IMG/VR virus record: IMGVR_UViG_2740892015_000011
Coordinates: 1-44,382 of that record
Source: a virus
Lineage: Duplodnaviria; Heunggongvirae; Uroviricota; Caudoviricetes
Reading direction: 5' to 3' (one strand)
DNA length: 44,382 nucleotides
Made by a program: the position numbers and the translations under genes. Shown here piece by piece: positions 1 to 44,382 of this stretch. The notes below the pieces were generated by a model. It saw only the letters and a program-made list of their open reading frames with translations. It ran no database searches and was not told the DNA's origin. Numbering within the stretch: position 1 is the stretch's first letter; each line of letters opens with the position of its first letter.

Positions 1-13
1 GGTTTGGGAGAAG
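1..13. repeat. Left recombination (crossover) site, half-site at window edge: GGTTTGGGAGAAG
   Basis: Exact 13-nt identity to the reverse complement of 1803..1815; the window appears to begin at the centre of the site. Confidence 0.5.
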
Positions 14-465
14 GTTCGGCATTACCCGTTGGTGTGCCTGTTCCGTGGCCTTTAGCCACTCCACCAACAGGATGGCTGAAATGTAACGGCGCTCCATTTG
101 CAGCTGAAAATTATCCGAAGCTGGCACTGGTTTACCCCGGTCTTGTGCTGCCAGATCTGCGGGGTGAGTTTATTCGTGGCTGGGATGATGGGCGTGGAGT
201 GGACAGTGGGCGAGCGTTATTGAGTGCTCAGAGCGATACGCTGCAAAATATTACAGGTAGCTTTTTTGATATGACCACGGGGACAAATAATAATACTTTC
301 GGCGCATTTACCTCTTCAATAGTGCAACCAAATCTCACACCAATTGCGATAGGTGGTACATATAAACAGGCGAATTATTATTTTGATGCATCACTTGTTG
401 CCAGAACATCAACGGAAACACGTGCGCGAAATATTGCATTTAACTTTATCGTGAGGGCTGCATAA
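4..465 (+). CDS. Alternate (currently unexpressed) tail-fibre C-terminal variable domain; 5' partial, continues from the crossover site
   Basis: Tail-collar-like motif PVPWPLATPPTGWLKCNG; reading frame runs through the crossover half-site at 1..13, so inversion would fuse it to the constant N-terminus of 1482..2099. Start in the ORF track is a TTG. Confidence 0.6.
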   Translation: MGEGSALPVGVPVPWPLATPPTGWLKCNGAPFAAENYPKLALVYPGLVLPDLRGEFIRGWDDGRGVDSGRALLSAQSDTLQNITGSFFDMTTGTNNNTFGAFTSSIVQPNLTPIAIGGTYKQANYYFDASLVARTSTETRARNIAFNFIVRAA

Positions 466-1067
466 TGGATAACGCTGTATTAAATAGCGAGCTTATTGCC
501 ACGAAGGCGGGGGATATTACCGTCTATAGCTATGATGGTGAAACTCGGGAATATATTTCCACTTCAAATGAATATCTTGCCGTTGGTGTTGGTATCCCGG
601 CATATTCCTGTCTGGATGAACCTGGTATACATAAGGCTGGTTATGCAATCTGCCGTTCGGCAGATTTAAACTCATGGGAATATGTGCCAGACCATCGCGG
701 TGAAATCGTCTATAACACCGAAACGGGAGACGCCAAAGAAATCACAGCTCTGGGTGATTACCCCGAAAATACAACCACTATCGCCCCGTTAACGCCATAC
801 GATAAATGGGATGGTGAGAAATGGGTGACGGATACTGAGGCACAGCATAGTGCCGCAGTAGACGCAGCAGAAGCACAGCGCCAGTCACTGATTGATGCAG
901 CAATGGCTTCCATTAGTCTGATTCAACTGAAATTACAGGCCGGGCGGAAACTGACGCAGGCAGAAACAACCCGGCTTAACGCTGTGCTGGATTACATTGA
1001 CGCGGTGACGGCAACAGATACCAGCACCGCGCCGGATGTCATCTGGCCTGAACTGCCGGAGGAGTAG
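465..1067 (+). CDS. Tail fibre assembly protein (partner of the alternate fibre domain)
   Basis: 200 aa, directly follows a fibre C-terminus; C-terminal ...DAVTATDTSTAPDVIWPELP resembles the C-terminus of the convergent assembly gene (...ELVDTSSAPDIEWPTPP). Same size and arrangement as e14 TfaE. Confidence 0.7.
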   Translation: MDNAVLNSELIATKAGDITVYSYDGETREYISTSNEYLAVGVGIPAYSCLDEPGIHKAGYAICRSADLNSWEYVPDHRGEIVYNTETGDAKEITALGDYPENTTTIAPLTPYDKWDGEKWVTDTEAQHSAAVDAAEAQRQSLIDAAMASISLIQLKLQAGRKLTQAETTRLNAVLDYIDAVTATDTSTAPDVIWPELPEE

Positions 1068-1479
1068 GCCATTCAATATCTGGTGCACTGGAAGTATCGA
1101 CCAGCTCCAGTGCGTCCAGATAATCCAGCCACAAATTATATTGCGCCAGTTCCTCACCTTTCAGACGACCAATAGCCGCTTTACCAGCCCATTGTCTACT
1201 GTTCATATAATCGTTGGCCTGATTAATCAATTGCTGCTTTTTAGTTTCGGCTGATGCAATTTGTTCTTCACGTGTTGGCGGTGGAACATCTGCCCATGCT
1301 GGCATTCCATCGTCTCCGGTAATTCTGTACTTACCGTCAGGCGGCGTATCATGGAAATATTCCCTGAAAATAGCTTCGTCTATATCCACGCCTTTACCTT
1401 CGGGCCATTGGCCTTTTGCAGCGTAAACAGACTGGAGGGCATAAGGGTACGCCAGATTATCAACATACAAATATTTCAT
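1039..1479 (-). CDS. Tail fibre assembly protein (expressed orientation)
   Basis: 146 aa, immediately downstream of the fibre gene 1482..2099; shares a C-terminal motif with 465..1067; the two genes converge and overlap by 29 nt. Confidence 0.7.
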   Translation of the reverse strand: MKYLYVDNLAYPYALQSVYAAKGQWPEGKGVDIDEAIFREYFHDTPPDGKYRITGDDGMPAWADVPPPTREEQIASAETKKQQLINQANDYMNSRQWAGKAAIGRLKGEELAQYNLWLDYLDALELVDTSSAPDIEWPTPPAVQAR

Positions 1480-1481
1480 AA

Positions 1482-2099
1482 TTAACGCCCTTTCGCGTAG
1501 AAGGCTCCACCTTCAAAGCCATAGTTACAATGAGCAACGAAACCTGTTTTCGTCCAGTTAGTTGCGCCCCACATATTCCCACCACCAAAACCGCCGTCAT
1601 ATACAATCACTACGTCTGGCTCCTGCGTAAAAGGAATGGTGAAAGTCACATTTGTAGATACCGCCGCGGCGTTATTCGGGAAATTAATTCTTCCCCACTG
1701 TTCAATTGAACCATCAGGCAATTTTTGCCAGCCAGATCCTGATGAATAAGCTGACATATCAGGTATCTGATTTTCCCCTGTTCCCACATTCCGTTTTGCC
1801 GCTTCTCCCAAACCAAGGTTTGTGAGAGCCGTAGAAATCGCCGCTGCTCCATCTGATTTGATATCGGCAAATGGGTTTGCACGGCTCAGTGTGAGTTTTT
1901 GAATGGCTTTTAAAACCTGAGTCATATCGTTAATGTCGAGCGCCAATCCTGCTGACTCTACGATATGCGCTAACTCTTCCTGCATGGCGTTAAACGCTGC
2001 TGCCCGCAGCCTCGTTGCGGCAATACCACCAGCAACACTTCCATCAGTATATTTGCCATCCTGCGTTGCAGTGGCTTCGACTTGCCCGATTCGGAGCAT
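1482..2099 (-). CDS. Short side tail fibre protein (constant N-terminus plus invertible C-terminal receptor-binding part)
   Basis: 205 aa, Gly/Ala-rich; contains the crossover site at about codon 95; position after the baseplate genes matches e14 StfP. Confidence 0.6.
   Translation of the reverse strand: MLRIGQVEATATQDGKYTDGSVAGGIAATRLRAAAFNAMQEELAHIVESAGLALDINDMTQVLKAIQKLTLSRANPFADIKSDGAAAISTALTNLGLGEAAKRNVGTGENQIPDMSAYSSGSGWQKLPDGSIEQWGRINFPNNAAAVSTNVTFTIPFTQEPDVVIVYDGGFGGGNMWGATNWTKTGFVAHCNYGFEGGAFYAKGR
1804..1829. repeat. Right recombination (crossover) site TTCTCCCAAACCAAGGTTTGTGAGAG
   Basis: 26-bp imperfect palindrome with an AAACC..GGTTT core resembling hix/gix/cix sites; lies inside the tail-fibre gene 1482..2099, about 95 codons from its start, where it encodes LTNLGLGE. 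Confidence 0.6.
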
Positions 2100-2150
2100 A
2101 GTTAATCCTCACTTAGTGTTAAGCGATAAAATCAGAGGGGGAAATATCAG

Positions 2151-2744
2151 TTATGAATAATTGAAAATGATGTTCAGATGGGATGGGGCAATTTTGTTGA
2201 TTGAACACTCCAGTTGTTTATTGCCCCACGATGCGAGCTGATCTCCGCAGTAGGACGCGCCAGCAAGCGAATACTTGATCGTTGTTTGTGGCGCATTTAT
2301 CCGCCAGGTAAATGGCCACTCGTCACCGTTAAGCGCATCACCGCATACTGACATGCCACTCATAGCGGGCCTGAACTGTGTGATAGTGATGGTATAACCA
2401 AGAGCTGCAGCCACCCGGATGTAATAATCGCGGTTCAGGCCGCCGGTGCTGATTAACTTTGCCACCACGGCGCGCTGGCGATCGCTGACGCCACCGGATT
2501 CACCAATCGCACAATCATCTGGTAACCCCAGAGAGCTTTCCCATTCTGACAACATTACCGTCGCTGTAGGGGGAAAAGCACCAGTAATCAGGCTTTGCGC
2601 ATCGTTGTCAGAACGCTGAAACGCGCTGCCCAGTGCCCGTAATACCGCAGCCTGTACCGTTCTTTGCGACCGGGGCCACGCCCTGCCCGTCGGTAGCAGC
2701 GCACCAAGCGCACCGGCATAATCATTTTTTGAAAAGAGGCTCAT
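2151..2744 (-). CDS. Phage tail protein, Mu gp48 / P2 gpI-like (YmfQ-like)
   Basis: 197 aa, immediately downstream of the J-like baseplate gene and upstream of the fibre; family assigned from gene order and size. Confidence 0.5.
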   Translation of the reverse strand: MSLFSKNDYAGALGALLPTGRAWPRSQRTVQAAVLRALGSAFQRSDNDAQSLITGAFPPTATVMLSEWESSLGLPDDCAIGESGGVSDRQRAVVAKLISTGGLNRDYYIRVAAALGYTITITQFRPAMSGMSVCGDALNGDEWPFTWRINAPQTTIKYSLAGASYCGDQLASWGNKQLECSINKIAPSHLNIIFNYS

Positions 2745-3883
2745 ACAAAATTCACCCCGCCAAGCACCGGAATTTCGCCAACAGCAAAGGTGATATTGGC
2801 CGTCGGAGAGTTAAGAATATAGCCCGTCGTGCCGCTAACACCGCCGATACTCCCGTTAATATCAGAGAGGTAAACTTTCCCAGAACCATCAGGGTTAGCT
2901 TCATCAAAAAACAGCGCCGTCAGCGCGTCTTTTATCCCCTGAACTGTGGTGCTGTCGGCATTTTTGATCCCAGAGATTTCAATATTGATGACTTTCTTGA
3001 TCGGGGAACATACGAAAACAATGGCAGTGTCTGTCTGCTGCGGATAGATGTGGTCGGCGACAGCGAGCTGGTCTCCGGTGGCTTTAACAGCCCCCCAGTC
3101 CTCAAGTTGGGATATTCCGTCGGTACCGACCGGAAACCCACCATTGTCATTCCGATCACACATGATATACACGCCAACGGTCCCGGCCCCGTTCAGACGC
3201 CGCTTTACCCACGCGCGGGTGACGCCCGAAACCTCAAGCGCCCATTTTTTATAATCGGCGTCGCTTCCACCCTGAGGCGGATTCTGCCATGCCAGCAAGC
3301 CACGACTGCGAAAATCCTCTTCCGTTTCAATATCGGCTCCGCCGGTCGCAGCGGACAGTAACGTTACCTGTGGATCCACGCCAGCAATATTCGCGTCCAG
3401 GGTCATTATGGTCCCGGCATCAGCGTTACCGCGCGCGCCTCCACCCGTTACATCACTGGTAATATCCGGCAGTATGGCCGTCACCGCGACGATACCAAAT
3501 CCATCTGCCTGAATTTTAAGATCTGCATCCGTCCGGTACTGGTATCCGTCCCCGCGGTTAATGATCGAGCCAACAGGGATAATACAGTCAACACTGCCAC
3601 TAGCCTGTACCGCAGGCGACTTCGCCGCTGCAGCTGGTTTTCTGAATACCTGCTTAAGGGCCATCCACCCGGCGAGATACTCATCGGTAGAGGTAAACGG
3701 GTTTGTCTGCAGGGCAATATAGTCAAGGTAGGCGTAATGCAGATGCCCCATCCCCGCATCCATGTCAGCCAGTACCTTCAGGTTCGCGAAGCGCAGGAGC
3801 GCACCAACATCCTCAAGCTCCGCCTGCATAAATTTCCGGTTTCCGTCGCGGAGTTCGCTCAGCGTCGGTCGTTTAAACGGCAT
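2741..3883 (-). CDS. Baseplate J-like protein (Mu gp47-like)
   Basis: ORF track gives 2741..4021; start moved to the internal Met (MPFKRPTLSELRDG...) at 3883, which abuts the stop of the upstream gene at 3885. Confidence 0.65.
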   Translation of the reverse strand: MPFKRPTLSELRDGNRKFMQAELEDVGALLRFANLKVLADMDAGMGHLHYAYLDYIALQTNPFTSTDEYLAGWMALKQVFRKPAAAAKSPAVQASGSVDCIIPVGSIINRGDGYQYRTDADLKIQADGFGIVAVTAILPDITSDVTGGGARGNADAGTIMTLDANIAGVDPQVTLLSAATGGADIETEEDFRSRGLLAWQNPPQGGSDADYKKWALEVSGVTRAWVKRRLNGAGTVGVYIMCDRNDNGGFPVGTDGISQLEDWGAVKATGDQLAVADHIYPQQTDTAIVFVCSPIKKVINIEISGIKNADSTTVQGIKDALTALFFDEANPDGSGKVYLSDINGSIGGVSGTTGYILNSPTANITFAVGEIPVLGGVNFV

Positions 3884-3884
3884 A

Positions 3885-4322
3885 TTAACGTTGCTCCCAT
3901 ATCCAGTAAAACCTGAATTCCTGCCAGTCCTTCCCCGGTGCCTGATAGCGGATAATGAGATTGAGCCGGTCAGGCAGGACGATCCTTGCAACAGGAATAA
4001 CCTCGCTGACAACGCCATCAACCTTTAACCAGTTGAGCGCTTCACTCGAGTATTCCTCCGCTTTTTTTGCTACATCCGGGGTCAGTTTTTTCCGCCGTAG
4101 CAGCCACAGCCGGGATCCCAGTTGGGATTCCTCCCCGGAATCCCCCCACCAGCCGCGGCGATCGCTATCCTCATAATCATCGTCAGCGCGCGCCAGCCTG
4201 TCGGTAAACAGGCTGTCCAGTATTGCAGTCTGTAAATCATTCCCCGTGGTGAGTTCACCCAGCCCTTTCTGCCAGTCAGCAAACATCTCATCCACATTCC
4301 AGAATGAAGCGATGTCACTCAT
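3885..4322 (-). CDS. Baseplate protein, Mu gp46-like (gpW/gp25-like)
   Basis: 145 aa acidic protein between the V-like and J-like genes; ATGA-type start/stop overlaps typical of a tail operon. Confidence 0.55.
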   Translation of the reverse strand: MSDIASFWNVDEMFADWQKGLGELTTGNDLQTAILDSLFTDRLARADDDYEDSDRRGWWGDSGEESQLGSRLWLLRRKKLTPDVAKKAEEYSSEALNWLKVDGVVSEVIPVARIVLPDRLNLIIRYQAPGKDWQEFRFYWIWEQR

Positions 4323-4903
4323 GTCACCTGATCCTCTGTTTTTTGGCTGCGGATATTGTCATTGCCACTCTGGGCATTTTTAACCACATGATCATGGTCA
4401 TTATGTGCATCCCGCAGCTCTTTCAGTGTTCGGGTATTGGTTTCACAGTTATCAACAATGTCACCCGTGCACCTCAGGATCGGGGTATTTGCAAGGATCC
4501 CCTGGCTGGCATTGATGGTCACGTTAGTGGCGTTATTGACCTCAACATTCTGGCCCTTTGCATCCAGGAAGATCCCCTTCTCCGTCAGGAGAATATTAAG
4601 GCCCCACTGGTTATACATGACCGTTTCGCCCGCTTTCAGGCCTGTATGACGGAACCCCTGATGGTTGGACGCAATTACCACCGCGCTGGAACGATCACCG
4701 CCAATAAAAGCCAGAACCACGTCAGTCCCTGACGGCAGGCCGGATGAAAAGCCAAATTCTGCCATCCGCGGAGCGCTGGCCACCTCCAGCGGAGTCTGGT
4801 ACTGGATAGACTGCACCACCCCACCATCTTTCATAGCCGTGATCCGGCCAATCCCCAGCATGCCGGCGATCCTGGTCGCTGCATGTTTAAATAGTTGCTT
4901 CAT
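4319..4903 (-). CDS. Baseplate assembly protein V-like / spike (Mu gp45-like)
   Basis: 194 aa; size and position between hub and gp46-like genes. Confidence 0.55.
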   Translation of the reverse strand: MKQLFKHAATRIAGMLGIGRITAMKDGGVVQSIQYQTPLEVASAPRMAEFGFSSGLPSGTDVVLAFIGGDRSSAVVIASNHQGFRHTGLKAGETVMYNQWGLNILLTEKGIFLDAKGQNVEVNNATNVTINASQGILANTPILRCTGDIVDNCETNTRTLKELRDAHNDHDHVVKNAQSGNDNIRSQKTEDQVT

Positions 4904-5985
4904 GTATTGAATCCCGCCAGGTTCTGGTAGAAGGCATATGGCTGAACGGAGAATGCTTCAGGCGGCATCAGCGTCATGCGTGCATGGGTGCCGTAGTCAT
5001 CGCGCATATAGGTGACTTCTGCCAGTAGCAATTCAGTCTTCGGCAACCGTAAGGTGGGAAGATCAACGGGGATCAATGTGTTTGGTTCCCACAGTTTCCC
5101 GTCTTTATCCCGCCAGGAATCGATGGTTACCGAGAGCTGTTTTGAACGTCCGTACCGCCGGTTCATTTCCCAGTCGATCGCACTTTGTGCCTGTTGAGTA
5201 GCCATCAGGGTACTTTCCACAATCGATATATGTTTTCGGTACCGCATGCGGGCGGCCTCCGGATCTCTCGCCGTTGCCAGAGTCACAGCGTCATAGGCCG
5301 TATCAGGCGAATACCCTGCAATTGGAGAAACGCTCATTGATACACCGACATAATCTGAAAACCTGTCAGCCATCGATTTGCGGTAGTATGCCTGCTCGAC
5401 ATTTACCCCTTCGGCTATCCCACTTGCCGCACGACGTGTTCCCACCCGGGTCAGTAACAGGTTTCCATCGGGCTGATCGTAGTAAAGCAGAGCAGACCAT
5501 CTGGCCACCCGATCGATGACTTCTTGCGGAGACTCACCCCAGTTCAGAGTGAACTGGGGTACCTTCACAAGTTCATCAACATCCGTGGTTACGGTGATGC
5601 CGTAGTAGGATGCCAGGCGAGAAGCAATTTCAAGCGCATTACTGGCATTGATGACGTTGTTAGGCCACTCGGCTGAGCAATCCACCAGGTCCTGACATTT
5701 GCTCCTGCCCGTGGCGCGGACCTCATGGCGGGAGCGCGATAGTGCGGGTTCCCAGTCATCAACATATCCCGTCAGTGTCAGATCATCTCCGATACGAACT
5801 TCACAAGACATTCCCTCTTCAACGAGTTGACGATCTTCGTTGCCAGGGAAGTAATCCATTAGCCCAAGATCGAAATCAGAGGGAAAACGCTCAATACCCC
5901 GCGTTACCCGGACAGAATCCCACCCCTCGATGATTTTGCCGTCGACCGTCAAAGAAACAACATCCAGATCGCTGTCTGCATTCAT
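4900..5985 (-). CDS. Tail/baseplate hub protein (Mu gp44 / P2 gpD-like)
   Basis: 361 aa; follows the N-like gene; overlapping stops and starts. Confidence 0.5.
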   Translation of the reverse strand: MNADSDLDVVSLTVDGKIIEGWDSVRVTRGIERFPSDFDLGLMDYFPGNEDRQLVEEGMSCEVRIGDDLTLTGYVDDWEPALSRSRHEVRATGRSKCQDLVDCSAEWPNNVINASNALEIASRLASYYGITVTTDVDELVKVPQFTLNWGESPQEVIDRVARWSALLYYDQPDGNLLLTRVGTRRAASGIAEGVNVEQAYYRKSMADRFSDYVGVSMSVSPIAGYSPDTAYDAVTLATARDPEAARMRYRKHISIVESTLMATQQAQSAIDWEMNRRYGRSKQLSVTIDSWRDKDGKLWEPNTLIPVDLPTLRLPKTELLLAEVTYMRDDYGTHARMTLMPPEAFSVQPYAFYQNLAGFNT

Positions 5986-7388
5986 TGCCTCAGTACCTTC
6001 ATGGTTGTCGGCATAAACGCCGGATGCGGTACGCGCGCTTCCTGTACCAGTTCATCTGCACGGGTGGCATCCTGGTATAATCGGTTTGCCAGCGTCAGCG
6101 CCGGAAGCGGCTGAGCGGTAGTAACCTGCAGAAGCTCGCTCAGACCAGAAGCACGCTCACTCATCGTAGAAAGGAATGCCGATCTGACGGCGAGAAGCGC
6201 GTTATACATATCATCGTCCGCGCGGTCTCCAGCCAGAACCAGCGCCGTATCAAGTTGCACAGAAACTCGTTGAGTTAACTCTTCTGCCTCGTCTGTACTG
6301 GCTGGTCTGGAGTCCGCAGCGGCACTGGTCATGGCACCAGTACATAGCACAACAATCAGCGTGTTCATGGTCGCCGAAATCGCTTTGCTGCTGTCGGACT
6401 GCTGGTACTCCGTGCTGATTGAATTAGCCAGTTTTTCCAGCGCTGTGATTCGGTCATTAACGCTGCCGGCGCTGTTAAGAATTGCGTTTACCACGTCGGC
6501 GACGCCCTGGACAAACTCATCAGGTGTGTTGGAGCTGCTAAGCTGGCTCGACCTGTCGGTAACATTTTTCCGGTCCATTACCGACTGGGCTGTTACCTTG
6601 TCAGCCAGTGCTCTCTCATCATCCACATCAGCAACTGACGATTTGCCAGCAACAGCAGAGGAACTACCGCCCACAGAGCCTTTACTGTAACGTCCGTACC
6701 GGGTATTCCCGAACGTGGAGTTCAGGACATTGCTGAGATTCGTGACCTGACTGATGGTGCTGTCAACCATGTTAGTCCAGAACGTGACCGTGCCTCTGAT
6801 GGTGTTTATAGCCTGTGTGACACCGCGGATTTCACTCTTAACTCTGGCAATCGTGCTCAGCACAGCAGTGCTGACCAGTTTCAGATAGTTGGTTTTCACC
6901 GTGGCGCCTGCAACGGTACTGCCCGTGACAGCAAACACTTTAAGCCCTGATTCAATTGCCATCAGGGTAAATTCAAATACTCGCCCGTTCTCCATCGAAC
7001 CGGAAATACGCAAACCATTCTCAGGGATGGAAACCGTTAATTCGCCCAGTGTCGGATGGACAAGCGTACCGCTACCTTTTTGTTCACAGGCTTCAATCAG
7101 TGACTGGCGCTGCGTGATAGCATCGCCGCCGCCGTAAACCTGGCTGTTCTGGATCAAGAAACCGCGAATAACAAATCGCCGTGTTGCCCGCCCGATATCC
7201 TCTATCCAGGCTGTATCACGGTAGGGATATTCATGTACCGCCTGGCGTCGGCCGTGGCTCCCTTCCTCAGCAACAATTGCAAATGGCACACCTCTGAATG
7301 AGCTGGGCCGTAACTGCCCCTGCCAGTCATCGCTGGTATCTCCCCCCAAAAGAGAAGTTATTGCGTCCTGGATAATTGACGGCATCAC
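5982..7388 (-). CDS. Mu gp43 (N)-like DNA circularisation / tail protein
   Basis: 468 aa; first gene after the tape measure in a Mu-like order. Confidence 0.5.
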   Translation of the reverse strand: MMPSIIQDAITSLLGGDTSDDWQGQLRPSSFRGVPFAIVAEEGSHGRRQAVHEYPYRDTAWIEDIGRATRRFVIRGFLIQNSQVYGGGDAITQRQSLIEACEQKGSGTLVHPTLGELTVSIPENGLRISGSMENGRVFEFTLMAIESGLKVFAVTGSTVAGATVKTNYLKLVSTAVLSTIARVKSEIRGVTQAINTIRGTVTFWTNMVDSTISQVTNLSNVLNSTFGNTRYGRYSKGSVGGSSSAVAGKSSVADVDDERALADKVTAQSVMDRKNVTDRSSQLSSSNTPDEFVQGVADVVNAILNSAGSVNDRITALEKLANSISTEYQQSDSSKAISATMNTLIVVLCTGAMTSAAADSRPASTDEAEELTQRVSVQLDTALVLAGDRADDDMYNALLAVRSAFLSTMSERASGLSELLQVTTAQPLPALTLANRLYQDATRADELVQEARVPHPAFMPTTMKVLRQ

Positions 7389-7396
7389 GCCTCCGG

Positions 7397-7426
7397 AAAT
7401 AAAAAAACCGCCATGTCGGCGGTTTA
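7397..7426 (-). terminator. Rho-independent terminator (minus strand)
   Basis: Minus strand reads AACCGCC-GACAT-GGCGGTT followed by TTTTTTT; sits just after the small ORF and before the gp43-like start. Confidence 0.55.
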
Positions 7427-7448
7427 CATATGCACTGAAATGACTTAT

Positions 7449-7697
7449 CTATTTATCGCTGGATCCATTACGGTCAAGAGATTCGGCGATCCTGTAAAGA
7501 TGCTCAGTCGCCTTGAATGAGTTCATTAGGAACTCATAAAGCACACGTAAAAGCAATGCACTTACCACCGATATCGTAATCGCCGTGAAATTCATTGAGA
7601 CAACAGAAAAAACGAGGAAAATGCCAATTACCAGGTAAACAAGCGCAAAAACCTTTGGAGTCTAAATGGCTTTTGCTCCAAAAACTTTTTCATTCAT
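7449..7697 (-). pseudogene. Small membrane-protein ORF interrupted by an in-frame amber codon (moron candidate)
   Basis: RBS TAAGGAAGAAG then ATG at 7697; frame reads MNEKVFGAKAI-TAG(7664..7662)-TPKVFALVYLVIGIFLVFSVVSMNFTAITISVVSALLLRVLYEFLMNSFK...; internal ATG at 7595 would give a 48-aa product. Too short for the ORF track. Confidence 0.4.
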
Positions 7698-7728
7698 AAC
7701 TTCTTCCTTAACGAAATGACGACAGTGA

Positions 7729-9657
7729 TCAGTAATTCATGGCCGTTGTTATTCTGCCATTATTTTCCGCATTATAGGTTTTTCGCTCACCCTTATCATT
7801 AACCATTGTGATTTCGAGCTTAAGTGGTTGTTCTGACATTGCCTCTTTAAGAGACTTAGCCAGATTGTCGCCGAGTACACTTTCATCACTTTTCTTACCC
7901 GTATCACTCAGAATGATGGATTCCCGATTTCTGTTCTGCGAGCCTGAGAGAATATCAGTTTCATCACTCGGGTTACTAAGAGTGCTGGAGTCACGATTTC
8001 CAGTTTGCGAACCTGAGATAATATCATATCGCTGTTGAGCCAGAACTTCCGGGCTACGTAAACCCTTCCACCGATCGTCAATGATGGCCGTCCGGACAGA
8101 ATCGCTCAGTTCATTTTCGGTATACGGCTGTGCTCCGCTTTCATGTTTAATCATTGCTGCCATCAGTGTTTTTAACACATCAGGATCGTGGAGATTAATA
8201 CGCTGCTGCGCTCCAAACCCAGTACTTTTTGATACGGAATCAATATATGCACGAGTATTATTCTCTGATTGCGGAGCATAGGTATGAATAATCCCATCCA
8301 GAGTATTATTCCCCCTGTCACCATACAACATCAGCTGTCTCGCCATTGCAGCTCTTCCGTCGGCATCATTCGCAAAGGTAGAAAATCCGCCATTTTTACC
8401 CGTTGCGTTTGCTGCAGCCCTCAAATTACCGGGATTATTATTTCTGAAGCCAATTGCGTTATTCCTTGTTTCCCCGTAAGGAACATTGCCGCGTGCAACG
8501 TTGGATTGTGGCTGGCTGATAGCGGATAAGTCATTCTGCAATTGAATCGCAGAATCGGTCGCGCGGTAATTCGCATCGTACCGCTTTCTTACAGCATCAG
8601 TCATGAAACCCGCGTCAACCTGCCCACGTTCACTGCGGGGTAAGCTGTTATAAAGTTCCTTATCGTTCTGAATGCGCCGTAGTTTCTCAGCATCATTGCT
8701 GTTGATAAAACCGAGAGCATGAGACAGCCCAGTAAAATCACCATTAGTGAACAGATCGGTAACACCTTCAAGGCCGTCTTTGACTGAACCATCCGAAAGA
8801 ATGGTCTTAAGTGCCTTGTTTTTTGAACGTTGCCACAGACCATCCCAGGATGCGCTGAGCTCATTCATAGTGCCGTTCACTTCACTCAATTGCTGATTTA
8901 GTGCCGGATCCACAGTCAGACCAAATTCATCCGATTTCGCCAGCAGCTTTTTCATGCGCTCACCGTCACGCATTAGCGCCAGCAATTCGGGCGTCAGCCC
9001 AAGTGCATCAGCGGCGGACTTCTGCTGTTCAGGTCGCAAGGTTGGAAAAATTTTTGCGATAGACTCCAGTGTTTTAAGGGTATTTACTGAACCATCGCTG
9101 TTTTTTTGGATTTGAGCACCAATTTGCGCCATCGCTGCCATAACCCCCTCGTTTTTACCACTGGCAGCCTCATTGAATGCTTTGAAAATACCTTCTATTG
9201 ATGCATTAGCGCTCTCGCTGTCTGCCCCAAGAATACGCATTGCCCCGGAAAGTCGGGTAAAATCGTCAACGCGCATTCCCGCATTTTTTGCCGAGACATC
9301 AAGATTATAGGCCTGACGGGATGCCTCCCGAAATCCATAAGCGACCTGTTTCAGTCCGTAGCCGGCAGCACCGGCTAACCCCAGCGCCCCCATCTTCCCC
9401 GTGAGCTCCCCCACCATTTTCAGTGGGGGAACCATGTCGCCAATAAACTGCACGTTATCCCGCGCGCTCTTCGACATATTCTCGAGGCGAGAAATAAAAC
9501 CGCTCAGTCCGTCGGCTGTTTCCTGACCGCCTAACTTGAGCCCTTCTTTAGTTTTATCTAGCTTCGGCTCCAGGTCACGGACAGCCTCATTAATGCGGTC
9601 TATAGCCTCGCTAACCTGGTCGCTGGCCACCAGCTCAAAATCAAAAGAATTACTCAT
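7729..9657 (-). CDS. Tail tape measure protein
   Basis: 642 aa, long helical Ala/Gly-rich protein after the chaperone frameshift region; C-terminal tandem peptide repeat (ISGSQTGNRDSS / LSGSQNRNRESI). Confidence 0.75.
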   Translation of the reverse strand: MSNSFDFELVASDQVSEAIDRINEAVRDLEPKLDKTKEGLKLGGQETADGLSGFISRLENMSKSARDNVQFIGDMVPPLKMVGELTGKMGALGLAGAAGYGLKQVAYGFREASRQAYNLDVSAKNAGMRVDDFTRLSGAMRILGADSESANASIEGIFKAFNEAASGKNEGVMAAMAQIGAQIQKNSDGSVNTLKTLESIAKIFPTLRPEQQKSAADALGLTPELLALMRDGERMKKLLAKSDEFGLTVDPALNQQLSEVNGTMNELSASWDGLWQRSKNKALKTILSDGSVKDGLEGVTDLFTNGDFTGLSHALGFINSNDAEKLRRIQNDKELYNSLPRSERGQVDAGFMTDAVRKRYDANYRATDSAIQLQNDLSAISQPQSNVARGNVPYGETRNNAIGFRNNNPGNLRAAANATGKNGGFSTFANDADGRAAMARQLMLYGDRGNNTLDGIIHTYAPQSENNTRAYIDSVSKSTGFGAQQRINLHDPDVLKTLMAAMIKHESGAQPYTENELSDSVRTAIIDDRWKGLRSPEVLAQQRYDIISGSQTGNRDSSTLSNPSDETDILSGSQNRNRESIILSDTGKKSDESVLGDNLAKSLKEAMSEQPLKLEITMVNDKGERKTYNAENNGRITTAMNY

Positions 9658-9820
9658 CGTCTTCAGGTTTCCTAAGCTTGTTTATCCGGGATGCCTGCGC
9701 CACCCACCATTTCAGCCGGGCGCAGGTCATTCCCCACGCCCTGTCCTCAGACCAGCGGAAATAGAAGGTGACGTCAGCGGCCATTTCCTGCCAGGTTGTC
9801 AGGGCTTCCAGGTCAAAAAA
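9650..9820 (-). other. Programmed -1 frameshift slippery site (T TTT TTG, about 9814..9820) and 54-codon extension ORF of the tail assembly chaperone
   Basis: Heptamer T_TTT_TTG lies 5 codons before the chaperone stop; the -1 frame is open for 54 codons and ends at a TAA overlapping the tape measure start (ATGAGTAA). Confidence 0.6.
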
Positions 9821-10077
9821 CTGAGCAGATACTCCTCACACTTACGGAAGTCGAGAAAATCCATCGGCTGCAGTACGCTTTCACGCGTACCGGAAACCAG
9901 CGCAATAAGCAGGCGCATCGCCGCGAGCGACGTTGACGCAGCCTGTTTCTCGTAAAACTGCTCAGCCTGGCTTAGCGTGGGTGCTTTCAGCTCCAGCTGC
10001 GTATAAGTGGTCTTCTCCGCAGCATCATCCAGCGCTACGGTTAATGGAATGGTTTTAACGCGTTCAATCTCAGCCAT
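9799..10077 (-). CDS. Tail assembly chaperone (zero-frame product)
   Basis: 92 aa between tube and tape measure genes; contains the slippery site near its 3' end. Confidence 0.6.
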   Translation of the reverse strand: MAEIERVKTIPLTVALDDAAEKTTYTQLELKAPTLSQAEQFYEKQAASTSLAAMRLLIALVSGTRESVLQPMDFLDFRKCEEYLLSFLTWKP

Positions 10078-10078
10078 C

Positions 10079-10450
10079 TTAGTTCTCCGTTACGTCGCGG
10101 CCTTCCCAGCGAACATCAAATACTGCATCTTCGCTTTCCACTTCCTGGACGTTGACCGTCCAGAGTGAACGGCCAATGATAGTTTTCCCGTTAGCCAGCT
10201 CGGCGATCACGTTGACGTTCGTCTGCTGGTTAAAGCCCTGCACATTCGTTCCGCCACTGTCACGCAGTCGGGCAGAAATGTATGGCGCCACAGGTTTTTC
10301 CTTATATCCGTGCACACCATCCATCCCTGTCAGGGTGGTACGGTTTACGGTGGCAGCCTGGTATTTAAACGAGCCCTCCACCATTACCGTCACACCGTTA
10401 ACAGTGACATAGGCGGTTCCCGCCAGGCGGTTAGTAGTATCACCTGCCAT
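10079..10450 (-). CDS. Tail tube protein (Mu gpM-like)
   Basis: 123 aa, immediately downstream of the sheath gene. Confidence 0.65.
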   Translation of the reverse strand: MAGDTTNRLAGTAYVTVNGVTVMVEGSFKYQAATVNRTTLTGMDGVHGYKEKPVAPYISARLRDSGGTNVQGFNQQTNVNVIAELANGKTIIGRSLWTVNVQEVESEDAVFDVRWEGRDVTEN

Positions 10451-10453
10451 CGT

Positions 10454-11956
10454 TTAAGCTCCTGTTGATTCAGCCCGAGTGCGGAACTGATTGAGCAGCG
10501 CGAAAATGCGCAACTGGTTCATGAGGGTTCCCGGCCACAGCACATCGACGCGGTTCGGATTTTTGGCGTTCTGCTCGACGATGATATTTTTTGCGAATGC
10601 CTCCGCATCCTGCGCATAACCGTTCCATACCAGAGTCTGGTACTCGGCAATCTGATCGGCCTTGATAATGTTTGGCGTGACGATCGCCGCGCCAGGTGCA
10701 AATCGGGTTCCATCCGCAGCAAGCTTCATACGGCCAAACTTGCTGGTCACCGCTGTGCGCAGGTAGCGGGTCACAAACATCAGGCTGAACAGCGTCTCCA
10801 CTTCCAGATAACTGTCATCTGCATCGCCATAGCTGTTTTTCTGGTAGGTGGTGATCAGGTTTTCAATGCGCACCGTGCCATCGTCATCGACCGTAAATGT
10901 CGAAATGCCGCTGTACAGCAGATTGTTACGCTCGGTCAGCTCAAAGCGATCCTGCAGTTCTGGCGCAAGCACCCCCTGAACAGCGAGCGACTGTAGCGGG
11001 CGGCCGGGGTCATTACGCAGACTCACCGCAGCTGCGCCGGTGTAAGCTGCAGACCATGCCCAGGAAGGGGACGGCGATTTATTTACGCCCAGCAGGGTCT
11101 CATGCTGGTTATTGCGCAGCTCACCTTTGGTACCGAGCTGGGCGTAAGTCCCGGTGGTGGTACCAAAGGAATGGCCATAAAGCTGCTTGTCCCATGCCCA
11201 GCGACCGCCAGTGTCTGACAGGAACTCCTTCATCACATTCAACGAGGTTGTATCGTCGTAAGGGTTGATGATGAAATCGAATGTCCGATCCTGCAGGTTT
11301 GCCAGCGCGCCGGTAATATCCGGAGCCCCGACTCCGTTAGACATAGCAGTAATCGTCAGTTCCAGGCCTGCAGGTGTGGACTCGCCTCCAGGTAAGCCGA
11401 GGAAGTTCAGGCGAATGTCGATCCCATTACCCGTAGCACCAAGATTCTTCGCGGTCAGGGTTACGGTATCCGTAGTCGCACTGGCGGTTACAGGTAGCGT
11501 GGTTTTTGCGTTAATCGCCGCGGCCAGAGAGGTGGCGATCGCTGCCACCGTATCTGTTGCTACAACGGTCAACTGAATGCGCTCACCAGCAATATAAAGG
11601 GAGATCACTCCGGTTGCCGTCGGTGCGCTGCTCACTTTAATGGTGCCGGTTGCAGCCACCATGGAATCGGAGTCTTCCTCCAGCGGCAGGATCCAGACTT
11701 CGGCTGCGGTATCATTTTTCTGATACGCCGCCATCATGGCCTGCAGAATTCCCCCTTTTCCTGTCAGCTCACCGACGGTATCCGAAGAGGAAACTCGCTG
11801 CGGAATACCAGGGAGGGTTGAGCCGGTACTGAGCATCCCACCGATAAGCAGGGTGCGCTGCGTGGCAGTGGCGTTATTCGCCATTGAGTTATCAAACTCA
11901 ACGAAGAAAAGCCCTACCCGCAGGTTATCGGGAACACGAGCGAAAGGTACGGTCAT
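10454..11956 (-). CDS. Contractile tail sheath protein
   Basis: 500 aa; size and position upstream of the tube gene in a myovirus-type tail module. Confidence 0.75.
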   Translation of the reverse strand: MTVPFARVPDNLRVGLFFVEFDNSMANNATATQRTLLIGGMLSTGSTLPGIPQRVSSSDTVGELTGKGGILQAMMAAYQKNDTAAEVWILPLEEDSDSMVAATGTIKVSSAPTATGVISLYIAGERIQLTVVATDTVAAIATSLAAAINAKTTLPVTASATTDTVTLTAKNLGATGNGIDIRLNFLGLPGGESTPAGLELTITAMSNGVGAPDITGALANLQDRTFDFIINPYDDTTSLNVMKEFLSDTGGRWAWDKQLYGHSFGTTTGTYAQLGTKGELRNNQHETLLGVNKSPSPSWAWSAAYTGAAAVSLRNDPGRPLQSLAVQGVLAPELQDRFELTERNNLLYSGISTFTVDDDGTVRIENLITTYQKNSYGDADDSYLEVETLFSLMFVTRYLRTAVTSKFGRMKLAADGTRFAPGAAIVTPNIIKADQIAEYQTLVWNGYAQDAEAFAKNIIVEQNAKNPNRVDVLWPGTLMNQLRIFALLNQFRTRAESTGA

Positions 11957-12150
11957 TCATTTTCTCCCGCTTTTTTAGGTAATGATTGTTTCTCTGGCGC
12001 GCCCTCATCCTTTTTAGAGAGGATCACGTCCCCATCGCTCAGACGGCGACGCCAGAAAATATTGTCAGGTACTTCAGCACCCTCTTTAGGCAATGGGATG
12101 CCCTTGACGGGGCAGCGAACGCTGAGCCCGTTGTTCGGCTTAACAAACAT
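11953..12150 (-). CDS. Small phage protein preceding the sheath gene
   Basis: 65 aa, start/stop overlap with neighbours. Confidence 0.35.
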   Translation of the reverse strand: MFVKPNNGLSVRCPVKGIPLPKEGAEVPDNIFWRRRLSDGDVILSKKDEGAPEKQSLPKKAGENE

Positions 12151-12153
12151 GGA

Positions 12154-12699
12154 TTACTCCTGAAGATTGAGGCTGATACCCGGTTTAACTGTGCCGTCTG
12201 GCATGTCGACCGCAATATCCATGCCCTCAAGGGGAACCGACTGGACAGGATAAAAATCTTCCGGCCCCTGGTAATGCTCTATGTCGATCTCGAAAAGAAG
12301 CTGCCCCATATGGGCCTCTCCTTCTGAATCAACATTGATGGTTGAACGAACTTCCGCGTATTTCTGAATATTCCGCGTCAGTTCGTAGCTGTTGATCACC
12401 GCGCGCTCCACCTGCTCGCGAAGGCTTTCAAGCGCCAGCTCTGCCCGCATGGCTCCATCATCCACTGTATCGCCGTCATACTCCTGAACGCGCCCAGTGA
12501 TCCTGACAGTGGTGAGGGTGGTAAAAGCAGGGGTATTACGCCCCTGTGATTTTTTCTGTTCAAAAGGCGTCTGAACCAACAACACAGGATACATATCTGG
12601 TGAAGTTGACCAGTCGCGTGGAGAGAATACGCGGTCGCCCGCGCTGGTTGTCCCGGTTAGTGCAGTGACAACCATTTGCCGAATCGCTGCTGAATTCAT
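12154..12699 (-). CDS. Phage virion protein (tail completion / head-tail joining candidate)
   Basis: 181 aa between head and tail modules; assigned by position only. Confidence 0.35.
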   Translation of the reverse strand: MNSAAIRQMVVTALTGTTSAGDRVFSPRDWSTSPDMYPVLLVQTPFEQKKSQGRNTPAFTTLTTVRITGRVQEYDGDTVDDGAMRAELALESLREQVERAVINSYELTRNIQKYAEVRSTINVDSEGEAHMGQLLFEIDIEHYQGPEDFYPVQSVPLEGMDIAVDMPDGTVKPGISLNLQE

Positions 12700-13055
12700 C
12701 GCGGTTTTACCACATTGAGGACAAGACGAGATCCGCCATGACTGTCGGGTTCGACGTTTGACACAACAAATAACTGATTGATGATGTGACCACCGACCGT
12801 CTTTATAAATACCCGGTCAGATACAGCAGGTTGCGATTTACCCAGCTTGCGAAATTCAGCATCGCGCACACCCAACATCGGGCTGGAGGTGTTAATTTCT
12901 GAATCGCCATCAAGGTTTTCAGCAACCTGCGCATAACCACGGTCAAAAATCCCGTTAATTGTAAAAGGAGTACCGTTACGTGGACGGTACTCGTGCTCAT
13001 CGCCAAAGACATCATGCAGCGGACTCAGAAGATGAGAATCCCAGTCCACGCCCAT
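12696..13055 (-). CDS. Phage head-tail connector candidate
   Basis: ORF track 12696..13160; start moved to an internal Met (MGVDWDSHLL...) so it does not overlap the upstream gene. Confidence 0.3.
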   Translation of the reverse strand: MGVDWDSHLLSPLHDVFGDEHEYRPRNGTPFTINGIFDRGYAQVAENLDGDSEINTSSPMLGVRDAEFRKLGKSQPAVSDRVFIKTVGGHIINQLFVVSNVEPDSHGGSRLVLNVVKPR

Positions 13056-13059
13056 GTCA

Positions 13060-13440
13060 TTACCCTGTCGTAACTGAAACTGATGGCTGAGAAGCAAGAA
13101 CTCGCTTACGAAGCACATCAACATCAGCAATAACGCCGGACTGCAGAAGACGCTCAGCATCTTTGCCGGTTACAGGGATGCGCATATTTTCGCGGTACAT
13201 CTCCCCGTCATGACGAATGCAATTCCCTTTCAACACCACATACTCCTGCGATTCAGTGTCTCCGGATTTTTCGTCACCACCATCGTCATCAACAGACAAT
13301 TCGGCATCATCTGTTTTGCTCAAAGGCTGTTTTTCCTGGGTGTTATCGCCAGCATTCAGGTCGTCAACGCTCAGGCCGTCTTTGGCAGATCCTTCTGCAT
13401 TCAGATCATCAGCCAGCCCGGTATTAGGTTGTTTTGCCAT
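13060..13440 (-). CDS. Acidic phage protein downstream of the capsid gene (function unknown)
   Basis: ORF track 13060..13470; probable start MAKQPNTG... at 13440, just after the capsid stop. Confidence 0.3.
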   Translation of the reverse strand: MAKQPNTGLADDLNAEGSAKDGLSVDDLNAGDNTQEKQPLSKTDDAELSVDDDGGDEKSGDTESQEYVVLKGNCIRHDGEMYRENMRIPVTGKDAERLLQSGVIADVDVLRKRVLASQPSVSVTTG

Positions 13441-13441
13441 A

Positions 13442-14491
13442 TCAGACCACCGTTGCGCAGAGGGATGCATTTACCCGGCTCGGAATAACCAGCGGGGAGG
13501 ATTGCATCAGGATAAGACGCTGGGCTGGATCTTCTTTCACCCAGGATTTTGGCGCATAAGCCAGCGGACCGTAGTTGAAAGCCGGGTCCAGGATAACGCC
13601 AAAGGCGCGGGTACCCATCAGATCGGCACCACTCATAATGACAGCGCCATCGGGGATCATAGGCTTCTCGACGTTATCCAGCGGGTCAATAAACCAGTCG
13701 TTATATAACCAGAGGTCAAAGTTACCCCAGCGCCCTTTATAAATTGCGCCCTTCATTACCTGTGGGCCGGCGTTAATCTGGTTACCAAACGGGCTCAGCG
13801 CCGGGAATGTAATGGCATTATCCTTGATGGTGGTATCCAGTCGGAATGCACGCCATGACTTATTCGTAAAGACCAGATCCGTGGCGACAGAGCCGGACTC
13901 TTTCAGGAAAGTAGTCTGCCAGATTTCAATGTCATCTGATGGCTGGGTATTGGTAGCGCCAGCTGCAACGGTCAGTGGCCATTTATCCGAGCCGCTAAGA
14001 GTGATGGTCAGATCCGAAGCACGCCCGAAATCCACCACCTGAGTTTCATAGCCCTCCCCGGCGACGGTTACGGTCCCAGACACCAGCGCACTCGCCGCCA
14101 TCCATTCCAGACGACGGTTGATCATGTCAATCTGGTCAGTCATTTCAAACTGAAGGTTCAGCATTTCGCGCTCGGCAGCGGTATATTCCCCGCCAATACG
14201 CTCACCAATCTGGCGGCGGATAGGTTTGCGCAGGTCCGGCGCGCGCTTATCTTTGATGTATGCCGGTTTGAAGGTATTGGTCTGGTATTTACGGGATTCG
14301 ACCAGCTTACCTTCCACCAGCGGGGAGACGAACGGCGCCATACGACGCAGGCCGACATCAACATCAATCGCCACTTCTTCAGTCTCGTAAGTTACGACAT
14401 TCGGGAAGAAGCGATCGAGCAGCCAGTTCTGACTGGTTTTCAGGTTAGGAACAACCTGCACCAGCACGCTGGTATCAAAAATATTTTCCAT
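13442..14491 (-). CDS. Major capsid protein, lambda gpE-like
   Basis: C-terminal APKSWVKEDPAQRLILMQSSPLVIP and YKGRWGNFDLWLY resemble lambda E; probable start MENIFDTS... (ORF track extends to 14527). Confidence 0.75.
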   Translation of the reverse strand: MENIFDTSVLVQVVPNLKTSQNWLLDRFFPNVVTYETEEVAIDVDVGLRRMAPFVSPLVEGKLVESRKYQTNTFKPAYIKDKRAPDLRKPIRRQIGERIGGEYTAAEREMLNLQFEMTDQIDMINRRLEWMAASALVSGTVTVAGEGYETQVVDFGRASDLTITLSGSDKWPLTVAAGATNTQPSDDIEIWQTTFLKESGSVATDLVFTNKSWRAFRLDTTIKDNAITFPALSPFGNQINAGPQVMKGAIYKGRWGNFDLWLYNDWFIDPLDNVEKPMIPDGAVIMSGADLMGTRAFGVILDPAFNYGPLAYAPKSWVKEDPAQRLILMQSSPLVIPSRVNASLCATVV

Positions 14492-14588
14492 ATTCAGTCT
14501 CTTGATAGTGCCAGCCGCAGCTGGCAAAAAATTTAAACGAGCCAGCCCCTGCCGGTTAAAGCATTCGTCAGGAGAGCCGTGGGGGAAA

Positions 14589-14993
14589 TCAGGAGGTGGT
14601 TACAGGTGCCTGGTCACTGTCTTTCAGGAAGATAGCCAGCGGTCGGAGCGCTTTTTTCAGGTCAGCGGTCGTCCAGGAGTTATCAAAAATAATTCGGTGC
14701 TGGTTGAATTCCCCCATCAGATACAGGCCGCCGTTCTGATCGAAAGACGATGCATCAACATCATCAACCAGAATAGCAACGGGTAACTGACTGCCATCTT
14801 CAGCCGTTTTCACACATTGCGTGTATTTCCCGCTGGCAGCCACCAGGCCCAGGACAGTACCACGCTTAAAGGCACCGCCCGTAATGATCCCGGTGTCAGT
14901 CACCAGCTGGAGCGTGCCAGCGACAAGCTGATCCGGAACAAACAGCGCGCTCTTCATGCCAGGCGCAAACGCATTCTGACCAAACTGATCCAT
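14589..14993 (-). CDS. Head decoration protein, lambda gpD-like
   Basis: 134 aa between scaffold and capsid genes, the lambda D position. Confidence 0.55.
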   Translation of the reverse strand: MDQFGQNAFAPGMKSALFVPDQLVAGTLQLVTDTGIITGGAFKRGTVLGLVAASGKYTQCVKTAEDGSQLPVAILVDDVDASSFDQNGGLYLMGEFNQHRIIFDNSWTTADLKKALRPLAIFLKDSDQAPVTTS

Positions 14994-15583
14994 TATTTCT
15001 CTCCTCTTGTGGAGTTGTAGAGGCCGGTCATTTTACTTACCAGCGCAGACTTTCCGGTCTCTTTCTGTCCGCTATCCGGATTAAGCCGGACCTGGTGGCT
15101 TTCCTGCATACGCTGATCGAGAGAGCGTTTACGGGATGGCTGAGATGCGGCTGCGGCCGGAGCCGAAGAGGCTAGGACATTAATTGCTGCCGCAGAACTC
15201 ATCCCGGTATTGAAAGCCAGTGACGCGGCCAGTGAAGGATTCGCAGCTGCATGCTTACTGCCGAAAATACGGGCGCAGCGTTTACGCTCAGCAGCGCGTG
15301 CATTTTTTACCGCCTTACTCTCTTTGCGATCGTCGTCGCCGTCGTCTTCAGAATCATCATCTTCTGACGCATCCGGATCATCGCAGTCATCTTCAGCATC
15401 ATCGTCGCGTTCGTCTTCTTCCGCGTCGTCGTCGCGCTCATCATCATCGGCATCATCTTCGCGCTCATCCTCTTCCGCGCGACGGGCTTTCGCTTTTTTG
15501 GCTTTTTTATCCTCTTCTTCCTCAGAAGCGGAAGGGCCAAGACCAATGAGGTGAGCAAAACTAAACGTCTTTTTCTTTGCCAT
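14993..15583 (-). CDS. Scaffold-like acidic protein (lambda Nu3-like)
   Basis: Start MAKKKTFSF... preceded by AGGAG; long Asp/Glu repeat (DDADDDERDDDAEEDERDDDAEDD); sits between protease and decoration genes. Confidence 0.5.
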   Translation of the reverse strand: MAKKKTFSFAHLIGLGPSASEEEEDKKAKKAKARRAEEDEREDDADDDERDDDAEEDERDDDAEDDCDDPDASEDDDSEDDGDDDRKESKAVKNARAAERKRCARIFGSKHAAANPSLAASLAFNTGMSSAAAINVLASSAPAAAASQPSRKRSLDQRMQESHQVRLNPDSGQKETGKSALVSKMTGLYNSTRGEK

Positions 15584-15584
15584 T

Positions 15585-16451
15585 TCAGGCTCCTGTTTTT
15601 TCAAGTAAGTTTTTGAACGCAGCGTCAGGAGGACACACCTCATCAGCCAGTCCAATTTCAACGCCATCAGCAGCCATAAAACAGGCGGCCTGGGTACTTT
15701 TTATAACCTTTGCGCTAATCCCCCGGTTTCTGGCAACAGTGTTCACAAACAATTCGCCCATGGTGTTAATGTCCTGCTGGATGGCGGCCAGCGCTTCATC
15801 TGACAACTCTCTCAGCGGCGAACCTTCAGCCTTGCGGGATCCATAGGTGATGATCGTAACTTTAAGACCGTCATCTTTAATCCGCTGCGTCCAGTCAAGG
15901 TGCATGGTGATCACACCCACAGAACCCACTCCGCCGGTGCGCGGAACAGAAATCCGGTCCGCTGCACTGGCAATGGCATACGCAGCGGAATAAGCGCTTT
16001 CCGTCAGAATGGCATGGATAGGCTTTTTCCCCCGGGAGCCGTAAATGACATCAACCAGATCGAAGCATCCAGCGACCTCGCCGCCGGGTGAGTCGATATC
16101 CAGGCAAATGCCCGAAATGTCGGGATCTTCCATCGCAGTAAGAAACGCCTGACGAATGCCGTCATACCCTGTCATTCCACTGTACGGACGCAGACTGCCC
16201 AGTTTTTGCACCAGCGTTCCGCATATCGGGATGACGGCGACACCCAGCACATTGTCATAACCCGGATCACTACGGGATTCACGTCCCCGGTTATCGTCAT
16301 ATCCGTACCAGTCATCCTCCATGGCAAGAGAAGATTCGATTTTACTGATACCAAATCGGTCCATTACGGATGCCATGATGACTTCGGCTTTACTCGGGTG
16401 CAGCGCCAGCGGGGTGTTAAATAATCGCTGGGCCAGATGGGGTAGATTCAC
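15585..16451 (-). CDS. Head maturation protease, S49 (lambda gpC / SppA-like) family
   Basis: 288 aa, immediately after the portal gene with an ATGA overlap. Confidence 0.75.
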   Translation of the reverse strand: MNLPHLAQRLFNTPLALHPSKAEVIMASVMDRFGISKIESSLAMEDDWYGYDDNRGRESRSDPGYDNVLGVAVIPICGTLVQKLGSLRPYSGMTGYDGIRQAFLTAMEDPDISGICLDIDSPGGEVAGCFDLVDVIYGSRGKKPIHAILTESAYSAAYAIASAADRISVPRTGGVGSVGVITMHLDWTQRIKDDGLKVTIITYGSRKAEGSPLRELSDEALAAIQQDINTMGELFVNTVARNRGISAKVIKSTQAACFMAADGVEIGLADEVCPPDAAFKNLLEKTGA

Positions 16452-18085
16452 TTTTCCTCCGGATCGGTAATGGTCTGGCTCGCAAACTGGTCAGCCTGTG
16501 CCCAGCTCGGAAGCGGTAATCCGCGTTTAAGACATGACTCAATTTCTCTCTGGCGCTGATCAAGCACTTCTTCCCAGTCTTCACCGACGTTTTCACCCAC
16601 CTCAATCTCGAGGGTGGAAAGTCCGGCATCCAGACCAAGAATGGCGCCTTTTTTCTCTGCAACCGGATCCACCCAGCCGCGCCCTGGCCCCATCCAGCGC
16701 GCGCGAGAATACGCGGCTCTGGCGTCAACAAAATCAGGTGCGCCTGCGGGCAGGGGTAAATCCTCATTGTCGTGAACTTCTTCAACAAAGGCGGTGAGAA
16801 TGGGCTGAGCGAAGCCGGTAGAAAAATCGTCCCGGCGGCGAGTCAGTGTTTTCCATGCCTCCAGCAACGAGGAGCGTGCAGAACTGTAGTTAACGTCAGA
16901 CCAGTCCTGGGTGACCTGCTGTGGGGACAACCCTGTTCCTGAAGAAAAATTACGGAGAACAGCAGATTCGAAGACTTCAAAATTGCTGTAGGGCCGCGCC
17001 GCGTTAACCGTCGTGATTTTCTCACCAGGATAAAGAATGGGCATTCGGGCACCATTCTGAAGTGTCAGACGCCGATCGTTATGGAACTCAACACGCCCGT
17101 CCTGATAAGTGCCTAACTCCGACTCGTCATAGGTCTCGCCCAGGGCAGACTGAACCATCGCAGGGTCATAGGGTGACTCAATGTAAGCGGCGAATATGGC
17201 ATTAAGAATTGCTGCCTCAAGCTCACTCTGGTCATACTTCACCAGCATTTTCAGACGCTGAATAACCGGAGTCAGGATGCCGTTACCGCGGTGCTGCGCG
17301 CCACGCTCATGATCAAAATCGTGAACCACATGCGGGCGGCCCCAGTCAGTTTCACGCGGGATACGCTGCCACGTCATGGTTTTAGCCCCGCTCCACCAGT
17401 CACCGATATGGGCCTCCCTGATGTGGTAAGCAACCGGCGCACCGTCCGCATCAATTTCAACGCCACCACGGACATTTGGCATATCGAAATTCTGCTGAGG
17501 ATTACTGAGGCGGTCAGGATCGACAATCTGTACCGTGGTGGCGTAACGCCCTCTTCCGGGACCAAGCCTGTCAGTTCTGTACTGGAGAATGGCCAGAGCA
17601 TCCCCGTCAATAAGCTTGTGACGAAATCCCAGGCGCAACATCTGCGACACGGTGAGTTTTCGTTCAACATCACAATACCGGCCAGGATCGTTACTCCAGG
17701 TCCGCCAGTGCCCGTCCAGTGCTTTTCCGTACTCTTCCGCCCAGGACGCATCAAACGCCTTGTTTCCGGTGATCATTCTGAGAACACGGTAATCGGGTTT
17801 CATGATGGGGCGGAAGTTGGCACCAACCGCATTATCCAGCAGACGTGTGACCGCACCGTTTGCCCAGCCGTCATTACGGACCAGATCGCGTGCGCGGGAC
17901 ACGATGCGATCCCGGTAAATGTTAATTTCATTGTCCGGGGACCACAGCGCGGGTTGCCAGTTCGCCAGTTGATCGCTGAAAGAGTCAGCTGCGTCATAAG
18001 GTACGCGGCTCCCCCCCACCAGCATAGAGGGACGCTGCTGTCGCAACGGCTGCCCATCAGAGCCCAGTATCTGTACTTTATTCAT
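16448..18085 (-). CDS. Portal protein, lambda gpB family
   Basis: 545 aa between the gpW-like and protease genes. Confidence 0.8.
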   Translation of the reverse strand: MNKVQILGSDGQPLRQQRPSMLVGGSRVPYDAADSFSDQLANWQPALWSPDNEINIYRDRIVSRARDLVRNDGWANGAVTRLLDNAVGANFRPIMKPDYRVLRMITGNKAFDASWAEEYGKALDGHWRTWSNDPGRYCDVERKLTVSQMLRLGFRHKLIDGDALAILQYRTDRLGPGRGRYATTVQIVDPDRLSNPQQNFDMPNVRGGVEIDADGAPVAYHIREAHIGDWWSGAKTMTWQRIPRETDWGRPHVVHDFDHERGAQHRGNGILTPVIQRLKMLVKYDQSELEAAILNAIFAAYIESPYDPAMVQSALGETYDESELGTYQDGRVEFHNDRRLTLQNGARMPILYPGEKITTVNAARPYSNFEVFESAVLRNFSSGTGLSPQQVTQDWSDVNYSSARSSLLEAWKTLTRRRDDFSTGFAQPILTAFVEEVHDNEDLPLPAGAPDFVDARAAYSRARWMGPGRGWVDPVAEKKGAILGLDAGLSTLEIEVGENVGEDWEEVLDQRQREIESCLKRGLPLPSWAQADQFASQTITDPEEK

Positions 18086-18348
18086 CAGAATCTAAACCTC
18101 GCTGGTTTCCGGGGACGAGAGATAATCCCCAGTTGCGCCTGCAGAAGTTGAATCAGGGCCAGCAGATCAGCCAGGGTGCTTTGCTGATAGGACACTGATC
18201 GCGTCCCGTCTCCCTGCGTATAGGAAAACGAAACACCGTGGCTCCCGGTTGCTAAATCAATGTACGCCTGCTGAGCTTTCGCAAGCGCATCCCTGAGCTG
18301 ATCGTCAGTCATTGCGCCGGCAAGCAGGCTGGTGTTCCGGTTGAACAT
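18085..18348 (-). CDS. Head-tail joining protein, gpW-like
   Basis: 87 aa between terminase large subunit and portal, the lambda W position. Confidence 0.55.
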   Translation of the reverse strand: MFNRNTSLLAGAMTDDQLRDALAKAQQAYIDLATGSHGVSFSYTQGDGTRSVSYQQSTLADLLALIQLLQAQLGIISRPRKPARFRF

Positions 18349-18356
18349 GATTTTCC

Positions 18357-20486
18357 TTATTTCGGCAGGAGTTGCGATATTCGCTTACGTTTGACCGGCG
18401 CTGGTTCTTCAATAACCGCACCCGGCAGCTCGTAATTGATTTTTTCTTCCTGTCCAACTGGCGCTGGCAGGAACTTATCCGGATCGGCTTCGAGGTTGGC
18501 GGCCCGGACGTTGAGTTTTAACCCCATATGTTTGAGACCGCACAGCGCGGCATAGCTGTAAACGAGGCAGTCAAGCGCTTCGTTAGCTCGTCCTGGTATT
18601 GCTTCCCAGATACTGTACCGCTGCCCGGAAATGACTTTGTAAACCAGTCGCTCCGCCAGCAGCTGATTGAAGTACCCGAGATCGCGATCGTCAGGAAAAT
18701 GCATATAACCCGCAGCGGCGGCGCCAGGTTTGGGTGGCTCAAGATGCAGGCGACCGCGTATCACGTCTTTCGCTGAGTTAACCCCCAGAATGACAGGGCG
18801 GAAACTGGCTTTGCTTTTCGATGATGGTCGTTTGGTCGGCCAGACAGGATTGCGTTTGCCTCCCTGTGCAGACTCCCCCTTAATTGCCCAGACACGACGG
18901 CCAAGACGCTCTTTGGCGAATTCGTATACCTTCTGCGTATGGTGGCCGCCGGAGTCCATGCACGTTGCCATGATATTCAGGCCGCGCCCGTCACCACGTC
19001 GCCAGATCTGTTTCAGGTATGCATCCAGTCGCTTCCAGGGTTCTTCCGTCTCAAGGTCACCATAAATAACGTCATGCGCGACCGACCACGATTCTTCATC
19101 TCTCCCCCAGCCGGTGATCGTAATTTCGAAGCGATCGTCCTGGGTATCAACTCCAGCTGTTAACAATGCCACCCCGTCCGGAACGACGGCCGGAAATATT
19201 TCCCGGCGCGCCAGCAGAACATCAACAGGGAGCTGTTTCCCATGATTAGGTCGGTGCGGAAGCCCCATCTGGGTATTCCACCACGCCTGTTCCTTATCCG
19301 GATCGCCCTTCGCATCGATATATTTTTTCGCAATATCCGACGGCTTATCTTTTTGCCAGGGGCTGAAAAGCTTGGATGCCTGGTACCCCGCGTGGTGGTT
19401 ATCGACTGCCTCCTTTCCACAGGAGGGGCAGATTGCGCGATAGACCGCATGCCGTTCCGACTCTGACCATTGCCAGACCTTTTCAACGCTGCCCTCGTCT
19501 GCCGCCCGCCAGGCAAGGTCATAATCCATCAGCGGTGAGTGCCGCTCCCCGCAGCACTCAAATGGGCGCGTCTGATGCCATCGAATAGTGTGCAGAGCTC
19601 TGAGGCGCTGTCCTTCGGACCAGCCACTACCACAGCATTCGCAATAGAGCATCGCCGATTTAGTCAGGTGTTTATCTCCCTCTTTCGGCCACTGAACGTG
19701 TTTGAAAAAGTCGGGGAACTGGCGGTGGCCACAGTGCGGGCAAACCACAGATGCCCGGCGCTGATCGGAGTCGGCGTAGCTGTCAGCAATGCGGCTCTCA
19801 TCCTCCACCGTCGGCGAACAGGCGCGTACAGACAGCCAGGTCAGGCCAAATGTCGCTGTACGCTCTTCGGCCAGCGCAATTGGATCGCCTTCGCGGGTTA
19901 TCGGGTACTTGTCCACTTCATCCGCCAGCAGGACACGAATCGGACGACGCGCAAGGTTATCAGGGCTACCAGCACCCGCCAGCGCCAGAAATCCGCCAGT
20001 GAATGCCTTGTAAAGAATGGTTTCTTTCGAGCTTTTCTGTTTCGAATCACCGATGATTTTACGCAGTACCGGCGTCACCCTTACCAGCGGGCTAATACGC
20101 TCTTTCGAAAACTGTTCAGCGGCTTCTTCTTTCGGCTGCAGCAGCAGTATCGGACAAGGATCGAGGTGGGCAAAATAGCCAAAAAGGTTTTCCAGCAGTG
20201 CTGTCTTCATCAACTGGGTACAGCACATTACAGTGATGATATGAACCCCGGACTCCGTCGCGGCAAGCATCGGTCCGCGGGCAATTTCTACCGTCGATGT
20301 TTCCCAGTTTCCCGAAGTGCTCCCAGCCTCTTTTGCCAGCTTACGATAGTCATCTGCCCACTGCGGCACACTGATACGCGGCGGGGGTGTCCAGCCTTTG
20401 CGGACGCTTAATTCAAGACGCTCAATCTTCTGCCGGGTTAAACTCTGGCTCTCCGAGGACTGAGATGTGTTTGTGGACATGTTCAA
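18357..20486 (-). CDS. Terminase large subunit (lambda gpA-like)
   Basis: 709 aa downstream of the small subunit; true start may be a few codons inside the overlap with the small-subunit gene. Confidence 0.85.
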   Translation of the reverse strand: MNMSTNTSQSSESQSLTRQKIERLELSVRKGWTPPPRISVPQWADDYRKLAKEAGSTSGNWETSTVEIARGPMLAATESGVHIITVMCCTQLMKTALLENLFGYFAHLDPCPILLLQPKEEAAEQFSKERISPLVRVTPVLRKIIGDSKQKSSKETILYKAFTGGFLALAGAGSPDNLARRPIRVLLADEVDKYPITREGDPIALAEERTATFGLTWLSVRACSPTVEDESRIADSYADSDQRRASVVCPHCGHRQFPDFFKHVQWPKEGDKHLTKSAMLYCECCGSGWSEGQRLRALHTIRWHQTRPFECCGERHSPLMDYDLAWRAADEGSVEKVWQWSESERHAVYRAICPSCGKEAVDNHHAGYQASKLFSPWQKDKPSDIAKKYIDAKGDPDKEQAWWNTQMGLPHRPNHGKQLPVDVLLARREIFPAVVPDGVALLTAGVDTQDDRFEITITGWGRDEESWSVAHDVIYGDLETEEPWKRLDAYLKQIWRRGDGRGLNIMATCMDSGGHHTQKVYEFAKERLGRRVWAIKGESAQGGKRNPVWPTKRPSSKSKASFRPVILGVNSAKDVIRGRLHLEPPKPGAAAAGYMHFPDDRDLGYFNQLLAERLVYKVISGQRYSIWEAIPGRANEALDCLVYSYAALCGLKHMGLKLNVRAANLEADPDKFLPAPVGQEEKINYELPGAVIEEPAPVKRKRISQLLPK

Positions 20487-20991
20487 TCAGCACCTCTGTC
20501 ATCCTGTCCGCCGGTACATCCAGATCAGCAGCCATTAGCGGCGCCACCCTGGACGGCCAGTTAAGCCAGGCATCACGCTGTTGGCGAAAGGCGTTGAATA
20601 AAACCTCCTCGGCTGCTGTCAGCTCAATAAGCTGGCCGCTGTCTTTTTCATACTGCAGCTTTGCCTGCAGGGCCATGTAATTCTCGCGGATACGTCCCGC
20701 TTCCTCTCTCGAAAGATCTGCCCCTTCAGTGAGCATTATCTGGCGGACAGTTTTATTGATTTCATCACCGTCATCATCGTTATCGCTAACGACGGGAGTT
20801 TTCTTTTTCTTCGCGTTCGAGGCGCGCGGGTCTTTGCCATCGCGGTTTTTCTTCAATGCCGCATCGCTGGCCTCTACGTCAATCAGGTCTCCGTCCATCA
20901 CAATGAAGCGCCCGGCTTTAATCCACCGACCAATTGTTTTGCGATCCACACCTGAATGTTGTGCGTACTGACTCTGGTTCATCGTGGTCAT
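20422..20991 (-). CDS. Terminase small subunit (Nu1-like)
   Basis: 189 aa, N-terminal HTH-like region (YAQHSGVDRKTIGRWIKAG); immediately downstream of the GGGACAT repeat array. Confidence 0.6.
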   Translation of the reverse strand: MTTMNQSQYAQHSGVDRKTIGRWIKAGRFIVMDGDLIDVEASDAALKKNRDGKDPRASNAKKKKTPVVSDNDDDGDEINKTVRQIMLTEGADLSREEAGRIRENYMALQAKLQYEKDSGQLIELTAAEEVLFNAFRQQRDAWLNWPSRVAPLMAADLDVPADRMTEVLIEHVHKHISVLGEPEFNPAED

Positions 20992-21139
20992 GGGACATCA
21001 CCTGGGACATTTTCTGGGGTGGGACATTCGCCTGGGACATTTTTGCCATGTCCCACCAGAATGTCCCACTGGAATAAACTGGAATAGCCAGAGCTGGCGA
21101 GGTGTCCGTAATGATCGCCAGAGGTGGGACATGGGACAC
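20992..21139. repeat. cosB-like array of GGGACAT / ATGTCCC repeats (candidate terminase small-subunit binding sites)
   Basis: GGGACAT direct copies at about 20992, 21004, 21021, 21034, 21126 plus GGGACAC at 21133; inverted ATGTCCC at 21047 and 21061; begins at the terminase small-subunit start codon. Confidence 0.5.
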
Positions 21140-21281
21140 AAATCTGAAAGTTGTAGCTAGGAAAACACCGCGGCGCGCAATGCCCGTACCTTACAAAAGT
21201 CTCAGGAAGGACCCATTTTTTTAATGGCTTCGACCATTCGCTCCGACTATGATTATTCCTATTCAATACAAGGAGAATGTA

Positions 21282-21785
21282 ATGGGTAACAATATAATCA
21301 AAATAACTTTCGTAGCCGCAGTGCTGGCATCACCAATTGCTCATGCCCAGTGGGTAACTAATACTGAAGATGACCTTTTCTCTGGTGGTAAGAAAGCAAT
21401 GATGCTTGGCGAGGTTTCATCCGACAATGGCGCCATTGTGTTTGACTGCACTAAAGAAAAGCTATCGGCGGCATACGTTGAAATGGATAAAAGCACCGAA
21501 TCACTATCAGAGGTACCAATGGACCTGATAATGAAGGTCGACGGGAATACCGCAGTGAAGCTCGATGCTACCCTTTCAAGACGTAATGTTCAGAGCCTCC
21601 AGATTCAATCGGATGACGCGGACCAACTAAAAACAGTGCTTAAGCAGCTTCAGGGGGCGAAATCCAAAGTGTTAGTTGGTGTGCAAACAAAGGATGGCGG
21701 AAACCAGCATTCCATGTCAGCCAATGTTTCTGGATCGACAACTGCAGTAAACAGCTTCATAAAAGCTTGCGAAATTAACTTATAA
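21282..21785 (+). CDS. Secreted (signal-peptide) protein of unknown function; moron candidate
   Basis: AAGGAG RBS then MGNNIIKITFVAAVLASPIAHA-QW... (signal peptide with AHA cleavage motif); opposite strand to the late operon; AT-rich. Confidence 0.5.
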   Translation: MGNNIIKITFVAAVLASPIAHAQWVTNTEDDLFSGGKKAMMLGEVSSDNGAIVFDCTKEKLSAAYVEMDKSTESLSEVPMDLIMKVDGNTAVKLDATLSRRNVQSLQIQSDDADQLKTVLKQLQGAKSKVLVGVQTKDGGNQHSMSANVSGSTTAVNSFIKACEINL

Positions 21786-21795
21786 GTTACTGCTT

Positions 21796-22434
21796 TTATT
21801 TTGCCGTCCTGATGGCTTCTGCTATCGCCTGATTTAAAGCAGACGGTAGCAGTGCGTTCGCCATGGTACGGGCCCTATCCATATACCCCAGCACTGGAGT
21901 CACAGGTAGCGCATCACCAAACCGGATCAAAAGCTTTGGAGAACGCTGTTTGCGTTTCGGTCTTCGCGTCCCGTTAGCGGAACGTTTGGCCCGTCGCTTC
22001 TTAGCTTTCATCGGCTTCTTACGCTGCCAGACAGCGTTAACGCCATCAACCTCACCTACGAATACATTTTCCTTTGCTTTAAGCTGTGAGAGCTTATTAC
22101 GCGGCAGGTTGCCGTATTTATTAAGCTTTATGTCTTTCGGGTTAAGCAAAGCACTACCATTAAGCTTGTGCTCTCCGCCGAACTCGAAGGGTTCAAGGTA
22201 ACCAGCAGCAGTATCACGAACAAACACCTTCGCACGAAGGCTGTTTTTCCTGGCACCAACTGACCCAACCGATTTAACTGTAAAAGGTGTTGGATTATCC
22301 AGATGCCGCTCAAATGCTGTTCTTTGGGCTGACTCAATCTGGCGAACAACTTTAGTCATCGCCTGGGCAGTCGCAAACGGTATCTGCTTCTGCAACTGCC
22401 TTAACTGACTGGAAAGGTCTTTAAGCGTCGCCAT
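21796..22434 (-). CDS. Hypothetical basic phage protein
   Basis: ORF track 21796..22470; probable start MATLKDLSS...; Lys/Arg-rich tract KKPMKAKKRRAKRSANGTRRPKRKQRSPK. Confidence 0.35.
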   Translation of the reverse strand: MATLKDLSSQLRQLQKQIPFATAQAMTKVVRQIESAQRTAFERHLDNPTPFTVKSVGSVGARKNSLRAKVFVRDTAAGYLEPFEFGGEHKLNGSALLNPKDIKLNKYGNLPRNKLSQLKAKENVFVGEVDGVNAVWQRKKPMKAKKRRAKRSANGTRRPKRKQRSPKLLIRFGDALPVTPVLGYMDRARTMANALLPSALNQAIAEAIRTAK

Positions 22435-22515
22435 AACAGTCTCCGTAAGTATTGCCATTATCAAACCCACCTGTAGGTGGGCTTTGTAATGGCTATTTAT
22501 TCAGGAATGATCCGA

Positions 22516-22776
22516 TTAACCCACCACCGGCCCGGATGTACTCGTTGCTGTTGAGGCCGGTGCAGCTGCTGCATCTGTCTGGATTTGCTTAAGTCGGACC
22601 TGAACCAGCTCTTCCACTTTATCGGCTTCTGCTTTTGCTGCAGCAGCTGCCTCTTCCGCTTTCGCCAGGGCGTGGGCTTTGAACCAGTCACGGATTTTTA
22701 CCCAGCCGCCGGCGATGAGCAGAAACGCACTGGTCCCCGCAGAAAAATAGAGCAGAACACTATCAAAGAACGTCAT
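22516..22776 (-). CDS. Small membrane protein in the lysis cassette
   Basis: 86 aa, N-terminal hydrophobic segment then Ala-rich helix; ATGA overlap with the upstream gene. Confidence 0.3.
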   Translation of the reverse strand: MTFFDSVLLYFSAGTSAFLLIAGGWVKIRDWFKAHALAKAEEAAAAAKAEADKVEELVQVRLKQIQTDAAAAPASTATSTSGPVVG

Positions 22777-23321
22777 TTTGTTTTTCCTTGCCTGAGTTGT
22801 TCGGCCTGCCGTATGGCGGCCAGTTGATTGTTAGCTTTCTCGATTCCAGCCAACAGCGGTTCTATCCAGAGAACGGTCTGACAGTACGTCAGTTGGCCGG
22901 GGGAAGTGGCGCTATTACCGCCTTTGTCAGCTCCGGCGGTAGCGGTGTGCATTGCGCTGGCACGTAGACTGTTCGTGTAGTTGAGCAGCCCGTTAGCGAT
23001 ATGAGCAGGCACAGGGTAATCACATGTTTTTTCACGGCGGAGTATCTCGCGATATTCAATGACGGTGGTTTCCGCTTTGGCGTCTACCGCGGCGTTATCA
23101 TCCACGGTGCCGGTGGCCATCGCACTGAATGCCTGGCTTTCGGCTGCCTGCTGCTGAATGACTTTTGCCTGCATCAGGACATTCGCATCAGCAATATCAG
23201 CACGACTGCTGTTACTCGCGTAGCGGGATCCAAAAAATAATCCAAGCCCTGCCACCAGCAGGATCAGGAATATGATGATGGTGGCGCGCGTTTCGGCAGT
23301 CACTGGTCTATCCCCCAGCAC
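22773..23321 (-). CDS. Rz-like i-spanin candidate
   Basis: 182 aa, N-terminal transmembrane helix (IIIFLILLVAGLGLFF) then helical periplasmic region; directly after the endolysin; GTG start. Confidence 0.4.
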   Translation of the reverse strand: MLGDRPVTAETRATIIIFLILLVAGLGLFFGSRYASNSSRADIADANVLMQAKVIQQQAAESQAFSAMATGTVDDNAAVDAKAETTVIEYREILRREKTCDYPVPAHIANGLLNYTNSLRASAMHTATAGADKGGNSATSPGQLTYCQTVLWIEPLLAGIEKANNQLAAIRQAEQLRQGKTK

Positions 23322-23839
23322 GCCAGCGCGCTTTCCTGGTCACGCCGCTCTATCTGACCGTAGCAGCCATTCTTCTGGCCTTTGGTCAGACGGCAGTCAC
23401 GCCCACCGTCTTTAATCCACCAGCGGATGGCCTCACAAGCTCCTTTCCGGTCACCAGCATTGATGCGCTGGTAGAATGTCGATGGATAGCATTTCCCTGG
23501 GCCAATGTTGTACGGGCAGAAGGATGCAATGCCTACCTTTTGCGGCGCTGTCAGTGGGACCTTGATATTCCGATCTACCCAGGCAAGCGCTTTGTCACGC
23601 TCAATCGCGTTCACTTTCTTGCATTGCGCCTCGGTGGTGGTCATGTCTTTTACAACACGTTTGCCATCGATAACTGTAACGCCATGGCAAAGCGACCAGA
23701 CGCCACCTGGATCCATGACAGCCACAAGAGCGTTGCCCTCCTTCTCACTGATGAATTGATCGAACAGTACAGGAGCTGAAGCACCAGCGGCGATCAGGGA
23801 TAGCATGGCTGCGCTGAGTTTGGTTTTTGTAGATGCCAT
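23300..23839 (-). CDS. SAR endolysin (phage-21 R-type lysozyme)
   Basis: N-terminal signal-anchor LSAAMLSLIAAGASAPVL; ...GDRKGACEAIRWW... resembles P21 R (GDIKGACDQLRRW). Confidence 0.75.
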   Translation of the reverse strand: MASTKTKLSAAMLSLIAAGASAPVLFDQFISEKEGNALVAVMDPGGVWSLCHGVTVIDGKRVVKDMTTTEAQCKKVNAIERDKALAWVDRNIKVPLTAPQKVGIASFCPYNIGPGKCYPSTFYQRINAGDRKGACEAIRWWIKDGGRDCRLTKGQKNGCYGQIERRDQESALACWGIDQ

Positions 23840-24090
23840 TACTCACGCTCCGTAACGACAGCTTTACCGTGATTTGCAGCTTTCTCAATTGCGCGGGTCT
23901 GACGCCTCTGGAAATACAGGTTCGTAAAATACGTAGCAATGCCAATCACGATACCGCTGATGACGGCTACCTTGTTCCAGTCAAGCTTGTACAGCCAGTC
24001 ATATACACGAAACAGCCCGGTACAAATAAGACCGCCTGACGTGCAATACGAGGCTGCAGAAAAAATTTTCTCAGGCATGATTCTATGCAT
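23839..24090 (-). CDS. Class II holin / pinholin (phage-21 S-like) with dual-start motif
   Basis: ORF track 23839..24240; real start at internal MHRIMPEK (Met codons at 24090 and 24078); ...GIVIGIATYFTNLYFQRR resembles S21 ...GFLTYLTNLYFK; ATGA overlap with the endolysin. Confidence 0.65.
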   Translation of the reverse strand: MHRIMPEKIFSAASYCTSGGLICTGLFRVYDWLYKLDWNKVAVISGIVIGIATYFTNLYFQRRQTRAIEKAANHGKAVVTERE

Positions 24091-24154
24091 TCCACACCTC
24101 CGGTCTCGGGGTGTTATTGAGGTAATAAAAAAGGCCGCTATCGCGACCTCACGT

Positions 24155-25207
24155 TTATTCCCCTGCCAACGCCCGTATTTCCCCCAACGTCTGATTAAAC
24201 CTTTCCTCTTCGAGTTCAACGCCAATAGCCTGGCGGCCAAGTTCCAGCGCGACTTTCACGGTCGAACCGGACCCCATAAAGAAATCAGCCACCACATCAC
24301 CAGGCTTACTGCTGGCGTTGATGATCTGCCGCAACATGTCAGCGGGTTTTTCGCATGGGTGTTTACCTGGGTAAAACTGAACGGGTTTATGTGTCCAGAC
24401 GTCGGTATAAGGAACGGATACGGAAACAGAGAAATGCCGCCGAAGTGATTTGTACTCTTCGAGCAGCTCTGAATATTTGCGATTCAACGAATGCCACAGA
24501 GCCACCAGCTGGTGGTGTGGTGTTGCCAGTTCGCCGTTCTGGTGTTTTTCGATGGCTACCTGCGTGAAAAGGGACTGAAGATTCCGGTAGTCTGATTCAT
24601 TCGGTAATTGCCACTGGCTACCGCTGAACCAGTGAGACACCATGTTCTTCTTTCCAGTCGCATCGGCTATTTGTTTTGAGGTTATGCCAAGCGCTTCACG
24701 TGCATCCCGGAAATAAGAAATTAGGGGAGTCATTACATGCTGCTTCAGCTCGCTTCCCTTCTCAGCGTACCCGTCGCTCTTTGGTTTATACGGCCCCTGG
24801 TAATGCTCAGCGAACAGGATGCGCTCTGTTGCAGGGAAGTAAGAGCGCAGGCTCTCTTTATTACAGCCATTCCAGCGGCCCGACGGTTTAGCCCAGATGA
24901 TGTGGTTCAGGACGTTGAACCGCTCACGCATCATGATCTCAATGTCTGCCGCCAGACGGTGACCTGAGAAAAGATAAAGACTGCCGGCAGGTTTAAGCAC
25001 TCGCCAGAATTGTGCGAGGCACATATCAAGCCAGCGAAGATAATCCTCATCCCCTTTCCATTGATTGTCCCAGCCGTTGGGTTTCACTTTGAAGTAAGGC
25101 GGATCCGTGACTATCAGGTCAATGGAGTTATCAGGGAGAGTTGCGATGTATTGCAGGCTATCAGCGTTGACTAACTCAACACTGTTTATAATTACAGTAT
25201 TTTTCAT
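24155..25207 (-). CDS. DNA methyltransferase, amino-methyltransferase beta class (N6-adenine or N4-cytosine), orphan
   Basis: DPPY motif near the N-terminus (LIVTDPPYF) and motif I near the C-terminus (DFFMGSGST); no adjacent restriction gene. Confidence 0.75.
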   Translation of the reverse strand: MKNTVIINSVELVNADSLQYIATLPDNSIDLIVTDPPYFKVKPNGWDNQWKGDEDYLRWLDMCLAQFWRVLKPAGSLYLFSGHRLAADIEIMMRERFNVLNHIIWAKPSGRWNGCNKESLRSYFPATERILFAEHYQGPYKPKSDGYAEKGSELKQHVMTPLISYFRDAREALGITSKQIADATGKKNMVSHWFSGSQWQLPNESDYRNLQSLFTQVAIEKHQNGELATPHHQLVALWHSLNRKYSELLEEYKSLRRHFSVSVSVPYTDVWTHKPVQFYPGKHPCEKPADMLRQIINASSKPGDVVADFFMGSGSTVKVALELGRQAIGVELEEERFNQTLGEIRALAGE

Positions 25208-25373
25208 AGATCAGTAAGCGTAACTCTGATAGGCTCACTATGCTTTTGCGCTAAAGCGGTGGGCCTTGGTTAGCTTGTGACCTGAAAGCATGAGCTGATG
25301 GCTGGTGGGTGCTCCAACATCCACCAGCCGCCCATTTTCACAGCAAAATACCTCCGAAATGGAGGTGCGAAGG

Positions 25374-25400
25374 CATAAAAAAACCCCGCTTAAGCGAGGT
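25374..25400 (-). terminator. Rho-independent terminator downstream of the two-gene cassette
   Basis: Minus strand reads CCTCGC-TTAA-GCGGGG followed by TTTTTTT. Confidence 0.45.
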
Positions 25401-25416
25401 TATTTCGAATAGATAA

Positions 25417-25821
25417 TCAAGCAGCAGGTTCGGATGGATAAACCTGCTTATACATCTGCTGAAGGGTGTCAATAGCTTTGTTAGCCATTATCAATATAGC
25501 TTCCGCATCAGCCTTACTTAAAGTTCTATCAAGCTCGTAATCTGCCCATTTACGTCGGATATGCAAATGTCTCAGCATTGTTCCCATAGAAATGAGTTTC
25601 ATTTTTTCAAACGGCTCATTTCCTTTTAACCATGCATCATTTGTAAGATAGTCGCGAACAGCTTGGTGTGACGACTTGTTTGGGCATTTCTCAAGCTTAT
25701 CAAGCGTTTCATGATAAACTCCATAATACGCTCGACCAATGGCGTTTCTGTAACCGATTTCATCGTTGTGAGAAATGCATTTACCAGCAAAAACAATAAA
25801 ATCTTTCCCCGATACGCTCAT
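25417..25821 (-). CDS. Unknown protein B of AT-rich cargo cassette (134 aa)
   Basis: Start ATG overlaps the stop of gene A (TGATG); contains RAYYGVYH, which fits the Rx4-6H pattern of HEPN nucleases only at its upper limit (Rx6H) and at an unusual N-terminal position (not verified); AT-rich. Confidence 0.5.
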   Translation of the reverse strand: MSVSGKDFIVFAGKCISHNDEIGYRNAIGRAYYGVYHETLDKLEKCPNKSSHQAVRDYLTNDAWLKGNEPFEKMKLISMGTMLRHLHIRRKWADYELDRTLSKADAEAILIMANKAIDTLQQMYKQVYPSEPAA

Positions 25822-26576
25822 CAGTAAATCCCTCTTTTTTCATCGCTTTGGAACCAGGATGTAAAAGGGCTGTTCCGATAACTATCATCTGAGAGCAAAA
25901 CCAACAGTTCCATGTTCATTTCAGCTAAAACCTGCGGATCAGCAGTTTGGGCTCTAACGATGAATGCATTGTCATCATCTCCACCAAGATAATAGCTAAC
26001 ACTTGAACAGTTAATACCGCGCTTGTTCGCAATCTCTTCAGCTTGATCGCAAAGGGCTTCTAGTTCTCGAGAAGAAAGACGGGTAGCGTTTTTGAAATCA
26101 ACAATCTGTTCAGCCATATAATTTCCCTGATTGATTATATCCTCTCGCTCTTGGCCATCATAAAGAGCAGCCATTTTGAGGGAGAACTTTTTAACCAACT
26201 TGTCGTTGCCGATACAAAATGCAGCGTTTCTTGCTACAAGCCTCAGTTCATGTGAAGGGAAAAGCTCAACTATTCTAAACAACTCAACGCGATGCTCATA
26301 GTTATGAGCCGAACGAGAAAGATACGCCAAGTAGTTTTGTGCGATCGTTGGACTCCCAGAGCTCATCGCGTCTTTGAATAAACGTACTGCATCAGAGTGA
26401 CGCCCGAGAGTTCCATTAAGCCATGCATACGCATGTGCGCGCTCACTTATTGGAAGTTTAGCAATGTCGTGCTCAATTTCCGCAATAGTGTCTGTATCCG
26501 GGACTTCTCCCTTCTGGAAGTAATCGAGGATTGTTGCAAGCAGTTCTTGTTCTTTTGACTCAGGCTGTCCTGACAT
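25821..26576 (-). CDS. Unknown protein A of AT-rich cargo cassette (about 251 aa)
   Basis: ORF track start at 26597 is a TTG; first ATG (MSGQPESKEQ...) at 26576; no recognisable catalytic motif; translationally coupled to gene B. Confidence 0.5.
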   Translation of the reverse strand: MSGQPESKEQELLATILDYFQKGEVPDTDTIAEIEHDIAKLPISERAHAYAWLNGTLGRHSDAVRLFKDAMSSGSPTIAQNYLAYLSRSAHNYEHRVELFRIVELFPSHELRLVARNAAFCIGNDKLVKKFSLKMAALYDGQEREDIINQGNYMAEQIVDFKNATRLSSRELEALCDQAEEIANKRGINCSSVSYYLGGDDDNAFIVRAQTADPQVLAEMNMELLVLLSDDSYRNSPFTSWFQSDEKRGIY

Positions 26577-26919
26577 AATTTTCCCGAAGAAAACCAAATT
26601 CTGTATGTTTTCAATAGCTTCACTGGATAGGTTTTTATATTGCTGTCATCAGTATTGAAGCTTTTACGGGATTGTACAGGACCATCAGCGTTCTACTTGT
26701 GCATAAGAATTTAATAAACCTACAGACTTATCCACAGAAAAAAGAGTTATCAACAAAAAAAGTTATTCACAACTTAACTAATAGCAAAATATTGTTGATA
26801 AGCTGTGCGTAATTATCATATCCATCAAACTTACGCACATTAGAGCCTTGTGTTGCCTATCCATCGTTTTTTCCTATCAAAACGAAACAACATGCTTTTC
26901 TGCGATTAAAAAAGTATTC

Positions 26920-26953
26920 CGCAAAATTAAAAAACCCGCTCACTGGCGGGTTT
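26920..26953 (-). terminator. tR'-like rho-independent terminator downstream of the Q-like gene
   Basis: Minus strand reads CCCGCC-AGTGA-GCGGG followed by TTTTTTAATTTT, about 90 bp downstream of the Q-like stop. Confidence 0.5.
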
Positions 26954-27045
26954 ATATACTTTTGGCAACATATCAAATTAGCTTCAAATATCGCTTATTT
27001 TGTTGCATTTTGCAAGCCTGATTGAAGACGTTAGTGAAATTTACT

Positions 27046-27759
27046 TCACATTTCTACCACTTTAACTTCCTCATACTCTTCGTACCGCGCCAGGCTTTCA
27101 CATAACGCCAGGCTGTCCATTTCCACGAAAGCTGCTTTAAATGCTGCCCAGTGAGCAGCGTATACCCTAAGCCAGGTTGAACGCTCCACGCTCACCATGC
27201 GGGCCAGTGCCGCCCCCGCATACTCCTGGTACGTATCGTTATTGCGTGATGCAGCAACTTCCTGGGCCGCGAGCCAAACCAGCCCCACTAATTTTTTTGT
27301 GACTCTGTCCTGGAGCTTCTTACTCCCCTGCTGATGCTGAAACTGTGCCCAAACGTACTGGCACATTAAGGTCTGGTACCGGAAAGACAGATCATATCCA
27401 TAGCAATACCGAACCCACGCCTGCAGATGCTCTCCAAGTCCATTCACCGAGCGGCGCCACGCAGAACTCGCAAACTCGGCATCCTTCATAGGGGGTAATG
27501 GGCGTCTACGGCTTCTTGTCTCCAGAACATAAAGCGGAGTGGCCAGCGTTTTTACAACCTTCGCTCCACAACATTCCCCACCCTCCATGACTATTTCTGG
27601 ATGGTGCCGGGGATACTTATTTTTATCTGCTGGTGGATGCTCACTGAACGCCTGCAGCTGTCCCTTCGTCGATCCTGAGAAATCGGCCAGCGCGCGGCGC
27701 AATTCAATACGGGTATATTCGAGTTCTTGTAAATTCATAATGCTCAGCGCTCCATACAA
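27046..27759 (-). CDS. Late-gene antitermination protein Q candidate
   Basis: 237 aa, last regulatory-region gene before the terminator and lysis genes; assignment is positional. Confidence 0.4.
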   Translation of the reverse strand: MYGALSIMNLQELEYTRIELRRALADFSGSTKGQLQAFSEHPPADKNKYPRHHPEIVMEGGECCGAKVVKTLATPLYVLETRSRRRPLPPMKDAEFASSAWRRSVNGLGEHLQAWVRYCYGYDLSFRYQTLMCQYVWAQFQHQQGSKKLQDRVTKKLVGLVWLAAQEVAASRNNDTYQEYAGAALARMVSVERSTWLRVYAAHWAAFKAAFVEMDSLALCESLARYEEYEEVKVVEM

Positions 27760-28821
27760 TTACGCTTTTGTTATTACGCCGATCGCCAACGCTCGATTCA
27801 TAAACCGGAACAGCAGCTCCAGCTGAGTACCGTGTTTTTTCTCAAACGCTGCTAAATCGGCATGTAGTTTGTCGTGACACTCTCTGCACAGAGGGAACAC
27901 GAACAAATCATGTGCTTTTGTGGCGGTACCGCCCATACCGTGACCAATGACATGGTGTGGATCATCCGCTGGCCGCCGGCAACCTTCACACGGCTGGGTT
28001 TTAACCCACCGGGTATAATCCTCATTCACCCACCGACGATGTTTCGGACGTAACATGAATGATTCAGGAGATTCTGGATCCGCATGCAGAGCCAGAATCT
28101 TTGGCTGGTCGTAGACCACTTCCTGATTTGCTCCATGCTTTAATTTCGCAGCCGTGGCCGCAGGGGTGACCTTCTTCTGCAAAATGCTTTTTGCCGGGGG
28201 CATCGGCACAATGTCACTTTCACGATAAACGGATAAAAAAGGCTCATCCGGCATGCGGAGTGCGCGTTGTGCCATCCTTTCTGTGATTGCATCAGCAATG
28301 CCCGAGTAAACGGCCCACCAGCACAATTCGCCGAGGGATAGTTCGCGCTCGGTGTTGTAGCCAAGCGCAGACAGGATCGAATTGATCAGCCAGTTGATGA
28401 GATTTCGCCGGGCCAGTTCTGCCAGCGCCGCGGTGGTCTGCTCGCGCAGCTGGTTATCGCAATGCCAGCAGAGCAGCATTGACCCTGGAGGGTGGCGCAT
28501 TGTTACCAGCTCGCGGTGGTGATAGTCAGCGTGCGGGTACTGGCATTCCTTAACGTTGCGCTCTAACCATGAGTCCAACGCGGATAAACCGCCTGCGGCG
28601 CGGATAACCCTCTCGTCGGAGAAGAATTCCTCGAGGGACTTATCTTCTGCCAGCGGCTGCCTCGCATCAGGGACGAGCCCCGACGGAAGCCCAGCCATAC
28701 TTTTTGGCTGAGGCTCCACCAGCACACGCCCCTGCTGGAACAGTGACATCAGATCGCTACCTGGCTTTAACAACACAAGCCCCAGGCGCGGAACAGTCTC
28801 GGCTGTAAACAGTCCTCTCAC
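27760..28821 (-). CDS. Nin-region protein with C-terminal HNH / zinc-finger motif
   Basis: C-terminal CEGCRRPADDPHHVIGHGMGG...CRECHDKLH. Confidence 0.5.
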   Translation of the reverse strand: MRGLFTAETVPRLGLVLLKPGSDLMSLFQQGRVLVEPQPKSMAGLPSGLVPDARQPLAEDKSLEEFFSDERVIRAAGGLSALDSWLERNVKECQYPHADYHHRELVTMRHPPGSMLLCWHCDNQLREQTTAALAELARRNLINWLINSILSALGYNTERELSLGELCWWAVYSGIADAITERMAQRALRMPDEPFLSVYRESDIVPMPPAKSILQKKVTPAATAAKLKHGANQEVVYDQPKILALHADPESPESFMLRPKHRRWVNEDYTRWVKTQPCEGCRRPADDPHHVIGHGMGGTATKAHDLFVFPLCRECHDKLHADLAAFEKKHGTQLELLFRFMNRALAIGVITKA

Positions 28822-29510
28822 GCGGCATGCCCCTTAGCGATGTGTGCCGTCCACAGGCCGCCGATCCACTCGATGCCTTTAGGTGTAAAACGCGCCTGGC
28901 TGAATGCGTAGTTTGTTTCACTCGTAGTGCCGGTTTTCACTTCAAACCGCCCGGCAGCAATATGCTGGTGCCGCGGTGTCAGTACTCCACCGAGACGGTA
29001 CAAAATGTCGCTCTCAATGAGGAACAAGCGGAAATCTGTTTCTTTGGCCTGCAATAGCTTTGCCACCTGGCGGAATGACATTGAGCCTTTGGCAGTACAG
29101 TACCGATCGACAAACTCAACTTTCGGCGCGGCAGCGGCTAACTGCTGGCTGAGTTGTTCTTTCTGCTCGGCCAGATCCGCGGCGAGACGTAATGCCTCCG
29201 GCAATGTTTGCGGGACACTTACGGCCTGGCTGTTCTCCAGCTCTTGCCAGCGATCGACAACAGCGGCGGTAAATTCTGGCGACAGCCTAGCGACGATCAC
29301 CAGAGAATCACGTTTGTTGAACCAATACTCCTCGTAGGTTTGCCCGTTTTGCGGGTGTGTGTAGGGGGTGTGCGCCAACGGCGCGGTTAAAATACCAGCA
29401 GATGCAAGGCGCTCAGCTGAGCGCTTCACATCACCATGTTTGCTCTGTACCAGCCTGGCAATTTCACGGCTGGACATTGTCACAACACCCTTTGCGGTTA
29501 ACTGATTCAT
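28818..29510 (-). CDS. Rha-family phage regulatory protein / antirepressor
   Basis: ORF track to 29558; probable start MNQLTAKGVVTMSSREIARLVQSKHGDVKRSAERL, which resembles the Rha N-terminal domain. Confidence 0.55.
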   Translation of the reverse strand: MNQLTAKGVVTMSSREIARLVQSKHGDVKRSAERLASAGILTAPLAHTPYTHPQNGQTYEEYWFNKRDSLVIVARLSPEFTAAVVDRWQELENSQAVSVPQTLPEALRLAADLAEQKEQLSQQLAAAAPKVEFVDRYCTAKGSMSFRQVAKLLQAKETDFRLFLIESDILYRLGGVLTPRHQHIAAGRFEVKTGTTSETNYAFSQARFTPKGIEWIGGLWTAHIAKGHAA

Positions 29511-29524
29511 GCTATTTCTCCATA

Positions 29525-31462
29525 TCAGGCGGCTGCACCCGCCTTTTGATTTGCACATAATTCAGGAAGATTTGCTTCTACCAGCGCACGAGCGAACGGC
29601 GGCGGTACTGCGTTACCACAGCGCGCTACCTGCTTGTCTTTGGCGTAACGATTGCCGCGATAGTCCTGATCGATAACGTAGCCGTCAGGGAAGCCCTGCG
29701 CCTTATAAAGCTCATGCGGTTGCAGCATGCGCATTCCGATATCGACGATCTGGTACTTAACCCCCTCGATCGTCACCAGCCATTCATCCTCGCTATCACC
29801 GCAGTAGGTTTCGAGGAATGTCCGGACCTCGCCAACGTGCTGGCCACCAGCGGTAATAGTCGGCATAGGTGTATCCATGGTCTGACCGTCGCGGCAGGTT
29901 CCGCGTAGCTTCACCAGGTGCGACGCAACTACCGCGTGGTGATCAACAGTAGTGACTGAGTGGGCAGGCTCATCCATACCAACACCCGGCCCCGTGTAAT
30001 TCCCACCATAGTGCTTCGCCAGGAACGCGCTCACCGTTGCAAACTTATTACCACCAGCAGTGACCGTGCCGAGCGGGTTATTCAGTTGAATAACACGCGG
30101 TTCTTGCCCTGGGCGTTCGCCGTACCCCATCTGGATCAGTGTTGGAGTTACCAGCTGCGACTTACCGCCACCACCAGCAGTAATCGTCGCGCTCGGTTCG
30201 TCAGCCCTGTGCCCAACACTGGCGCCAAACTGGCGGGCGATGACCGGAGCAACAACGCACGCGCGGGACTGCTTGAGGATTGTATGAGCGGGTTTATCCA
30301 GCGGGCGCGGCTTTGCCTGGTACTCACTGCCGCCATTGCCAGCCAGGAACGGTGTCAGGGCGGCCTCAACTACGCCAAGCGCATGCCCATTCCCGCCTGG
30401 GCGCGCCGACGTACCAGCGGTGACAGTTGGAACCGGCTCGGTCACTGGCTGCCCGGTGGCCCCGGTGCGGAATTTAGTAAGATGCGGTACCGCCAGCGCG
30501 TAGCCATGCTTTTTAGTGATGGTCTGCAATGGCTCTAACAACGATTGCCCGCGGAAACAGTCATAACCTCCTTTCGTCGTGGTGTGGTTACACTTCACGA
30601 TGAAAGGTGATGCACTTTCGATAACAAAGCGCTGGATGCCGCGCGCGATACGTTTGAGCGTATTTTCCGCCAGCGGCTTTTTGCGGTCGAAGATGGAACG
30701 GGCCGGGATGTTCCAGTCAATGCACTCCGCCGCGGTACGCCATGGCGCCAGCTTGCCGCTTTGTACTTCCAGTGATTTTGGATCCCCATGAGTCGCTTCA
30801 GGCCAATGAATCTTGCGGCCGTCACAACGCATGACCATGAAGAAACGCTTTCTGATCGTCGGCGCGCCGTAGTCACAAGCGCGCAGCTCACGATAATCGA
30901 CCTCATAGCCAAGCCCGGCGATCAGCTGTTGCGCCTGCTGGCCGTGCGGCTCAATGGCAAGAAATTCACAAACCTCAGCCAGTGCTGGGTGATTCGCCGC
31001 GATACCAGTCGACAGCATGCCGACAAATGCCTCAAATGTTTCACCAGCACGCTCAGGATCCGGGCGTAATTCTTCATCCAGCAGCGGGCCCCATGTCTTA
31101 AATTCTTCGACGTTCTCCAGCATCATGACGCGGGGACGTACTGACAGCGCCCAGCGCAGGACAATCCACGCCAGCCCGCGAATCTCTTTCTTAACCGGCT
31201 TAGCGCCCTTCGCTTTGGAAAAGTGGCGGCAGTCAGGGCTAAACCAGGCCAGACCAACAGGTTTACCGCTGGTGGCTGCACTTGGGTCAACGTCAAACAC
31301 CGACTCGCAATAATGCAGCGTGTCCGGGTGATTCGTCTTATGCATCGCAATAGCGTTTTCGTCGTGGTTGATAGCGATATCCACGCTACGCCCGATCGCC
31401 AGTTCAATGCCGGTACTCGCGCCACCACCACCAGCAAAGTTATCAACGATAATTTCACGCAT
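29525..31462 (-). CDS. DNA (cytosine-5) methyltransferase, large phage-type
   Basis: Motif I IVDNFAGGGGASTG, catalytic FSPDCRHFSKAKG (Pro-Cys), ENV motif MMLENVEEF; probable start MREIIVDNF... (ORF track extends to 31516). Confidence 0.8.
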   Translation of the reverse strand: MREIIVDNFAGGGGASTGIELAIGRSVDIAINHDENAIAMHKTNHPDTLHYCESVFDVDPSAATSGKPVGLAWFSPDCRHFSKAKGAKPVKKEIRGLAWIVLRWALSVRPRVMMLENVEEFKTWGPLLDEELRPDPERAGETFEAFVGMLSTGIAANHPALAEVCEFLAIEPHGQQAQQLIAGLGYEVDYRELRACDYGAPTIRKRFFMVMRCDGRKIHWPEATHGDPKSLEVQSGKLAPWRTAAECIDWNIPARSIFDRKKPLAENTLKRIARGIQRFVIESASPFIVKCNHTTTKGGYDCFRGQSLLEPLQTITKKHGYALAVPHLTKFRTGATGQPVTEPVPTVTAGTSARPGGNGHALGVVEAALTPFLAGNGGSEYQAKPRPLDKPAHTILKQSRACVVAPVIARQFGASVGHRADEPSATITAGGGGKSQLVTPTLIQMGYGERPGQEPRVIQLNNPLGTVTAGGNKFATVSAFLAKHYGGNYTGPGVGMDEPAHSVTTVDHHAVVASHLVKLRGTCRDGQTMDTPMPTITAGGQHVGEVRTFLETYCGDSEDEWLVTIEGVKYQIVDIGMRMLQPHELYKAQGFPDGYVIDQDYRGNRYAKDKQVARCGNAVPPPFARALVEANLPELCANQKAGAAA

Positions 31463-32789
31463 TGACGGCCCCCTGCATGCTGTTGAAGAGACCACCAGCG
31501 GTCGTGATAATTTCACTCGTCGGCATACGTTCGAGCCACAGCTGGTTGATATTGGCTTTCAGCTTGTTCTGTTGTGAAACAGGTAGAGCGTCAGCACCTT
31601 CAATCTGGTTAAACACCAGGCCAACCTCAAGAGGCCAAACGCGCGATTCGTTTAACGCCTTGTCCTTTGATTCCTGCGTCTCACGTACATGAGCGCGGAT
31701 CCCCCGAATATTTGACCATTTGGCTTTATCCAGGCTTTCCATGGTCGCGATGAATTCACTGTGGTTGATGCCGTATTCTTTCGCAGATTCAACGGCAACC
31801 GTGCGAAGCCGCTCTGACATGTCTTGTTTCACGTCATCGCTATCAAAGGGCAATGTTTCCAGCCATGCATTAACACCCACCAGGATGCTCTCGCTGATCA
31901 GCTTTTTCGCTCTATCGATCGTCAGCGGTGAAACATTGGTAAATTCAGGGTTTTCCAGAGAGTCGGCAGCCCAGGTATGACCAAACTTTGACTCGCTGAA
32001 GGTGTACTCATCTTTCTCGCCGAACGCCGCGACAACACAGGCCCAAGCTTCTACACCACTGGTTTCCAGAATGGCTTTTTGGGTTAATGGCAGTTCTGCC
32101 TCTGATTTCTCCGGCACTACCTCAGCGTCCAGCTCCGGCGCCGCATCAGTTTGCGTTCTTCCCACGGCAAACTGGGCCAGCGACATCGAAGCACGGCCTT
32201 TGGCCTCCAGGTCGGTGCGGTTGATGTAACTGAAACGTTCACCCCGCCATGTTTTGTCGAAGACCACGATAGCGCCAGCAAAAAATGCGCTGGTTGGCTG
32301 CTGCTTTTCGTCTTTCGGCACGAACCATGTAGGAAGATCGAAACCAATTCGGCCACGGATGAATGTGACGTGATCTGCTTCTTCCGGCCACCACGTCTCA
32401 CTCGTCGCAGACTTAATGAGAAAAACGTACCGCCCCCCCTTTTCTCGCATTGCCATAGCGTGGTTAATGATGTGGGTCATTCCGGTAATGGCCTGCTTGT
32501 CGTGATACTGAGAGCGGCTGTAAGGCGGGTTGCCAAACCCGGCACCACCGAGTTCTGCCAGACGCTCAGACCAATCCTGTGTCAGGGCATTATCTTCAGC
32601 CGTGTACCATGCTGGGCACTTCGCGTTGCTGTCGTCGGCAAAAAGGTCCAACACCAGAGGGCCGAACATCGCATTGATACCCCAAAACAACAGATCCGGA
32701 GTGCGCCATTGATCGCCGACCTCTTTCAACTCGTGGGCTGGTCTTGAACGCAGTTCAACCAGCGCACGGCAGTATTTGCTTTCAATCAT
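31455..32789 (-). CDS. Phage Dam-like N6-adenine methyltransferase domain fused to a ~260-aa C-terminal domain of unknown function
   Basis: N-terminal WRTPDLLFWG, DLFADD and GFGNPPYSRS (NPPY) motifs; remainder unrecognised. Confidence 0.6.
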   Translation of the reverse strand: MIESKYCRALVELRSRPAHELKEVGDQWRTPDLLFWGINAMFGPLVLDLFADDSNAKCPAWYTAEDNALTQDWSERLAELGGAGFGNPPYSRSQYHDKQAITGMTHIINHAMAMREKGGRYVFLIKSATSETWWPEEADHVTFIRGRIGFDLPTWFVPKDEKQQPTSAFFAGAIVVFDKTWRGERFSYINRTDLEAKGRASMSLAQFAVGRTQTDAAPELDAEVVPEKSEAELPLTQKAILETSGVEAWACVVAAFGEKDEYTFSESKFGHTWAADSLENPEFTNVSPLTIDRAKKLISESILVGVNAWLETLPFDSDDVKQDMSERLRTVAVESAKEYGINHSEFIATMESLDKAKWSNIRGIRAHVRETQESKDKALNESRVWPLEVGLVFNQIEGADALPVSQQNKLKANINQLWLERMPTSEIITTAGGLFNSMQGAVNA

Positions 32790-33718
32790 CCTCTGAACCC
32801 CTCTGGAATTTTGGTATCTACCGGGCCGAACTTCATCGGGTCATGTTTCTTCTCGCCCCAGCTTTCACGCGGGGGACGGCCTTTTTTATCCCAGCGGATC
32901 CCGCTTTGCAGATAACCCTCAAATTTTTTCGGCCCAAAGAGAGTTTCAGGCCGCATGTACTGATACTGCGCATCGTTGCCGTTCCAGTGTTCATGCTTGA
33001 GGTCAATCACCAGCGTCAAGTCGCTGACGGTATAACCTTCACGCAGACGCGCACGTATGTTTTCCAAAGAGGTTTTAGATTTCTGGTACCGGGAGCCGCT
33101 AACCTGGTTCAAATGAGTTAAAACCAGGATGGCGTTATCAGTGATCAACACTTCAGGGTCTGGTTGCGGCGCAACCGGACAAGAGGGGTTAATGATCTGT
33201 TTGTGATGATCTGAGTAATGATCTGTATAGAGAATAGGTTCCGCGACTTCGCGGTTAGGGTTCTGCGGTTCTGCGTTTTCGGTTCCGTGATTTTGCGGAA
33301 TAGGTTCCGCGACTTCGCATTTCCCGTTCCGCGATTCTGCGGAATCCAGTGTTACAGGGAATAAAACGTTAATTAGCGCTTCGCCGTTAATGCGGTAATG
33401 CGTTTTTTTTGTACCATTTACCTGGCGCTGGGTCTTTTGAACTACGTCAGGAAGCCAACGAGTGCAAATCTTGTTTACCAGGCGCTGTACCTGATCTTCA
33501 CTTACCCCTCGAATCTCAGCGGCAAGCTCACTGTGTTCTTTGTAGAACCAGCCATCATTCAAGTCGGATTTACCCGACCAGAACACAAGTTGGTTTAGAA
33601 CAGCACCTAAGGCATGCGCCTGCTGGTCACCTGAGAAAAAATCGAGGTAAGGCACCGGAATGGTGATGCAGTTCCGTTGTCCCGATAGCGATTGAACGAT
33701 TTCAAATATCTGGCTCAT
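32786..33718 (-). CDS. Replication initiation protein (lambda O-like organisation, iterons within the gene)
   Basis: 310 aa; central linker encodes repeated EVAEPI peptides from the DNA iterons; first gene downstream of the cro-side regulators. Confidence 0.55.
   Translation of the reverse strand: MSQIFEIVQSLSGQRNCITIPVPYLDFFSGDQQAHALGAVLNQLVFWSGKSDLNDGWFYKEHSELAAEIRGVSEDQVQRLVNKICTRWLPDVVQKTQRQVNGTKKTHYRINGEALINVLFPVTLDSAESRNGKCEVAEPIPQNHGTENAEPQNPNREVAEPILYTDHYSDHHKQIINPSCPVAPQPDPEVLITDNAILVLTHLNQVSGSRYQKSKTSLENIRARLREGYTVSDLTLVIDLKHEHWNGNDAQYQYMRPETLFGPKKFEGYLQSGIRWDKKGRPPRESWGEKKHDPMKFGPVDTKIPEGFRG
33191..33345. repeat. Candidate replication origin: ATGATCTG x3 followed by an iteron array (AATAGGTTCCGCGACTTCGC x2 plus TTCTGCGG-type repeats)
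   Basis: Direct repeats at about 33192, 33206, 33218 (ATGATCTG) and 33234..33253 / 33299..33318 (20-mer), with shorter related copies between; all inside the replication gene. Confidence 0.5.
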
Positions 33719-34059
33719 GTTCGTTCGTTATCTCCCTGAATTTCTGCCTGAATAACTCAAGCGGGCTGAAGCATTCGTGCTCATACCCTGCTCGCAGGTA
33801 GATAACACGCCGCGTTTCAGGCTCCCACCGGATAACCCGAACGGGGATACCTCTGTGGTCTTTGAACCTTCGGTTAACTTCGCGCATAAGCGTTTCGCCT
33901 TCCTGTAGTAAACCCCCACAATTGCGACCGCCCGACTGTGGTTACATGGCACCCAGCGGTTTGCTATTCTGCGTTCATACCGAAACAACGGAGCGCCCGG
34001 TACCGGGATCATCCTGAGTTGCGGTAAACGGTTAAAAGCCGTTAAACTGGTCATGCGGA

Positions 34060-34692
34060 TTACTTCTCCATACAAGATTTGTCTGCCACGACGCCCGGAG
34101 CTGCACACTCGCGGGCGTCACCTTTTTCCGGCGCACAAAACACACGGAAAAGCAGCGTCAAATGTTCCTGCCACTTAGCCATCACCTGATAGCTGTTCTC
34201 TTCGATCTGGGCGCGTTCCTGAGCATCAATAACGCCGTCAGCGGTAGCTTTACGAACGTATTGCGAATGCCTGCCGATCCACTCAACTGACTCCATGAGA
34301 CGCTGGTTGATATCGCCGTTCTCAATATCTTCAACATCAGCCAATGGCACAAACACACCGTTCGAGTGACGTGCAATAGCATTCGCTATGTGGTTTGAAC
34401 CACCAGCACGCTGAAGCACCATCGCCCAACCGAGCGGGAAGATCTGATCACCATCGGTACGCAGCCGGTTAAACAGCGCGTTCTCGGTCACACCCAACCA
34501 CTCAGCAGCTTCGGAATACCCGCCAGGAAGCTCGGTGATCGTTTTTTTGATTGCGGCCACCAGCCAGGCTGGCTGCTTATCTACTTTCCATTCAGGTTCT
34601 ATACCCACGGCTAGGTCCTCCCTTCTGTGGTTATTTCTGATCGTTAGGCGCTGTATTCTTGCCATAACGTTCTGGGTTGAATTCCAGTTCAC
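34060..34692 (-). CDS. Regulatory protein downstream of cro (YdaT-like / CII-position)
   Basis: 210 aa; positional assignment; true start may be internal because the ORF overlaps the cro-like gene. Confidence 0.3.
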   Translation of the reverse strand: MNWNSTQNVMARIQRLTIRNNHRREDLAVGIEPEWKVDKQPAWLVAAIKKTITELPGGYSEAAEWLGVTENALFNRLRTDGDQIFPLGWAMVLQRAGGSNHIANAIARHSNGVFVPLADVEDIENGDINQRLMESVEWIGRHSQYVRKATADGVIDAQERAQIEENSYQVMAKWQEHLTLLFRVFCAPEKGDARECAAPGVVADKSCMEK

Positions 34693-34846
34693 CAGCAGTT
34701 CGATACGCAGCTTCAGCAGCTCGTCCTTTAGGGATTAAGCGTCCGGGGCGATTACGCCACTGGTAAACGGCCTCACTGGTGATGCCAAAAAATTCGGCAA
34801 CTTTCTCAGTGCTGCCGAAATGTTGTTCAATCTCGTCGGTTGTCAT
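34631..34846 (-). CDS. cro: Cro-like HTH repressor
   Basis: 71 aa, HTH EKVAEFFGITSEAVYQWRNR; AGGAGG RBS 4 nt before the ATG; divergent from cI. Confidence 0.6.
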   Translation of the reverse strand: MTTDEIEQHFGSTEKVAEFFGITSEAVYQWRNRPGRLIPKGRAAEAAYRTAGELEFNPERYGKNTAPNDQK

Positions 34847-34873
34847 GAAGCCTCCTTAGCTAAGTTTGGTTAG

Positions 34874-34902
34874 ATATTAATAACCAATCTAACTTTGGTC
34901 AA
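34874..34902 (-). promoter_or_regulatory. PR-like promoter for cro (-35 TTGACC, 17-bp spacer, -10 TAATAT) with overlapping operator repeats
   Basis: Read on the minus strand; operator-like inverted repeats TTGGTTA..TAACCAA and CTAAG..CTTAG overlap it. Confidence 0.55.
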
Positions 34903-34945
34903 TAAAAACTAAGATTACTTAGTCTTTTTTAAATTTGGTGCTTTC

Positions 34946-35572
34946 ATGGAAACGGTTGGTCAGCGCATTAAAGCCCTACGCAGGGTTACAAAAACCTCTC
35001 AAAAAGAACTGGGTAAGTTCTGCGGAGTGAGTGACGTAGCAGTGGGTTATTGGGAAAAGGATGTGAATATCCCAAACGGAGAATCGCTGGTTAAGCTGGC
35101 TAAATTCTTCAATACATCAATAGATTACATTCTTTACGGCACTGAATTTGAAGGGACCCTCATAACTAAAATGAGGCGTGTGCCCGTGATTTCTTGGGTT
35201 CAAGCTGGGCAGTTTACGGAATGTAAGGCCGCTGATTTATTCAGTGATGTCGATAAATGGGTTGAAACCTCACTACGCATTGGGGATAGCTCGTTCGCTT
35301 TAGAGGTCAAAGGGGATTCAATGACCAATCCAAATGGCCTCCCAACAATTCCTGAAGGGGCAACCGTTATTGTCGATCCAGATGCCGAACCCCTTCATGG
35401 CAAGATTGTTGTTGCGCGTATTGATGGCACTAACGAAGCGACTGTTAAAAAACTGGTCATTGATGGCCCACAAAAATTTTTAGTCCCACTAAATCCTCGC
35501 TACCCCAACATCCCGATCAATGGTAACTGCCTCATTATTGGAGTAGTTAAAGGCGTTCAGTACGAACTCTAA
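34946..35572 (+). CDS. cI: CI-type prophage repressor (HTH-XRE plus S24 LexA-like peptidase domain)
   Basis: N-terminal HTH (IKALRRVTKTSQKELGKFCGVSDVAVGYWE) and C-terminal S24 motifs (KGDSM ... VKK). Confidence 0.85.
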   Translation: METVGQRIKALRRVTKTSQKELGKFCGVSDVAVGYWEKDVNIPNGESLVKLAKFFNTSIDYILYGTEFEGTLITKMRRVPVISWVQAGQFTECKAADLFSDVDKWVETSLRIGDSSFALEVKGDSMTNPNGLPTIPEGATVIVDPDAEPLHGKIVVARIDGTNEATVKKLVIDGPQKFLVPLNPRYPNIPINGNCLIIGVVKGVQYEL

Positions 35573-35626
35573 TCCCCTTCCGCTCTTCCTCTAAGCATCA
35601 AGCTAAGTTTAGTTTGATGTTTTCGC

Positions 35627-35655
35627 TTGACCAATAAACTAAGTTAAGTTAGATT
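35627..35655 (+). promoter_or_regulatory. PL-like early promoter (-35 TTGACC, 17-bp spacer, -10 TAGATT) with operator repeats
   Basis: Flanked by the same CTAAG / TTGACCAA motifs found at the cro promoter. Confidence 0.45.
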
Positions 35656-35786
35656 TTTTTCTGTCGACACCAAACCACCGCGCCTGATGTGGTTAAAAGC
35701 AGGCCAAAGCAATATGAAGTGATCCCTGTTCTGGCTGTTCACTTTCCCCTGAGGGTGACAGCCAGCTTTTTAAGGGCACAACGTGA

Positions 35787-35867
35787 AAGCGCACTCCATC
35801 AACTATCGGTTGTGGATGACAGGTAAGTAAACAGGCGGAGTGCGCTTCCAGTTGTGATGAATTGCAG
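35787..35867 (+). ncRNA. Structured leader element, copy 1 (candidate cis-acting or small RNA)
   Basis: 5' box CACAACGTGAAAGCGCACTCC and 3' box GGCGGAGTGCGCTTCCAGTTGTG are complementary over about 12 bp and enclose about 45 nt; strand inferred from promoter context. Confidence 0.35.
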
Positions 35868-36119
35868 CCCTTTGAGGCAACCAGAAGATAAGCACCTGGC
35901 GTCACAGCACTATTGAACATGGCGAAAGCCGAAAGACTTGAAGGCGGTTTTCTCAGGTTGCGCGCTAAAGAATAGCGGGGAGAACCTGGGGCGGAGAGCA
36001 AACCCCGCGATGCAGGACTTGAAATACCTCACAGACCAATAAGCCGTCTGGCAGCGTAACTGCCCTTTACATCAGCCCCGGCGAGGTGGCGCCGACGGAC
36101 CGGGGCTGATGAATCGCAA

Positions 36120-36196
36120 CACAACATGAAAGCGCATTCCTCTTTTCACTGATGGGGATCGGTTTGTTACCTGGCGGAGTGCGCTTCCAGTTGTGG
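36120..36196 (+). ncRNA. Structured leader element, copy 2
   Basis: Same boxes as copy 1 (3' box identical over 23 nt); one stem position changes from C-G to U-G, keeping the pairing. Confidence 0.35.
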
Positions 36197-36354
36197 TAAT
36201 GCGGCTCTGCGCACGTGACGAGGCCAATAAGTTTATTTCAACTTTGAAATGAATACGTTTCTTAAGGTGTAGCGTCGTCGGTTCTGGCCGGTCCGGCAGG
36301 TGGAGGCACCACCGCCACAACAACATCATTGCTGTGTGTAGTCTTTGCCCATCA

Positions 36355-36376
36355 CATCGGTGGGCACCTTTTTTAC
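36355..36376 (+). terminator. Rho-independent terminator in the early-left leader
   Basis: TGCCCA-TCACATCGG-TGGGCA followed by CCTTTTTT, about 160 bp upstream of the first early-left gene. Confidence 0.45.
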
Positions 36377-36537
36377 ACAAGAGACAAGGGCATCACCGGG
36401 CGACGGGCTCATTCCCCAATCCACCCGGGCGCTATGGAAATGGACCTCCTACCCATAGCCGAAGCGCAGGTGCCCTTTTCTGTTGTGTATGGAGAAGTTC
36501 CACTGGCGGTGGCAGCCGCCTCACAGAGGGTTAAACC

Positions 36538-36909
36538 ATGAGTAATGACCGCATGACCGTAGTGCCCGATTTCCTGGGCGAACTGGATGCCGGCGTGTTC
36601 ATGAACAAGATCGCGGCAGCTTTAAACACTACCGCGCTTGGCGTTCTGAACAACGGTACCAAAGGCAAAGTAGTCCTCACCTTTGATATTGAGCGTATGG
36701 GTAACTCCGTCGAAGAGAAGCGCGTCAAGATCAAGCACAAGCTGAACTACGTCACCCCCACCCCGCGCGGTAAAGCCTCCGAAGAAGACACCACCGAAAC
36801 ACCAATGTGGGTTAACAAAGGCGGCAAGCTGACCATCCTGCAGGAAGATCAGGGGCAGCTGTTCGGGATCAACGGCGGCGTTGACGGAAAGCTTAAAGCG
36901 GCACAGTGA
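36538..36909 (+). CDS. Early-left protein of unknown function
   Basis: 123 aa, first gene of the early-left operon; may be YfdP-like (from memory). Confidence 0.35.
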   Translation: MSNDRMTVVPDFLGELDAGVFMNKIAAALNTTALGVLNNGTKGKVVLTFDIERMGNSVEEKRVKIKHKLNYVTPTPRGKASEEDTTETPMWVNKGGKLTILQEDQGQLFGINGGVDGKLKAAQ

Positions 36910-36962
36910 TCCGCAGCAGACAAATCACTGACATCCCTTTGACCACATATTAAGGAAATTTT

Positions 36963-37793
36963 ATGTCCCAGATTTTAGACGGCAATGCCCTGCAGCAGGT
37001 GAAAGACCTTGTTCTTTCCGGTTATCACCTTACTGCAGTTAAAGAAACAGCATGCCCTACTGCCCTGCTCCCTGATGGCGTAAACGTAGAGAGCCTTGAG
37101 CGTTTCGATCTGGAGCGTTTTCGTTTCCGCGGTGCCATGACCACAACCAGCATTCCTGACTTTGTTCGTTATGCAGCTGGCTATGCCAACGAAGCTGAAC
37201 CGGCGCGATGCTTTATCGATGCTGATAACATGACCGCACGCTCCGTGTTCAATATCGGTACTCTGGCTAACCCTGGCCATGCTGATAACGTCGCATCTAT
37301 CACCCTCAAAAAGACAGCGCCATTCCGAGCCCTACTTCAGGTAAATGGCGATCGACTGGGCCAGAAGGAAATTGCTGAATGGCTGGAGGACTGGGCCGAC
37401 TTCCTGAGCGCATTTGATGCCGACGGGAATGTGTTGTCCATCGCGCAGGCAGCTGGTGCCGTTCGTCGCGTCAATATCAAACAAGTCTCGGAAGCAGCTC
37501 ATGAAGACGAAGATTTTGGCGGCAGAAAGTCCCTGATGCAGAGCGTTGAAGCCAGCAGTAAAGACGTGATGCCTGTCGCCTTCGAGTTCAAATGCGTGCC
37601 GTATGAAGGCCTGGGCGAACGCCGCTTTAGCCTGCGTAACAGCCTGCTTAAAAGCGGGGAACCGGTGTTTGTACTCCGCATCGTTCAACTGGAAGCCCAG
37701 GAAGAAGCTATCGCCAACGAGTTCCGTGACCTGCTGATCGAGAAGTTCACCGACAAGCCGGTTGAAACCTTTATCGGTAACTTTAAAGCGTAA
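36963..37793 (+). CDS. YfdQ-like phage protein of unknown function
   Basis: 276 aa; size and neighbourhood (followed by an HD hydrolase) match the yfdQ-yfdR pair of CPS-53-type prophages. Confidence 0.4.
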   Translation: MSQILDGNALQQVKDLVLSGYHLTAVKETACPTALLPDGVNVESLERFDLERFRFRGAMTTTSIPDFVRYAAGYANEAEPARCFIDADNMTARSVFNIGTLANPGHADNVASITLKKTAPFRALLQVNGDRLGQKEIAEWLEDWADFLSAFDADGNVLSIAQAAGAVRRVNIKQVSEAAHEDEDFGGRKSLMQSVEASSKDVMPVAFEFKCVPYEGLGERRFSLRNSLLKSGEPVFVLRIVQLEAQEEAIANEFRDLLIEKFTDKPVETFIGNFKA

Positions 37794-37928
37794 TTTCTCT
37801 GCATTAAATCCCCGGCGCCGCGGGGATTTATTGAAGCGTAATTCCCTTTATTAATCGCCAATGGCGAGGGATTCGTACAACCAAAAACTGGCGCAGGTGC
37901 AGCTGCCAAATATGGAGAAGAAAAGACG

Positions 37929-38468
37929 ATGAGTTATATCCAGACACTTTCAGGAAAGAAATTCGATTACCTCAATTCAACCGCTGACGATGTGGAGATC
38001 GAGGATATCGCGACCGCACTTTCACACATCTGCCGCTTCACTGGTCATCTGCCAGAATTTTACAGCGTGGCCCAGCACTCGGTGCTGTGCAGCCAAATTG
38101 TGCCGCCAGAGTTTGCCTTTGAAGCCCTGATGCATGACGCGGCCGAAGCGTATTGCCAGGACATCCCTGCTCCTCTCAAAGCACTTCTGCCGGATTATCA
38201 ACGCATCGAAACGATGGTTGATGACCTGATCCGCACCAAATTCAGCATAACCTCTGATATGTCAGCGGTAGTGAAATATGCCGATCTGGTGATGCTTGCC
38301 ACGGAACGCCGCGATCTGGATATCGACGACGGCTCACTCTGGCCTTGCCTCGAAGGTATTCCGGCCAGCGACATTATCCAGATCGTTCCTCTTCGCCCAG
38401 GCCAGGCATATGGCTTGTTCATTAACCGTTTCAATGAGCTTACGGAATCACGCGCATGCCTCGCATGA
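37929..38468 (+). CDS. HD-domain phosphohydrolase (YfdR-like 5'-deoxynucleotidase candidate)
   Basis: HD motif elements (...VAQHSVLCSQ... ALMHDAAEAYCQDIP...). Confidence 0.6.
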   Translation: MSYIQTLSGKKFDYLNSTADDVEIEDIATALSHICRFTGHLPEFYSVAQHSVLCSQIVPPEFAFEALMHDAAEAYCQDIPAPLKALLPDYQRIETMVDDLIRTKFSITSDMSAVVKYADLVMLATERRDLDIDDGSLWPCLEGIPASDIIQIVPLRPGQAYGLFINRFNELTESRACLA

Positions 38469-38653
38469 AGATAAAAGAACTGGTAGCCGCAGCCCATGCT
38501 GCGGCGGGGAAACTGCCACCAGCAGAAGCCTCTCTGATGCGTGAGGTAGCCACTCGCCTGGACGTTACATTTGCCGCCTTGACGGAATCGATGGACCAGC
38601 GAATGAGCCTTGACGCCGAAATTAACCATCTTCGTCAGGAGTCCGTCCAATGA
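38456..38653 (+). CDS. Hypothetical early protein
   Basis: 65 aa, overlapping starts and stops in an operon. Confidence 0.3.
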   Translation: MPRMKIKELVAAAHAAAGKLPPAEASLMREVATRLDVTFAALTESMDQRMSLDAEINHLRQESVQ

Positions 38654-39153
38654 CCACCAACAAATACGCGACTCTGCGCGGCACAATCGCCAGAGCTAAA
38701 CGCAACGACTGCCAGAAGGTAGTGATGCGTGTGACGTTAGTTGAAGAACTCCTCCTTCAACTGTCAAACGCTGAGAAGCAGGTAGCTGCGCTAGCTGCGG
38801 AAGTTCAGGCGGTGCGATGGGCTGCCGGGCAGGTTTATTCAGCTGGGTATAATCATGGGCACCTTAATACTGCTGATGAACTCCCCTATGCATCTGATGA
38901 AGAACTTCTTCAGAGAGGAAATGAAGTCCTTATCGAGTTCACCGACCCAGACCATTCAGGCAATGTGACCGACGCTGTACTGGATGAAGTGCGTGCCCAC
39001 GCTATCAAATCTGCCCTCAACGATTGTTCGGAGTGCCTCGATAGGGACTGCATCATGGATTCGAACGGCATCAGTTATGAAGATGCTGCACTCCGTGAAG
39101 CGGGTGCCATGGCGCTGCACGATGCGTTACTTCGCCAGGAGCGTGCCGTATGA
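38650..39153 (+). CDS. Hypothetical early protein
   Basis: 167 aa; contains a Cys cluster (CSECLDRDC). Confidence 0.3.
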   Translation: MTTNKYATLRGTIARAKRNDCQKVVMRVTLVEELLLQLSNAEKQVAALAAEVQAVRWAAGQVYSAGYNHGHLNTADELPYASDEELLQRGNEVLIEFTDPDHSGNVTDAVLDEVRAHAIKSALNDCSECLDRDCIMDSNGISYEDAALREAGAMALHDALLRQERAV

Positions 39154-39371
39154 GTTCAGACATCATCGATCAGGCAAACGAGCTGGTAGAGCACCGCCTG
39201 CAGCTGGCCATACAAAAACACCGTATTGATCAGAATGCAGTCTCTGCAGAGCACTGTTCTGAATGCGAAGAGGACATTCCTAAGGCGCGCCGGGTTGCAA
39301 TGCCTGGCTGCAAAACATGCGCCAGTTGCCAGGAAGTTTTAGAGCTCATGATAAAGCAGCGTAAGGGGTAA
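39150..39371 (+). CDS. TraR/DksA-family C4 zinc-finger protein
   Basis: 73 aa with CSECEE...(17)...CKTCASC four-Cys pattern. Confidence 0.5.
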   Translation: MSSDIIDQANELVEHRLQLAIQKHRIDQNAVSAEHCSECEEDIPKARRVAMPGCKTCASCQEVLELMIKQRKG

Positions 39372-39377
39372 TCGACA

Positions 39378-39590
39378 ATGGCAATAAACCAGAAAATAAA
39401 AACCCATACCGGAACCATCATCACCAAAGATGGCGAGAAAACCGTGCAGTTGCGCGAGACTCCAACGACCTGGTGTGTTGGCCGCACTGAAACCTACCGG
39501 AAAGAAGATGGCCGCCGCAGCGGAGCGCCGTTGACATCACGCAGACTGATTCTGAGCAGTATTAAGCCAATCGAAGGCGGTGGAGCATGA
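39378..39590 (+). CDS. Hypothetical early protein
   Basis: 70 aa ORF in operon context. Confidence 0.3.
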   Translation: MAINQKIKTHTGTIITKDGEKTVQLRETPTTWCVGRTETYRKEDGRRSGAPLTSRRLILSSIKPIEGGGA

Positions 39591-39820
39591 GCAATTTGTT
39601 ACTTCTCAAATGCACCAAAGACACTGAAGGTTGGTGGACTGAGGGAGAGGTTTACCCGGCTCGTGTGGTTGCGGGTGGCTTCGTTCTGGTTGGTGATGAT
39701 GACGAACTGGACGGAGAAGGATGGAGTGCCGCGCCGAAGGAATACCGTGAAGATGGCTCAGTGGTTTATCAGGTCGGCGGCGTTGATGGTGAAGTTTTGT
39801 TTGAGGAATCAGCCCAATGA
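39587..39820 (+). CDS. Hypothetical early protein
   Basis: 77 aa, ATGA overlap with neighbours. Confidence 0.3.
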   Translation: MSNLLLLKCTKDTEGWWTEGEVYPARVVAGGFVLVGDDDELDGEGWSAAPKEYREDGSVVYQVGGVDGEVLFEESAQ

Positions 39821-40209
39821 GCGACGTTGGCAAACAACCGTACCGCGCTGACGGCGGCGATATAAGCACTGGCCGCCTCAAAGAGATAGCAGACAACCCA
39901 TACGGTGACGAGGAGAAGTGCTGGCTGGCGAAGCGCGTGCTGGCATCGCTCGAAGCGGAGCCTGTGTCGCAGGTTCTCTCAAGTCGAGCGGGTAACGATA
40001 CATCAACGATTGATAAAGCTCTGCCAGAAGGAACCACGCTCTACACCGTCCCACCAGCGCCGGTAGTGCCGAATGGTTGGGTGATGGTTCCGGTCGCGCC
40101 GACAGAAGAAATGCTTGCAGAACTCTGCCTTGTTAAAGGTTGGACAGACCGAGCGCTTAATGCCCGGTACCAAGCAATGCTTGCCGCAGCACCCAAGCCG
40201 GAGGCCTAA
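39817..40209 (+). CDS. Hypothetical early protein
   Basis: 130 aa, operon context. Confidence 0.3.
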   Translation: MSDVGKQPYRADGGDISTGRLKEIADNPYGDEEKCWLAKRVLASLEAEPVSQVLSSRAGNDTSTIDKALPEGTTLYTVPPAPVVPNGWVMVPVAPTEEMLAELCLVKGWTDRALNARYQAMLAAAPKPEA

Positions 40210-40430
40210 TGCCCAGTAAACTCACACAGCGGCGTCTTCGCCGACTTAAAGCCGATGTCGCATGGTGGCGTGCAGAGGCTGAAGATTGCAGAACACGTCT
40301 GCTGGAGCTGGCGGGGGAAATCGATAGAGTACGAGCACAGATCGTCAGAGTACCAATGCCGGTGGTTGTCCCCTCGGCTTTAATCGCAGAATTAGCAATG
40401 GAGAAAGCAGTTGAACGACTTAATGATTGA
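40209..40430 (+). CDS. Hypothetical early protein
   Basis: 73 aa, coiled-coil-like, operon context. Confidence 0.3.
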   Translation: MPSKLTQRRLRRLKADVAWWRAEAEDCRTRLLELAGEIDRVRAQIVRVPMPVVVPSALIAELAMEKAVERLND

Positions 40431-40983
40431 CCTTGAATCAATGGGAAAAAAGCCAAACGCGCCGATCGTCTCAATTGGTGCCGTCTTTTTTAACCCTCAT
40501 ACAGGTGAACTTGGCCAAGAATTCTATACGGCCGTCTCGCTTGAAAGCGCAATGGATCAAGGGGCGGTACCGGATGGAGAAACGATTCTTTGGTGGCTAA
40601 AACAAAGCCCTGAAGCGCGCTCAGCTATTTGCGTTGATGATGCGATGCATATCACTGATGCACTGTCGGAACTTAGCCATTTCATTCACCGGCATGCATA
40701 TAATCTCAAATACATGAAGGTCTGGGGTAACGGGGCCACGTTTGACAATGTGATTCTGCGCGGAGCTTACGAACGCGCCGGACGCATTTGCCCGTGGGAA
40801 TTTTGGAACGATCACGATGTACGCACGATTGTTACCCTCGGTCGCAGTGTTGGTTTCGATCCGAAGCGTGACATGCCTTTCATTGGCGATGTTCACAACG
40901 CCCTGGCTGATGCGCGCCATCAGGCAAAATATGTGTCAGCAATTTGGCAGAAACTTATCCCTGCCACCAGCACCAACGAGTAA
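40411..40983 (+). CDS. DnaQ-like 3'-5' exonuclease
   Basis: Exo motif I-like DLESMG near the N-terminus and a distal HNALADA motif. Confidence 0.5.
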   Translation: MNDLMIDLESMGKKPNAPIVSIGAVFFNPHTGELGQEFYTAVSLESAMDQGAVPDGETILWWLKQSPEARSAICVDDAMHITDALSELSHFIHRHAYNLKYMKVWGNGATFDNVILRGAYERAGRICPWEFWNDHDVRTIVTLGRSVGFDPKRDMPFIGDVHNALADARHQAKYVSAIWQKLIPATSTNE

Positions 40984-41027
40984 ACCACTCAGCCCGGGTG
41001 CAGCCGGGCTTTATGGAGAAGGAAACC

Positions 41028-41237
41028 ATGGCAAAGCTAATGAAAGCGAGTCTCTGGAGTAAGCGCGAATTTACCAAAGACTCCATTCCTGACAACCGTA
41101 CAATTAAACGTTGGGTCGAAAACGGATTACTCATGGGAAGGATTGTAGATGGTTCAGTTTTTGTCTATGAAACCGAAAAATGGGGAGTTGACTCAATTGT
41201 TAATCAGGCGGTACGTCAGTTAATAATTGAGGGTTGA
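41028..41237 (+). CDS. xis: Excisionase-like protein
   Basis: Start at internal MAKLMKAS preceded by GGAGAAGG; ...DNRTIKRWVENG... resembles lambda Xis (...SLETVRRWVRE...); immediately upstream of int with a 4-nt overlap. Confidence 0.5.
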   Translation: MAKLMKASLWSKREFTKDSIPDNRTIKRWVENGLLMGRIVDGSVFVYETEKWGVDSIVNQAVRQLIIEG

Positions 41238-42421
41238 CCATGGCAGCAAGGCCACGAAAAAAAGAATACCGCCACCTTCCTGATTATCTTTTTTTTGATA
41301 AAGATCGTGGCGTGTATAAGTTCACGCTTATAACTGGGAAAAAGAAAACTCTCGGTTCGGATCGAGTAATGGCTATAGCCATCGCCCGAGAATATAACCT
41401 GAGGATGCGCCCTGAAAATACACCATCGATAGATTCATTAATTCGGGAATCGGGAGGGCTGAATGGTGAAGCCCAACCGTTTTCTGAACATGTTGATCGC
41501 ATTATGGAGAGAGCAATCAAAGATGAGCAGCCGTCTAAAAGCACACTTGACGATTGGAATAATGATGCCATCAGGGTTAAAGAATTTTTTAATAACATAC
41601 CCGCATGCGATATTGAGCTTGAGCACGTAAATGCCTACATACGAAATTACCATTCTGAATCGTCGGCCAATGTTCAGAACCGAAAAGTTAGCTTCCTGAA
41701 AAAGCTATTCTCTTATGCTGTTGATGAATCGCTAATGATGGATAACCCTGCAACACGGAAAAAAATGCGGCGTGTCGATAAAAAGGTCCGCCGGCGACTT
41801 ACTTTGGAACAGTTCCTGGCCATACATGCAGCTGCTGAACCTTGGCTGAAGACTGCAATGGACCTTGCCATACAAACTACGCAAGCGCGCCTGGAAGTTT
41901 CCCGGATCCGGTACTCGATCAAGGAACCTCAAGAAGGGGTTTGCGGCTGTGTATGGTTCGATCAGGAGGAGGCTGGCATATTCGGAACGCTTTACATTCA
42001 TCGGCAAAAAGTGCAGCACAAAGAGGCTTCACACGTCGCTATTCCGATCGGCAGGGCCCTGAAAGAGATCATCGACAACAGCAGAGACAATGTGGCCAGT
42101 CCTTATGTTGTTCACCGGCTTCTGGAAAAGAGAAGCAATCCGATAAGCAAGGAAGTTAACCACCCAACACAGGTGGCCCCTGACTATTTGAGCAGGGCAT
42201 TTTCAGAGCTGCGGGACCGGATAGGTGTAGCGGCAGAATTACCTATCAAAGAAAGGCCAACTTTCCACGAGATTAGAGCGCTGGCGGCTCATATTTTCGA
42301 AAGACAAGGTATCGATCCGCAGGCAAGGATGGCCCATAGTGATGCAAAATCGACAAAAATTTATACCCAGAATCATGTTGAATGGGTTGAAGTACCGCAT
42401 GCAGAAATAAAAATGGCATAG
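41234..42421 (+). CDS. int: Tyrosine integrase
   Basis: 395 aa; C-terminal catalytic region with ...HEIRALAAHIFERQGIDPQARMAHSDAKSTKIYTQNH...; next to xis and the att core. Confidence 0.85.
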   Translation: MTMAARPRKKEYRHLPDYLFFDKDRGVYKFTLITGKKKTLGSDRVMAIAIAREYNLRMRPENTPSIDSLIRESGGLNGEAQPFSEHVDRIMERAIKDEQPSKSTLDDWNNDAIRVKEFFNNIPACDIELEHVNAYIRNYHSESSANVQNRKVSFLKKLFSYAVDESLMMDNPATRKKMRRVDKKVRRRLTLEQFLAIHAAAEPWLKTAMDLAIQTTQARLEVSRIRYSIKEPQEGVCGCVWFDQEEAGIFGTLYIHRQKVQHKEASHVAIPIGRALKEIIDNSRDNVASPYVVHRLLEKRSNPISKEVNHPTQVAPDYLSRAFSELRDRIGVAAELPIKERPTFHEIRALAAHIFERQGIDPQARMAHSDAKSTKIYTQNHVEWVEVPHAEIKMA

Positions 42422-42540
42422 AAAAAGGCACCTGATGGTGCCTTGAATAAAGTCTTGAATAAGACACCCGAAGGTGCCTTAAGTGGTTCTCTTAGCAACG
42501 AACTAAGAACGCCCACGCCTCATACCCATAATCATGAGCA

Positions 42541-42645
42541 TCAAGGACTTTTGCGGATTTCCCACGTACCTTGCGGTAACGGCAGAAAACCCAACGGAAC
42601 CCTTTTGGTGCCGCTTTCGAAGCGATAGATTTCAAACTCATTCAT
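42541..42645 (-). CDS. Small ORF (34 aa) downstream of the metallopeptidase gene
   Basis: GGAGGTG RBS 4 nt before the ATG; MNEFEIYRFESGTKRVPLGFLPLPQGTWEIRKSP; too short for the ORF track. Confidence 0.25.
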   Translation of the reverse strand: MNEFEIYRFESGTKRVPLGFLPLPQGTWEIRKSP

Positions 42646-42799
42646 GTAACACCTCCTTACCAAGAGAGATTTTTCCCTTGAACATCTTCCCTGAAGGTGT
42701 TAGTTTCAGGCTGTCTATTGAAGCTGTTCACGGTGGTGACGCCTCTCGGATTCATCACCTTAAGACCCCTTGCATTGGTTGGCGCCAAGCAGGGGGTTT

Positions 42800-43321
42800 T
42801 TACATTTTGTCTAACTGATATCGTGCGGCCACTAATGATACTCCGCATGCCTCAGCTACATTTTCAGCACTCATACCTTTCAGAACATTGGCATGAATAG
42901 CTGGTACTAATAGCTCACCACTGAAACATTTGGCTTGCCACTCACTACTCTCAAAAGGGCGGATTTTTACCCCTGGAGCAGAACGCGCGAAAGCAATGTT
43001 CCTGTGCATGAGAAGATGACCCAGTTCATGTGCGGCAGTCATCCTGTCACGCCCTACCCCATTCAAAGCACCCTCGTAAATGTCTTCACGAAGAATCAAT
43101 AAATGTTCCTGTGGGTAGGTGAGACCGTGCGTCTCCCCCATTTCCTTCATCCCACCGATATGGAGTTCAAAATCTGGGATCAACTGAGGCAATGCGAACT
43201 CGATCACCTCCATAACAGGAAACATCAGACCTGTAATACCGAAGGTGCTCCGCAGAGATCTGACGATAGAACGTATTGATTCGCGGTTCTGCGGGGGTAC
43301 ACGATAATCTTGTCCGCTCAA
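42800..43321 (-). CDS. ImmA/IrrE-family zinc metallopeptidase
   Basis: HEXXH motif in TAAHELGHLLMH; paired with the upstream HTH gene. Confidence 0.7.
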   Translation of the reverse strand: MSGQDYRVPPQNRESIRSIVRSLRSTFGITGLMFPVMEVIEFALPQLIPDFELHIGGMKEMGETHGLTYPQEHLLILREDIYEGALNGVGRDRMTAAHELGHLLMHRNIAFARSAPGVKIRPFESSEWQAKCFSGELLVPAIHANVLKGMSAENVAEACGVSLVAARYQLDKM

Positions 43322-43329
43322 AATGCCTC

Positions 43330-43737
43330 CTACTGCTGTTTTCGATTCAAAATCTGTCGTAAATTCCGGAAGTCTTCTTCATTTAACTCATCAAAACTAC
43401 GAGCGAACGCAATTGCGACTTCACGAGCATGGTCGTTCTTACCTGACAAGCTGATCTCTACTGATTGCTGAGAGTCACGAGCTGCACTGATAAGCTTTTC
43501 TTTTTGTTTTTCATCCGCATTCAGATAGCCAATGATGCTATCAAGCACGGGTTTAGTGACCGCCCTTTTACCAGTTTCGATTGCTGAAAGATAAGACGAG
43601 GTCATACCCATAGCCTCAGCCATGCTTTTAAGCGTAAGCCCCAGGTCTATGCGCATTTTTCTTACTGTCTTACCAAACGGCGTTAACATAGTTGTATCTC
43701 CAGTGTGTCCAAGACCCCCATTACTCTTGGGTCTCAT
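43330..43737 (-). CDS. HTH-XRE transcriptional regulator (ImmR-like)
   Basis: HTH LKSMAEAMGMTSSYLSAIETGKR; probable start at internal MLTPFGK (about 43689). Confidence 0.7.
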   Translation of the reverse strand: MRPKSNGGLGHTGDTTMLTPFGKTVRKMRIDLGLTLKSMAEAMGMTSSYLSAIETGKRAVTKPVLDSIIGYLNADEKQKEKLISAARDSQQSVEISLSGKNDHAREVAIAFARSFDELNEEDFRNLRQILNRKQQ

Positions 43738-43763
43738 TTTAAGTTAACACGCTCCCGACAGAA

Positions 43764-43785
43764 AATCAACAGAATTTTGTTGATT
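43764..43785. promoter_or_regulatory. Palindromic operator candidate AATCAACA-(6)-TGTTGATT upstream of the HTH gene
   Basis: 8-bp inverted-repeat arms, 30-50 bp upstream of the regulator start. Confidence 0.4.
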
Positions 43786-43986
43786 TCTTTCATGTCGATT
43801 CGTTTACGAATCTTCAGTCTCGTGTTGATTGAGACGTAGGTCGTGTGAAGAAGTATGGGGAAAAACCAGCTGTAACCCATTGATGTGTATAGTGCGGATT
43901 TTGCAAAAAATGCACTGTTTGCATATACAGTCCAATGTGTCGCAACACCAGTATTTACAAGGGTTACAGCGGATTTATCGCAGTGA

Positions 43987-44032
43987 CATGGGGTGTCGGG
44001 GGTCGGAGGTTCAAATCCTCTCGTGCCGACCA
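43987..44032 (+). tRNA. 3' portion of a tRNA-Pro gene (anticodon loop to CCA), no 5' half: attachment-site core
   Basis: T-arm GGAGG-TTCAAAT-CCTCT, acceptor 3' strand CGTGCCG, discriminator A, CCA; upstream loop context T-GGG-G suggests anticodon GGG; no matching CGGCACG 5' acceptor strand upstream. Matches tRNA-Pro from memory only. Confidence 0.55.
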
Positions 44033-44043
44033 AAAATCCCAAG

Positions 44044-44077
44044 AAAACCAACCTATTGCGGTTGGTTTTTTTATATC
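44044..44077 (+). terminator. Rho-independent terminator after the tRNA-Pro 3' end
   Basis: AACCAACC-TATTGC-GGTTGGTT followed by TTTTTTT. Confidence 0.6.
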
Positions 44078-44133
44078 TGCATTTAATTCGATAAACAGAC
44101 CGCGACACATCACGGCCTGTTTATTTTCTGTTA

Positions 44134-44382
44134 TCAGAACGTCCAGACCACACCCGCCTGAGTTGTGCTGCTTTCTTCACGGGAGAAACGGCTGTCGATA
44201 CCAAGCGTTAGCCCCGTCAATGTTTGCTCAAAGCCAGCGCCTGCATCAGTGGTCACGTTGTTGCGGCTGTTAATTGCCGAACTCCACATCGCCGTATCGT
44301 AATTAACGCCTTTTACGCTACCAAGACGCCCACGCACGGTGTCCAGTTCTGCATCAAATACCAGCGGTTGTGCTGCCGCCAT
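44134..44382 (-). CDS. Host outer-membrane beta-barrel / autotransporter-like protein, C-terminal fragment (continues beyond window)
   Basis: ORF open to the window edge; ends ...TTQAGVVWTF with a terminal aromatic residue typical of outer-membrane barrels. Confidence 0.3.
   Translation of the reverse strand: MAAAQPLVFDAELDTVRGRLGSVKGVNYDTAMWSSAINSRNNVTTDAGAGFEQTLTGLTLGIDSRFSREESSTTQAGVVWTF

Follow-up and report, generated by a model that had tools for sequence, protein, structure and literature searches.

Pairs of an XRE-family HTH repressor and an ImmA-type protease are among the commonest gene pairs of prophages and defence islands, and the targets that they control have seldom been established. 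In the ImmR/ImmA systems of Bacillus subtilis ICEBs1 and phage phi105, an XRE repressor is followed in one operon by a single-domain M78 protease of ~170 aa. In Deinococcus, the M78 protease IrrE cleaves the XRE repressor DdrO in its C-terminal dimerisation region after DNA damage, and CapP cleaves CapH in the C-terminal dimerisation helix between F82 and R83. Both CapP and IrrE sense ssDNA via a GAF domain, and a cysteine-switch loop is found in about a third of CapP proteins. CapP is built from a peptidase domain, an HTH-like linker and a GAF domain, with ssDNA bound between the peptidase and GAF domains, and capH-capP lies divergent from and upstream of the immune operon that it regulates (Lau et al. 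2022; Calloji et al. 2026). Three-component Xre/COG2856/toxin systems, abundant in prophages and with RelE or PIN as the third gene, have also been predicted (Makarova, Wolf and Koonin 2009).

The locus analysed here is a three-gene cassette at the edge of an Escherichia coli prophage, encoding a repressor, a protease and a 49-residue protein (ORF49) behind a folded RNA leader. It lies in IMG/VR record IMGVR_UViG_2740892015_000011, of which positions 1 to 44,382 were analysed (the window). With moderate confidence, we regard a repressor-protease-ORF49 switch as the best explanation of the whole, carried as a self-contained cargo cassette at the att-proximal edge of the prophage and outside the lysis-lysogeny switch of the phage. 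An earlier note on this DNA had described a regulatory pair at this place; that observation proved largely real and was partly confirmed, as set out below.

The first gene (43330..43689, minus strand) encodes a 119-aa protein whose HTH is N-terminal and whose C-terminal region is helical. Matches to Pfam HTH_31 (3.4e-10) and HTH_3 (5.2e-10), both above cutoffs, identify a Cro/C1-type HTH and uphold the earlier assignment to the XRE family (E about 1e-10). Its start is most likely the ATG at 43689, which is preceded by a GGAG RBS and is also the one chosen by PGAP; a longer ORF of 135 aa (ATG 43737) was rejected, having no RBS, an ATG upstream of the inferred transcription start and a PGAP start that gives 119 aa. 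The second gene (42800..43321, minus strand; TTG start) encodes an ImmA/IrrE-type M78 zinc metallopeptidase of 173 aa, and its AGGAGG RBS overlaps the HTH stop codon, so that the two co-oriented genes are organised as in ImmR/ImmA. The HEXXH metallopeptidase of the earlier note is thereby substantiated: the protein matches Pfam Peptidase_M78 (PF06114) at 36.9 bits (cutoff 22), and the zinc-site residues H98, E99, H102 and E127, as expected of M78/COG2856 proteins, are invariant in 62 relatives, whose lengths have a median of 176 aa and a maximum of 201 aa.

The profile matches raise the alternative of a CapH/CapP regulator that has lost its defence operon or is separated from it. The best PADLOC matches are indeed capP (1.1e-10) and capH (4.2e-10, over nearly the full length of the HTH protein), and the nearest solved structure to ImmA is CapP (7t5t, a 291-aa chain). 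However, the capP match covers only profile positions 56-147 of 242 and the structural match only ImmA residues 81-141; the 173-aa ImmA has no GAF domain, and no relative exceeds 201 aa. The cysteine-switch loop is also missing, with no Cys between the HELGH and SEWQA motifs of ImmA and with the 7t5t alignment setting "AFARS-A" opposite "SFQCSDA". Nor is there a divergent operon: the only conserved partner is ORF49, downstream and on the same strand, and in about 190 loci this ImmA subfamily was not seen divergent from known defence operons. A CapH/CapP regulator is thus a highly improbable description of the locus.

The position of the module between int (41234-42421) and an att site, as claimed in the earlier note, was confirmed by locating the attR core at 43987..44036 (plus strand). 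This core is the 3' 50 nt of tRNA-Pro (proL), with the native terminator and then yejO beyond it; a sister prophage in strain SZQ1 has an annotated tRNA-Pro at attL, whose 3' 50 nt align to the core without a difference. The window contains the tRNA only in part, which is why ARAGORN reported no complete one. Two tandem hairpins (42425..42480, no strand assigned) end the operon, the hairpin at 42425-42444 being a bidirectional terminator common to int. The portable cassette itself spans 42458..43863 (minus strand) and comprises operators and promoter, HTH, ImmA, leader, ORF49 and the first hairpin. This block of ~1.4 kb was found in 13 of 5,426 E. coli genomes at two sites in all, namely at proL (99.6% identity, five genomes) and at a different chromosomal site (89.5% identity, eight genomes), and it also occurs without a cognate int. 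The earlier note would have taken homologues that were consistently chromosomal and outside prophages as evidence of a remnant of another element; homologues are instead frequent in viral contigs, where the gene lies ≤3 kb from the contig end in 42 of 80 cases.

Since the same protein pair occurs in the same gene order as immR-immA, adjoining int and att, the module could be an ImmR/ImmA-type immunity or induction switch of the prophage or of a decayed second element, controlling excision or lytic genes as in ICEBs1 and phi105, and the reasoning of the earlier note points the same way. However, the prophage has a complete repressor of its own at 34946-35572 (HTH_3 plus Peptidase_S24, a LexA-like cI), which also bears out the earlier view of a regulatory pair separate from cI/cro; the module is therefore probably not the induction switch of this prophage. 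Furthermore, int is convergent with the module and xis-int is read from the other side, and upstream of the module lie only ~200 nt of attP arm and the attR core, with no divergent gene before attR. Across attP, the genes of the sister prophage are oppositely oriented, and operator matches, one weak intragenic match apart, are confined to the module's own promoter. Together with copies of the cassette away from any cognate int, these observations make a switch for the prophage or a second element quite unlikely.

The palindrome that had been reported just upstream of the pair is present at exactly 43764..43785 (O1, no strand assigned), where AATCAACA-N6-TGTTGATT matches perfectly; extended to 43763-43786 it reads AAATCAACA...TGTTGATTT. 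Allowing ≤3 mismatches, the window holds three matches against 0.22 expected, a count reached by none of 100 shuffles. One of the others is O2 (43809..43830, no strand assigned), an imperfect copy with two mismatches 45 bp from O1. Evidence for O2 as an operator copy is weak, since the second E. coli allele retains only the ATCAACA half and more distant relatives retain neither half. The third site (25899-25920) has two mismatches, one of them at a core G, lies inside a coding region and was treated as a chance match. Many relatives have an equivalent palindrome, with the half-site TCAAC or TTAAC, 70-100 nt ahead of the HTH start. A generic promoter scan of the window called no sites, leaving the operon promoter uncalled; a promoter was instead read from cross-species conservation at 43741..43769 (minus strand), with a predicted -35 TTGATT (43769-43764), a 17-nt spacer with TG and a -10 TAACTT (43746-43741), a geometry (TTGATT, 17 nt, TAnnTT) that is kept in relatives. 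The -35 TTGATT is the right arm of O1, so that the palindrome overlaps the -35 box. This overlap, and the conservation of the palindrome upstream of the HTH gene in divergent relatives, support its behaviour as a putative operator. A hairpin at the start of the HTH mRNA (AGACCC...GGGTCT; 43712..43734, minus strand) has a stem that covaries among relatives, reading AGACCT/AGGTCT and AGAGTC/GACTCT. The target of the pair, left open before, can thus be narrowed: because operator-like sites in the window occur only at the module's own promoter, plus the one weak intragenic match, because there is no divergent transcription, and because a single downstream small gene is kept, the module most likely controls itself and that gene.

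This small gene is ORF49 (42492..42641, minus strand), which encodes a conserved basic protein of 49 aa, predicted to be rich in beta-strands. It matches phrog_33859 (E=1.5e-26) and has 27 homologous clusters; 90 representatives are all small and free of domain fusions, and the AF2 model has a pLDDT of 90. Searches of Pfam, NCBIfam and PADLOC returned no family for it and no toxin family, and no relative of known function or fold was detectable. The two E. coli alleles differ by 13 synonymous and two non-synonymous changes in this frame, a ratio that points to purifying selection on ORF49. The earlier note had placed a 34-aa ORF with a strong RBS here (42541..42645, minus strand). The RBS and the ATG of that ORF (42645-42643, 6 nt from the SD) do exist and are conserved; the frame, however, is wrong, and the conserved gene is ORF49, which overlaps the 34-aa ORF and starts 4 nt downstream of that ATG. 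As a gene the 34-aa ORF was rejected, for it has no homologues and its frame is not conserved: it runs for only 2-37 codons in relatives, and between the two E. coli alleles it shows no synonymous and eight non-synonymous codon changes. Among 81 non-redundant leaders, 53 have an out-of-frame ATG in first place behind the SD, and we read this ATG as a putative decoy start codon. The case is a caution for small-ORF calling, as the best-placed ATG need not open the conserved reading frame.

Between ImmA and ORF49 lies a structured leader RNA of ~160 nt (42642..42799, minus strand), recognised by a covariance model and covariation, which the earlier note had not noticed. All of its elements are on the minus strand: the P1 hairpin (42765-42797), P2 (42735-42759), P3 (42726-42733 with 42676-42683), P4 (42690-42710), a pseudoknot between the P2 loop (42743-42749) and 42660-42666, next to the SD, and the SD itself (AAGGAGGUG, 42650-42658). 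The covariance model scores 143.8 bits and has this leader as its sole match in the window. A plain MAFFT alignment of 46 leaders was inadequate, RNAalifold finding no structure on it; a seed model and Infernal realignment resolved this and served for the covariation analysis. In the realigned leaders, 86.8% of cells are paired against 61.0% in shuffles, and the covariation score is 0.524 against 0.165, with none of 500 shuffles reaching it. The pseudoknot helix, which was left out of the covariance model, is 81% paired, and seven of eight pairs have changed on both sides; an alignment-free comparison of cognate with non-cognate duplexes was matched in none of 5,000 permutations. The minimum free energy of the leader has a z of -3.1. 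Rfam gave no gathering-score match in the window or at nine related loci, and the region reached only chance level (E >5). With compensatory changes and a placement at the ribosome-binding site, the element has the marks of a putative cis-regulatory structured leader. Its pyrimidine tract is complementary either to an SD-like hairpin loop (the pseudoknot) or to the real SD; the latter is invariant across leaders, hence no covariation signal is possible for the candidate exclusive SD pairing. P1 is a canonical terminator in many relatives, and because the P1 of the window lacks a good U-tract, attenuation may be weak there. The P2 loop was also considered as a CsrA/RsmA GGA site, which was rejected as several members, the window included, have no GGA in the loop.

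The association of the three genes is broad. Of 171 ORF49 loci, 115 have HTH and ImmA directly upstream on the same strand; these trios are spread over Proteobacteria, frequently at the ends of prophages, and the location of the trio within prophages is peripheral. One third of ORF49 loci have no HTH-ImmA, so that the link is not obligatory for ORF49. Starting from ImmA, ORF49 lies downstream in all 32 viral loci at ≥60% identity and in 53 of 76 overall, and a remote ORF49 homologue (hhalign 90.8%, E=1.2e-6) is present in 11 or more of the others. ORF49 is also found behind other genes, among them those for TIR, AAA_21 and STAND proteins, and such placement behind unrelated genes, with its asymmetric dependence, is what would be expected if ORF49 were a shared effector. 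A motif common to the C-terminus of the HTH protein and the C-termini of the alternative upstream partners, which could have marked an ORF49-binding segment, was sought and rejected (hhalign probability <1%).

These distributions bear on two further accounts. The locus could hold two independent units, an Xre/COG2856 pair (autoregulated or TA-like) and a mini-cassette of terminator hairpin, leader and ORF49 that lodges behind terminators in the cargo regions of mobile elements. Consistent with this, ORF49 and its leader occur behind many genes, always about 80-190 nt past the stop codon and hairpin, the covariance model also matches leaders behind non-ImmA genes, and the terminator-like P1 of many relatives fits such a boundary. 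However, the trio is kept across Gamma-, Beta- and Alphaproteobacteria, ORF49 accompanies every ImmA relative in the set of 32, remote ImmA relatives carry remote ORF49 homologues, implying co-divergence, and a second promoter would not fit between P1 and P2; separate units are therefore unlikely. Alternatively, ORF49 could be a sensor, cofactor or anti-repressor for ImmA, the output being the cleavage by ImmA of host proteins or further repressors, or an HTH regulon at another place in the chromosome. Here the lack of an ssDNA-sensing GAF domain in ImmA, the small and very basic nature of ORF49, which is plausibly nucleic-acid binding, its constant retention by close ImmA relatives and its tightly limited synthesis, as would suit the trigger of a positive-feedback loop, all speak in favour. 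But in about a third of its loci ORF49 stands behind unrelated genes with no ImmA, and the window has no further operator beyond the weak intragenic match, so that a cofactor role does not seem a likely account either.

In the repressor-protease-ORF49 switch that we prefer, the XRE protein would bind the palindrome over the -35 box of the single promoter and repress its own operon, HTH-ImmA-(leader)-ORF49, as anatomy and conservation suggest. By homology to ImmR/ImmA, CapH/CapP and DdrO/IrrE, a stress signal, probably one tied to DNA damage or to infection by phage, would lead ImmA to cleave the C-terminal helical domain of the HTH protein, bringing derepression; the candidate cleavage site is the conserved motif A-F95-A-R97-x-F in that domain. 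The output would be the basic 49-aa protein, its synthesis probably restrained by three further layers: the hairpin right after ImmA, the folded leader with its alternative pyrimidine-tract pairings, and the out-of-frame ATG, which lies at optimal SD distance and precedes the true start by 4 nt. Restraint at so many levels suggests a protein active at very low dose. We take ORF49 to be a putative toxic or growth-arresting effector, filling the third place in a module of the Xre/COG2856/toxin type and possibly serving abortive defence or benefiting the prophage during induction. More tentatively, and as a possibility we would not yet favour, the trio may be an undescribed three-component, stress-triggered kill, arrest or abortive-defence system, whose effectors form a new superfamily of 40-55-aa basic proteins encoded behind XRE-ImmA pairs and reaching well beyond Proteobacteria, and whose pseudoknotted leader, of a new class, is a switch responding to a cellular or phage signal; the leader would then combine an anti-anti-SD, anti-SD and SD switch with the selection of one of two start codons that overlap. 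Should ORF49 prove to be a potent effector, a compact system would be controlled at four levels, by the repressor, the attenuator hairpin, the pseudoknot switch and the decoy start codon. This would tie a protease-cleaved repressor to a small protein, with implications for prophage-host conflict, toxin-antitoxin biology and RNA-regulator discovery. A fixed, tiny and unannotated partner, of a kind often missed by annotation pipelines, and a leader absent from Rfam give a large subfamily a testable output.

The literature yielded no paper on the HTH-ImmA-ORF49 trio or on its leader, and the comparison with known systems is one of parts. Among small toxins, tisB is SOS-induced from a stress-derepressed promoter and encodes a tiny potent protein whose translation is held by 5' UTR structure. 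ORF49, however, is hydrophilic and basic and no membrane peptide, its control would pass through a protease-cleaved local repressor and not LexA, and no antisense RNA was seen. The kinship proposed in the earlier note, to pairs that control induction in other mobile elements or accompany defence genes, is supported, the pair being of the ImmR/ImmA, CapH/CapP and DdrO/IrrE kind. With ImmR/ImmA it shares a predicted autoregulated repressor on a mobile element next to int, and homology predicts cleavage of the repressor by the protease; here, however, no excision or transfer operon lies divergent from the repressor gene, the element carries a LexA-like cI besides, and ORF49 with its folded leader follows the protease in place of int. 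CapH/CapP gives the best profile matches and the closest solved structure, and CapH likewise joins an N-terminal HTH to a C-terminal helical domain, whereas IrrE/DdrO differs in the GAF domain of IrrE, in its chromosomal regulon and in having no small-gene partner. The architecture is that of the predicted Xre/COG2856/toxin systems, with Xre, COG2856 and a third gene, in the toxin position, forming one operon on mobile elements; in this locus, that third gene encodes a 49-aa protein of an undescribed family, set behind a pseudoknotted leader and a putative decoy start codon.

The small gene at the end of the module was read in the wrong frame by the earlier note, which had placed a 34-aa ORF at 42541 to 42645 (minus strand). 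Searches of Pfam, PHROGs, NCBIfam and PADLOC returned no homologue for that frame (ATG at 42645). Two E. coli cassette alleles differing at 16 of 154 nt would give it 0 synonymous and 8 non-synonymous codon changes, and on this evidence and its short, variable length in relatives it was rejected as a gene. The same allele pair gives 13 synonymous versus 2 non-synonymous changes in an overlapping 49-aa frame (ORF49; 42492 to 42641, minus strand), which begins 4 nt downstream of the 34-aa start, matches phrog_33859 (E = 1.5 × 10−26) and has 27 homologous clusters; PGAP is inconsistent about it, calling the gene in some genomes but missing it in others that have the identical sequence. The out-of-frame ORF is just 2 to 37 codons long in relatives. 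Its ATG is itself conserved, although it does not share the reading frame of ORF49: among 81 non-redundant leaders, 53 have an out-of-frame codon as their first ATG past the Shine-Dalgarno sequence (SD; 4 to 6 nt from it), and the true start (ATG or GTG) follows 2 to 7 nt beyond it, in patterns such as ATGnATG or ATGTG. This SD-proximal ATG looks like a decoy or start-selection device. The overlapping start pair (42639 to 42645, minus strand, in the window) occurs as ATGnATG, ATGTG or ATGn4ATG, also in L005, L026, L140, L151, L162 and other related loci. The ORF49 protein has a net charge of about +8, invariant residues P12, G14, R21 and R23, and an AF2 model of four short strands (pLDDT 90) for which no structural neighbor was found. 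A profile search of 1.84 billion representatives returned 90 members, all small, with the domain always C-terminal and never fused to another.

The ORF49 alignment was used to fetch 160 related loci (viral contigs and genomes), among which Gamma-, Beta- and Alphaproteobacteria predominate. When six-frame ORFs were searched iteratively with HMMs, 115 of 171 ORF49 loci had the HTH and ImmA-type protease genes directly 5′ in the same orientation, and the same gene order was seen in gene calls of independent assemblies. In the reverse search on viral contigs, ORF49 lay downstream of ImmA relatives in 53 of 76 loci, and in 32 of 32 where ImmA identity was ≥60%. At least 11 of the 23 ImmA loci lacking ORF49 carried a gene of 38 to 55 aa (type MYIFRAWITxKDGTKVYAKDHGKKAFRFWV) that belongs to no Pfam or PHROG family and aligns with ORF49 residues 18 to 48 (hhalign probability 90.8%, E = 1.2 × 10−6). 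Since remote ImmA loci thus carry a remote ORF49-like gene, the third gene, as judged from sequence, co-diverges with the pair. Such remote ORF49-like genes, some with lysine-rich tails, lie 55 to 190 nt past ImmA of more distant XRE-ImmA pairs (L219, L225, L228, L229, L233, L234, L237, L245, L249, L254), hinting that the superfamily may be wider than the profile detects.

A rival reading takes HTH-ImmA and ORF49 as two independent adjoining units; this linkage speaks against it, and in its favor are the loci in which ORF49 follows other genes: a 170- to 195-aa family, an ∼250-aa family, TIR, an AAA_21 ATPase, a STAND NTPase and a class II RNR-like gene. The commonest of these neighbors is the unannotated 170- to 195-aa family (L115:3244-3849, L076:3272-3844, L087:3319-3849, L134, L138 and others), which has no Pfam match and a C terminus like PVPLREGLTVKISNLPADLTxxEAxxIAAIIKAYA; the ∼250-aa family was seen in L118, L125, L143 and L147. 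Defense-type genes directly preceding ORF49 homologues comprised a CAP12/PCTIR TIR protein, an AAA_21 (AbiEii-like) ATPase and a STAND NTPase (L014:4712-5842, L061:2454-3815, L110:2617-3843). Among 80 viral contigs, 42 had ORF49 <3 kb from a contig end, a position consistent with cargo carried at the edges of prophages.

In every case ORF49 homologues begin 80 to 190 nt past the upstream stop codon. The spacer opens with a hairpin (a canonical terminator in many relatives) followed by a conserved fold, represented in the window (minus strand throughout) by hairpin P1 (42765 to 42797), P2 (42735 to 42759), P3 (42726 to 42733 with 42676 to 42683) and P4 (42690 to 42710, with a near-invariant UA[AG]CAC loop), and then by an A-rich linker, a pyrimidine tract, the SD AAGGAGGUG (42650 to 42658) and two start codons. 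The P2 loop CCGAGAG (42743 to 42749) is complementary to CUCUUGG (42660 to 42666), immediately 5′ of the SD, and the pairing is kept through many double changes (e.g., CCAAAAG/CUUUUGG, CCAAGGGG/CCCCUUUGG, UGGAGCC/GGCUCCA, CCGGGAGG/CCUCCCGG). In an alignment-free test of duplex energies, cognate partners averaged −13.1 versus −10.3 kcal/mol for non-cognate ones across 57 leaders of the window's type, and −16.5 versus −14.4 kcal/mol across 23 leaders of a second type (0 of 5,000 permutations as low in either). A covariance model built from 7 close sequences, with the pseudoknot left out, gave 42 matches in 88 sources, each directly 5′ of an ORF49 homologue, and a single match in the window (143.8 bits). 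In its alignment 86.8% of cells were paired versus 61.0% in shuffles, and the covariation score was 0.524 versus 0.165 in shuffles (0 of 500 reached it; slid partners, 0.07 to 0.105). In the pseudoknot helix, to which the alignment had not been fitted, pairing reached 81% and 7 of the 8 pairs showed compensatory changes. The leader matched no family in Rfam 15. Minimum-free-energy folds show the SD as an alternative partner to the P2 loop for the pyrimidine tract, which suggests that the leader may act as a three-part switch; the SD is invariant, so that this arm lies outside the reach of covariation.

The top of P1, which in the window is the palindrome UUGGCGCCAA, bears a conserved motif in both orientations (GAGCGCCAACUC in L140, L050 and L135 versus GAGUUGGCGCUC in L162, L056 and L160), suggesting DNA-level selection or loop inversion by template switching. 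The second leader type, absent from Rfam, occurs where a non-ImmA gene precedes ORF49 (L014, L115, L132, L134, L138, L143, L153, L159, L164, L168, L172) and has the form GGAAU-[GGGAAGC]-CCACU...AGUGGAUUCC, ∼230 nt upstream of ORF49 homologues; its internal loop and a hairpin loop close to the SD (GCUUCCC) covary (e.g., GGAGAGC/GCUCUCC, GGGAGGC/GCCUCCC, GGAUGG/CCAUCC).

The two upstream genes bore out their earlier assignment as an XRE-family HTH gene (HTH_31 and HTH_3 matches) and an HEXXH metallopeptidase gene (Peptidase_M78, above the Pfam cutoff). The HTH protein most likely starts at ATG 43689 (119 aa, GGAG RBS, same start in RefSeq), and its stop codon is overlapped by the AGGAGG RBS of the TTG-started ImmA gene, an arrangement suggesting that the two may be translationally coupled. 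The palindrome reported upstream, AATCAACA-N6-TGTTGATT, is exact at 43764 to 43785, and a 2-mismatch copy lies at 43809 to 43830, 45 bp away; with ≤3 mismatches the whole window holds 3 matches versus 0.22 expected. Beyond the module's own promoter the only operator-like sequence is one weak intragenic match, AACCAACAGTTCCATGTTCATT (25899 to 25920, 2 mismatches), which lies within an unannotated 258-aa minus-strand ORF and is probably due to chance. Relatives have equivalent palindromes 5′ of the HTH gene with TCAAC or TTAAC half-sites (e.g., TAAATCAACAAAAATCAGTTGATTTA, ATAAATCAACCTCTAGAGGTTGATTTAT); in those of the enterobacterial group, 17 nt separate the right arm TTGATT from a downstream TAnnTT. 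This layout is that of the predicted minus-strand operon promoter (−35 at 43769 to 43764; TAACTT −10 at 43746 to 43741, with a TG extension), and because the operator covers the −35 box, the HTH gene is probably autorepressed. The HTH mRNA begins with a hairpin (43712 to 43734, minus strand) that covaries among relatives and could be an mRNA stabilizer or a further control point.

Residues H98, E99, H102 and E127 of the protease are invariant in 62 of 62 non-redundant relatives (median length 176 aa, maximum 201 aa). Its closest solved structure is CapP (7t5t), which would favor reading the module as an orphan CapH/CapP pair; however, the alignment is confined to the active-site region (residues 81 to 141), and the protease lacks the cysteine at the switch position. 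For ssDNA sensing, CapP and IrrE use a groove that lies between peptidase and GAF domains, whereas the protease here has no GAF domain and so resembles ImmA in size and domain content. A rival reading of ORF49 makes it the missing sensor of ImmA; the absent domain would favor this, and the loci where other genes precede ORF49 speak against it. In CapH the cleavage site is F82|R83, within helix 1 of the C-terminal dimerization domain, and the A-F-A-R-x-F conserved in the C-terminal helix of the HTH family is, by analogy, a candidate cleavage site only.

The window spans the right-hand portion of a prophage integrated at proL in E. coli, with attL outside it. The module does lie, as had been proposed, between int (41234 to 42421, plus strand; tyrosine integrase with arm-binding and catalytic domains) and the right att site: int is followed by the three minus-strand genes, a presumed attP arm of ∼200 nt and then 50 nt (43987 to 44036) that exactly match the 3′ end of a tRNA-Pro gene annotated at the opposite end of the sister prophage of strain SZQ1 (NZ_CP173996.1), beyond which come the native proL terminator and yejO. 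ARAGORN and Rfam reported no tRNA or other RNA in the window because it holds a partial tRNA only. Comparison of 44037 to 44075 with attL of SZQ1 showed that the phage carries its own tRNA 3′ half and terminator, so that an intact proL is rebuilt at attL and the native terminator remains at attR; in SZQ1 the adjoining yejO contains an internal stop and is marked as a pseudogene. The prophage is mosaic: its int end and cassette are common to the SZQ1 prophage at the same proL site, and the tail modules differ (window 1 to 3000, with a tail-fiber assembly region at the left edge and baseplate J/gp47-type genes, versus lambda-like tape measure and J). A probable excisionase (40944 to 41237) lies immediately 5′ of int, and the early region encodes an Rv2179c-like 3′-5′ exoribonuclease (40411 to 40983) and a DUF2303 (YfdQ-family) protein (36963 to 37793).

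The block 42458 to 43863 was found in 13 of 5,426 complete E. coli genomes, at proL/yejO in 5 (99.6% identity) and in 8 at another site (89.5% identity), in a decayed lambdoid prophage adjoining a P4-like element; on this distribution the module is a portable cassette. Between the int and ORF49 stops (42421 to 42480), two hairpins in tandem arise from a 24-nt direct repeat; a U-tract follows only the int-proximal one, and the homology boundary at 42458 falls between them. A further rival reading makes the module an ImmR/ImmA-type induction switch. The prophage, however, has its own repressor, a LexA-like self-cleaving cI (34946 to 35572, HTH_3 plus Peptidase_S24) with a CII-like gene opposite, which upholds the earlier separation of the pair from cI/cro; there is no divergent gene between module and attR, and across attP in the sister prophage the genes lie in opposite orientation. 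Judged from this gene arrangement, the module is not the prophage's own switch.

Together these facts fit a self-contained, autorepressed cassette with ORF49 as its conserved output. The HTH protein would repress its own operon through the operator at −35, ImmA would, by homology, cut the HTH protein and relieve repression, and hairpin, leader and decoy start would allow only very little ORF49 to be made, suggesting that the protein is potent. In architecture the cassette matches the three-component Xre/COG2856/toxin class that Makarova et al. predicted, here with a new third component.
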